A stretch of DNA of 64,000 bases from Vicugna vicugna (taxonomy: Eukaryota). Location of the stretch: assembly GCA_013265495.1 (NCBI GenBank), contig MU060485.1, positions 1,518,599 through 1,582,598 on the forward strand, read 5' to 3'. The notes beneath the pieces were generated by a model that worked only from the letters and a program-made list of their open reading frames with translations, searched no databases and was not told the origin of the DNA. Below, piece by piece: positions 1-64,000 of the stretch; within the stretch, counting starts at the first letter, position 1; each line of letters begins with the position of its first letter. Both the position numbers and the translations under genes were made by a program.

Positions 1-450
1 GTGCTTTGCATAAAAACCAGAAGTGGAATAGCTGGGTCATATGATAGTTTTATTCTTAAGTTTTTGAGGTATTTCCATACTGTTTTTTATAGTGATTGCA
101 TCAATTTATAGTCTCAGCAATAGTGTACGAGGGTTCCCTTTTCTCCAAAACCTCTCTAACATTTGTTATTTTGTGTATTTTAGAGAATAGTCATTCTAAC
201 AACTGTGAGGTAGTATCTCATTGTGGTTGTGACTTGTGATATTGAGCATCTTTTAACGTGCCTGTTGGCCATCTGTATGTCTTCTTTGGAAAACTATTCA
301 TATGCTCTGCCCATTTACTTGGGTTTTTTGTTGTTATTGAGTTGTGTGGATTCTTTATCTACTTTGTGAATTAATTCCTTATTGGATAAATGTTTTGTAA
401 ATATCTTCTCCCATTTAGTAGGATACCTTTTTCATTTTGCTATTTATTCA
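1..450 (-). mobile_element. LINE-1 fragment (ORF2 3' end / 3' UTR junction region), truncated by window start
   Basis: Typical antisense L1 text: ggaatagctgggtcatatg, gagggttcccttttctcca, attgagcatctttt..gtgcctgttggccatctgtatgtcttctttgga. Confidence 0.9.
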
Positions 451-519
451 TTTGTTTCCTTTTACCTTTTTATGTCTTTATTCGTTTCCTGCCTTCTTTG
501 AGACTAATTCAGTATTTTT

Positions 520-2620
520 AGTACTAAATTTTTTTTTGCTTATTTCTATTCTTTTCCTAAGATTTATTTATTTATTTGTTTAGTTGTTGTTGTTGTTCTA
601 GGCCTAAAAAATATGCAACCTAACTTACTGAAGTCTGTGTAACGTTAATATTGCATGACTTCCACTTCCTACTTTTCACTTCACATCTGACACTTCCTTC
701 CATTTCTTTCTTGATAAATTTAATAAACTTACAACAATTTAATTTCATTTACTCATATCTTCATTTTTATACTATCATTTTCGCATTGTTTTCTTCAACA
801 AATGTTATAAAAGTAGTAGTTTATTTTACCTCTTTATTTACCATTTTCAGTGTTTTTATATCTTCCAATAGAGATGAGTTTCCATCTTGCATTATGTTCC
901 CTCATTCTGAACAATTTTGTTTTTACATTTCTTTTAGTGAAGTCTTGCTGTTAAAGAATTCTATCAGATTTAATTTATTTGAACATGCCTATATTTTATT
1001 CTTGTTTTTGAAGGGTATTTTCACTGGATACAGAATTCTGGGTTGACAGATTTTTTCTTTTAGCATTTAAAAAAATGTTCTTGCATTATCTTCTGCTTTC
1101 CATTATTTTGAAAAATCAGCTATAATTGATATAATTGTTAGCTCTCAGTTGATTGTTTTCTCCTTGTATGTAATGGGTCTCTTTTCTCGGACTATTATTC
1201 AAGAATTTCTCCTTATATTTTCTTTTTAGTAGTTTGAGTATGATGTAATAGATGTTTTCTTTATATTTAGCCTATTCCGCGTTTGTTGAGTTTGAGTACA
1301 TAAATCAGTGTTTTTCATCAAAACTTGGAAAAATTGGACCATTACTTCCTCAAATACTTCTATGTTACATTCAGCATCTCTCCTACTTATAGAACTCAAG
1401 TTACATACATGTTAAGACCATTTTTCTATCATCCAGGTCACTATTGCTCTCTTCAGTTTTCTTCAGTCTTCTTGCTATTCTTCAGATTGGATAATTTCTA
1501 TTGACCAATCATCAAATTTGCTGAGTCCTTCTCTCATCTGTTGATAAGCCCTTTCAGTTATTTTCTTTTTTATTTCATTACTTTTAAGTTACAGAATCTC
1601 CATTTGATTCTTTTGTTATTTTAACTTTTCCTTTTCTGCTAAAGACCCCTTTTAGTTTACTTATTAATACCTTATTTTCCTTTAATCTTTGCATATATTT
1701 TTTTTTAGTTCTTAGAATGTATTTACAATAGTCTGTTTAACATCTTTGTTTATTACTGTACACTACATTTTGGATAATACATTGTAGAGAATATGGATTC
1801 TGTTATCTTCTAAGTGTCTTAATTTTGTTCTAGTAAGAAATTCAGTTGTTCATTAAACACCTTGATTTGTGTAAGCATGATTTTCACTTGGTTAATGCAG
1901 ATCTGACAGAACCATGAAGTATTTCCCAAGACACCACAACATTCCAGCATTCAAATTCCTCCAAATTATATATTTCTTGATGTTGGTTGTCAGGGCCTGG
2001 TTCTTCATTTTTTTGGGCAGGTCTAGAGCAGTCTGTACCCAACTTTGTGATGTCTCAACTGGATTGCCAGGATACCCCTTCTGTTTTATTACCTATGGAT
2101 CTGTATCTCTGTCTGAGTAAGACTGCAGCTTCCAGCAGTATTCAACATCTAATGTTGAGCTCAACCCTATGCCACCTGTTTTCTGATAAGTCTGATGAAG
2201 TCTCACCTTGCACATAGGCAGCCCAGCCTTTAAAAAAGGGCTAGCCCGAGCCCTCATACAGACACTTCTGCCCATCCCCTCCATTGTTTCTTCCTGTTTG
2301 ATGCCCTGGCCTTCAGAATTCAGCTGCTCCAACTCCCCTAAATCCTGTTATCTCCCTCCTCAACTCAGTAGGACCTCCATATTCTCTCTGAATTCCAGCT
2401 CACTGTGCCAAGGTCAGAAAATTGTCTCCAGGATGAAAACTGGGGTGATTTGTGGACTCATCTCATGGGATTCCTCTTCCCTCAATGTTTGCAGTATTGC
2501 ACTGCCTGTCATCCAGTGCCTAAAAATAGGGGTCTCATACATCTTGTCCAGCTTTATAATTATTCATGTCAGAAGGGATTGATTTAATATTAATCAATCC
2601 AGATAACTCATTGTATCTAG
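520..2620 (-). mobile_element. Old, decayed LINE-1 (L1M-type) fragment
   Basis: T-rich antisense L1 motifs (cactggatacagaattctgggttgacag, ttggaaaaattggaccattacttcctcaaata, ctgcactgcctgtcatccagtg); boundaries approximate. Confidence 0.7.
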
Positions 2621-5600
2621 ATACAAAAGTCCCCTCTGTTTATAAGATTTTTAAAAAGATTATAATATTCTTGCACAAGTCTTCAAGGATATATTCAAAA
2701 ATCCTGTTTTACTTGGTCTATAAACTGTGTTTATCTCAGATATAAGTGAGAGAGGGAGGAAATTAATAATTTGGTTAACGATCTGACTCTAATTTCTAGC
2801 ATCTGTATATTTCTCATGGTTTGTTGATTCAATGCCATTTCTGGTGTTGACCACTACATTTCTCTGTTTTCCTTTGACTTAGTTTAACCTGGGTCTGTCA
2901 CTTACCACAAGAAGAGTCCTAACTAATTCTGACAAAAAAGAGTCTAGGGAAATGAAGATTAATTCAAGCGAATTTATTCAACATGGATGGGGCAACCTAA
3001 ATTTTGCTAGTTAGATGAATTTTTTTAAAGGAATTTAGGCCTTGATACCTGCTGTTTTGCTTACAATAAAAAGATTAAGTAAATGTATCTCTTTTATTCC
3101 CCCCCATTCTTTCCCACACCTGCTAAAGGGGAAATATTTTGGCTTTGCTTACTTTGGGTTTCTCAGATTTTAGTAATCAACGAAATAGGAATGAAAAGTA
3201 TCATTAAGTGTGCTTGTTCACCATCTGATTTCATTGGATATTTCATATCTTGTACACTGTGGTCTAGGGCTTTGCTTGATTTAAATCTTTAAATACTCCA
3301 CATATTTTAAATGCTTATCCTAAAAGTGATTCCACTCATAATCTTAGGCAAACTGTCTATGTCTCAACTCTTTAAAGATTACCAATTTTATCACTACTTA
3401 TGGAACAGAAAGTTAAGGTGGTTAATGACTGCCGAACACATCCCTATTCGTACAACAAAGAACTTGCTATTTCCTCTTCAGGAATTGATGGTGGTTAATT
3501 ACATTACCTATCTTCACACAGAATAATTAGGACCTGGTATAGAAGCTGCCATATAAACTATTTGATTGCTTGCACAGAGTTTCAAAAGGAATTATGTTTG
3601 TTAGCATGAGAAAGGCATAGCATATTCAAATTGAATACTTATTAATTAGCTATGTTTAAATAAAAACTTACACAAGTTTAAGCCATGAATGTAATGTTCC
3701 CTTCTTTTTAAATTTTTATTTATACTATTTATATGAACAGGCTATGGTAATGAGATGAGGGGATGCCTTAAACAAGTCAGAACCAAATTTTATAGCTTGG
3801 CTAGGGAAAGGAAAACACTAGCGCTTTTAAAATAAGACTTACAATGAATGTTTATGGAACTAGATTCAGGAGAGGCTGGTAAGTAACTGCCTTTAACTCA
3901 CCGAAGGGAAATAAATAATTTTATCCATCAAGGTGAAAAACTAGCAGATCCAAATGTACATTCAAATCATTTATCACTCATGAATTTAATCAGAAAATTA
4001 GTATGTATTGAAGATTCTGGCATCTAATTTATGCCTTAGTCTGGTGGGTATGCAGGGAATTGGAGATTCTGTCAGGTTGAAAACAAGTATGGTTTCGGTT
4101 GAGGACTGGGGTTACGCAAGGTATGCAGCTGATCCGCCTACATTTCCCAGCGCTGTGTCCTTACCCTGTAAGCCATTTTTATCCCTTCCTATTTTTTCTG
4201 ACGTTATTGAATATGAGAACAAAAGCATCTGTCTGAAAAAATACATTTCCGAAAAGGCTACATAAGGCAAGTTCATCCAAGCATACTGTGTTATTTGCTC
4301 CCAAGACATTCTTTTCCACTTTGTTTTGATTATCTGTCTTGGCTTGCTGTCAGCATCAGTTTTAGATTTTTGGTTTTCTTGTGCAAACCTTGGTGTGTGT
4401 CTGCATGTGTGCATGTGTATATGTGTGGAAGGTGTGGAGGAGAGTCAAATCAAAGAGAAGCATGGTTACAAGATGATAGATTACTTTTTATGGAGGCTGT
4501 TCACAGGGCCACATCCTGGGGTAGTTCCACAGTTGCCAGCACCCTCTCCAACAGTCACGTCTACTGGAAGCTAGATGTTCTTCCTGAGAATGCCCTGTCC
4601 CACATGCACACAGCTCTACACCCTCCCACTACTCACCGCAGTGTCTGGTGCCTGGACCCCATCAGTCCTTACCTGACAGTGAGGATCTTCACGGTGTGAA
4701 TCAGAACTAGTCAGATTCTTCACCTCTAGCCTGTCTCCCTTGTCAGCATTTTGCTTCCATAGTTTCCTCTGATAAACCTCAGAGGTTTACCCTGGAGTTG
4801 GGTCTTTGAGGATTGCTGCTCTTTAGGGGCACTGGAACTTTGACTGAGTTTTTTGGGGGTGGTAGTGTTTCTATGAATGACTACTGGATAGAGTTCCACC
4901 CTTATCAGGAGTTGGAAGAAATGAATGAATCATTCATTCATTGGTTCAGTGAGCACTGGCTCTGAGCTCAAATGGCTAGACAGTGACTTTTGCCAGAAAG
5001 AAGAGGTGGATGACAGGCCTAGGCCAATAATTTAAACTTAAAAGGAAAATGTCATGGCAAAGATGGAAACGAGAGAAAATTCTCCCGGGGTTTAAACCAC
5101 ACGTTAAGTCTGGATCGTATTACTGGTGCTCTTCAGAAAGGGGCCTCTGATGTCTTTGTGCTTCTTTACCATGAATCAGTTATGCAAGCTGTCTTGTTAG
5201 TAAAATGTATTTATCCATGTTTCTTCTGTTTTCCTTCTTCTCTGCCTTCCAGCAATCAAGCCACGGCCACTCTTCTTTGGTTATGTTCATGTTGTTTATA
5301 TGAGCGTTACCTACAAGACCAGAACATGCTTGAATTTTCCATACCATGTGAGGCCAGGTAGAGCCATTCTCCCTGTGCTCTGCCATCCTTTCCTCAAGGT
5401 AGTTTTGATCATACTTCAGTTAAATGCTTGTCTCTTGTTGAAGCATCTGTTATTTATAATCGTGCTACAGCACTTCTGAGCTTTTCATATGTGCCTGGCC
5501 CTAGGCATTGACAGGGGGATGTATCAGTGAAGAGGATGCAGGGACTGTTCACCCCTTTTCTGACCACTTACACATGGCAGGTGTGCTTCCCTCCAAGTAA

Positions 5601-7349
5601 AGTCAGCCTGTCCCAGGCATTCCCAAAGGACCATTCTTTCCTTCATTCTGTCTTCATACTCCTGCAAGCTCTTACCATCCTGGCTCACCAAAGCCCTGAT
5701 TCTTTGCCTGGCTTTCCATATCCATGGCTGACACCCCAACTTTGCCAACATTTTCCTCCTTCCTCTTTTGCCTAATCGGTCTTGCTCTGCAAACTCCTTT
5801 GATTGTGGCATTACTGGTAACTTCTAGTTAAAGTAATGCATAGCAGTCTTCCTTACAGAAGAGAGAAGATAACAGTCACTATCTGGAGCTCAGAAGAAAG
5901 AAAAAGAATTGTTATGTGTTAGACAGTGAGAAGTACCTCATTTATATTATTTATTTTAGTATAGTACCAGAAATATATGAAATATATGATGCCAAGTGAA
6001 AGAAGTATACATAGAATAAAGGGATAACATAACAGAGGGAGATACTCTATCTGGGTCTTGAGGGTGTGGCTAAATGCTCTTTATACATGAGGGGATTGTT
6101 GTCTTGGTGACCATGAAGATGGTGCTGGCCAACTACTGGGTAGACACAGCATGTCTACTTATCTCCTGGCCTCTCTTGTTGTCCTCCGGTGCATCCTACA
6201 CGTGGCCGCCGGAGAGAATAAACCTCAGTGACTTCCCATTACATTAGGATGCTCATATTCTTTCAGGGGTGGACAAGGATGTTGATCTGGCCAGTCCTTC
6301 CAAATTCAGCTCTGCCCATGGCTGTTCTTTTACTCACTTCACTCCAACCACGTTGGCCTCCTGGGTTCTCAGAAAGGAAAGGAACTTCCCGGCCTGGGAG
6401 ACTTTTCACATGCCTCAGTCCCACAGACGCTCCCCCACCCTCCCTGAAGGAATGGGCACGCTGTTGGAGTAGAGCTTGTGCGTCAGGCTGATTACCAGAC
6501 TGGAGGCATTTCCAACCAGTCTGTTCATCATACACAAGAAATTCTTACCTGACAACCCGGCCTGGTGAGAAATTTCATTTCCTAAAGCCTTAAACTGAGA
6601 TCCTCTGTTTCCCTCAGAAATACTAGCAAGTGACAAAGTTGAGTTTACTTAGGAAGTGGGTTTGCATATGGTTGAGGATATCAGTTTAAGTTTTCAGCTT
6701 ATCTTTGACAATTTAGACCTGGAAGTTTCCTTGCTCACGTTAGCAGTGTTGTGCATGTAGCTGGTTGTGGACTTTGAATTTGTGATCTCTGGTTCCTATT
6801 GCTATATTTTGTGTAATTGTTAGCTGTCACTGAATCAACAAACAATGAGCTAATCACATTTACTGTAACTGAATTAGTACTGGGCTACCACCTGTCTCAT
6901 TTCCCTAGATAACCTGGATTTTAGAGATTATTTTACTGTGGGGAAACTCTTAAGCTGTCCAGGAGGAATTGGTTTAGTTGGGACTGTTTTTCATATGTTG
7001 TGTCCTTTTTTTCTTTTTTAGCTACTTTTGCTTGAAAATCCCAGTGGATGTAATTTGGTAAATGTACTTCTTGGGATGGAGGTTGGAAAGTAATGGGATG
7101 ATTAACAATGCAGGTGCTTTTTTACTCTTCATTGGAAGACATCCACTTTGTATGTAGTTTTCTGAATAATTTCAGTCATTTAAAAACTGTCAGATAGCTT
7201 TATACAAATGTTACATCTAATGCTCCTCTCTCTGATTTCAGCTTTTTTTTTTCCCAAAATGGAGCTTTTTTAGTAACTCCAGCTTTGCACTATGAAATCA
7301 TGATTCTCAGAATCATAAAATATAAAGTTGTGAAGGAATCTTAGAACTT

Positions 7350-7480
7350 ATCAAGTCTAATATTTCCTAAATTTAGCTTGTTAAAAAAAAAATCACACAT
7401 GCCAAATCCACTGAATTAGACTCTGGGGATGGACCAGGGCCAGATATTTATTTCACTTCTCAAGGTGATTTTGATACAAA
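7350..7480. mobile_element. MER5-like hAT MITE remnant
   Basis: actgaattagactctggggatggaccagggccagatatttatttcacttctcaaggtgattttgat resembles the remembered MER5A consensus. Confidence 0.5.
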
Positions 7481-8643
7481 CAGTGAAAATCATTGACTAT
7501 TCTCCAGAGAGAGATCTCAGTTCTAGAGAAATTCAGCAACCTAGCCAAGATCACAAAGCTGGTTTGGATTAGTAAGAACTAAAATTTGGACACCTGGGTC
7601 AGTGGGAGTGTTCTCTCTAAGACATCAACAAATTAGACAAGTTAAAATATAAATTTTCCCTCATTATGAATGTAGTAGATGCTAACGACTGCTACACTTT
7701 GGCTAGTTTTAAGTTATGTGAATTTCACCTAATAAAAACAATATAAAAGTATTAGTTTTATTCAATCTATATGGAAGCAAGTGAATTCATTTTCTAAATC
7801 TCACCTAGATTGGGAACATATGTTATGTCTGGTTGGTGTTATAGCCGATAGGGAAACTGTCGATACGGATCATTCAAACTACTGAATCAGTTTTCTGGTC
7901 TGTAAGATGGGGGATGGGGATAACATCTTTGTTGTTGAGTTAATGTCATGCTTTGAAAGAGGATTTATGTGGCTGGTACAAATAGGTGGTCACTGCTAGT
8001 TTTGCTTCAGGATGTATAGCACGTTGTATGCTTTTTTCCTCTCCTCGTCTTGCCTACCATAGTGTCTTCCACATAGTAGGTGACCAACGATTTACTGATT
8101 GACACACTGATTGATGTACACACATAGAAATCAGCCCAGCCTTTTATTGGATAGAAAGAAATTTCCTTGAAACCTTCATTTGAGGGAGAGTTCAGCAAAT
8201 TCCATTTACTCCATATGTGAATGTTCTGCTTTCCTGAGTCTGATTAGGTTACAAGTTGTAAAGGCAGGGCTCGTTTTGTGGTAATTACAGCATTAAATGC
8301 ACCCAGAAGGCTATTATACACTGGCCATATCCAATGCATATAATAAATAATTAATTGGACAAATAAATAAATAAAAATTACAGCTCATAAAAGCTCTCAT
8401 TAACTTGCCTAGGACTAGTATGGCTCTTGCAATTAATTTTAAACTCTCTTGTTTCTCCTTTATTAAGTAAGCTGAAATGAAATAGAAATGATATAATTGT
8501 TTTTGCTTTCTCATTTGGAGAAATACTCAGGCGGGCTCAGCTCTCTCAGAGCACAGAAAATGAGCCTAGACCATCTCCATCAATACACAAATAACCTGAA
8601 GTTCTGAACAAAGATGGAATCACCCTTATCCCAGTGAATATAA

Positions 8644-8719
8644 ATATACATACACACATACATATATGTGTATATATATATACACACACACATACACACA
8701 CACACATACATATATATAT
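8644..8719. repeat. Compound (TA)/(CA)/(TACA) microsatellite
   Basis: Directly visible alternating purine-pyrimidine tract. Confidence 0.9.
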
Positions 8720-9540
8720 TCCAATGCAGAAGATAAGGTTGCCACATGTTTACAAAAAAAAAAAAAAAGATTTGTTTTGTCATTACCAAATCATTTCAGG
8801 GAAATAATTGGAATTTATCCCCTTTTTGTAGCCACTGTTTTGTGAAGCTTCTTTGACAGAAAGCCCATGTGCTCTATTTTAGTGGAGAAATACGCACATG
8901 GGCGGACTCGATACAGATTCATGTCTTAGTGATGACGTGTATCCTCCAGCCCCAAATTCCTGGTGGTAACCGTCAGAGGATGGAAAAAAGAACCCAGAAG
9001 TGAAGTTTGCCAGTATGTCTTCCAGGAAAAGTACTGAGTGAATGTTTTCAACTGTTCTGTGAAGACCAACTGATGTAATATTCAGGAGACTGAACATGAT
9101 GTGGTATTGTTTTATGGACTTTCGTAGCTCTTAAGGGAGCGTGGTGGTGGAAATGAACAGTGTTGGAGAGAGACCACTCCTTAGCACTGGTTTTACAGAC
9201 TCTCCTACAGGATGTTACAGGGACTCAGGCGGAGGACACATTCTATCCCAAGTCTAAATCTATAGATAGGGCACTAATTATCTATGCAGGAACACCTCTT
9301 TCCAGTTCATTGTTCTGGGCTCCTAAGAGCTTCAAATGTAATTTAATAATTACTTTTCTAATCCAAAAATCAGCAGATGAATGTCCTATATAGTTCATCT
9401 GAAGGGATCTTAACATGATTAAAATGAATCACCCAGGCTCATACAGATGCCTTGAATGGGCAATGCAGCACAGTGCAAGGAGAACCAGTCTAGAAGCCAG
9501 GATAGCTGACCAAGGCTGGAATCTCCCCCAGCAAGCTGTA

Positions 9541-9964
9541 TGTGATGTTTAACTCTCTCTGTCAGCTTGACTGGGGCACAGAGTGCCCAGACATTTGGGC
9601 CCAACGTTACTATTTTGGGTGGTTGCCATGGATCTTTCTGGAAGAGATTAGCATTTGAATGGGTAGACTGAGTCAAGGAGATTGTCCTCCCTAGCGTGGG
9701 TGGGCCCCATCCAATCACTTGAAGGCCTGAAGAGAACGAAAAGCTGGCCATACCTCAACTAGAAGGAGAATTCCTCCAGCCTGAACAGGAGCTAGGGCAC
9801 GATTTTTTCCTTACCTTCAGACTTCAGTGGAAACAATGGCTCTTCCTAGGTCTCGAGCCTGCCAGCATTCCGACTGGAAATAGAAACATTTGCTCTTCTG
9901 GGTCTCCAGCTGACGGCAGATCTTGGGACCTCTCAGTCTCCATGATCATGTAAGCCAAGTTCTT
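9541..9964 (+). mobile_element. MLT2 (ERVL) solo LTR, 3' end interrupted by an L1 insertion and lost in the gap
   Basis: Starts tgtgatgtttaact..gtcagcttgactgggg; contains gggtagactgagtcaagg, ccaatcacttgaaggcctga, cttgggacctctcagtctccatgatcatgtaagcc. Confidence 0.85.
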
Positions 9965-10317
9965 TTTTTTTTTTTTCAATTGAAGTATAGTCAGTTTACA
10001 ATGTTGTGTCAATTTCTGGTGTACAGCATAATGTTTCAGTCATACATGAACATACATATATTCATTTCATGTTCTTTTTCACTATTAGGTACTACAAGAT
10101 ATTGAATACAGTTCCCTGTACTGTATGGTATAAACTTACTGTTTATCCGATTTGGTGAGGACTTTCTTTGTAATTACAAAAGTAAGAGATACTCTACCAA
10201 AGTTCAGTAGGTGTTTTGTGTGAATTGTTCCATATGTAGATGTAGTTTTTTTTTGTATTCATGGGAGAGGTTGAGCACCGTGTCCTTCTACTCCACCATC
10301 CTGGTAGCCCTCCCCCT
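9965..10317 (-). mobile_element. Bipartite LINE-1: about 170 nt of 5' UTR joined directly to about 185 nt of 3' end plus poly(A), with TSD aagttctt
   Basis: Minus strand begins GGGGGAGGGCTACCAGGATGGTGGAGTAG (L1 5' end) and ends CTATACTTCAATTG-A14; aagttctt at 9957-9964 and 10318-10325. Confidence 0.8.
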
Positions 10318-10327
10318 AAGTTCTTAT

Positions 10328-10472
10328 NNNNNNNNNNNNNNNNNNNNNNNNNNNNNNNNNNNNNNNNNNNNNNNNNNNNNNNNNNNNNNNNNNNNNNNNN
10401 NNNNNNNNNNNNNNNNNNNNNNNNNNNNNNNNNNNNNNNNNNNNNNNNNNNNNNNNNNNNNNNNNNNNNNNN
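10328..10472. other. Assembly gap (145 N)
   Basis: N run. Confidence 1.
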
Positions 10473-10635
10473 TGTACTTATATATGGATTTTTTTTCCAA
10501 TAAATACGTATTACAGTACTGCATGAGCTGCAGTTGGTTGAATGCACAGAAGTGGATGTGTGATGCAGGGAAGGCTGACTGTAAGAATTTCTGACTTCGT
10601 GGCAGGTCAGTACCCCTAACCTCCACTTTGTCAAC
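10473..10635 (+). mobile_element. Tigger2/MER8-like Tc1-mariner MITE remnant
   Basis: acttatatatggattttttttccaataaatac ... gcagttggttgaatg ... ggtcagtacccctaacctccactttgtcaa match remembered Tigger2-family ends. Confidence 0.65.
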
Positions 10636-10644
10636 TCTCTCTCT

Positions 10645-10745
10645 TGCTGACTAATTCACTTTGGGACCTTGGGAAAATCAACACAGCTTTCTGAACCCCA
10701 GTTTTCCTTATTTGTGGAGTGAAAGAATTCAACAATATAAGGTCC
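10645..10745 (+). mobile_element. MIR SINE remnant
   Basis: gaccttgggaaaatcaacacagctttctgaaccccagttttccttatttgtggagtg (MIR core). Confidence 0.6.
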
Positions 10746-12989
10746 ATTGTAGCGCCAAGGTACAATCTAGCTCTTAAATTTATAATTTATATGACATTTC
10801 TTGGCTCCCTCAGAAACGTTTGTCTCATTATCCCTGGGAAGTGAACAGAATGTATTTGTTTTCTTTCATCTCCCCATTTGTCAGAGGCCTTTAAAAAATT
10901 CCTCTCTCTCCCTTCTTGATGTTCTGTTCTACCCTAGGCCACCCTGTGGACAGAGCAAAGGCCTCAGTTGGGAGCCGTGACTGGCTACACTCACCCTCTC
11001 TCTAAGCTGCTCTGCCAAAGGAGAGGCTTCCTCTCAAATAGAATGACTAGCAATAGGTTAGTTATGTTGGAAAAAAACAGCAAGTTTATTCAAGTATCAT
11101 GGTCCTCAGTGAAAGAAACACGGAAGGTACTGCGGTGCTGAAGTAGGTGGATCTTTTGTTATTATTTGCAAGACTCTCCCCGGTGGGCACTGCCCAGACC
11201 AGCCTGACGCCCCTCGTCCTCGTGGCTGGCAGCTGTGGAGCACAGTGGGACAGTCAGTTCCCTGGTTCTCCTCCCCGGTGAGCAAGGTCAGCTTTAAACA
11301 GCTTTGCTGTCAAGCAGCCTCATATTTGACTCCAAGCCTCTGACCTCACAAATCTTGAGGCTGGCACGGAAGTCGGTGAGCCCTTCTGCCTCCAGATTCC
11401 CCACAGGCCCTTCTCTCCTCTTACAAACAATGCCTCATCATGGCTCTGCCAGCCCACAGCAGAGCTGCAATTAGTCAGTGCAGCCATATTTCAACGGTAA
11501 TACAGTATTTTCTTTCACCGGGCATCCTTTCTTGTGGTCCCAAATTAAGCACCCACGAAAGAAAAACTGCCCTTGCACATTTGGCCCTTCCTATTAAATC
11601 ACAGAGCCGACTTTGAGCTTTGTCAAATGATTGTCAACAGAGAGGGTGAGATTACACTGTCATTTTCTTATTAGCATTTCATTTAAAACATTACCATATC
11701 GAATTGAGTTAATTCTCCTCCGGGTATAAATATTTAAATTTTCCAAGCTCCCATTATGTTCCTCGCCCCCATTTTATTCTTCACACAAGACAAAAATGAA
11801 CATGATCCACAGAAGTGTCTGTTAGTCTCACTTAAGGCAAGGAGGAGATGGAAGAGGAACGGTTCATGAGACGACAGATGTCCCAGGAAGGAAATATCTC
11901 CAAAATAAGACTCCTATATCAGCTCCTGTCTTCTTAAGTGACAGGGATGTTCCCAACTAAAATTATATCTGGCATGTCATTTCAAGTAAATGAGCTAAAT
12001 AATGATGATGTCTGCAGATAGATACATGTTTATATGTAATAGGTTACTTGAAGGTACTTTCTGTCGGGGCAGAACCCTTTTGGGATGTGCCCACTTAATC
12101 CTGCTCTTCTCCCTTGTGTCACTGACATCTCCAGGTCACCATCAGGAAGCTAGACACTCCATGGGAACAGTCCTGGAAAAGGAAAGAAAAGATCTAGTTT
12201 CCACTTTTGCTTCTGCTTCCGGAACTGTGGGCCAGCAGAGCACTAACGGGTCGGTCTGTATGGATGGGGCATTGTGTGGACCAGCTCAGAAAGATTAATT
12301 GACGGTTCCAGTTCTCTGAAGTTAGTTAGTGGCCAGAGATTGGACTAGAAGGACAAGGGTGAGCAATCTGCTTGTCCAGTTTTTGATTTGCCTGGCCACA
12401 CATGTCCACTCTCTTACCTTTGACACTGCGGCCATAAGTTAAAGATTGATGATGAAAACACTTGATAATCTGGGAAGCATTTTACAAAATACTGGGTAGG
12501 CTTGTGGCATTCCACACTAATGCTAAGAGGTTGTTTTTATTTTGCACGCAGCTGTGTAATAACTGAGCCCCGGGACAGCCCGCAGGACAATTGTGAATAT
12601 AGCAATGCTTGTCTTTGGTCTCTCTGAGAGAAAAAAATATGGAGAGGTGTGGCTATTGTGCTATATTAACATTTAGTTGTGCACCAATGACCAGGAGAGA
12701 ATTGCCAATATCTGTGAGCAGGGCTTTACTTGAAGGTGTGATCACTCTGGGTATGAGTCTACTGGAGAATCTACGTTTTTTAAAATGAGGACAAAAACTC
12801 AGAGGGTCTACACAGGTGAGCTACAGAGTTTGAATTTGTCTGTCTTGGTCTTGATTATAAATATATCATATATATGTGTAAAATGAAAATTATGTATGCT
12901 TGTATATGTCTATGTTTACTTCATATGGAGGCCTCATTTCCCTCCAAACTTTTCCGAAATGACTGAAGTAGTCTCTAAAATGCAGTTCT

Positions 12990-13147
12990 GGAGGAGAGGA
13001 TATAGGTCAGTGGTGGAGCGCATGCTTAGCATGCACGAGGTCCTGGGTTCAATCCCCAGTACCTCCATATAAATAAATAAAAACCTAATTAACCTCCCTT
13101 TCCAAAAAAATAAATAAATGAAGTAAAATCAATATTTAAAAAAAAAA
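12990..13147 (+). mobile_element. tRNA-derived SINE, camelid vic-1 type
   Basis: Head gaggatataggtcagtggtggagcgcatgcttagcatgcacgaggtcctgggttcaatccccagtacctcca (A/B boxes), A-rich tail, TSD gcagttct at 12982-12989 and 13148-13155. Confidence 0.9.
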
Positions 13148-14309
13148 GCAGTTCTTATGTCAGTCACTTGTGATGATTTATTCACACCTGTAGCTTCTGG
13201 ATAATGTTGAGGGGTTAATTACACCTCAGATCTGTCCTGTTGAGGCTGCAGACTGTCTCCTTAGTCTCATCTCTTACCCTGGCACTCTCTACATTATTTT
13301 CTAGTTACATTGGACTGTTTGCTTTGCCTTGGCAGTTGCATTTTCTCAAGTCTCCTTGTACTTGGAGTTTGGTGTTTCCACACACTGTAAAGCTGTTTCA
13401 CATATAAGCCTGGCTAACGCCTATGGATTTTCTTGAATTTGATTGCTCCTTCAAGGAAACTGCATTCGCTCTCTACCAGCACTCAGACCCCACCTGAGAT
13501 TTGTGCTCCTCCTGTCTGTCCCTTGTTCGTTTAACTATCATCCACTACATTGGAAACACTTTCCGGATAGGAATTGTACCTTTTATTTATCAGCCTGTCA
13601 CTCTCAGCTGTTCTGGGCACACTGCATGTCAGTCAGCGTTTGTGCAACGAAGCGATGGAGGAAACTAAGGGCCAAGCTGGGAGGGACTTGGAAAGGGGCC
13701 TTCGGAGGGGCCAGCCCTCTGCGCTCCGAGGAGATAGCTCAGTCTTTGAGTAATGGTTCATTTTTGTGTTTTTCTGTTTGCTGCCCTTTCTCTGCCTCGA
13801 TAGTGAATTAAATCTTTCTTTAAAGTCCTGGCCTCCCTCAACTATTCTTAGAAGAAAACAGAAGAGATTTTGACGTACTTTGGACAGAGCAGAAGAAGGG
13901 CACCCCACACCTCTGGGGCTAGTGAGATGGTGGAGCAGTAATGAAATGAGAGACTCCCAGGCGGGGAGAAGAGACTCCTGGGGAGAGTGGCCAGCCTGCT
14001 GGCTTGGCTATTTTCCCCCATGGAAAAGCCTGGGGGTTTGAGGGTTTGTTTCAATGAAGAAAACCCTGTTTTCTTAGAGTGCCTTGTTAGCTCCTACTTT
14101 GGGCCACATCCTCCTCTCTGCCAGGCTGTTGAGAGCCACCGTGTGGTCCTTCGGTTCCCAGAGAAGCCTCTCTGAGAGGCTGGAGCCTGCCTGGCTTCCT
14201 GCACCTGCGATGGGCGGGCTCTTCTCCAGGCAGCAGTCGCTTACCCAGGGCGTTTACCCTCGCAGGTGCTGAGTGGTGATGGCTGATAAAGACTAAGATG
14301 CCATGTTTC

Positions 14310-14800
14310 ACAGGGGCAGCTTCACTCTAAAACTTAGTGCTTTAATACAACAATCATTTGGTCTTCTCTCATATTTTTGTGTGTTTACTGTGTTAAGCTG
14401 GCCATTTTTCTGCTGGTCTCTCTTGAGATTTCTCAGAAGGATGCGATCAGATGACGTTCACATCATTGTCTGCAGGCTAGTGGGATTGTCTGGAAGCTGG
14501 CCTGAGATCCTGGGATGTCTGGACCTCCCTCTTTCTCCATGTAGTCTCAGGGCTTCTCCTCTTGTGGGAGCTGGACCAGGGGAGCTGACTTCTTAGGTGG
14601 CAGCTCAGAGCTACCAAAAGTGAGCAAGGAGCAGAAGTTGTGAGTCCTCTTCAAGTCTAGGTACAGAATGCTCACAAAGTCACTTCTGCTGCATCTGTGG
14701 GTTAATGGAAGTCACCAGGCAGCTCAGGTTTAATGTGGGAAGGACCACACAAGGTCATGAATACCACAGGGCAGAATTCCTTGGGGACATCTTTTAAGAT
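14310..14800 (-). mobile_element. Old MLT1 (MaLR) solo LTR
   Basis: acaacaatcatt.., ctctttctccatgtagtctcagggcttctcc, cacaaagtcacttctgctgcat, gggaaggaccacacaagg..atgaatacc. Confidence 0.7.
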
Positions 14801-15968
14801 TAGTTAATAGTTAATAGGCCATAGGATACTTGCATATTAATAAGTGACAGATATTTTAAAAATAACTTTAACTACTAATACTGTGGTGTGTTTCTTCCTT
14901 CTTGTGAAACTCTCTTCCTTTCGGCTTCCAGCTTTAATTCTCTCACCTTCGCTCAGCACTGTCCCCATCACGTCTGTCTTGTGACCTTACTCCTCTTCCT
15001 TACTTTCACTGTTTCTGCTTCCTTTATCTCCCCCCAAACAAAGGGGGAGACCCAGCCTCCGGGCCCTGTCCCTCTCTCTCATCAGCCTTCCACTGTCTCC
15101 CCTTCCCGGAGCTCTCTCATGATTTCTCCTTCACTTTCTTGACCAGGCCCATTTTGCATCACTTCTCCTGTGCATCCCACGCGTTGGGTGTTTTGAACAT
15201 TTGTAATTCGTTCTCATCTTTGTGCTGTGACACTTCCTGTTCTTCTCACAAGAAGGTGGGACTATATTTCTCAAATGCTCAGTAACCTCCATTCTGCCCT
15301 TGGGACAAGCCTTGTTCCCATTTTAATTCTCTACCATTGTTCTTTCAACTCACTCCCACCTGCTCTGCTGTCTCCTTTCTCTGAGCTCTGCTGGTAGACG
15401 TATTGTGTTAGAGCCACTTTTCACTAAGCACTTTCCTTTGTGCTTTACCAACAGATGTGCTTCTTGAGGTTAGAAACCATGGCTAATTGTCCTTAGCAGC
15501 TATCACTCGGTCAGTGTCCAGCTCAGGGCTGACCATGTAGTGGGGCTCTAATATGAGTGGATCAATTACACAAACTTGCAGTGAGCCTTTTCTGGGTCAT
15601 CACGTCTCATCAGTGGAATTCTCAGGATAACTAAAGGTAACAAGGAAAAATAGAGGCTTCTCAATGTCTCCAATTCCCATATGAGGTGTTTTCTACTTTG
15701 GTTCTGGATATTGGAAAATAAGAGTAACTAGTATTTTTATGGAATTCACAGCGTATGAAGCACAGTCACTGACATTCACTTATTCACAATTTTCTAACTT
15801 CCTCCAGAATTGCTATGCATGTTGGGGCTAGAGGTATAATGTGTGATGATGGGATAAATGGAGGAAGTAGGGATGGGGAAATTTGGGTTTAAAAAATGTT
15901 CTAGAGGAGATTATTCCTTGTATTGGCCCTAAGGAAGGCTATCTCTTGGAGTGTTATTTTGAGAAGCA

Positions 15969-15971
<3 letters not shown>

Positions 15972-16012
<41 letters not shown>
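15972..16012. repeat. (CA)20 microsatellite
   Basis: Perfect dinucleotide run. Confidence 0.97.
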
Positions 16013-16015
<3 letters not shown>

Positions 16016-17739
16016 GAGAGAGACAGGGTTTGCTTCTTTAATTTTCAGCCAAAAAGATAATTCCAGATATACAGACATATAAGGAATAGATATCAGTATT
16101 GGTCAGCCCTCAGGAACCAGGAACCAAAAGACTTCAGTCTTTCAAGATCCAGAGGGATTTTGAACCCGTCTTCCTCAAGCCAGCTCGTATGGCTTAATAG
16201 TCTTCCTGTTATAAGAATGGGGCAGATGACACAAAATTTCAGTTGTGAAAGGCAGCAAAACTGAAGCGAGAGAAAAGTAACATTGGAAATGAAAAATGTG
16301 TTAGTGCAAAAACTGGAGAGCTGAGGCTTTTGCACCAGACTGTGGATGCTGATTTTTAAGATTATGTCGCCACCTAGTAAGTCAGCATAGAAATACACCC
16401 ACAGCTAATGGCCACCTCAGCCTGATGCTGAACGCTGCTCCTCTGGTTAGCAGTCCCTGCGGGCACCTTTCTAAACATCTGCTAGCACAAGAGGGCAAGT
16501 GTACGACCTGCCCCAGCATCTCGAGTTCTCAGTTTTCAGCCCCTGCACACATTCTCCTGCTGATCCAGGCTCATGTAACGGAGAAGTCAGCAGCACATAC
16601 TTGAGACATGAAAATGTGTCAGGAATTTCTCTCCATCTCTGTTACCTACCCTTGAAAAATGATTGGTTAAAAACACGCATATTATCACTTGCCTACTGTA
16701 AATAATTTTAACTCTGAGTTGTTCACTGGTGAAAACATTTTGCGTTTTCTATTTTCATTTCTGCCTAGTAAAAGAAGTGGTCTAATCATGGTATTTCTTT
16801 GTGAGGAAGCATTGGAATTATGGAATTACAAACACTAAACAGAGAACCCAACGTTTTAGTTGTTAAAGCCGCATCTTTAGTTTTTCTGTTATTTTAAAAA
16901 CCTCTTGTTTCTCCTGCAGTGGTTGTTTGCACTGAATACTTGATCGCTCCCCCTGATTTGGTTTTTATAAGGAGATCATTAGCTTAATAAAATATTACAC
17001 AGGGTTTTAAGGTTTGGTGTCTACAGATGATTGGTTACCAGGGGTGGCATCCTGGCTGTATATATACTCCTTGCTAATCTCAATTTTTTCCTCTGTGAAA
17101 TGGGGACAATAGTATATACAATACTGGACTTTTTGGATGATTAAACTAAGGTGAAGTGCTAAAAAATATTAGCTATTATATTAACAACAAAAATACATTG
17201 ATTAAGAAATGGTAGAAACCAAGAATAGAAACTAATTTCATCTTGCCACTCACAATAGATCAAATACTTTAGACAAATAAATAGAGCAGAGAGAGGGGGC
17301 ATATAGTCTGAGACCAGGAAACCATCCACTTTTTAAAACTCCAAGTGATTACATTTAAAAAAGTATTAGATGTTAATGATTATAAAATTGATTAAATTCA
17401 AGTGCTTAAAAAGCCTTGGAAATGCACCCCCATTCTTTTTTTCTATACTTTGTTCCTTCCTTATAGAAAACTATCCTGATTTCAGCCCTCCAAATAGTAT
17501 CTGCTCTTTACTTTAAGGACCATTTAGAATATTTTGACTGAAGGAACCAAGAGATTAGGGTAGAAAGTAGGGGAGGGGGCATTTTTGTTTTGGGAGCCTT
17601 TAACATTGGGGCTGTCAGTCATAGAACCATCAATTTTACTTCAGACATAACAGAGTCTGCCATTTGTCTTTTAATAGCCAGTTTTATTTTTTCCTTAAGA
17701 AAAATTTGGCTGACACATAACTACATAGCTAAATATGTC

Positions 17740-18100
17740 TGGTTTCCTCCTGAAATAAATGTGGCTTTTGGACTTGTGATATGTCTAGCTTCTGGGTCAT
17801 CCCCTTATGAAGAACACATGTGCTCTCCTCCCTTACCTCTTTCTCCTTTTCTCCTGACTGGGATGTAGATATGATGGCAGGACTAAAGCAGCTATTATGG
17901 GCCAAGAGATGAAACCTAAGTTTCAAGAGGAGCAGAGCAACAAGATAAAAGCAGCCTGGCTTCCCAGCACTGCTCATGGGCCCTAGGAGCCCTGGAGTGC
18001 CTATGTAGACTTGATGAGAGTGAAGCCAATGTCTATCTTACTTAAGCTTATATATATTTTAATTTCTTTGTCATAGCAGTCTAAACTGTATTATAACAAG
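17740..18100 (+). mobile_element. Old MLT1 (MaLR) solo LTR
   Basis: ttctcctgactgggatgtagatatgatggcagga..cagctattatggg, gagcagagcaacaagataaaagcagcctgg, ttctttgtcatagcagtctaaactgtattataaca. Confidence 0.7.
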
Positions 18101-18330
18101 CTAACAGTCTCAAAGAGTAACAAGCTAGAAATATGAATGTAAAATTACAGATTTTCAGTAAGAAGCATGCAAGGAACTCCTTCCCAAAGACTGGTCCTTT
18201 AAGGATGTTGAACTAGAAAAGACTTCTCATGTATGCAGAGAGGAAAATTCTCTTCTTAATAGTTGGTAGGAGAATTCTATTGTGTGGGGCTAGGGAGGGA
18301 GGGGGTCCTGCTTTCCTTAAAAGAAGCTGT

Positions 18331-18432
18331 CGGGGGAGGGTAATAGCTCAGTGGTAGGGGCCCTTGCTTAGCATGCACGAGGTCCTGGGTTCAATCCCCA
18401 GTACCACTGTAAATTTTTTTTTTAATTGGAAA
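18331..18432 (+). mobile_element. tRNA-derived SINE, camelid vic-1 type (short form)
   Basis: ggggagggtaatagctcagtggtag..gcttagcatgcacgaggtcctgggttcaatccccagtacc; 12-bp TSD aaaagaagctgt at 18319-18330 and 18433-18444. Confidence 0.9.
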
Positions 18433-18689
18433 AAAAGAAGCTGTGAAGGAATTAAGTCAGGTAAAAGGATGGCTTGGCTGACATCCAAGTTTCACGCAGA
18501 GCAGTGAAACAACTGCATAAAAAGGAGGGGGAAAGGAGATGCTATGGCTGAGCACTGTGTGTAGAGAGAATCAGGGAAAAGGCCATGGTGGACAGACTAT
18601 AGACGGCCTTTGGGAGAAGATAAAAAACATTCATTGGGGTTTATTAAGATATTTGCTACCTGGATTACAATGTAGATATCTGTATCCTC

Positions 18690-18915
18690 TAATAGTAACT
18701 AAGCACTCTTGAACACTTCCTATGAGCCAGACATTTTTCTAAGAGTTTTACATCTGTAAGACATGTAACCCTTACAGAAACTCCCTGAGGCAGGTGATAC
18801 TGTCATTATTTTGGTTTGCCAGATAAATAAACTGAAGCACAGAGAGGGAAATTAATTAGCAACAGTCATACCTGATGGTAATGTTTGGCATTTGAACTCA
18901 AATGTTTTGCCCTAA
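18690..18915 (-). mobile_element. MIR SINE remnant
   Basis: gaacacttcctatgagccagac..ctaagagttttaca..cagataaataaactgaagcacagagagg..atttgaactca. Confidence 0.75.
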
Positions 18916-19049
18916 CCAGTATACTCTACTGTCTTTATAAAATGCTTACGCAATTCTTTATTGCTAACCATTATTTTCAGACAAGTAGAATTTGGTGACA
19001 TAGGGGCTAGAGAAAGAGGGCAAACTGGACGCTGCTGTATTTAATTAAT

Positions 19050-19213
19050 CAGTACACATTAGCATACTAAAGGCTTCCCAGTAAATAAGTCTGCTTAACT
19101 CTGTTTAATTCAGAATTTTTCAAGTGTGCTTGATCATAGAACTATTGCATTAAGCACTGCCTGTTAATACCCCAAGAAACTAGCGTTTCACTGAACATAA
19201 TTTTTAAAATTCT
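19050..19213 (-). mobile_element. MER103C-like hAT MITE remnant
   Basis: cacattagcatactaaaggct, cttaactctgtttaattcag, gaaactagcgtttcactgaacata resemble the remembered consensus. Confidence 0.55.
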
Positions 19214-21029
19214 AGGGGAGAAAGATAATATTGATCTGGGGGATCTGGGGGTCAGGAGTTCAACCACATAGTCCTGATTTGGTGCTTATTTGATCATGTG
19301 GCTTTGAGCAAGTCACTGAAGATTTCTGGGCTTAGATTTCTTGATCTAGTAAAACAGTGGCCTTGAACTTGATGAAGAGATGACCAGTGACACCTGATCT
19401 TAAGGACCAGCCTTGTATGTGGAAAAGGCAAAGTAGAGATGCAGATACGAAGTCAGTAACTAAGTCCGTTTTTAAGCCGAAAAGGCAGAAGGTGGAGCCA
19501 GGAGACTTCCTCAAGCATTAGAGTACTGGCATCCAAGAATATATATGGTAGATGCCCCCAGAACATTTAGGTTCCACATTTAGACTTCATAAACATGAGA
19601 GTGTCACTGATTTCCATGTTAGCTCCAATCCCACTATACTTCCAATTAGTATCTTTCTCCAACTTGTGACCCAGGACATCCAACCAGTTATTTTACATTT
19701 ATCTTGTTCATGTAGAACCTTGACAAAACACTATAGGAACAAATCAAACAGAATTGACCGTTGATCCTTGGCCAGGGGTCCACGGTAGACAAGGTATTCT
19801 AGCAGAGACAGTAGCATATATACAAAGGCTTGAGTGTAAGGGATGGTTATGTAGGTTTGGTTATCTCTGAGCAGTGCCCTGGGTGAGTTCAGGGGGCCGT
19901 AGGTGTGAGTGTCAGCCAGGAAGGAGGATCACATGGAGAAGTGGCTGGAAATAAAAGCTAAGTCTGGGTGGTGGAGTTTGTACCATCATTGTATTAAGGC
20001 TGCCTTTCTCTGCATAGATTCAAGTTTTAGTTCCATCTCAGTAGGAGTTTCCAACAATTAAGCACAAAATAAAACTCCCTTCATTCTCATCAGATTGCAT
20101 GTCTTTTACTTTATCTTTCTCAGAAAAATGAAAATAGAAGTTAGGATATAATTAATTTCACAATTTGTTCTAATAGAATAATTCAGTCATCGTGGTGCTG
20201 AGATGGGATAGATCATGAATTTTCAGATGTTTGTTTATTTAGATGGAAATAGCTTCCTCTCTATAATAAGATAACTTCTACAGGAAGTTCCTCATGAGGT
20301 GGTCTGCTTTGTAGCTAGGTCTACTGCCTATGATGTCATCCTTTTGGAACTATTGCAACTAAATTCATCTCTGAGTGGGACCAGAGATTTGTGTATTAAA
20401 TATAATTGCTGCTGTTGCTGGGGACCACTGATGAAGGCAGACCTGGTGAATGCAGAGGAAACCTTGACTTAAGGAAGCAAAACACACTCCTCTTCCTGGT
20501 CTCACGTTACTGATTCAGTCTCTTTCATCCCCACCTGCTCCTTTTTTACCTCACAGTCCCACTCATCTACTCTCTCCCCACTCTGGATGCCTCCCTGTTC
20601 CCCTTACATTCCTGCCCTTTGATGCTAAGGTTTTGGAGATGCTATTTTCTCTACCTGGTCCAGGTAGGGGCTTCTCTTTGGCTGTTATAATAATGCTTTG
20701 ATACAATTTAAGTTATTCTCGACATCAATTCCTTGATGTCAATTGGTTCAGCTATTATTAGCCTTGTGGTTTGATTAGTGGAGGCGAAGGAATTGGGGAA
20801 AAAAGGAATTAGAGGGGGATAGAGAAAAGAGACTTCTCCCCAGACTTCACTTTTCAGAGATAAGCTCTGTAATCCACATCCATAACCAGCAATTTAGAGG
20901 AGAAATATCCCTTAACTGAGATCCATCTGGAGAAAAGGAAGGACGGATGGAAGAAGGGAAGGGAGGGAGAGAGGGAAAGAGAGGTGAGGGGAAGGAGCCA
21001 GGAGGAAGGAACCTTCAGGCACTCTTCTT

Positions 21030-21200
21030 CCTAAATCAGCACAAGTGATTTCATTAAATCCTTGCTACAATCCTGTGAGGTTGGAGTTGTTACTTCTATT
21101 TTCCTTTGAAATGTAGAAGACTTAAAAAGTAAATAACATTTCCAAGGTCACACAGCTAATAAGATAATGAAGCTAGAATTTGAATCCAGTGTTTTTATGT
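21030..21200 (-). mobile_element. MIR SINE remnant
   Basis: atttcattaaatccttgctacaatcctgtgagg..ccaaggtcacacagctaataag..agaatttgaatccag. Confidence 0.7.
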
Positions 21201-22379
21201 CTTAAAAGTCTACATCTCTCTTTCCATTTCAACAACTATCAACAGCTCTGGTTAATGCCTTATTACAGATGAGGTAGGAAGTAAATGAGATAAAGATGTT
21301 ATAGAGATGGTCATTTTGGTCTCTTGATTTATAGCCCAGTGTTCTAGCTCTATTGCATTTGAAATACTGTCTCTCAGATGGGAAGATACTGTCCTACATA
21401 TTTTGGTTGTGGCATCAACGTCACCTGTCTACTGAGTGGCCATCTCTTGGATTGATTTGGCTCATGACACCACTCATATTTTTTCTTGGAAATGGTTGGA
21501 AATATATAATTTTGGGCTACTGAGTATAGACCAAACAGCATGCATTACACATCATTGGGTAATTCCAGATCTTAAAATTATTCTCAGTTAAGTGCCTTGC
21601 TCCTTAGAATACACTGAGCTAAACAGAATGCACTAACCTAGATGTTAAGCTAGGAATTCAGTAAGCCATATTCTAAAAGCTCTTGAGGCTCTGGGTTCTT
21701 TGGTTATAATATTTAGAATTACTGTGATTATTTGTGACAAAATAAGGGTAATGGGGAGGAATAAAGGGGAAGGAGGAGACTTCTATAATTTTGAAGATGA
21801 TTTCAATTACAGTGACTAGTAAGGATAAGCTTGGATGTCCTAGAACATCAGTCAATAATAACAAAAAGGAACACCATAACAGCAACATTTTAAATGAGAA
21901 AATAGCTTTGCTTTATCCCACCCTCACCTATATAAAGTGTTTCAGCTTTCCAAGTGAATGAATATATAAGTTCTTAATAGAATCCTCAATAAAAAGAACA
22001 ATAAAAATAATGGAAATAAGAGTGGGATATAAATGCTTTTAAATCCACTGAAATTGAAGTGGACATGTGGTATGTAAGGGTTAACCCCTCGCCTTTAGAT
22101 TTTCTAATAAACTTGGTAACAGGCTGTTAAGAGTTCATTAGCTTGATGTTGGTTACTCATCCTTACCGTTTCTGTTCTGGGCCACGGTACAGGCACACAA
22201 ACCAAATTAACCAGCACACGAGCCCTTTATAAGAATTTCTTAAAAATAATTTGTTTAGCTTATTCACTCCCACATTTTTGAGTTCTCTGAATTATAGAAT
22301 TCTCCGAGTGAATCAGTACCCCAACTTGTTTGCCAAAATATAAAGATGAAAAGAAAAATGAGCTCTCTTACAGTACCCT

Positions 22380-22543
22380 NNNNNNNNNNNNNNNNNNNNN
22401 NNNNNNNNNNNNNNNNNNNNNNNNNNNNNNNNNNNNNNNNNNNNNNNNNNNNNNNNNNNNNNNNNNNNNNNNNNNNNNNNNNNNNNNNNNNNNNNNNNNN
22501 NNNNNNNNNNNNNNNNNNNNNNNNNNNNNNNNNNNNNNNNNNN
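22380..22543. other. Assembly gap (164 N)
   Basis: N run. Confidence 1.
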
Positions 22544-23399
22544 GAGAAATTGGGCTCCCAGTTAGAAACTTACCTATTGAGATTTGTAAGAAATTTCTGA
22601 CTTAAAAAAATTACCCCATCTTCTTTCACTATATACAGTTCTCCTCTAAATTTTCAGTTTAGAGCCATATTAATTGCTAGGTTTCCAGCAACACAAAGGA
22701 AATAATACATTTTCAGAATTAATTCATCATCATTTTCTTTTACTCGCAAATTTATTTTAGCTTTATTTAAGGTTTTAAACTTTGCAAATAGTTCACAACA
22801 TCTTATGTGGAGGGACACTGGAGCAAGAAAGATTTTGGTTCGTTAGATAATGTAGGATAGGATTTCCTGGTAGTAGAAAGTATTAAACATTACAAAACAG
22901 ATCTAGAGTAGATAGTGGAATCTTCTTCTCCAGAGGCTTTTAAATCTAAAGAAACTTCATTCGGAAGGCAAGGGGATGAACTACATCTCTGTTTCTTGAC
23001 CTGTTCCTTTCACTGAGCAATGGAAACGTTCTAAACTTGTCACCAGGCATCTGAAGGCAGTAGGGTATTGAACGTGGACACAAAAACCCAACACCAGTGG
23101 CAATGCCCTTGTTGGCCTCAGGTGACGAGGTACAGGGTATGCACACCAGGAAGGCGCCCGAGCTGAGGGCTGGCTTTAACATGAGGTAGTAGCTCACAGA
23201 AGTGATGAGGAGGGACTCTGTGCATTGTGTGGAAGGAGCCAGATGACAAAGCAGATGTGGGAGGTGTTTCCAGAGGGAAACTAATTTTTCTAAAATTGTT
23301 CATTGTAAGTCAGGGATCCTAATACTGCCTGAGATCCTAATATTTCCTGAGGGAAATAATTTTCTGGGGGAGGGGTACACAGTAGTTTTAATTTTTCAC

Positions 23400-23580
23400 C
23401 ACATTTAAATAGGACTTAGGAGCTTACAAAATGCTCTCCCATCTACAGTAGGTTGGCGAGTGAATAGAGATGGTGATTCCCATTTTATAACTGGAGGAAA
23501 TTGAGACGTGAAGTTCATTGACTTGCTCAAGGTCGTAAAGCTAGAAAATCGCCGAGAAAGATTTCAAATGCATGTTGTCT
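23400..23580 (-). mobile_element. MIR SINE remnant
   Basis: cccattttataactggaggaaattgagacgtgaagttcattgacttgctcaaggtcgtaaagctag. Confidence 0.7.
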
Positions 23581-25121
23581 GACTCTAATGTTAGTATTTT
23601 TCATATATATCTTGACATTTTTAATGGGATCAGAGTCCTTCTTTGCTGGAAAATGAGGCGTCAAAGGAAGCTCAACAATCTTCTTTCCTGAGGAGAATTC
23701 TCAAAACTGGCAGAGTAGGGTTTTTTTGTCTGTTGGTTTGGAGAGTTCAGGCTTCAATTTCCACTATTGGATCTACAAAGCCAAGGCTGTAATCTCATAC
23801 TGATAAGTAGCTTGACTGAACTTGTGTAGCCTGGATCACTGGCTCTTCAATTCCCTGTCCATCCATTGGCTCATAGGGTCAGACAGGATTTTAGGTATCA
23901 CTTAATCTGGTGCTTTGATTCACACGTGAGGAAGCTGGCCTAAAGTGATTGATCCTATGCTTATCAAATGTATATTACAAATGGACGGTTTCAGTGAAAA
24001 TGTTTGGATTGTCAAGAAAAATTCCAAAATAGAATAAAAACCACAGAAGCCCTGACCCATGTTCTGTAACAAGAGTTGAAAAGGAAATTAGTAGTTTATT
24101 AACCAGATTCTAACCTTGTTTGTAGCAAGGAGCAGCAGTATCATGATGACACATCCATGAAATGTTACACAGTGGAGTAAGAGGTGATGTATACAATTGA
24201 CCCTTGTCCTGAGAAGGATTACTCCATAAGCATTCAACAGCTGTCTCGTTAGTAGATTTCCTGATTTTTGTAGTGTTTTCTTCAGTGCTTGGTGGTCTTA
24301 CAGAGCAAGTAACTTGGAGATGAGCCTGAATTTCCAAATGAGTCATCAGGATGTATGCAAAGGGAAAGAGTGAGTATGTGAACATATATGCATGTCTTCT
24401 GCCCTATCGTTTTCTGAATCATCCATAGATTTGAGTTTGGCTTATAGCATGTTTGTTTCCCATCCCCATCTGTCCTTAAATACATTATCTGCTAATAATA
24501 GGATGTTCATTAATGCCCTGAATGGCTTACATGTGCAGTATAATTGCACCTTGCTCAGAGATTAGATTATAAATTAAAAGCAGAAAGTGAAAATCATATA
24601 CGGAGTTGCTCTTGAAATATCCCATAAAGCATACTATCAGAGCAACCTGAATTCATGCTATTCAGCTACTTTTCCTTCTTGTTTCTTGGAATGAGCACCA
24701 GATGAAGCATCTGGCTTATTTTTAGGGGCCATATGATACAAAACAAACACACACACGCAGGCCAAGACGTAGCACCATTAAACACTAGAATTAGAATCAG
24801 CACAGAGCATGTGTGCGTGCTGGGGACATGTGGGAGCCCCACCAAGCAGGTTCCTCCTCTATCTCATGATCATGCTGGAGTCACGTACTGAGTGAAATGG
24901 TGACAGCATTCACCGGAGTTATTTAAATTGTTATTTCTTTCGCCCTCTTTTGTATCGAAGTGAATAGAGTTGAATTAGCCAAGTTAAATGTGTAAATAGT
25001 ACCAGTCAGCTGTGTGCTTTTTTTTGTTTGTTTTTTTAAACACCCTCCCCAACTCTTTATGTCAACAAGTAAGTGTAAAATAAATAGAAATACTGACTAG
25101 GTCTGAGACTTTGATGGCAAA

Positions 25122-25461
25122 TGCTATGGTCTGAAGGTCACCTCGCAATTCATATGCTGCAGTCCTAACCCCCAAAGACAGTGGTATTAGGAGGCAAGCC
25201 CTTGGAGATGCCTCATCCATGATGTGGGAACCCTCACGGATGGGACTGGAGTCCTATCACAGAGGCCCCAGAAAGATGTCTAGTCTCCTCCACTGTGTGA
25301 AGATACAACAGGAAGTCTGTGACCAGGAAGAGGGTCCTCACCTGCCCACACTGGCACCTTGATCTCAGACTTCCAGCCTCTGGGACTGTGAGAAATAGAT
25401 TTCCCTTGTTTATAAGCCACCCGGTCTGGGGTGTTTCATTACAGTAGCCCAAGTGGACGCA
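25122..25461 (+). mobile_element. MLT1A-like (MaLR) solo LTR
   Basis: tgctatggtctgaa.., ggtattaggagg, ggcaccttgatctcagacttccagcctctgggactgtgagaaatagatttc..tttataagccacccggtct. Confidence 0.9.
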
Positions 25462-25914
25462 GGCAGCCACATTTGAGTTTGGCCTCCAGCATGCCCGATT
25501 CTTATCCCAGTCCACCCTTAAACAAAATCATCTGAGTAATTTGGTGAATTTGGCTATGAAGTCACTCAATAGCATAACTGATTTTAAACATGTGTTGGCA
25601 TCTTGAATATTCAGCAGCCTTATTACAAAATATACTTCCGCTCAAGGTAGGTGGTTCTTTAAATGGAATTAACTCAGGAGTGGTAGGAAGGTTGGATACT
25701 AATGGTAACAGACGTGGTTTGAGGTGGAAGCACTTACGAAGCCCTCCCCTGAACCACACGCTCCTGCATCAGGACGCACACCTTGAGCCTGGGTGGTACC
25801 CATCACTGGGTTCGGGCAGCTCTGGGCACAGGTACTAGCAAAGGCAGCAGACAGGATCTGAGCAGAGGGATGTAGGCAGAGAAGAAGCTGGCTCTGGGAA
25901 GCTGAACAATATAG

Positions 25915-26206
25915 ATTTTTTCCACCCAAAGCCCTAATAGCTCTGAAAACAATGACTTCTCCTACGTTTTCTGCAAATACATTTGGTGGGAAAATCTGAA
26001 GGGAATTCATGTGTATACTTGACCCTCTTAGAATATTCCTTTCACTGCGGAATGCTGCAGTTTTGATTACGGGTGTTGCCGCAAAAGCTGTGGGGAGGAG
26101 GGTTATGTAATGCGTGGTGTGAACACTATGGAAATTGAAATTTATAACTGGAAAAATTCTGAATTCTGAAACGCACTTGGCTTTCAAGGAAGGGATAGTG
26201 GACTTG
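25915..26206 (-). mobile_element. Tigger-type MITE remnant
   Basis: Terminal aaaaattctgaattctgaaacgcacttgg..aagggatagtggacttg and internal gattacgggtgttgccgc, gctctgaaaac match a remembered Tigger-like consensus; subfamily uncertain. Confidence 0.6.
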
Positions 26207-29200
26207 TGATGTTTTGCCATGCAGACTTTCCACAGTGTTCTACTAACTGATTTGCTCTAGGCCCCAGGTTTGTAGTTTTGAACCTGCTCACTGTCTTAAT
26301 CTGTGATGTGACATCTTCATTTGTGCTAAAATCTATAATTAGTGAAAGGCTAAGTGATATTTATCCTTCTGATTTCCTCTTTGTAGATAAACCCCTAAGT
26401 AGAAAGTTTTTGATGAAAAGTAATTTTTTTGGCTTCCTTTGGTATCTTAAGTTTGGAGAAGCAGTAAAAACAACCCAATCGGTCAGAAAAGACAAAACAA
26501 GAGTGATGGGTATGTCTGGAGAACTCAGTGGCCCTTGAGGTGTGGATTCACCACAGAGCACCCGAGGCTAATGGCCTCTCTATCACTGAGACTGTCGTCA
26601 TGGGTGTAACTCACTGAGAACCGAGAAACACCTGAGCTGTCCAGTATTTCAAAGACCTTTATTGCTTTATGTGTTCAGAGGTGCAGCGGGTAAATGGACT
26701 GCTTATAATTGTAGGAGTAGTACCAGCCATTAAAGCAAATATATTTACAGCCCCTGTAATTATATTTCGGTAAAAGTTGTTCTGGATGGCTTGGCAGGAC
26801 TCCTCCCCAGGTAGTGTGTTTATTTCGATATTTTCTCCAATGATGCAGAACGGCTCATAGTCCAAACATTTTCTCCTGATGATACTTTTATTTTTGGCTT
26901 GACCTTCTTCTCTTTCAAGTCTGGAAGAAAAAAAAAAGTACAATTTATAGAAACATATAGAGTGACAGATAAATGTAATACACTCCAGGAACTTACTGAC
27001 TTATTGACCAGCAGTCACATTTAAAGAAATCTATAATCCAAAGCTAATGAAATAAGGAAGGCACAGGAAGTATGATGTCAAATAAAGTATATGTTTAGGT
27101 TTGATGTTTGAATTCTTATCCTGATGTCCTCGTTCTTGGATATTCTTGCACAGACTTTTCTATTGCCTAAGTGTTTGTGTAGCACAACAGGGCAATAGGA
27201 GCTAACAGAAATACTGTATTACAGCTTTCTGTTCAGTGACAACACGAGCGTTCTCATGGGAGCATTTTAAAGCTTCCTTAATTAGGTCACCTTTGGGCAA
27301 ATTGAGTTTTGGGCAAATTGAAAAGTATCTCAATTCTTTCAGATCACCTCAGTACCATTTAGTATCCCGATGTGTTAATTTGCCAAATGGAACCCCAGGA
27401 AGAGAAATAATTAAGTCAATAAATAAAGGAAATAAGTAAATGCTTACTTATACATGAGAATATTCTATGTTTGTATAAGATCAATGATTTGTTTATGGAC
27501 TATGGTAGAAAAGACTTGATGAAAGGAGTTTCCAGTATAATTTTATGACATTTACTTTTTTTTCTTTTATCAAAATGCATTTCCATGTGTTTCCCCACAA
27601 AGGCTTCATAGGTTATAAGGTCATTGAAGAATTATTTTTTTCTTTATTTGATAACTTTATCATTCTTAATATGGTGCTTTTAATAAATGTTGGATAACTG
27701 CCTTATGTTGGAACAATAGATGTCTAGTCCTATAAAACTCAGGATTCTGGAGTAAAGTGAGAGATAAAAATATAAATTAGTACATCTCATGGAATTTTTT
27801 GATTACTAAAGCAGTGGGAAGCTATGATTTTGGTCTTTCTAATACCTATTTTCCAATGGAATATGGCCTCTTTTCTTTTAAACATGTAATACAACATGTC
27901 TATTAATTGGAGTCATCCAATTCCTGACAACAGGAATTATGCCCTAGATTTCTCGAAATATAGAATTTTTTTTTCATTCCAAGTAGAATAGACAACTATG
28001 TATAACAGGGTCAGTAAAAACCTTTGTGTGGCATTTTACATACAAATGTTAAGAGAATGGAATTCCTTTCTGATGATGAATGAATTTTTGATGGTAAGCT
28101 ATAAAAGAAATATAGGCTTGGATCAGTCAGCATCCAGCTTTCCATATAGAGAATTCAGTTTGCTGAAGAAGGCAAGGAGGCCAACACACAAAGAGCAGTG
28201 AGAAATGAGCCAAAATACGAAAAGAGAACCACTGAACTCCTTGATCTAGCCACACCTGAACTTGACTTTTGGATTTCCTTTCAATCAACCTTTATTTAAT
28301 CCACCTTTATTTAAGCTGGTTTTAGCTACTTTTAGTTCACATGTAACAAAGTATCCTGACCCATAAACTCTGCATGTTTGGAAATTAACTTTATATTATT
28401 TTGACACATAATTTAAATAAACATGCATGCAGAATTTAGAAAATCAGATACACATTGATTTCTCATTTATAGCAAGTCAGGTAAGGATTTGTAAACCAAA
28501 TGTTTATAAATTACAAAGTTACTTTTAGGACTCTGAGTTTCTTTCCAATTAGTGTTAATCATCATACTGTCATAACTAGTTTGTAAATTTTTGAAAATAG
28601 AATTACTTTTGATGAATGCAGTGTGAGTCAAGAGTGCTGTCAATATACAGTCATTTGACAGTTTTTTTTTTAACAATGTCAAGCCTGCAGTAAATTTTAG
28701 GATATGTTAAAAGTTGTTTATCATATCCTCTGCCTAATAGATGTAATCACACAAAGGTTTTCAAGCCAATTCAGAAGATTCATTTTATAGGCACAAGATC
28801 ATGGTAATTTATCTGGATGCTGTAGTTTTGGCTGAGGTAAAGATTTGCAGTTTCGCATCTCCCTGTCCATGGTCAGTGTTCGTCTAATAGCTAGCATCCT
28901 ACCTAAGATTAGATTTATGTATTTGTTTTTGGTTCAAGGTTTCTTGCTCCCGCTGGCAAACACAGATGCTCCTAAACTCCTCTCCACCTGAATGTGCACA
29001 GAATATAATTATGACAGGAACTAACATTATCTGAAATACATTTCTGTTTATGCTTGTAGACCAAGGTCAGAACAATTAATCTGAAAGATGGTAGCACCGC
29101 CACAGATTAAGCCAAACAACATTTCCCCCAGGAATGCGATACCATATATTACAAATATGCAAAATATTCATGCAAATCCTCCACTGGTCTCTCTGTCAAC

Positions 29201-29311
29201 TCAGGTTTACTGTCACTAAATATGAAGTTGACCAAATAGATTGAAGGGAATGCAGATGTTTCCAGTGGTGTGTGTTTCTTGAATATGTTGAACTAATATT
29301 GTGATGATTCA

Positions 29312-29432
29312 TTTTATTCAGCTTCATTGAGATATAATTGATATATAACATTGTGTAAGTTTAAGGTGTACGATGTGGATTTGATGTATGTATATATTGT
29401 GAAATGATTACCATGATAAGATGAGTTAACAC
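29312..29432 (-). mobile_element. LINE-1 3' terminal fragment
   Basis: cagcttcattgagatataattgatatataacattgtgtaagtttaaggtgtac..atattgtgaaatgattacca. Confidence 0.85.
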
Positions 29433-29434
29433 AC

Positions 29435-29574
29435 TGTGATGGCTAATTTTATGTGTCAGTTTGAATGGGCCATGGGTTCCCAAATATTTGGTCAAACATT
29501 ATTCTGGGTGTTCCTGTGAGGGTGTTTTGGGATGAGATCAATGCTTAAACAGGTAGAATGAGTAAAGCAGACTG
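29435..29574 (+). mobile_element. MLT2 LTR, 5' portion only
   Basis: tgtgatggctaattttatgtgtcagtttga..tttggtcaaacattattctgggtgttcctgtgagggtgttttgggatgagat; ends at an (aagaattaaaaa)n tract. Confidence 0.85.
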
Positions 29575-31149
29575 AAGAATTAAAAAAAGAATTAAAAAGA
29601 AGAATTAAAAAAATTTTTTTTCTTTAACCTTGAGCTTTCTGAAAAATACGTAGGAGAACAGTCATGGAAAAAACATGATTATTGGTGATGAACTGGCACA
29701 TTTCAAGGGTGCTATTGCTGAAAATCCACTTCTGCTGTGGTTGGGGGAGCAGCTGGTTTGGGAAGTTCTGTAAGAGGAGGTGCAGTTTGGCATGTGCGTT
29801 AGAGTCCTCCACGGTCGGCTCCACATTGCAGTCCTCCCTCCTCAGCTGGCTATAATTTGGGGTTAAAACTAACTGATAAATCAGGTTAGCAGGGTGATAA
29901 TCATTTGACAGATTTGGAAGCTAATGCTTTAAACTCTCTGACAAAAATCATAGAGTCAATCAGCACTAGAAAATGCCAGGCTTGTTACCAGTGGATTCTT
30001 CATTATTACCATCCCCTGTCACTCCTGCTGGCATCAATTACTTCATCCTACAGGGCAAAGGAGTCAGGAGAGGTAAACAGCAAATTCTGGTGAGCTGGTA
30101 ACTCTCCTTTGACAGCCGACTACAACGGTATTTTAAACTAATCAGCCCTCTATAAATTTTTCTGTTGTGTAGATGTGAACTGAAACATATAAACTATTCT
30201 AGGGCTTGAAAACACTTTATGTCAGTCTAAAAGCCACGCTCTTTTAAACAGACCCTACATACTGGGATTTGAGTTTTATTTTTAACTTTAAATCTTTATT
30301 AAAGCAGGCGTATCACCAGAAAAAACAAATCTTATGAAAGAGCAGAGGAATTTGATCCTGTGAGTGATTATTGCTAAGGGAGCATTTCATGCAAATTAAT
30401 CTGTAAACATTTAGCAGCTAGATACCTGATGGGAGGGGAGAAGGGTAAGGAAAATTAGTCAGGTGAAGAGCAAGAAAATTACTCCCATCTGATTAGAAAA
30501 AGATAATCATGGTGTTTTCATGCAGACCAGCAGCGTTGTGATGTTTCTTTAATTTCTCTTTCATTTTTGCTTGCCTTGGGCTGCGTGTAGGGAGTCCTGA
30601 GATAGATGAGGAGGTATACCTGGCTGCCTGGAGAAGTAAGGCGACTGAATACATTTCAGGTTAAGTAATACCTATTCAGGTGTCTCAGTAAAGAAAAGAT
30701 CAAAACTGGGAATACACTTGTCAGACACTTCCCCCAACAGACTCCCCGCCTCCCAGGCCCAGAGCTCACTGGAATTTTCATACTTGCCAACAGGCCCTTG
30801 TTGAATTAGAAGGATGTGCTTCACCCACATCCGAGGAAAACCAAGAGTTACAGCCATGGTTGGGATTGGTTAGATATTATACGTAAAAGATGCTTCCAGC
30901 AAACTCTTTTTTTTTTTTCTTTTAAATCTTTATGATAAATATTTAGCTTTAAAGAAGCACAGTGTTAGGAGTTAGTAATTAGTCATATTTAGTGTTTTTC
31001 TTATTTGATTATTTAGCATTTCAAAAGTTGATGTAAGTTGAAATGGAACTAATAACTATATTTTGCTTAATTTTGCCTGAGTTTACAACATGGAATGATA
31101 ATTAAAATGTGGTTAAAGTGTATATTACTCTAGCAAGTCTAAAGTTGAG

Positions 31150-31430
31150 AAACAATGGTAATTGTGATGGTATTGTGCTGTATCTTGCCTGTGGTGATGG
31201 TTGCACATGTGATAAATCACACACACACACAAATGCATTTAGAACTAGTACAGGCAGAATTAGGTTGGTGGATTGCATCAATGTCGATTTCCTGACTGCG
31301 GTGTTGCACTGAAGTGATATAAGATGTCACCACTGGGGGAAACAGGGAAAAGGGCTTACTAGAGGTCCCTTATTACGTCTTACAACTGCATAAGAATCTA
31401 CAGTTATCTCAAAATTAAAGGTAAAAACAA
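31150..31430 (+). mobile_element. Old LINE-1 3' UTR fragment
   Basis: gtatcttgcctgtggtgatggttgcaca, gattgcatcaatgtcgatttcctg, aagatgtcaccactgggggaaac, caactgcataagaatctacagttatctcaaaattaaag. Confidence 0.8.
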
Positions 31431-32559
31431 ATGTGAATGTCATAAAAGAACATTACTTTTTATTTCCTTACTTCCTTGAAAATTGATATTTAAACATTGT
31501 AAAAGCTAACACATTGAAATTACTCTTTGGAAAATTATGGAAGAATTCAGAAACTGCAATTTTTCTACAGAGCAGAAAGCAATAAGCTTTTACACATATG
31601 GTTCCAAAAGAAAAATTCTGAATTATTGTAATGTTCATGGACTGTGCTCATAAAATTGCCCACATGTAACAAGTATAACTTGCTTTAAAATAATCCAACA
31701 GGACAGGGCAGCAGAATACAGTATGGTCTGTGTAAAGACCTGCTTACTGTAAATACATGGAAAATTATTTCTTTCCGTCATGTTGCCTGTGGATAAGTCA
31801 GTTTGAGCAAATACATTAAAATTTTTAGAACACATTGAAATAATTTTTCCCAAATGATTGTCAAAAATATGGGTATATTAAAAAAATAAAAACAAACATC
31901 TATTTACATTTTTTACCATACAAATGACCCTGATTATTGTGTGCACTGTTAAATATTGAGGCAACTAAGGGACTTTTTTCTAATTCTCAAAGTTTGTAAA
32001 ATATGCATCAGTTATTTTTTCATCAACTATTTTTGAATAGCTACAGTTGGGTGCAGTGCCAGGTGACATAGATGTAATAGTAAACAAACAAAAAAATGGG
32101 CTTTAACTTGATGGTGCCTTCTGTCTAGCTGAGAACTTATAACAACAATGCTATAATGATAACATTTATTGTTAGCTATTAGTGCCAGACCTGGTGCTAA
32201 TCACTTTATATTCATGTTTTCATTAACACCATAAACCTGGGAGGCTGGTGTCTGGGATAAAAGGGGCAGTGATATAAATGATAGAATGAGTTAGAGCTTG
32301 GAAAAACTCAAAGGTCTGATAAACAACATTGGTAAATTATAAAAAGGAAAATCCACTGAAGCTTAAAACAGTAAAATTCTTGTTTAAACTATATAGGAGA
32401 GACACGGAAGCCCAAGATACTGACCTATTCAGAAGGAAATATAATGCTAGTCTGCTGCTTGCTGCTTCCGGAAAAAAAATTAGCTACACAGTCTTATTAA
32501 TGGACCAGTTTCTGGTACTCAACTTATATATAGACTAAAAGAGAAATAATTTTAAAAAG

Positions 32560-33020
32560 TTAAATGATTACTGGAGAAAATGTAAATGTCAGAATCAAGT
32601 TACAGTTGATGGGTGCTGGGGGATGGAAAAGGATGAGGGAAGAGATGAGATTGCACAGAGAAAGGCATCAAGAGAGACTTTCTGTAGTTGATGGAACTAG
32701 AGATGCAGTTGAAGAATGTTAATTGAGGTCACAGAGCTCACTTCTACTAAGGTAGAGGAAGGAGATGCAGGAGGTAAGAGAAGTAAGAGTTAAAACTCTT
32801 CTACTATAGTGAGAAGATGGTAGACAATGTCCTAAGTTAATGAGCCAAATGTTAATATACTAAAAATGGTACACTTTTTGAGGGAAAAAAATCACACACC
32901 TAGAAGTGGCTAAATGTGATTGTTCCTGAAATGTACAAAGGACTGGGAATGAAGGTGAAAGTATCTTTTTACCACAGACCTTTATATACTACTTGATTAT
33001 TATTTTCTTTAAAAATAAAC
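32560..33020 (+). mobile_element. Very old LINE-1 (L1ME-type) 3' fragment
   Basis: agaagatggtagacaatgtcctaagttaatg, gaagtggctaaatgtgattgttcctg..ggactgggaatg, gacctttatatactacttgatt. Confidence 0.5.
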
Positions 33021-33899
33021 CAGAATCTTTTATTTTGTGTAAGAAAGTTCCCCCGTAAGAAATACATAAATTTCAGTTCTTCGCTTACCTGAAAACCATT
33101 CATTGAGCATATACTTTATGGAAGGGTGAATTTTACTTGAAAGAAAATAAGATTTTTGAGGACAATGGTATGTTTAGCTGAAATGAATTTCTGGTCCCAA
33201 AGTTAAGATTTGTCTGTATGTATATAATATATTCAGTGTCTGAGAATGTGAAAAATGACACCAGTAGAACCATCATCAAGATATATGTCCAAGGCTTGAT
33301 AGTCATGAAGCTATTTATTTTAATATTTTCATGCATCTAAACTTTATCCTTGATTTTTGTTCTTAGAAATCATGAAAAATGGTTGACAGTCACCATCCAG
33401 ATATGTCTTTCACGTGGACCTATTGTTAAAGAAATTTGACCCCCAAAACTCCATCCTTAGCTCTGTTTAGAAAATATACTCATTTATGGTGTATGTTGCA
33501 CATGGTGCTGACCAAGAGATTATAGTTTGTAAGCATTTTACTTGCTGCAAAAAAAAAAAATCCATTAAAGCATTCTGTTACAGTAACAATGCAATGTCTG
33601 TAAAGAGAATGTTTCCCAATTTAAAACCTATTCAGAACTTTTGGAAATTGTTGAAAATAATCGTTGATCTGTGGTAGTTTATTTTAAAAGATTAGACTTG
33701 CAACATAATACCCATGATTTCTGCATCTGTAATCAACATTGTATGGATTTAAAAGCATACAGGCAGCAAGGAGTCTAAATAAAGCAAGTACCTAAAAGGC
33801 AAAATTTAGGAGATGCTCATGGCCATAATTTTGTTAGAACAGCTGCCTCAGATAGGATGTCTTACCTCCAGAATCTGCTTTCCTATGATGTTTAAGGAA

Positions 33900-34250
33900 A
33901 GAACACAGGCTTTGCTATTAGTTGGCAAAAGTAGAACAGGCATTTGGGGACACAGATTGTCTCAATTTATGCATCTGTAAAATGAAGAAATACTAGTATC
34001 AGTCACTGAATCACTAACAACACTGTTGAACACCCAACAATAGTAGCTAACATGCACTGGGCACTTACTGTCTGGTAGCTTTTGTTTTAAGTGCCTGTAC
34101 AAGAATCTCTGTTGATCCCTCAAATTATTAGCCTCCACCTTTTAAATAGGAGGACAGTGAGGGTCACAGGTGCCCTAGTTCTTCATGCTAAGTGGTAGAA
34201 AAGAAACTGAAACCTGTCTCTAATTCCACAGCCCTTGTACTTAAAATGCT
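33900..34250. mobile_element. Two adjacent MIR remnants in opposite orientations
   Basis: gtctcaatttatgcatctgtaaaatgaagaaata (+), then caataatagctaacatgcactgggcacttactg..ttttaaataggaggacagtgagg (-). Confidence 0.55.
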
Positions 34251-34779
34251 ACCCTAGGTTACCCACTTTAGTAGGTGAATTTAAGGGTTCTCACAGTTCA
34301 AATACTCTGTTAGTAGCCCTAACTCCTGTACCCTGGACACTTGGGGTGGGGGCTCACAGCCACTGTAAGACATTCATGGTCCACATGTGTCCAAAGCAAA
34401 ATCTGTAGACTGGATAATATTATACACCTCAAGAGTAAATAGATGCCATGTGATTAATGTAAAACAAATGTAGTTAAATAATTATTTGAAACATGTTTCT
34501 TTTTTCTAGTCAGCAGTTTCTAAAAGTACACTTGATATCATTACAGAAAGTGCTGGATATTTTGGTGTTAAATAGGGACCGTCAGACTCTGGTTCACTGC
34601 AGGACTTCTGGTGTACCATTTCCATAGACCCCACCTACGTGGAGAAGACCCCGTGGAGTTGTGTGTACACAAGTTTTATCATTGTAGGTGTCCAAATGCA
34701 AAGTCTGGAATTTAGCATTTTATTGAAATAGACATTTTATTGAAAAATGAGAGCGCATGCTTCATTGTACTGCCTTTGT

Positions 34780-35120
34780 ACTATCAGAAAGCTGCCTTTG
34801 GAGATATGTATTTACGACTATTTGACTAGAAGTCATAGACTGAAACAGAAACAATGATGGCAAACAAGATAGTAGTTGATTTCTAGGACTGGTGTGTCTT
34901 GTCATTGTGTCAAGGACCATGTTTCTTTCCTGTTGTCCTGCCATTCTCAGCAGGCAGCACTCTGCAGTGACTGCTGAAGCTCCAGCAATCATGCCCACAT
35001 TTCAGACTATAGGAAAGAGGACCAGGTGAAACAGACTTGCATCTCTCTCTAAGGACCCTTCTTGGAAATCCTTTTGCCTATATCTCATTGGTCAAAACCA
35101 CATGATACAAGGAGACTATA
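34780..35120 (-). mobile_element. Old MLT1 (MaLR) LTR remnant
   Basis: caaggaccatgtttctttcctg..ctgccattctcagc, gctccagcaatcatgcccacatttcagac, tatatctcattggtcaaaacc. Confidence 0.65.
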
Positions 35121-35685
35121 TATATTTTAGCTACAACTTCAGTATTTGGGAGGAAAAGAAGGGGAGAATGGATATTGGAAGAACATGAGCAGTCCCTGTG
35201 AAACATACTGGTTTCTGGTCTTATCCCTTTCCTTTATTTCCAAAGTGTCTCTCAAAACTTCATACCCTGCTCAGATTAAGATTTGCTTATCTTTACTAGT
35301 GGTTAGTCCTAATGATTCAGTAACAAAATTCTTATGGTTTCTTTTAATGTTTAACCCGATAATAAATGTGGGTGCACACTGGTAAACCTTAAAACTTGGT
35401 TTTAAGGGTATGGAAATATCTTACAGATTCAAGGAAAAGCAGGCAATACTTGACTATGTCTGGTTGGAAGAATGATGTTTCTCTTCCTTGTCTCTGGGGT
35501 GTTCAGAAAAGGACCGTAACTCTTTGTGCTGCCTGTGTTGGCTGGTCAGGGCTGCCATAACCAGGTACCACAGACCGGGTGCCTTAAGCAGCAACAGAAC
35601 TTTGTTTTCTCACAACGCTAGATTAGCAGTCTGAGATCAGCATGCTGGCAGGCTCAGTTTCTTCTAAGGCCTCTCTCTTTGGCTT

Positions 35686-36099
35686 CTTTTTAAAAATTTT
35701 TTAAAAAATTTGTATTATTTATATTTTTTTAATTGAAGTATAGTCAGTTATAATGTGTCAATTTCTGGTGTACAGCACAATGTCCCAGTCATGCAGATAC
35801 ATACATATATTCATGTTCATATTCTTTTTCTTTAAAGATTATTACAAGGTACTGAATATAGTTCCCTGTGCTATACAGAAGAAATTCGTTGTTTTAATCT
35901 ATTTTTATATATAGTGGTTACCATTTGCAAACCTCAAACTTCCAGATTTATCTTTTCCCACCCCCTTTCCCCTGGTAACCATAAGATTGTTTACTGTGCC
36001 TGTGAGTCTGTTTCTGTTCTGTAGATGAGTTCATTAGTGTCCTTTTTCTTTCCCTTTTTTTTTTAGACCCCAATATGAGTAGATGGCTATCTTCTCCTC
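35686..36099 (-). mobile_element. Lineage-type LINE-1 3' UTR with poly(A), running into the gap
   Basis: tttttttaattgaagtatagtcagttataatgtgtcaatttctggtgtacagc..gaatatagttccctgtgctatacag..ggtaaccataag..gtgagtctgtttctgtt. Confidence 0.9.
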
Positions 36100-36255
36100 N
36101 NNNNNNNNNNNNNNNNNNNNNNNNNNNNNNNNNNNNNNNNNNNNNNNNNNNNNNNNNNNNNNNNNNNNNNNNNNNNNNNNNNNNNNNNNNNNNNNNNNNN
36201 NNNNNNNNNNNNNNNNNNNNNNNNNNNNNNNNNNNNNNNNNNNNNNNNNNNNNNN
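36100..36255. other. Assembly gap (156 N)
   Basis: N run. Confidence 1.
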
Positions 36256-36399
36256 ACAGGGTTTAGGACTTCGACACACGATTCTTTGGAGGGACACCTA
36301 TTTTCCTGCTACCGCCCTGGCTTTTTCTTCATAAGCATGTGCCGGCTCTACTTCCTTTTGTCCACTGGTTTTTCCTGCCAGCTCGTACTTTTCTATAGG

Positions 36400-37455
36400 T
36401 AATGTCACCCAACCTTCCCCTAAAGCTTCAGACTCCAGGGATTCTGATGGACAGCTCTACCTCAACACAGCTGGAACAGAACTCTTCATAATCTCTCACC
36501 CTCAGTCAGCTACTCATCTGTCTCAAAAACAGCACCAGCAATTACTGTCATTGCTCAGAACCAGAACTTTGGAATCATCTTTTATAGTTCTTGTTTCCTC
36601 ACACCTGTAGTCAATACAGCAAAAAAAAAAAAAAAAGCCTAATGGCTCTATTTGAAATGTAAACTCCAATTTTCAGCTTTCATTTCTCACCACTTCAAGA
36701 AGCTATCACCTTTGTTCAAGCCTACATCACCTCTTTTGCATAAACTATAGTCATCCCTTTCTAACTAGTTCCCAGGCTCTTTTAATTTTTCCCATACCCT
36801 CTACAGTGATCTTTCAAAATTAGAATCCTGAGTGACGGTTACATGGTGTATATATGTGTGAAAGGTCATTGATCTGCACAATTAAGTTTTTTGTTCTGCT
36901 TTATGTAAATTTGTAATTCAACTTCAAGGAATTCAGAGAAAGCAAACATGGTTCAGTTCAGCCTTTGTCCCTGCTCAGAGCTCTTCAGTGACTAAACATT
37001 ATCCTTCAGACGTTCTACAAGTTCAGTATTATATGCCCAGTTGAGCCCTCCAAGTTTACTTGTCACTTTCCCTCATTTACCCTTCCCTGTTCACACTGAC
37101 CTTCTTGCTATTTTTTGAATGCACCAAGTTAATTTTTGTCTCAGGATCTTTTCCTGCTTCCCCAAACACTCTTCTTTTTAAATCACTGTGTCTTCACTTC
37201 TCAAATATCACTCCTTTAGAGAAGGTCCTACTTGATGGCTCTCTATCAAATAGTAGACCTCCCCCCGTCCATTATTTTTTACCTTCTTCACTGCTTTCTT
37301 TTCCTTCATAGAAATTACCAAGGAATCCTGGCTATTGTATCATCTGTTTATTCCTTCCTTTAACTTCTGTCTGTTTTCTCCACTAATGTATTCCCAGGCC
37401 TAGCACAATGCTTAGTGTGTTGTATATATTCAATGTGTATTTATTGAATGATTTA
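36400..37455 (+). mobile_element. L2 3' region remnant (with a small L1 3' tail at about 36828-36925)
   Basis: ctgaccttcttgctattttttgaatgcacc, tctcaaatatcactcctttagagaagg, cctagcacaatgcttagtgt..tttattgaatga. Confidence 0.7.
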
Positions 37456-39139
37456 ACAAAATACATATGTAAAAAAAACAAATTTTAAAAATCATTTTGA
37501 CTGCAATTTTGAGACCACTTCAAATACAGTTCAGGGTTTGAGATGTTCTCTCTGTTACACCAATTCTCCATTTTGCTTTGCGTACGGACCTCCAGCTTAA
37601 TAGATCTACTTTCACTTTTTTTTTGCAATTTAGATAAACTTTACTAAACTTGATAAAAAATATTACTCAATCTCAAGTACAACCAGGCAGATAAATTTCA
37701 TTGAGCACATACATGCTTTTTCTCTAAATATTTGTAGCTAAATTAGTCCCATTACTTAAGACATTTGAATACAAATAATGATGCAACTACAAATGTCCTT
37801 TCTTTATGTTAACAATATATGTCCCAAAATGTGGTCTTTAATAAGTTTTTGGCAATTTTAATATATTAGAGGATATCTCCCTGTTTATAAAAGTAACACT
37901 CTAAAGGCTTTTGTAAAACAAAAAAGGAATTTATGATATGAATAGTTGGTCTCTAAGCTTCCATACGTCAGTAATTTTGGAAGAATCTTAATTTCCTTGA
38001 CCCTTTTATACATACATACATACATATAAAGAATGGTTCTAATAATAATAGTAATAACAATGTATGATCACAGAGTTATTATATCAAAGGTTAATTACAA
38101 GATGAAACAAAATAATTGAGAAATTATATTATAAAGTGCAATATTATAAGTGCTAGAAATTATCCTTTAAATCAGGCAAATATTTGAGGGCTTATGATTT
38201 GAAGTACAGTGAGAAAACAAGGAAAATAATTATTTTAACTCTAAGATAAGAAAGCTATTTTGAACTGAAAGTTGGAGAAATTTTCTCTACTGGAAGCTAA
38301 TGAATGTCCTGATAAATATTACAAATAAATCTTGTCAGTAAAAGTAAATTTCATAATCTCTTCTTTTTTTTCTTAGTTTTTATTTTGGTTCAATTGATTT
38401 TCTAGAAACTTGGCTTTGGCATCATGTTCTCAAGTTTTCCTTCTCCACTAAGAAACCAAAATTGAATTCTTTATCTTTCTAATTCTCAAGAAATATCTTT
38501 CAAAGTGTTGCTTGAAACTGTAGAAAAACTAACCAACAAGATCTCAGGTAGAAATACTTTATTTATCTACATACCCTTGTTCTCTCTAGCCTATGACTAC
38601 AAATAAAGCTATACTTCTTTATTTAATCAAGTCATATTGGCATAAGACCCCATGCACTTCTTTGTCAAAATAACTTCTGCAGAGAAGGTCCGTAATGTAT
38701 TTCAGAGAATTTCTCCAAAGTACTGCTTCACATGTCACCAAAACAAGATCTTCAGATTCTTTGACTCTTGGGTTCTTTCTTGCCACCAATCTGCTACAGC
38801 TGTTGCTGAAGATGCTTGTGAATTACGAGTTCTCCTGGGCAAAGTTATCCATGTTAGCGATGCCACCTCTGTCCCTATTCCAATCTCGGGTGGGGCAGCT
38901 ACTTACTCACTAACCTGTCCGAAGGTCAGTCTTAACTCTTCTTGCCTCCTGCCCCGTTGGATTCTCTGGAAGCCAGACCCTGTACCACCCTGCTGTGACT
39001 GTCAGGGGCAACCTTGCTGCTGTCCTGCTGCTGGCAGGGTAGGAGCTCACTGCCTCCACTCATTTCCACACTGTTTCCACATGACCAGGAGGCTGTCATC
39101 CCCTAGCAATCACACCAGGCCTTTCTACTCTTTGGAATT

Positions 39140-39721
39140 TGTAATGGTTAATTTTAGATGTCAACTTGACTGGGCTAAGAGAGGCCCAGATAGCTGGTAA
39201 AATTTTATTTCTGGGGTTATCTGTGAGAGAATATTTCCAGGAGAGACTCATACTTGAATCAGTAGACTGAGTGAAGAAGATCCACCCTCACCAGTGTAGG
39301 TGGGTATCACGCAATCTGTCGAGAACCAAATAGAACAAAAAGGGAAGTTGGAGGGAAGGCAATTTTCCCTCCCTCTTGAGCTGGGATGTCCATCTTCTCC
39401 TGCCCTTGAACATCACAGATCCTGGTTCTGGAATGAGGGTCTCTAGGACTTATTCCAACTGTCCTACCCTCCGGACTCCCACCTCTTCTCAGGCCTTTTG
39501 CCTCAGACTGGAAGTTACACCTTTGGCTCCCTTTGTTCTCAGGGCTTTAGACTCAGACTAAATTGTACCCCCAGTTTCCTGTTTCTCCAGTTCTGCAGAG
39601 GGTAAATCATGGAATTTCTCATCCTCTATAACCACGTGAACCAACTCCTATAATAAATCTTTCCTGTGTATCTGTATCTGTCCTATTGGTTCTGTGTCTC
39701 TTGAGAACCCTGATTAATAAA
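39140..39721 (+). mobile_element. Complete MLT2 (ERVL) solo LTR
   Basis: tgtaatggtaattttagatgtcaacttgactgggctaag ... cctattggttctgtgtctcttgagaaccctgattaata; near-TSD gaatt (39135-39139) / gagtt (39722-39726). Confidence 0.9.
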
Positions 39722-41289
39722 GAGTTCATTCCACTTTGGCTCCAAGTCCTATGGAAAAGTCCCTTCTCAATTGTCTGTTCAAATTGTTGCCTAGTGATCT
39801 ACCCCAGGATCAACCACAACCCAGGATGATTGACAGTGGGTATATACCATACACTTCAGAGGTAATTCCATCGCTACCCACCAGGTCATAGAATGAACCC
39901 ATGGCTTTGATAAGGCCATTAACAATTAACCCAAGATTGGTAAATTTCCTGAAATCCAACAGTTCAGCCTTTCTTATGATCACTTTGTTACTTATATTAA
40001 AACCAGACTGGTGCTAGATATTTTGAGAGCTTTTTAAGTTGAGCTGAATGACTGTCCAGGCTGAATAGAGTTAATAAATCTCAGCAATGAAACTCATTTT
40101 GTTAAAGGCTATCAGTAACTAAGTACATAACATTTTATAGTGTACCTAACATTCTTGATGATTTAACTATAGGCAGTAACTCATATATCTGCTAATTTCC
40201 CGATTTTTTTTTTTTTGCTGATCATCAGAACATACTGGTTATGACTTAGTGATCACATCAGTCATGTCTTCAATAGTAATGAACTTCAATTTGCAGATTT
40301 CTTTCTTAAGTATAAGATACATTATAAGCATACATGTTCAGAAATATTGAGGGTTGATATATGAGTGTGTATGTAGTGTAAAATCGTTGTCTTTACAGGT
40401 TACTACCTTTTACAGGAGATGATGGTCTCACATGGAAACAAATCTTGCATTCAGGTACTCTTTCTTCTTATCACTCTGCTATTAAATAATTGCCTAAAAT
40501 TTGAGGAGTATCTAAAAGAGAATATTATGTAATAAGAATTACAGGACTTTTCTCCAATGTTCAAATTCATATTGACTTTAACTCTTTTCTTCAGAACATC
40601 TATTATATGTGACCATTCATGTACAAATGAGGCTAAGTAATTATGCAGGGTATTAGCATATTTGTGCTCAGTGACGTGAATTCCCAATAACCCTCTGAGC
40701 TTTTATAAGAAAATGGAAAGAAACTGATATCCATTCAGATACCACAAAGGATGCTCTTTTATCTCACTAAGAGGCATTTCTTCAAGCTAACTTTAAGATC
40801 ATAATGTTCAGATGCAAATGCAGGGAAAGTGACAAAACCCCATACTTCACGGTGTCCTTTTGTACCTAAGAGTCTGTTTAGTTCACAGCAGAAGCTCAAC
40901 GGTAATTTGTATTTGGAGTTAGGCAACACAGCCTGGTATTTAGTTCTAGTTTTATGCATTAATTTGCCAAAGACGTTGAGCCCCCTAGTTAATAACTTCT
41001 ACATACCGAAGGCTCAGAAACACATTTCAACATCTGTTGATCTTGGGAGAGGGTCCAAATAAATTGAAAGTACAGAGATGCTATAAGATCCTTGAGAGAA
41101 CTTGCTAAGGGTCTCATGACATCAAGCAAATTTGGTGACATAGCCTGAAGTGTAGGTGGTCAGTGATTCCAAGTACAGAGAGAGGTTGCATTTGAACTCG
41201 TTCTGCCCAAGGCCCTCATGCAGAATACCGTGTGCCTGTGAGTCCTCTTTCCTGTGGTTCTTGGGGCTCTTCACTGCCAGAATTCATCT

Positions 41290-41441
41290 CTGTTTTTTTT
41301 AACTAGCATTTATTGTTTAAATATTTATATACTTATTTGTTTGTTAGTTTGTGTAATGGAGGTACTGCAGATGGAACCCAGGACCTCGTGCATGCTAGGC
41401 ATGTGCTTTACCACTGAGCTATACCCACAGCCCCCACCCCC
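41290..41441 (-). mobile_element. tRNA-derived SINE, camelid vic-1 type
   Basis: atggaggtactgcagatggaacccaggacctcgtgcatgctaggcatgtgctttaccactgagctatac; TSD attcatct at 41282-41289 and 41442-41449. Confidence 0.9.
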
Positions 41442-41551
41442 ATTCATCTTTTAATCTTTGATGCTTTTTGCTCTTCTAACGGTAGAAAAAGCCTTCCTGA
41501 TCCTAAATTTTACTGTTTTAGCAAGGATACTAGCACCACGGTGGCATTATT

Positions 41552-41686
41552 TAGGCTTGGTTACAATGTGTCCAGATTTCACTGGAATCGTCAGGATGTA
41601 CAGTTTGTGCCAGTGTAATTATAAATAACGTCTCCTTTGACTCTCAAAATTGTCCGATTTTGGACAAAAATTATAATTTCACCCTA
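41552..41686 (-). mobile_element. MER94-like hAT MITE
   Basis: gtgtaattataaataacgtctcctttgactctcaaaattgtccgattttggacaaaaattataatttcacccta; about 135 bp. Confidence 0.7.
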
Positions 41687-42539
41687 TTGAGGATCCTGGT
41701 TTTCAATGTTCAGACCTCTTTCCCACGGGGTGCATGGGAACCCAAAGACAGATCATGAAGGCAAAGATTTCTGAGCTGCCTTCCAGTGTCCGCTTGTGCA
41801 ATAGTCTGTGTGATCTACAGAGTGTTGGCGGGTGGCAGTGGCGTGCCTGGAACAGCAGCCTGAGGGTGTCTATGCAGGGATGCTCTGTGGCTGTAAAAGT
41901 GGTCCCTCAAAACTGACAGGCCCACGGGAGGCTCAAAGCAGAGCAGTGCCACAGCATGGGTGGCAATGTCAGAGACACATGTATAGTGACCAAATGTCCT
42001 GTTGGCTTGAAATGATCCAGGCATAAATATTAGTGGGTGCTCATGTAGTGGGTGCTGTTAGTGGCTCACCCAGATTCTTTTACAGGCTGATGCACTCGTA
42101 TCTCAGTAGCTGTGAATGTGGACTGCTGATGGCTTGCAGCTGACACTACACCAACACCCCCCCACCCCGACTTTGCTGAACACATAGGCACATGCACACG
42201 GAAGTGCCCTCAGCTTAGAGAAGAGTGTTTGTCCAGGAGTGACTGATCCATAGTCAATGGCCAACAGAAACAGGTGCAAAAGATCCGCCCCACCCGCTCA
42301 AGACGGGGACACCTTTATAGAGCGATTTATGCCGCAGAGACTCCTGTGGATGAGGCTGGGACTAGACCTCAGTGAGACCACATCCTTGATCAGTTCCTGC
42401 AGCTTTCCTCTTCCACTTCCCTCACTCCCTTATAGGTTTATCCTGAAGAGCTTTCCCTCAGTAAATCAACATGCACGTGGATCCTTATCTTGCAGAAGAG
42501 GGCGGGTGCTTTACTGCTAAGCGACTTGACTTAAAGCAA

Positions 42540-42589
42540 CCTCCTTTGACTCTCAAAAGTGTCCCAATTTGGATGATAAATTTACCCTA
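42540..42589 (-). mobile_element. MER94-like MITE, partial second copy
   Basis: cctcctttgactctcaaaagtgtcccaatttggatgataaatttacccta, similar to 41635-41686. Confidence 0.6.
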
Positions 42590-43309
42590 GACATCAGTCT
42601 AGTGCCGGCCACACCAGCAGAGGCAATCAGAGTGAAGTTTGGACAAAACAGTGAAATTGCAGGAGAGCAGCAGGAAGGCAGAGAGAAATGGGAAGAGACT
42701 GTGGGGCAAACCATATGTCACTCTAGGCATTTCCACAGCAACATCACACAGCAGTGGGATAAGGTCCCGTGTTAATGTGTGAGAACTATTAATCCAGTGG
42801 ACTGGATTGAACTGTGAAAGTGAATATATTTTGTATGATCCCAGGGGATATTGTTTATATAGATATTAATGTAACCCAGATGTTAGTTGAGATGACTCTG
42901 CCCTTTTAAGTAAGATAAGAAGTTTTAGCACAGATTTATTACCTTGTATCTTAGAGAGACCAGTATGGTGCCCCAGCACTCGAGCAAGTTCTGAGTACTT
43001 ACAGTCTTTTTCTGACTGAGTTTTGCTTTTGCTGGACTGGATCTCACTCCCTTTGGCAATATGAAGACCCTTGATGACATTAATTGAGACCTGATTCCAT
43101 GGGCCTCATGGGTGAGGGTGAGGGGCTTAACTGGAAGAGTGGGAGGTGAGAAGTGGAGATATGAAAAAAAAGCTATTTAGAAGAGTTGACTAGAAAGAAG
43201 ATCGGTGAAATGGGGCTGTAGATGGAAGGTGGCTTAGTGTCTAAAAATGACTTTCTCAAATATGGGAAGTATTGAAATACATTTCTATGGGAATAATAAA
43301 AATAGCTCA

Positions 43310-43510
43310 TTCTTATATAAGGTACCATGTGCCTGAAACTAAGTGTTCTAAAAATATCGATTCATTTAATTCTCAATTTTTTATAAGAATCTTTCATCTT
43401 ACAGAGGAAATTGACTTACAGAAGAAGTCAGGAGTGGTCATGCAGCTACTACAGGGTGGGGAGGGGACTTCAATCCCAGCCCTCTATTCCCAGATCCCTC
43501 ATCCTTAGGC
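43310..43510 (-). mobile_element. MIR SINE remnant
   Basis: aaaatagctcattcttatataaggtaccatgtgcctg..catcttacagaggaaattgac..gacttcaatcccag. Confidence 0.7.
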
Positions 43511-45409
43511 ACTGCTTCTCATAAAAATAGGAGTGATCATGTCGGGAGAGAGAAGGTGACGGAGAGAGAAGGGGGGATATTGTAGGGGCAAAATCCTGAA
43601 GGATGAGAAGAGGGTTGGGATCAGTGTGTAGGGGAAGGATCCCCTCCCTTAGAAATCAGAACAGTCTGTCTGCTGGACTGTAGATGAAGGGAGGCTGTCG
43701 GCCTCTGTGGTGACTCTTGTCTAGTTTTGTTCTGCTTATTTGCTCAGCGTAGTAAGAGTTAGGAGTAGAGAGGGTGGTATTGAAGAAGAGAGGAGATGGG
43801 TGAGATACTCTGTGAAATAATGGCCTCATTCCTTTCATTTCCCACCATAGACCTTGAAGAGGATGTCAACCAAGTCGGGGGCCTCATAAGTGTAGGAACT
43901 TGGCTACTCCTTACTGTAGAGCTTGGTTGACGCCCGTCTGTGCTATGGTTACTGTCTTAGTGATCCAGGAATTCTCTCCTTCATGAGGCTTTCTTCTCAT
44001 GGCCAAATTTCATGGAAATGGAGGAATGTCTCTTTTCCAAGAATTTTATTAAGGACACATGGAAATTAAAACAAGGTTTGAAGATGGCCAAGGGGTAAAC
44101 TGAAGCATTTCACATGCCTCGTTAAAACAAAATACCACAACTGGAAAAGAATGAACCTTAAAAATCAATTGTCTGAGACCTCAGCCCAGGAAATTTTATT
44201 TTCCTACAGATTAAGCATGTCTTTCCATTTTCTTGGAAAGAGACTGCTTGTAAAGTGTTTTATGTACAGTTTAAGTGCCCTTGGTGTGGTGTCACAGGAA
44301 AATGGGCATTGCTTTGTGAATGTTCTCTTTCCTTCTTGTTCCCTGTCAAGATATATCTTTAACTACTGATCTATTAGTGCCTGAGATGTTCAAATATACA
44401 AACACATGCACTATGAACATGTTTAAAATTTGGCAAGTAATGCAGTCATCCCTTCTATTACTCCTATTTTCATTTGTAGGAAGCATGCTTGACCTAGGCT
44501 CTTCTGCATATTAGTCTGAACGCCAGGATGTATTTAGCGCCATTTCTAAACCAAAACACACAACCATTCTGAGCAGGAAGCAAAAGGTACCAATGGTTTT
44601 TGCTTCACATGTCTAAATGACTAACTCTATTTAACCAGAGACAAGTTTTCTCAAAGGTGTCCTAAAAGCCATTTGTCTCTTTTGTGTCCAACTGAAATTT
44701 CTAGTGGAAACAGCCAGTGTGTGCTTGGGAACCTAGCCATAGAAGTGGTGTATCTGCACTCTTATAACCTCTCTCCTTTGTGTCTTCTACCAGCATCACC
44801 ACATCCTGCTTGATTGTTGAGGGACAGTCATACTCCTTAACTGCCTTCTATCTTGTCTCTTGCTAATTTCCTGTTGGTAGTATTCTTATACCTCAGCTTT
44901 CATTCACCTAATAGCTCCATTTTTCAGAATAATACTGAGATTTCACATCTCTATGCTGACCTATTAGAATGTGTACCCATGGGTGATGCCAAACCAAGGT
45001 ATTTAAAGAAAAATTTATTGGGCAACTATTAAAGATCACGTTGAAGATTTATATCTGTTGCTGTGGGAATATATGTACAATATTATGTTAAGAAACAAAG
45101 GCAGATTATTTAAGAGTACACATAATATGACCCCATTTTGTATAAAAATTGTCTTTAAGTAGTTTGGAAGGATCAGTATCAGAATACAAACTGGTTATCT
45201 TTGGTAGCATGATGACAATCCAAATCCCTTTGAATTTTATTCATTAATAAAAAGTATTTTACTCATTTAATATAAAGCATGGGGGGCAAGAGGCAAGGGA
45301 TAGTTTTCCTTTCCATGTGGCCCTTTGTCTCTGAGAATTTTAAGTCACCCGGGGAATCTGTGTGTGAAGTGCTTCTCAGCTCTCATTATTCTGTGCATTC
45401 AGCTTAGCA

Positions 45410-45600
45410 TGATGGTTATGGGCCAGGGTTACTTACTGTCTCTGTGAATGTATGCAACTCCCTTAACTTGTATGTACCTCAGTTTCCTCACCTATAGAAT
45501 GGGATAATAATGGCATCTACATCAAAGTGTTGATTTGAGAATTTAATAAATGTAAAAGGCTTAGAACAAAGACCTAAACACAGTAGCTGTTCTTTTTTAT
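45410..45600 (+). mobile_element. MIR SINE remnant
   Basis: cctcagtttcctcacctatagaatgggataataatggcatctac..aatgtaaaaggcttagaaca. Confidence 0.75.
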
Positions 45601-46699
45601 TCTTGTCTATTTCATCCCGGCACATTAAACGATATGCTAGCATCTGAAACAAGTCCGAGAAGTCTAGAATCAATACCTGTTCACAGCTTAGTGGAAGAGA
45701 CAGACAAAGCAGCAGATGATTATAGTAAGTAGGCTGATTGCCATAGAGGGAATACAGAGAGTGGTACTGGAATGTTTAAGAGGGGCATGCCACGCAAAGC
45801 AGAAGCTTCCTCAAAGAAATGACATCATGGAAAAAGGAGGAAAAGGAAGAATCATTATGACGAGGTAGAATTCCAATTATGTGGGCCAAGATCCAAAGCC
45901 AAAGGGCAGCAACACAAGTTTTTTTCCTTCTCTCTACAATCTAACATGTTGTGAACTTGATCTTTTAATTCGGCTTTAAATATCTCGATTCCTCCATTCA
46001 CTTCTAGTATTCTGTGTAATGAAGCCATTACATGCTCCATGTCTTCTAGGAGTAAGGAGAAATTATAATAATTTTTGATAAAGAACACTGAAGACTCATT
46101 TGTAAAATCTCCTTTGGGAGCGGAATGATTAATCCTTGAATAAATAACTTTATAAGCCAAAAGGAAAAAGAAAAGACAAATCTTAGAAAGTTAATCTATA
46201 AATCCCAGACTCTGGTTTTTATTGGCCATTTATTAGACATCTCTTGAAACGGGGAATTTTTTTAAAATTTCAAATCGAAATCTTTGAATGAAAAGGAGAT
46301 ATAGAAGGCAAAGCTAATTCCTGTATTTAATGGTTTAATTAAGATGGAGATTAAGTGGTAGATAGAAAACCTTACTATTCTGGGTTCTAACTAGAGAGTT
46401 AAGAAGATTGTTTTCATTTTGAGCAAACATGCAAACAAAGGAACTCTTAGTTGATAAAGAGTGGTGTGGCCAGATCAGTAAGTTACCTGCAGTATGTACA
46501 ATTATCCTTTGACTCCTTTTTATAACTTCAGAATTTTTTTCTGTAGTTCCTATCTAATATACTTTTGGGGTCTTTCATAGTTTCAGACATAGCAAAAAAG
46601 AGTAAACTTCAGGGACTTCCCTTTTACTTTAGGCACAAATTATTTTAGTCACAGAGAAATACTTAAACAGTTAACCCTTGACATTTTTTCCAACATTTT

Positions 46700-46900
46700 C
46701 CCTTGTCTTAAAATATACATAATATGAAATTTATCACCTTTAACAATTTTCAAGTGTACAATTCAGTTATATTGAGTATAATTATAGTGTCCTGCAACCA
46801 CCAGCACCATCTATCTGCAGAACTCTTTACATCCTACGAACTGAAGCTCTATATCCGTTAAGCTCTATATTCATTTTGCTCCTCTCCCTAGTCCCTTGAC
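46700..46900 (-). mobile_element. LINE-1 3' terminal fragment
   Basis: aaaatatacataatatgaaatttatcacctttaacaattttcaagtgtacaattcagt..accatctatctgcagaactcttt. Confidence 0.85.
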
Positions 46901-49805
46901 TTTTAAATAGTGTCTTCTAAATGCTTTTTTTTTAAATTTCTAAACAGTAATTGGTAATAGCAGCAACACAGTGATGATAGAATTCTCAATTCACAAAAAG
47001 CCTGTTTATAGACTAGTTCACGAGACCTATTTAATTGATAAAATAGACAAATTAATAGACAGGATTAGAAATTATAATAGGCAGTAGGCAGAAGTTTGCA
47101 GAGAATTAAAGATATTCATACAAAAACCTCACTTTATTGGGTACAAGACGATCTCTCAGCAAAACTGGGGAAAGAGCAAATTTTGTGTTTGGTAGCTGCC
47201 GCACCCTTTGTTGTGTTCATCTCTTATGTTCTGATGCTTTTCTCCCCAGTTCCTAAGCACTTACTTCCCTGATACTACCCTAAACCTGAATGGTATGCCT
47301 CACACATAGGTCTGTGTCACTTTCAAAGTACTTCCTTCTTCTTGCACATTTCGGTTGGAGATTTTCAAAAGTGAAGATGAGGGTGTTTTATAGTAAAACA
47401 GGCTTGAAGGAGACCTGCAAACATTTACAAGTCGTTTTTCACATTCTTAGAACCCATGAGAAATCAGAAGTAGTATGACATCGCCAGATGAAAGTGTAGG
47501 AAACAGATTTCATCACACTATGCAAAATAGTAAATGAAGAACATTTAGAGATAACATACTAGTGATGAGATTCATTACAGCCTGGGCTCCTTATCAGCCA
47601 TTTTTCAGATGCCAAATTTGTGGCTTTTAGAGAAGCTACTTTGTTATTAAACTTAAAACATGTTAAATTGTGTTTGCTGCAGTTGCATCATTGATACTGA
47701 ATTTATAAATTTCCTCTAGTCAGAATCTCAGTTTACTTTCTCCATCCATTATCTTTTCCATGTTTTATTCTTCTTGAGGAAACTTCTTGAGGCTGGGGCG
47801 GGTGAGAGTTTAAATTGTAGATTTAGGAGGAGGAAGGATGATTACAAATCCCTAAGGAGGTTATCCCTCTAAGCTTCCATCAGAGATTTGTGAGTTAGGA
47901 ACTAATGGTCCTCATCGTACGGGGAATCATTAGCTTCTCCTGTATACTGTAATAATAATAATACTCATCATTATTTCCAGAGGAATTTCAGGCTTTCCAT
48001 TTTGGGTCCTCACCTAGCGCTGATTAGACAATCTTTAACTCATGAAGTTTGCTGGAAAACTGATGTCCATTTACTTTGTTGATGTGAACTCTTGCGTTTT
48101 GGCAAAGTTTGGATGGTGATAGTTTGCCCTGAGATCTCTGGCAGCATGTTATTTTCTTTGGGGAATGTAGGAAATGGAAAGATTCCCTTTGATATTTAAA
48201 TGTTGAAGATTTGTACACTTCCCAGTGGTGTTTCCTCCCAGTACCCCAGAGTCATGGTGTTTGGCTGCCAAAGACTTGTAAGAAAAGAACAGCTTTTCTG
48301 ATCCATTTATTCCATCTATTCCACTCAGTTCTGCTCATGTGCCCTGTGTTGAGCTCTTCTGTAGCAGAATTGTTGCTTTCCTCTGACTGGTCCTTGAAGG
48401 TCAGCCCTTGCTGAAGGTCATTCCCTCAGCTGACTGTTTCTGTTTCTTGCTGGCTGAGACATTTCAGCCAATGCCTTCGTTGTAGAAAGAAATCATGCAA
48501 CTGTTTTTACAGCATACTTTGTCTGGTAATTAAAATAACGACAAGTACTGCGGTCACAAAGCTGTTCCATTTATTATAGTATACTATTTTAATAATACTT
48601 CAATTCTCAAAACTTATTCCTCTATTGACGACTGTGCTGAAACACACAATTTACTCTCATACTTGGAGAATAGTTTCCATTAAGGGTTAGATGTTTAAAA
48701 GGCATATTTTTCAGTGACACTAACTCTTTTCTTCTTACTCTATTATTTTAATCATTGCTGCCCTGGGTTAATAACTGTGACATCATCACGTCAGTAATTC
48801 TTACAGGTATAATGCCAAGTTATGTTATGCTTTTCAGCTCAAAACATTGCCATAGGATAAAACTAAATCGGGGTTAAAGAAACAATATAAAAGTAAATCA
48901 GAACAGACATTTATAGGGAAGAAATAATATTTTTATTGAATGGCCTACAGCAGCAGTGATGTTCAGAAATGGGAAAATGCCATCTTAAGAAAAATAGACA
49001 AATAATAGGAGACTTAGTTTGAAGAACCAAATACTTGAAATTCATAAGTTTTCTCAGTGTTATAAAACTTTTTTTTTATCCAAAAGAGAGGCAGTTATTT
49101 CCTTATACACTAAGTCTGGTCTATATAAAACAGAGTGAAATTATGGAGTAAGCTGATTAGTTTAAGCAGCTGATCTAAATTAGTCTTGTACACCTTTACC
49201 CTCTGTATGTTTGGCTTCTCTATGTATTTGGCATCTGTTATTTATCTCAGTTAATGATGAATATGGGCAAAGATCTCTAGACTTAGATTATGACTGTACC
49301 TACCCAGGCCTAATGATAGAAGCTGAGATATTTTCTGACCATCCAGTTATGCCGTCATAATAGCTACTCAGTGTGATTTACTTCTAGGGGAGACAGCGTG
49401 ATTGGAGGAATAGTAACCATTAAATAAAACTATTGCTGCTACTATGCCCTATTTCAGTTACTGAAAATACTAGCTTCAGAGTTATTTGACACAGTTATAG
49501 TGAACCATTCTAAAATGGTCTGGGGTATTCAGGCAAAGCCTATGAAGCCTTCGGCCGAAAAAGTTTTACATTAAGGCTGAACCTGGCTCTACACATTAGT
49601 TGCATTTACATGACAATTCACTAATTATTTATTTTATAAACTTTGGTCTGTGTCCTACAATGACTGGAAGGGTTTGTGGGCTCAGCTTATAACTGAAATA
49701 ATCCAGTGATTATCCACAGTCAGTTATATCTACACTTAGTCCCCAGAGCTCAGTGCACAAGCATTTATTTGCTAAAGGAAGCCTGAAACTCTCTTCCTTT
49801 CTTTT

Positions 49806-49900
49806 TAATTTTAAAATTTTGTTAAATTTATTTTTTAATTGAAATACAGTTGGTTTACAATGTTGTTAGTTTCTAGTGTTCAGCAAGTATGATTCAGTTT

Positions 49901-49933
<33 letters not shown>

Positions 49934-50342
49934 ATTCTTATTCCTAGTCTTTTCTGTTATGTTTATTACAGGATATTGAATATAGTTCCCTGTACTATAC
50001 AGTAGAATCTTGCTATGAGTCCCATTCCTGGGTATATATCTAGGGAAAAGTATCATTTGAAAAGATACATGCACCCCAATGCTCATAGCAGCACTGTATA
50101 CAATAGCCAAGACATGGAAACAACCTAAATATCCATCAACAGATGGACTGGACAAAGAAGCTGTGGTATATTTATGCAATGGAATACTACTCAGCCATAA
50201 AAAAGAATAAAATAATGCGATTTTGTAGCAACATGGATGGACCTGGAGATTGTCATACTAAGTGAAGTAAGTCAAACAGAAAGCCAAATATCATATGATA
50301 TCATTTGTATGTGGCATCCAAAAAATGACACGAATGAACTCT
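49806..50342 (-). mobile_element. 5'-truncated LINE-1 with 5' inversion (twin-priming structure) and internal (TA)n(TG)n
   Basis: 49806-50012 is an antisense 3' end; 50013-50340 is sense ORF2-end/3' UTR; imperfect TSD tcttcctttctttt (49792-49805) / tctttctttctttt (50343-50356). Confidence 0.85.
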
Positions 50343-51409
50343 TCTTTCTTTCTTTTCTACTCTGTTCTCTCCCTTTTGGCTGCTACTTCTGTTTGCCCTT
50401 AGCTTTTTGTGCCCCAGGCCAAATTCCATTTATTCTTTGAGACCAAGGCTCTAAAATCCTGCTTGTTCTCATATACGGAACTGAATTTACTACACCCAGA
50501 GTTGACTTTACTAAGAGCAGAGCCTTCCTTTTTATACTTTAGATATGGGGGGGAAAATCTTTGCATTTCTGATTTTTTAATTTAATTGTGTATGGGCAAA
50601 ACTATCCTCTTAGGAACATCTCACCAACAGGATTTTCTACTTGCAAATGGAATTTTTAAAATCTGTTGATGTGATACATGCCGTCGAACACTAGTTCTTG
50701 ACAAAGAGGGCTCCTTTCCTGCTGTTTTGAGACTTCATCAGTCACATTTGCTGATGGAGGTCATAAAGCAGCACTGAAAACAGTAAGTTTAAAACATTCA
50801 GAAGAGCGCTGAAAGGTTTGAAGTTGAGGTTGGAAGGGCACACAATTAGCTGGGTAGGTTTTGGTCACAAGGTGTTGATGGAAGACTACAGTATCTTAAA
50901 AAGCATTTCATTGACTTTCAAAGAGAAAAAAGATCTAAGATAGGAGCAATAAACTGTATGCTTCACACCTTCACCTGATGGAGAAATGTGAGACTGTTGA
51001 AGGGACACTGCAAGAGGATAACAGGAGAGCTTATGTGGCAGTTCTAAGAGCCTGGTCATTAGCGGATTGATTATTGTATGCAAATCTGTATTTACTATCG
51101 GAGAATCACTGACTTTTGACAAAGTCCTCCAGGCCTTTCTTAAAGCACAGAAGAAGCATCCCTAACACATCTGGGAGGCACCAAGGGTCAGAAAGGGCCG
51201 AGGCATTAACATTTGCTGTATGTATTCTGGAAAGTGGCAATAAGATATCTTGTTGTAATTCACATGGAATTTCTTTGAAAATATTATTCTGTCTCTTGCC
51301 ATATTTAGTATTTTTAAAATTGTCTAATATTGTCTAGAGAAGGAAAAGTATGTGAATGTGTGGCTTCCAGATTCCTTCCAACTACCTTGCTATTGTCAGT
51401 TTAAATCAT

Positions 51410-51640
51410 CAAAGTGACAGTTATCGTTTTTTGAGCTTTTATTAAGTGTGAGGTATTATACTAAGAATTCTATATTCCTTCTTATTTTTATCCTGGAAAT
51501 ACTCTCTTAATGCTATTATTATCTCGATTTAACAGAGAAGGAAATGGAAATAATGAACTTAAGCAATGTAAGTAGGCAAGTCATACAGGATTACACAGTC
51601 AGCAGAGGTTATCCTGGTCCTTTTTACCTTTCAAGGTCTG
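51410..51640 (-). mobile_element. MIR SINE remnant
   Basis: ttttttgagctttttattaagtgtgaggtattatactaag..attattatctcgatttaacagagaaggaaatgga. Confidence 0.6.
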
Positions 51641-51934
51641 TCAAGGGCTATAACTCTCTGCAGAATTGAATTACAAGCTAAAATGAAAAAAAAAATTATA
51701 CCTTGAGTCTTCTAAAAAAATTATAGGTAAAATGCCTAAAACATTAGCTGTCTGTAGAGAAATATAGGGAAAAACAGACTTCAGACATATATGAGGCCTG
51801 TAAAAGTGCAAGTCAAATATAAATGTAAAATTTTTATTTTTGCACATTTGTATTTCTTAGCTAGAACACTAATTTGATTCATGTTTATTTAGTTCATCTA
51901 TTATATACCAGATATTCTGCTAGATCCTGGAAGA

Positions 51935-51958
51935 GTGTGTGTGTGTGTGTGTGTGTGT
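51935..51958. repeat. (GT)12 microsatellite
   Basis: Perfect dinucleotide run. Confidence 0.95.
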
Positions 51959-52377
51959 CTATCTATTCTTAACTTCAGTGAGTTAACTCTCTACAAAAGG
52001 AAGCAGAAACAAAGTAGTAAACCAAAAACTTACACATTGAGATAAGGACTATGAAGAAAACAAATGTGTTTGTGAGAGATAATAACAGACAAAAAGAACT
52101 AATTTAGGGAAATCTACCCTAAGAGTAAAACTTTAGGTGGAACTGAAGAATTAAAAAACAAATGAAAAAAATAAAATTCAAAGTCCTCACAGAAGGATGC
52201 TTGGAGTCATGGAAGAATCCGAAGACCACCAGGGCTGGAATATGGTTAACAGATAAGTTGATTTGAATGATGGTGGGTTAAGAATGCAGTTAAGCATTTC
52301 CAGTTATATCAAATGATTTCAGGAAGTAAAGCTTAAGGGATCTGATTATCAAAGGAGGCTTAATTTTATAGGCTCAC

Positions 52378-52758
52378 TGTGAGCTGGCCTTGAGATGAGT
52401 TAAGGCCGTGGGACCCAAGGCCACGATCAGAGCATGTTTGTAGTATGCAGTAAATAATTGCTCCACGCATGCGTCAATTATATAAGGTTTAGAACAAGGA
52501 AAATAGAAGTACGCATGTGCTAGAGATATTCTGTAAGCCTAATGAACAAAGAAACTCAGACCGCGCATGTGCTGACAGAAAACAGATAAAAGCGGGACAG
52601 GTGCATAATAGGCGCGCACCTCCCTGTGGCAATAAAGTGTTGTTAACCCCATGGTGTCTCCGGCTGAAGTCTGTCTGGCGGTACGGCAACTCCTCATGCA
52701 TTTTTTCGTTTGGGCCGCTCACCTCCCAGAACTCCACGTCAGCCTCCCTTGGCTGACA
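52378..52758 (+). repeat. 5' LTR (381 bp, TG...CA)
   Basis: Direct repeat of 58414-58795; TATA-like GATAAAA 52585-52591; AATAAA 52631-52636. Confidence 0.97.
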
Positions 52759-52760
52759 CT

Positions 52761-52778
52761 TTGCACTGTGAGCAGGAT
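52761..52778 (+). promoter_or_regulatory. Primer binding site, tRNA-Ser(CGA)
   Basis: ttgcactgtgagcaggat is 16/18 identical to TGGCGCTGTGAGCAGGAT, the complement of the remembered tRNA-Ser(CGA) 3' end; it lies 2 nt after the LTR. Confidence 0.85.
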
Positions 52779-52787
52779 GAGGTGAGT
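52779..52787 (+). promoter_or_regulatory. Major splice donor GAG/GTGAGT (intron would start at 52782)
   Basis: Near-perfect U1 consensus immediately 3' of the PBS and upstream of gag. Confidence 0.75.
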
Positions 52788-52826
52788 GCCCCCTCTGAAT
52801 CCCCTGCCCCTGACGGGGATGCTCTG

Positions 52827-53889
52827 ATGGAAGCAAAGTGGCCCCCTACCTCTGTATGGTACCTGGTGGCCGCCTATTTGCTGACGTGGGCTCAGCCTCA
52901 GGATTGGGACACAGTGGTGTCCTGGCCAGGTGATGTCCGGAGGGCATTGGAGCTGTTAGAAAATAATGTCCCATTAGCCCACCGAGAGGCAGCCGAGAGG
53001 GTGGCCTAGATGTTCTTACCTGTTTTACGGCATGCTAGCCAAGACATGAGAGATTTACAGATGGAAGTGGAGGAGTTACAGTGCAGAGAAGAGGAGCTTA
53101 AGCAGAGACCCAGCACGGCAGAAAGGTGTCTGCATGGTCCTAGCTCTGCCGCCTCTGAGAGCAGCTATGCCTGTGTAGCTCCAGTCCCACTGTCTCTGAG
53201 AGCAGTAAGCCTGACCCCTAGCCCCGTTCCACTGCATCTGTGGCCCATGGTGAGGCAGCAGGTGGAACTGGAGGAGCCCATGGCTCGGGGGGAACTCCTG
53301 TGGGACCACGGTGAGTGACATACGAGTAAATGGACCAAGTATTTGGACTTAATGCAAGTTGTCTGAGAAATGGATGCACCAGATGATGTTCGCTTTGCAT
53401 TTCCATAGTCTAAATGATGAGCTCCTTACAGTTTGAATGAAAGATTTGATTTTGGTTAATAGCCCAACGGGAACATTTGGGAGTATGGCGGCGCTACTAG
53501 TACCGTATGTAGACCACCCCATACGTGAAGTAACTGAGGCTCTGGCTCTTCTGGGGGACATAGAGGTGCGCCGAAAGGGGGTACGTGCTGCCAAGACTCA
53601 AGGTGATTCCAAGACCCCCTCCTCCCGTGCAGTGACTCAGAAAGGGAAGTCCACACAGAGGAGGAAAAAGGGGAATGCTCCAATTTTAGGAGGGCCCCAA
53701 GATCTAGATCGCCGGCAGATACGGTGTGATTTACGGGCAGCTGGCCTAAACCGTGTAAAATTACATGGCCAACCTTTGGAGGTGCTAATGGCCTTAAGGA
53801 AGCAATGATGGCCTGAGCAACAATATACTCCGTTGCCAACCTCCCAACAGGCCTGAGAGGTGGCCTTTGCTGATTTCCTCCCAGACTAG
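52827..53889 (+). pseudogene. gag: gag remnant (class III type, several stops and frameshifts, probable internal deletion)
   Basis: MEAKW..WYLVAAYLLTWAQPQDW; ..MKDLILVNSPTGTFGSMAALLVPYV..KGVRAAK; ends FLPD-TAG; stops at 53007, 53434, 53806 among others. Confidence 0.85.
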
Positions 53890-56800
53890 GAGGAAGGCCA
53901 AGGTGTTCAGGACGGGGGTGGGGGGCATCCCAGTGACTGGAGGCTACGTGTTGAGCTATCCACTGGTCCCCCATGAATAAACAGTGAATATTGGCACTAG
54001 TAGACACAGGAGCTGAAGTTCCATTGGTGCATGGAAATCTGGAACGTTTTCAGGGGCCATGGGTTGATATAGAAGGATATGGAAACAAGCAAATGTATGT
54101 TAAACGAGAGACTCTGATTTTGGGCATTGGCCGTCTGCCCCCTGCTGCAAATGAAGTGCATATATCCCCAGTAGCTGAATATATTCTGGGGATAGACATT
54201 TTGCAAGGATTGCAAATACAGTTGACTCAAGGAGAATTTCACCTGAGAGTTCACGTGGTGAAAACAGTTATATGGGGGCATCCTCCACACGCACCTTTGA
54301 TTTTGTCACAGGCCACACGAATGGTGGATGTCCGGCAATATCGATTGCCTGGAGGCCATGAGGAAATAGGACAGACTATTCTAAAGCTTCAGGAAGCCAG
54401 TGTAACTCAGGCTACGCATAGCCCATATAACTCTCCAGTGTGACCAGTGCAGAAGCCAGACGGCTCCTGGAGGATGACAGTGGACTATTGGGAACTGAAT
54501 AAAGTCACTCCCCTCATGCATGCAGCTGTGATGAATATAACAGATTTGATGGACCGGCTGTCCCATAGACTGGGTACTTGTCACTATGTGGTTGACCTGA
54601 CTAATGCATTCTTCTCAAAAGACATAGTCCCTGAGAGCCAAGAACAGTTTGCCTTCACCTGGGAAGGCAGACAATGGACATTTGTTGTGTTGCCGCAGGG
54701 ATATCTGCACAGCCCCACACTGTGCCATGGCCTAGTGGCCCAGGACCTGGCTACATGGAGCAAACCGGATACTGTTCATGTGTTCCATTATATAGATGAC
54801 ATAATGCTAACCTCTGATTTGCTTTCAGATTTGGAAACCAGTGCCACAGCGCTGCGAGAAGCCCTGGCGGGCTGGGGGTGGACCGTGAACGAGGACAAAG
54901 TGCAAGAACCTGGATATTCTGTCAAATTCTCGGGTGTTGTCTGGTCGGGTAAGACAAAAGTGCTGCCTAAAGCAGTAATAGACAAGATCCAGGCATATTC
55001 CCGCCCTGAAACAATTTAACAGTTACAGACTTAAATTTAAGTCCTCTGGGATACTGGCAGGTATTTATTCCTCATTTGGCCCAAACAGCCAAACCCCTAT
55101 ATAAACTGATTAAAAATGGAAAAGTCTGGAATTGGTCTGATGAGACCAAATGTGCATTTGTTAAAACTAAGAGGGCGATGGCCCAAGCGCAAGCACTGCG
55201 CACTATAGATCCAGACCTCCCTTTCTGGTTAACAGTCCATGTGGACCATGATGGATATGGCTGGGGCTTATGGCAAAAACATGGGCAACGGAAAGTGCCC
55301 ATAGGATTCTGGTCTCAGTTGTGGAAAGGGGCTAAATGTTGTTATTCTCTGATTGAGAAATTGCTAGCAACTTACGCGTCCTTGATTGCCACCGAACCCC
55401 TGACGGGGAAGCGAGAGGTCCAAGTGCAGACCACATGCCCTGTTGCAGGATGGGTACAGACATGGGCAAAGCAACCCCGATCAGGAACTGCCCAAACCCC
55501 AACTCTGACGAAGTGGGCTGCTTATTTGGAAGAGAGGGCCCAGTACACCGCTAGCCCCTTGGCTGCGGAGTTGCAGCAGGTGTTAGGGCCTGTGAGATTT
55601 GTTGCACTGGACGTATAGACGCTCCCACAACAAGGGGTGGACCCTGTGCCCAGTCCCTTTCGTGAAGGGAAAGGGCCACCCCCAGGAACCGCTTGGTATA
55701 CTGATGGATCTTGTAAGGGCAGTCTGCCCACTTGGGTTGCAGTAGCCCTGCACCCTGCCACTGAAGCCTTCTGGTATGAGACCGGAGAAGGCCAATCCAG
55801 CTAATGGGCTGAGTTACGAGCAGTATGGCTGGTGTTGATGAATGAACCTAGTCCCTTACAGATTTGCACCGATAGTTGGGCCATGCAACATGGATACCCC
55901 AATGGGCCCTGCAAGACTGGATGATTGGGCACCAGCCCCTATGGGGACAACAGATGTGGAAACAGTTATGGGATAAAGGCCAAGAAGGCCAGTATAGTGT
56001 TTACCATGTACTAGGGCACCGCCCAGCCCTGGCACCGGGCAGTGATGCTGCTGATGTGCTAGCCCAACTTTGCCCTGTACAGGCCATGGTTCCAGGACCC
56101 GACATAGGTCCCTGGCTCCATAAGAAACTTGGTCATGTAGGCTCATACACAATGAGGCAGGTAGCCGACCGATGGGGCCTGCACCTGAGCCACAGTGAAG
56201 GCAAAGATGCCGCGTGGCAATGTCCATGGTGGGCTAAGCACCACCTGCGCCGGCGGCAGTGGCCCCAACAGATGGGGAGGATTGCATGGAGAATTCAGCC
56301 ATTGCAGGTATGGCAAATAGGTTATGTAGGCCTCTTTGCACCTAGTACAGGCTTGCGGTACCTGCTGCCAGTGGTAGACACCGCTACTGGTCTAGGTTTT
56401 GCTCACTATGTGCCCCGAGCTACATAAGACTCTACTATTAGAGCACTGGAAGTTTTACGGGCCTTTTATGGGACTCCCTTAAAAATACAAAGTGATACAG
56501 GGGCCCCTTTTACTGCCCAACAGACCTAGGAATGGGCCAAGGAAAATGATATTAACTGGATATTGCATGTGCCTTACCATCCTCAAGCAGCAGGAATGAC
56601 TGAACGATACAACAGCCTATTAAAGGACAAACTGAGGGCTCTCAAACCACAAGGGCGAGGCTAAAACAGTGTCTTGCCGCAGGTGGTACATCTTTTAAAT
56701 GAACAACCTACATACAGGTATGAGCCTATTAGAAAAGTTATTGCAAGGGACTATTCAGAGTCTCAGAGTTGGGCCCATGCAGAATGCCTCCGATGTCTCA

Positions 56801-57253
56801 AAAGTGGGGCACACGTTAATATTACACTCCCCCAGGATGTTGAACTCGGGAAAACAGGACACCTGGACATGGAAGAATCAGGTCCAGACTGTTAGCCCCT
56901 GGCTAACCCTTTTGGAACCATGGGGTGATGGGCTAGAGAAAGCCCTGCAGGTAATCCCATGAGTGGGGGAATGGTCTTTTGATGTGCATGTTACTCTAGG
57001 GAAAGCAGGAGTGTCCCTACTTAAAGGAGCAGAAGCCCTACAGCTTTGGGCAGTTCCACTGGTAGCTCCTGAAGCTCTCCCAGAGTGTAACCAACCTAGT
57101 GTGGGTGGGTTGGTGTGGTACCACCGCCCAGGGCGAACAGCCGTTCGTGCGACTGTACTCTCACAGGATAAGAAAGTGGCTTGCATCCTCCCAGAAGAGA
57201 GAGGTTTGCCAATCATGGTGTCCACCTCTGCTCTGTCCTTCCGTCCAGGGTAA
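53890..57253 (+). pseudogene. pol: pro-pol remnant: protease, RT, RNase H, integrase, C-terminal extension
   Basis: LVDTGA (D at 54003); [32 protein letters not shown] 54789-54800; RNase H WYTDGS/AEL/TDS; HHCC region; D(35)E at 56494/56602 with the first D read as G at 56320; roughly 8 stops and 4 frameshifts. Confidence 0.97.
57154..57167 (+). promoter_or_regulatory. Candidate env splice acceptor tgtactctcacag/G (exon would start at 57167)
   Basis: Pyrimidine-rich tract plus CAG/G directly before the env leader region, inside the pol 3' end. Confidence 0.6.
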
Positions 57254-58404
57254 CAGCAAATACCACGTTCTCCTGGGCACACACATTCACGCAAGTCCAC
57301 AACATCTCTCACTGTTGGGTCTATACTGAACTTCCCATAGACGCAGGAGATGGACTGCCATGGCACCTCCACCCCGCGTCCAGAGTTAATTGGAACACCT
57401 TGATTCAATGGAATGCCAACAGGACAGCGAGATCACCCTGGGACTTGCGGCGGCAGACTATTGAAGAGATACTCCGATGTGAGCGGGGCATTGCCTCCCC
57501 CCCAATTGAAAGGACTGTATGGAATGGGTGGGGATGGATGAATAGTGTTTATGTAAAAATGAGACATTTAAGCCCTCTCTGTATTGAGCAGCAGTTTGAA
57601 CACAAGGCTCCAAACCGCACAGTGGGGTGGCTCCCAGAAGAACTATGTGCCAAAATTATTTATAATGTAAATGCCTCCACCTGGTGGGATGGACGACCTT
57701 TAATTGGCGTAAACCCCACTGATTTCTTGCCACCAGGGTACCTGTGGGTATGTGGCACCCACGGATGGTGTTATCTTCCAGCTAAATGGACAGGGCGCTG
57801 TACTTGGGGTAGAGCTTACTTGCCTGGACACATCTGGCCCATTTTAACAGAGCGCCCCACAAACTGGGACCCACTGCACACCCGGTGGCACCAGGGAAAG
57901 CATGCAGCTTGACAGTTTTATCCTATGGCCCTGTTCCTGCCTGGTGCTGGGACCATCAGTGTTGAATTGCAGGTAGAAGCTTTGGCTCAGCACATATCAG
58001 CTGTACTGAATGTTACTAGAAGAGTTATAGAGAAATTGTTAGATGAGACTACCCAGATGCGAAAGGTGGTCTAACAAAATAGAATGGCATTAGATATTCT
58101 CACTGCAAGCCAGGGTGGCACATGTGCTATGTTACATATTGAATGTTGTATCTATATACCAGATCACCAGAAGAAAGTAACTAAGGCACTGCATGAAATA
58201 GATCAGGAATTGGATTGCATAGATCATGTAACTCAGGACCCCCTTAAAAATTGGTGGTCATCCTTGACGTCCTCCTGGAGATGGAGCTTAGCTGTCCTGG
58301 CTATTGTAGCTGCCTGTGTATTAGTAGGGTGCTGTACTCTATATTGTTGTTGTGGTTTTTGGGCACAATGCTCCGTCCTGTGGACTAGGGTCCCCAGGAC
58401 CTAG
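57168..58404 (+). pseudogene. env: env remnant, gamma-type SU/TM
   Basis: CWVY (decayed CxxC) 57313-57324; QGKH (decayed RxKR) 57892-57903; *QNRMALDILTASQGGTC immunosuppressive domain; CAMLHIECC (CX6CC) 58123-58149; hydrophobic TM anchor; in-frame stops at 57910 and 58072; leader frameshift near 57250. Confidence 0.93.
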
Positions 58405-58413
58405 GGGGTAAAA
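58403..58413 (+). promoter_or_regulatory. Polypurine tract agggggtaaaa
   Basis: Purine run directly before the 3' LTR, overlapping the env stop codon. Confidence 0.75.
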
Positions 58414-58795
58414 TATGAGCTGGCCTTGAGATGAGTTAAGGCCGTGGGACCCAAGGCCACGATCAGAGCATGTTTGTAGTATGCAGTAAATAATTGCTTC
58501 ACGCATGCGTCAATTATACAAGGTTTAGAACAAGGAAAATAGAAGTACGCATGTGCTAGAGATATTCTATAAGCCTAATGAACAAAGAAACTCAAAGTGT
58601 GCATGTACTGGCAGAGAACAGATAAAAAGTGGGACAGGTGCATCATAGGCACGCACCTCCCTGTGGCAATAAAGAGTTGTTAACCCCATGGTGTCTCCGG
58701 CTGAAGTCTGTCCGGAGGTATGGCAACTCCTCATGAATTTTTTTGTTTGGGCCGCTCACCTCCTAGAACCCCACATCAGCCTCCCTCGGCTGACA
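58414..58795 (+). repeat. 3' LTR (382 bp, TA...CA; terminal TG mutated)
   Basis: Hand alignment with the 5' LTR gives 24 substitutions plus 1 indel; AATAAA 58668-58673. Confidence 0.97.
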
Positions 58796-59814
58796 CTCAC
58801 ATTTGTGTATATGGACAAAGATGATCTCTACAGGCCAAGAATCAGAGCTTGGAAGGGAAGCAGCTTACAGCTCCTTCCTTTCCAATCTTGGAAAAGTAAA
58901 GCTTACTTACCTTTATTGCAGATAACTGCTCATCGATTATTGGGCTCCTCCAGTGTCTCCATCCAGGTCACAGCTAAGGGATCGAAGACACACAAATAGA
59001 TAATTCATCCTTGGGAAAATTTGGGAGTTCCAGTGGCCAGGAGAGTTGTTAATTCTAGGATTTCTGAGAGTTTGGAATCTTACGCTTTTTCTCCCCCTCA
59101 ACTCCAGGTTTTTTTGATTGTGAATTTGAGATTCTCATTCTGTTATGCTATTTGCAACATATACACTTAAGATGTTTGGTTTTGGCTTCAAATCTATGTA
59201 TTCAGTTCAGTGCTATTGCTACTACATATCTTTAATTCACCTCTGAAATTTATAACTTGCAGCCTTTCTCTTTTTGATTTTTTAAAAAGTTTCTTTCACC
59301 CCCAAAATTAGCTTTCCCAGGTAATACTTCTAAAAATAGTCTCTGATGGGAATTTGGAAGCCTAAGAGATAGTTGTGTCATCCTGTCTTAGAACCATTGG
59401 CTGGAGAACATTCACAACTTTGGGGGTCCTCTCAGGTTTTTGGGCAAAGTTATACATGTCCTACACAAATATTACACATCCTTGCACATCTAAGCAAGAT
59501 TTCTAAACTCAAATGAATAACTTACTAGCTGGATGGGTTAGGAGAGGGTTTTTTGGTTTGTCATTTTTCATCAAGAGAAGACTGAAATCGTCAGTCATCT
59601 GCTTTTCTTGAGGACTGCGTTGGTCCTGGGCAGGGATGGTCTGGCGAGCTGAGAGGGAAGGATTCGTAGCTAAATTTTCCTACTCAAAGCCCAAACACGA
59701 CACTTGGTTAGCTGATACAGGGATAGTTTCACCCTGCAAAGGGCCTAGGAAGCTACAGCTATTAGATACAGAAACGTCACTTCTGTGATATCCTAGCCGA
59801 ACAGTCAAGAGAAC

Positions 59815-60000
59815 TGGCTTCTGGTGCCATTAACCTGCAGTGCTTTGTGGATGAGTCACTTAGTCTGTCTTGGCCTCAGTTTCCTCACCTGTTAAATAAA
59901 TGATTTGCATTTAGTTCTCTTTGGAACATCTGTATTACTTCATTACCAAATATTTAGTGAGCACCTGCAATGTACAAATCACTCTAATGAGTGCTAGGTA
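59815..60000 (+). mobile_element. MIR SINE remnant
   Basis: gagtcacttagtctgtcttggcctcagtttcctcacctgttaaataaatg. Confidence 0.7.
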
Positions 60001-60681
60001 ATCAGCATAAATCTAAAGACACTTTGGGCAATTAATTCTCCAAGGTCCAGTTTTTTCACATGTAAACACGTGTTTCAAGTAACTCCTATTTTATAGGATT
60101 TTGAGAATAACCTATATTCATGGGATACTTTATAAAGAGGCAAAGCGCATGGGATGTGCTCAAAGTGTGGTAGTTATTGCTTTGCCTGTTATGAGTGGGC
60201 GTTGTAAGCTTTACCCTCATGGAGCCTCTGAAGGGACGCAGACAGTTGCAGTACCATAAGGACTGGCATAAGGCAAGGTTTCTGAAGGTAGATCATATAA
60301 CCTTCCGCCCAGCAGTTGCCTGAAAGCAGCGTGTGATTTTATGCTCTGAGTCTCAGGGTCTCTGTTTCTCCACCTTTCATAGTCAAAGTCATGCATAAGG
60401 TCTGTTCTTCTATAGAGTTGGCAAAATCTAGTTTCCAGACTGAGTAGTCATCTTAAACTTCCCAAATTTTCCCAAGTTTTCTTAGCTTAAGAACACTTGA
60501 TTAATGTCAAAAACTTTTTGCAGATTTTCTTTGGTATAATTTTTATTTTACTAGTTATTGAGCAATTGTGAAAATACATAGTGACAAATATTACTACATA
60601 GAAATATATTTGAAGTCAATGTATGTGTTTAAATCTCAATAGTATCTACATACTTTGAAAACCAGTACTACATCATTTAGA

Positions 60682-61049
60682 GTGCTCCAGGGAAACTGAC
60701 CCAGTAGTTAGGCCATGAATAACTTACATTATTATGGGGGCTGGCAAGTCTGAAATCTGGGGGAAGGAGCAGGCCAGCAGGCTGGAAACTCTTTGGGGAA
60801 AAGGCTGATGCTGCAGTGTTGAGGCAGAATTTCTCCTTCTTCAAGGAGCCTCAGTTTTGCTCTTAAAGACTCTCATCTGATTGCATGAGGCCTACCCAAA
60901 TGATGCAGGATGGTCTCCTTTACTTAGAGTTAGCTTATTAGAGATGTTAATCATGTCTACAAAATACCTTCATGACACCTAGATTAGTGCTGATTAAGTA
61001 ACTGAGTATTAGAGCCTAGCCAAGTCGACTTACAGAATTGACTGTCACA
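60682..61049 (-). mobile_element. MLT2 (ERVL) solo LTR remnant
   Basis: gggggctggcaagtctgaaatc, ctgattgcatgaggcctaccca, gagcctagccaagtcgacttacagaattgactgtcaca. Confidence 0.85.
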
Positions 61050-62411
61050 AATACACAATTCTAAAAAGTATTTTGCTTATTCATTCTATAAACAAACAAA
61101 CAAACACTTAACAAGCTCATGGATTGAAGGGACTCTCTTTGGTCTAGGGGACAAGACCACACATTGGCCTCCTTAGGTTTACATCAATGAAGACAGCACG
61201 GTTCTTGAAGAGCCACGGCTGTTCTATACTTACAAGAACATTAGGCAAGTGTCCAATTGCTTTTCCCATGGAAGACTCCAATTTTCCTTATATCAAAATT
61301 ATTGGACATGCCTGACTTACGTGGGGACACGGCCCAGCAGAACAAACAGGCTTCTGAGAACTCTACACCTGTGATTTGTGATTCCTGTTTGTTGTTGAAT
61401 ACTTTTTTGTAAAAAACCCAGCTAGCAAAATATGACTGCTCCAACTGGCTAACAAAGGCAGCACGGAGAGGATTATGAATTATTACTAAACCATATTGAT
61501 TTTTTGAAATGCTGGCTGAGATTTAAGAGGAAGCAGAAAAGCAAAATCCCTGATTGAGGAAGACAGGGCCTTATACTGGTAGAGAAACATCTTTATAGAC
61601 ATTTCTAGGAAAAATATATTTTTATAAAACTAAGTCTTTTCATCTTAAATGCATTTTCTCATTTTCTTCTCTTGCTGATTTTTTTCTCTCTCCCTTTCAG
61701 TTCCCCTGGACAAAGACTTTACAAAACAATGCAAATTTTTAGAGGCTCTGGTTCAAATAGATTGAAAGCAGCTAAGAAGAATTATTGCTGAACAAACATT
61801 TACCTAATCTGAGAAATTCCATGTTACATATTAGTTGTTAAAGTTGCGTGGTTTTGTCATTACAAGAAGCTTGAAAATGAGAAATATTTTTTCTAATTCT
61901 AGACTAACCTTGGCACTGGCCAAATGTATTGCATCTCAAATTAATCTTTTAAAAAGGAATCCAGAGAAGGGAAATAAAAATAATTATAGAAATTGAAAAG
62001 GCATTTGAGAAAAAGTTAAACTCTTGTGAGAAGAATTCTAAGGGCAAACTTGATTTCTGTCTTTGAGAATTTGTAGGGCATTTAGGAGTGGGAGGTTGGC
62101 CAGTTATACTCTGTCCACAAGGAAATAGTCGTAAGAAAATAATCTTAAATTAGTGGCAAGTGAGAACTCTGTTGGACATGGGAGGTGCTTGATCATATGG
62201 TGATAAAACACTGAAATTGCCTGCTGAGGGAAGCAATGCTGCCTTTCCCCCTAAACATGTATTATACTTGATAACAAATAGTCCTTGTTGAATAAGAAAT
62301 TTCCCCACCTTAAGATGGGAGGCTTACCACATATGTTTTCAGTCTCCCATGCAGCTCTCACCAGACTGAATTGAAACTTTTATGTACAAAAGTAGGTATT
62401 TATTGGATATA

Positions 62412-62570
62412 TACCAGGTTAGTTTTTCTACGTTGCCATGACAAATTATCACAAACTTTTTGGCTTAAAATAACACAAATGTGTTATCTTACAGTTCTAT
62501 TGTTCAGAAATTCAGGAGGAGTTTCACCTGTTGGCAGGCTATGCTTCTTTCTGCAGGCTCTAGGAGAGAA
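62412..62570 (-). mobile_element. MLT1 LTR 3' portion
   Basis: gttgccatgacaaattatcacaaactttttggcttaaaataacacaaatgtgttatcttacagttct..ttggcaggctatgcttctttctgcaggctctagg. Confidence 0.8.
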
Positions 62571-62799
62571 GCAGAGTGGTAAAATGACCAACTTTGTTTA
62601 TTGCTGGGGTCTGGGAAAGTGCAGAAAGGAAGATGTTTAAATAGAATCCCTTAGAATGAATAGGAAGAAGAGATTCCAATCCGAGGGAACAGCCTGGACA
62701 AGTGAGGTGCACGGCGCAGGCAGGGCTATAAATATCTGGCATGTGTGAGTGTAGCTAGATAGTCTAGAAAGCTGGGGGCCTAAGGAACTGGGAGGTCAT

Positions 62800-63330
62800 C
62801 TTTTTGGCAATGAGAAAAACTGGAAGAGTTCTAAAATAGGTTATGAAGGTCTGATTTTCATTTCAGGTCATTGATGCAATACAAGTAGTAGCAGTAGGGA
62901 TCAGAACTGGGAAAATAACTCAGAGAACAGTGCCTAAGTAAACTTAACAAGCCTTGGTGATGCATTTCTTGTGGTTGGTGAAAGGTTGGGAAAAGGCAAG
63001 GCTGATGCCCTGGTCTCTGGTCTGAATGACGAGGTTGATGATGGTGCCACCACCCACAATAGGGAACAGAGGAAGAGATTCTCGTGGGCACAGGTTGAGT
63101 GTCTGATACCTGCATGTGATCTGGGAACAGAGACTTGAAGCACAGAGAAGCGATTTGGACAGGAGGTGGTATGGATAGCATACACAAACTTCTAGAGTAG
63201 GGAGATCCCCAGAGAGATCGTGCGGAAGGAGGCAAGAGAGACAATGTAAACTAGCAACAGTAACAGGGTAAACAAAGCACGAGAAATCTGTAACAGAGAC
63301 AGAGGAAAGGCGATAAACCATGCCTAGCAG
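62800..63330 (-). mobile_element. L2 remnant
   Basis: tttcaggtcattgatg..ggtctctggtctgaatgacgaggttgatgatggtgccaccacc..gttgagtgtctgatacctgcatg. Confidence 0.6.
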
Positions 63331-64000
63331 AGAAGAAGAAAGCCACAAAAAGAAAGCAGCCATTTTTTTTAATAGTGTCAATTTTAATGGATGAATAAAG
63401 TTAGCTTGCCCAGATTTGATGGCTGAATTTGTAAATTAGGACATTAAATTGGTTGTCTCAGGGGCAAATTTCGGTTTCTTTATGTTAAGGAGTGAAAGAG
63501 AAAAAAGTAGCATTTGAAACAAACCAGTGGTCAATAATAATACTAAGTCATATGGTGCTAACTATGGTAGAATAGGAGTTTAGAGAAGGCGTATGTGACA
63601 CCTGGTGAAATGGAAAAGATACATAACGAGATAGATGCAAAATTGAATTTGTTGCCAAAAGATGGGTAGAGCAGTGATAAATAAAGGTGACTAGAGAAGA
63701 CGTTCTAGGTGTAGGCGATTGAAAACATCAAAGTGGGGCTGGGCCTGTGGATTTGTGGAATAGTGTAAGTGGAGTGAAGTTTCCATAATAGGAAGCATGG
63801 GCAAAAATTTGAGATGGAAGGAGGGAGGCTACATTATTTAAAGCATGATGGTTAAGAATAGGAATAAAGTATAATAACCAGGGAGATCATGAGGGTCTCT
63901 TAGTATGGAATGACGTGATTAAAGGATGTTTGAACACGTAGCTTGAATATCACATCAGAGGACAGGGGTTTCTCTCCCTCTTACTTTTCTAATTGCCACT

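Follow-up and report, generated by a model that had tools for sequence, protein, structure and literature searches.

A replication-dead ERV-S-clade provirus of camelids with a predicted three-exon env and a possibly host-kept SU frame

The question raised by this locus is whether a provirus that can no longer replicate has left its camelid host a secreted SU protein, or whether the open SU frame has survived by chance. The window, i.e., the whole 64,000-nucleotide stretch of Vicugna vicugna DNA analysed here, contains this provirus with the features listed in Table 1.

Table 1 Features of the provirus, in order along the window
Feature	Position	Strand	Basis
5' target-site duplication (TSD), CTCAC	52373..52377	+	sequence
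5' LTR, TGT...ACA; TATA-like site 52585, AATAAA 52631	52378..52758	+	LTR comparison, sequence
env model exon 1; in-frame ATGs 52651, 52696, 52777; donor AG/GTGAGT after 52781	52651..52781	+	database gene models
Primer-binding site (PBS), Ser-type, partly decayed	52761..52778	+	position from sequence; Ser type putative
gag, broken; stops 53007, 53434, 53806, 53854; TAG 53887	52777..53889	+	frame analysis
pro-pol (PR, RT with YIDD, RNase H, IN); 8 stops and 4 frame changes	53890..57253	+	Pfam, frame analysis
env model exon 2, predicted signal peptide, alternative frame inside RT	54829..54948	+	database models (splicing predicted)
Post-integrase segment	56717..57110	+	remote dUTPase-like trace, suggestive
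env model exon 3, complete SU, 220 open codons	57249..57909	+	database models, frame analysis
TGA at SU/TM boundary	57910..57912	+	last residue of 304-aa models, four camelid species
TM remnant, gamma-type (ISD, CX6CC, membrane span); second stop 58072; would be 3' UTR	57913..58404	+	Pfam, frame analysis
Polypurine tract	58403..58413	+	sequence
3' LTR, begins TAT, ends ACA; AATAAA 58668	58414..58795	+	LTR comparison, sequence
3' target-site duplication, CTCAC	58796..58800	+	identical to 52373-52377

Structure and classification of the provirus

The two LTRs, the perfect CTCAC duplication and the polypurine tract reported in a preliminary description have all been confirmed, and recomputing the LTR divergence has given the same 24 substitutions (19 transitions and 5 transversions) and 1 indel in 380 aligned sites, with a K2P distance of 6.7% and 14 of 344 non-CpG sites differing. 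The 5' LTR is likely the promoter of the env transcript, and the AATAAA at 58668 in the 3' LTR is likely the poly(A) signal. Two bases past the 5' LTR lies a PBS-like 18-mer, a putative match to Ser(CGA) tRNA with two mismatches. The TGT...ACA termini and the 5-bp TSD are those of ERV-S elements according to the available text of PMC8278194, though the 3' LTR starts with TAT.

Pfam domains follow one another in the order RVT_1, RT_RNaseH, RNase_H, rve and TLV_coat, and to this extent the element is near-complete and readable, as had been claimed, although for gag this says too much and the element is not near-intact. The 1628 codons outside the SU carry 15 in-frame stops, among which the TAG at 53887 is possibly the natural end of gag, together with 4 frame changes in pol, and the provirus is replication-dead. 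No major homology region (MHR-like motif) was found in gag, which spans only ~370 codons and has likely lost the MHR region by an internal deletion near 53325; a CCHC finger is absent from every gag frame. For the post-integrase segment, Pfam gave zero matches (P0004) and the dUTPase catalytic motifs are absent. Its AlphaFold model (pLDDT 50) is confident only in an SH3-like C-terminus, and Foldseek with this model returned PWWP/Tudor/KOW-type matches only, none at E 0.001 or better. Judged from sequence, the segment is likely a degenerate dUTPase without catalytic motifs.

The RT tree, which the preliminary description had asked for, kept 57 of 60 rows (3 were dropped as too short) and covers class III and one gamma-like row, with neither foamy nor class II rows. 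The window element and its alpaca paralog group together (support 98/96) and are nested in a clade of mammals and galliforms (100/99), which includes the HERV-S-like P0026-P0028, while the ERV-L-like P0339 and the gamma-like row fall outside. Two anchors, P0026 and P0317, were named by eye against supplement 6 of PMC1224870 (HERV-S Pol and chicken gg01-Chr4-48130894). The RT of the window is 61–64% identical to the ERV-S-clade anchors versus 46% to P0339, and 87% identical to the alpaca paralog. The earlier assignment to the env-bearing ERV-S clade of class III, with HERV-S-like and chicken class III elements and apart from ERV-L, is thus borne out, and so is the camelid origin: of 302 compared residues, 4 separate the Vicugna pacos model from the window, and 16–17 the Camelus models.

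With HERV-S and its chicken relative, the element shares the RT clade, the post-IN tail and a gamma-type env (TLV_coat E 5e-12 in Pfam; ISD and CX6CC in the TM; a CXXC position with the second Cys lost), but it forms a camelid-specific subfamily whose SU frame is conserved across species. ERV-L and MuERV-L resemble it in the class III RT, the 5-bp TSD and a domain after IN at the dUTPase position; however, ERV-L has no env and a recognisable dUTPase, whereas the window element has an env and a degenerate remnant only. ERV-L identity is ruled out, since env is present and the catalytic motifs are absent. XtERV-S is described in the available text of PMC8278194 with class III gag-pol, a Ser PBS (a putative match here), TGT...ACA termini, a gamma-type env whose CXXC lies close to the N-terminus of the SU and, in its relatives, a 5-bp TSD, all as in the window element. 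Unlike the latter, XtERV-S is an intact, recent element with a single predicted splice, and its signal peptide lies within the env ORF; its RT, 50% identical to that of the window, lies outside the ERV-S clade in the tree. By itself, the provirus adds one unremarkable new member to a clade that is widespread.

Three-exon gene models of the env

In the databases, V. pacos, C. ferus, C. dromedarius and C. bactrianus each have a 304-aa gene model that ends at the 57910 stop of the window. Exon 1 matches the N-termini of XP_015097995.1, XP_032334113.1, XP_031312205.1 and XP_045359804; exon 2, of 120 nt, has a polypyrimidine-AG acceptor and a GG/GTAAGA donor. All four splice signals at the model junctions are canonical and the frame is kept, and the three-exon model recurs in another camelid provirus (P0160). 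From these models, the env is predicted to be spliced from an LTR exon, a signal-peptide exon embedded in the RT and an SU exon. The literature searched describes neither the present camelid env nor an RT-embedded env exon, whether for the ERV-S clade or otherwise. The spliced architecture and the conserved SU-only frame were also absent from the preliminary description. A fifth member of the cluster, P0137, is a chimeric alternative isoform of 489 aa, and the alpaca model was found in nr only, the cluster holding no newer alpaca version.

The SU has 5 N-glycosylation sequons, a CXXC minus its second Cys and a degenerate furin site. A syncytin-type, full-length fusogenic Env is ruled out by the stops at 57910 and 58072, ahead of and within the TM. 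When sequencing runs were searched with SU plus TM, 20 of 24 rows contained the stretch or part of it, and 8 were recorded as RNA, four of these being labelled reproductive-system; these records are not used here to argue for expression, a tissue or splicing.

Age and probable orthology among camelids

The element had been described as a young (about 14 My), near-complete provirus whose lineage might be confined to a single camelid tribe. The LTR divergence does correspond to 9–15 My at 2.2e-9 per site per year, yet we now regard this reading as very improbable. At the South American camelid rate (0.7e-8, taken as per 5-year generation, in the available text of PMC11102080), the age becomes 14.5–24 My; gag is deleted, and pol contains 12 breaks. 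In addition, three Camelus gene models carry four residues private to the 5' LTR of the window, at which its own 3' LTR and the paralog agree with each other, and the PBS-region changes and the SU stop are also common to the Camelus models. This makes it likely that the insertion is orthologous and precedes the camel-llama split, which is dated to 15.8–16.3 My in the available text of PMC5577142. Overall, sequence comparison indicates that it likely predates this ~16 My split, with an age of about 16–35 My. Restriction to one tribe is further contradicted by paralogs, which are found in both tribes.

As for a late-active class III lineage, late activity as such is unsurprising, since the available texts report young env-bearing class III elements in frogs (PMC8278194) and an open-pol relative in chicken (PMC1224870 supplement), while 29 of 61 bats have ERVs related to HERV-S (PMC12402889). 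Younger copies may exist, as the RT branch of the paralog is shorter than that of the window element (0.042 vs 0.12). A camelid repeat survey counts 987–1316 ERVL-class elements per genome (PMC8605555, available text), and its repeat library or supplements may contain the present family.

Conservation of the SU and relatives of the env

We have compared camelid protein models with one window DNA, so that the Camelus side is known from protein only. Between the tribes, 6–8 of the 220 SU residues differ, against 8–10 of 82 in exons 1 and 2 (Fisher p 0.017–0.033), which drift at a neutral-like rate. For the SU, 13–20 differences are expected under neutrality at 2.5–4% non-CpG divergence. Its last 100 residues are identical between the tribes, where 5–8 differences are expected, and all 6–8 differences fall in the N-terminal 120 residues, where 6–10 are expected at 2–3.5%. 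Taking the break rate from the element itself (19 in 1628 codons), p is ~0.01–0.02 for an SU open in both tribes and ~0.002–0.006 for the whole 304-codon frame, both values being uncorrected for picking the frame afterwards. These comparisons suggest moderate purifying selection on the SU, with ω ~0.3–0.6, as estimated from the protein-level deficit and depending on the assumed neutral divergence.

On the other hand, the locus may be a neutral relic, in which LTR transcripts are spliced at old viral sites, the gene models reflect the longest frame picked by annotation pipelines, and chance, in a genome that evolves slowly, has left the SU open and a little conserved. We take this explanation seriously and put its probability somewhat under one half. 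If neutral non-CpG divergence is only 2–2.5%, to which the LTR changes point (4 pre-split vs 2 post-split), the SU deficit has P = 0.03–0.29, and an SU open in a single lineage has p ~0.08. Against the paralog models, the N-terminal half of the SU differs at 12 of 81 residues and the dead PR-RT at 36 of 238, i.e., they are equally diverged. The Camelus leader models have an Arg inside the hydrophobic core, 3 SU sites separate C. ferus from C. dromedarius, and the SU CXXC and furin site had already decayed. The paralog P0160 shows the same splicing with a broken SU, isoform labels run up to X13, and one isoform (P0137) is chimeric; moreover, for any single provirus the prior chance of a co-opted env is low. 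What speaks against chance is the unchanged last 100 residues, the 304-codon frame open in both tribes, and the position of the stop, right at the SU/TM boundary. Testing for selection by the codon positions of CpG sites gave a negative result (p 0.29 and 0.61). The SU has more CpG than the TM (p 0.012), which was rejected as a selection signal, as the SU equals pol. The AlphaFold model of the SU has a pLDDT of 44, too low to show domain integrity, and an ESM Atlas search with the SU gave no usable match.

The reading that we prefer, at just short of an even chance, is that this dead, pre-split provirus gives a secreted SU decoy kept by the host. The integration of this ERV-S-clade provirus would precede the camel-llama split, and transcription from the 5' LTR would give a doubly spliced env mRNA made of the LTR exon, the leader exon overprinted on the RT and the SU exon. 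The stop at the SU/TM boundary is predicted to yield a membrane-free, secreted SU-only glycoprotein, whose frame the host would have retained under moderate selection. The secreted SU might then occupy the receptor as a decoy, with an antiviral or antifusion effect by analogy with ARTenvV and with suppressyn and Refrex-1, which derive from class I proviruses. Between co-option as a secreted receptor-blocking SU and neutral survival, the odds are about even.

The same 304-aa end in four camelid species, together with the private LTR residues, supports an orthologous, kept SU frame. The same truncation at an orthologous locus across a clade, as expected of a co-opted soluble env, is found here in the protein models of four species, with the same stop and the 5'-LTR-private residues. 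We also count as support for secreted-SU co-option that Tylopoda lost the ORF of ARTenvV, an SU-type env retained in other artiodactyls (PMC9604959, section 7); no co-opted env is described for the camelid lineage in the literature searched. As in suppressyn, Refrex-1, ARTenvV and CARenvV, the truncation before or within the TM is clade-wide and the SU frame is kept while the remaining provirus decays. These genes, as given in the available text of PMC9604959, have measured dN/dS, expression or function. They have a class I source, whereas the camelid SU has a class III source, a leader predicted to be spliced from pol and selection that is so far suggested.

Co-option for another role, namely a soluble or intracellular SU in reproduction or immunity (e.g., host transporter modulation or trophoblast behaviour), or constraint on the RNA and not the protein, seems improbable to us. 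Gamma-type receptor-binding domains usually lie in the N-terminal half of the SU, and the conservation observed here is confined to the C-terminal half, which favours such a role. So do the non-fusogenic precedents suppressyn and ARTenvV, with placental or unsettled roles (PMC9604959, available text), and the multinucleate trophoblast cells of camelids (PMC9476219, available text). However, alpaca giant cells are ascribed to mitotic polyploidization, not fusion, by the title of a reference cited in PMC9476219, and the ISD-bearing TM is untranslated.

Beyond camelids, the leader is present in 5 of 8 env matches plus P0148, in database models of horse, donkey, Rhinolophus, sloth and Eptesicus. 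Open full-length env relatives occur in horse and donkey, with 9 differences in 433 residues, and also in models of Rhinolophus and sloth. Tentatively, and with less confidence than in the camelid decoy itself, we suggest that viruses of the ERV-S clade make Env from a doubly spliced mRNA whose signal-peptide exon overprints the RT primer-grip region, so that ORF-based screens miss such Envs. Mammals may have co-opted them repeatedly and unnoticed: all camelids would have a secreted SU that fills the ARTenvV gap, and equids, horseshoe bats and sloths would have kept Env genes of full length. If true, the RT-embedded exon would be an env expression strategy not found described in the literature searched. 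ERV-S env frames would look leaderless because the signal-peptide exon sits inside the RT, and screens demanding a start-to-stop env ORF with signal peptide would overlook these genes. The candidate host genes would then be a soluble SU common to camels and llamas, and the full-length relatives in horse, donkey, Rhinolophus and sloth.

No relative was found in IMG/VR, and none of 45 pattern matches in JGI metagenome contigs was confirmed. The horse model is not the horse placental env of PMC4866760, a class I element in the available text. We read 'PABLB member 1 Env-like', the name given in the databases, as a label of similarity and not of identity; syncytin-Car1 orthologs bear it too. The nearest named env by profile search (P0152) is Syncytin-Car1, whose score was inflated by a Car1-like row (P0014) included in the profile; it is ~27% identical over the SU with a similar layout of SU motifs, but is full length with its own signal peptide.

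Classification and state of the provirus

The element is a provirus of the ERV-S clade; it likely integrated before camels and llamas diverged, and its env has an unusual predicted plan of splicing. In the RT tree (57 rows, 3 of 60 having been dropped for shortness, with no foamy or class II row included), it pairs with an alpaca paralog (support 98/96), and the pair is nested in a larger clade (100/99) whose members come from mammals and galliform birds; the ERV-L-like, Xenopus, gamma-like and gypsy rows branch elsewhere. Anchor names come from a visual comparison with the Pol FASTA supplement of PMC1224870, where the protein match P0026 corresponds to HERV-S, P0339 to HERV-L and P0317 to the chicken element gg01-Chr4-48130894. 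RT identity with rows of the ERV-S clade is 61–66%, with the ERV-L-like row 46% and with the gamma-like one 32%; the best PDB match is foamy Pol. The termini, the 5-bp target-site duplication, the gamma-type TM and the absence of a CCHC finger are likewise ERV-S-like. Env-bearing class III elements, young or old, are described from frogs in PMC8278194, and 29 of 61 bats have HERV-S-related ERVs according to PMC12402889; the provirus itself thus adds a new member to an established clade. Its family may be present in repeat libraries (cf. PMC8605555), and the locus already stands in the RefSeq annotation under a similarity name.

Features of the provirus and other parts of the window
Feature	Position	Basis
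Target-site duplication, CTCAC	52373-52377 and 58796-58800	
5' LTR	52378-52758	LTR alignment
env model exon 1	5' LTR to donor at 52781	database models
gag frame switch	53315-53362	
env model exon 2 (inside RT, other frame)	54829-54948	database models
Post-integrase segment	56717-57110 (P0317 residues 925-1040)	alignment
env model exon 3	from 57249	database models
3' LTR	58414-58795	LTR alignment
N gaps (~150 bases each)	10328-10472, 22380-22543, 36100-36255	
tRNA-Ala(AGC)-like matches	12996-13067, 18336-18409, 41356-41429 (-)	

The LTRs differ by 24 substitutions and 1 indel over 380 sites (K2P 6.7%; 14 of 344 at non-CpG sites). An 18-mer resembling a PBS, presumably for Ser(CGA) tRNA, comes after the 5' LTR, and the 3' LTR has a purine tract before it. 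RT, RNase H, integrase and TLV_coat are matched in this order in Pfam, the protease match being below the cut-off. Outside SU, 1628 codons contain 15 in-frame stops, of which one may be the native gag terminator, together with 4 frame changes, and the provirus is replication-dead. The gag span is ~370 codons, while XtERV-S Gag has 530 aa (PMC8278194). No MHR-like motif is found in this gag; among the matches, the full-length class III Gag P0334 has one, in a capsid stretch skipped at the frame switch, where an internal deletion of roughly 150 codons is likely.

The post-integrase segment is colinear with class III dUTPases (hhalign score 24.5; maximum 19.2 over 40 shuffles), and the only Atlas match shown is a dUTPase (0.77, a lead only). 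In the ERV-S clade this segment has no dUTPase catalytic motifs, and its folding gave no support for a dUTPase identity. It may be a degenerate, dead dUTPase; in PMC8278194, ERV-S is said to have no identifiable dUTPase.

Age and probable orthology of the insertion

In C. ferus, C. dromedarius and C. bactrianus, the gene models start in LTR sequence. At residues 9, 28, 30 and 34 they agree with the element's 5' LTR, and its 3' LTR and a paralog share the other state; two more 5' LTR changes are found in Lamini only. As changes private to the 5' LTR arise after integration, the insertion is, judging from these gene models, likely orthologous in both tribes and older than their split. Paralogous proviruses also occur in both tribes (P0149, P0150, P0015, P0160, P0184, P0013); their PR-RT models are 4–8% apart from one another and 14–15% from the window, which suggests later or better-preserved copies.

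At 0.95e-9 per year, a rate derived from a camel-alpaca neutral distance that we take to be ~3%, the LTR age is 21–35 My. At 1.4e-9 per year (0.7e-8 in PMC11102080, read as per 5-year generation) it is 14.5–24 My, and the camel-llama split is dated to 15.8–16.3 My (PMC5577142). Our estimate is 16–35 My. A young, tribe-specific provirus, as the preliminary description had it with roughly 14 My and possibly one camelid tribe, is therefore very improbable. What was observed there, including the two LTRs and the CTCAC duplication, stands, and so does the env-bearing class III ERV-S assignment; of the near-completeness, the gene order is kept, but the stops, the frame changes and the short gag without MHR make the provirus dead and less complete than described.

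Predicted env splicing and the SU-only frame

Taken alone, the env frame lacks both a start codon and a leader. In the database models both come from two splices, whose four signals are all canonical and keep the frame, and exon 2 is predicted to encode a leader of hydrophobic character. This leader is also found at the head of the env models from horse, donkey, Przewalski's horse, Rhinolophus, Choloepus, Eptesicus and a second camelid provirus (5 of 8 env search matches, plus P0148). From likeness to exon 2, these other leaders should also lie in RT, and isoform labels suggest that the models rest on RNA. A literature search, with two key surveys outside its reach, turned up neither this camelid env nor an env leader exon embedded in RT. 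Two leader residues (54880-54900) are Arg in the window and the paralog, and His and Gln in the alpaca and all Camelus models; this discrepancy could reflect parallel CpG decay, short gene conversion or an assembly mosaic. The Camelus-type isoform P0137 (57738 to 57852, then outside the window) lacks part of SU and runs on into exons absent here; the provirus may therefore give rise to chimeric host transcripts.

The 304-aa models of all four camelid species stop at TGA 57910, exactly at the SU/TM boundary, and SU has 220 open codons with five glycosylation sequons. SU differs between tribes at 6–8 residues, exons 1 and 2 at 8–10 of 82 (Fisher p 0.017–0.033). Under a CpG-aware neutral model with assumed non-CpG divergence of 2, 2.5, 3, 3.5 and 4%, 10, 13, 15, 18 and 20 SU differences are expected; the deficit has P <0.01 from 3.5%, 0.03–0.10 at 2.5% and 0.11–0.29 at 2%. 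The last 100 residues are identical across all five sequences. At the element's break rate, and before correction for post-hoc choice, p is ~0.01–0.02 for SU being open in both tribes and 0.002–0.006 for the 304-codon frame. We regard the conserved SU-only frame as a fair, though unproven, candidate for a co-opted gene.

Neutral survival of an open SU, against which the deficit and the open frame in both tribes argue, is nevertheless almost as likely as the decoy reading given below. All between-tribe differences fall in the N-terminal 120 residues, a part as far from paralog models (12/81) as PR-RT (36/238); 3 SU sites distinguish C. ferus from C. dromedarius; and the Camelus leader carries Arg in its core, though Glu stands at roughly the equivalent position in horse. 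Decay of the CXXC and of the furin site predates the split, a CpG position test for selection on SU came out negative, the cluster of camelid env models contains no newer alpaca model, and structure prediction yielded no usable SU fold. The balance of LTR changes before and after the split also points to low neutral divergence, where the SU signal is weak.

The reading that we tentatively place first is an LTR-driven, spliced and secreted SU acting as a receptor-blocking decoy. Most likely, the 5' LTR would promote a spliced env mRNA ending at the 3' LTR AATAAA (58668), with translation from the ATG at 52651 or 52777, both retained in all models. The RT-derived leader would route the chain into the secretory pathway, and the stop would free a glycosylated SU without membrane anchor, which, by analogy with suppressyn, Refrex-1 and ARTenvV (PMC9604959), could occupy a receptor, blocking related envelopes. 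In Tylopoda the ARTenvV frame has been lost (PMC9604959, section 7); replacement by the camelid SU is conceivable, the loss itself being no evidence for it. Co-option of SU for another role is unlikely.

Related env genes and other window features

Equus (P0139, P0008, P0140), the Rhinolophus cluster (P0143/P0144, P0147) and Choloepus (P0010) have full-length, open Env models that belong to this lineage and carry its leader. They are candidate co-opted env genes, with 9 of 433 residues differing between horse and donkey and 15 of 382 between the two Rhinolophus-cluster proteins. Alpaca has a further env family, the P0153 cluster (XP_031535719.1, XP_072813421.1, XP_072813103.1, XP_015107952.2; 323–512 aa), which is closer to the motif layout of syncytin-Car1.

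Of 302 compared residues, 4 separate the window from a Vicugna pacos model, as opposed to 16–17 with the Camelus models, which makes the host a South American camelid. The three N gaps, none inside the provirus, indicate a scaffolded assembly. Two of the three tRNA-Ala(AGC)-like matches were inspected and have A-rich tails and the look of SINE heads, which we take to be probably the camelid Vic-1 SINE; ~50020-50330 and 60720-61040 resemble what we presume to be an L1 3' fragment and an old MaLR/MLT LTR.
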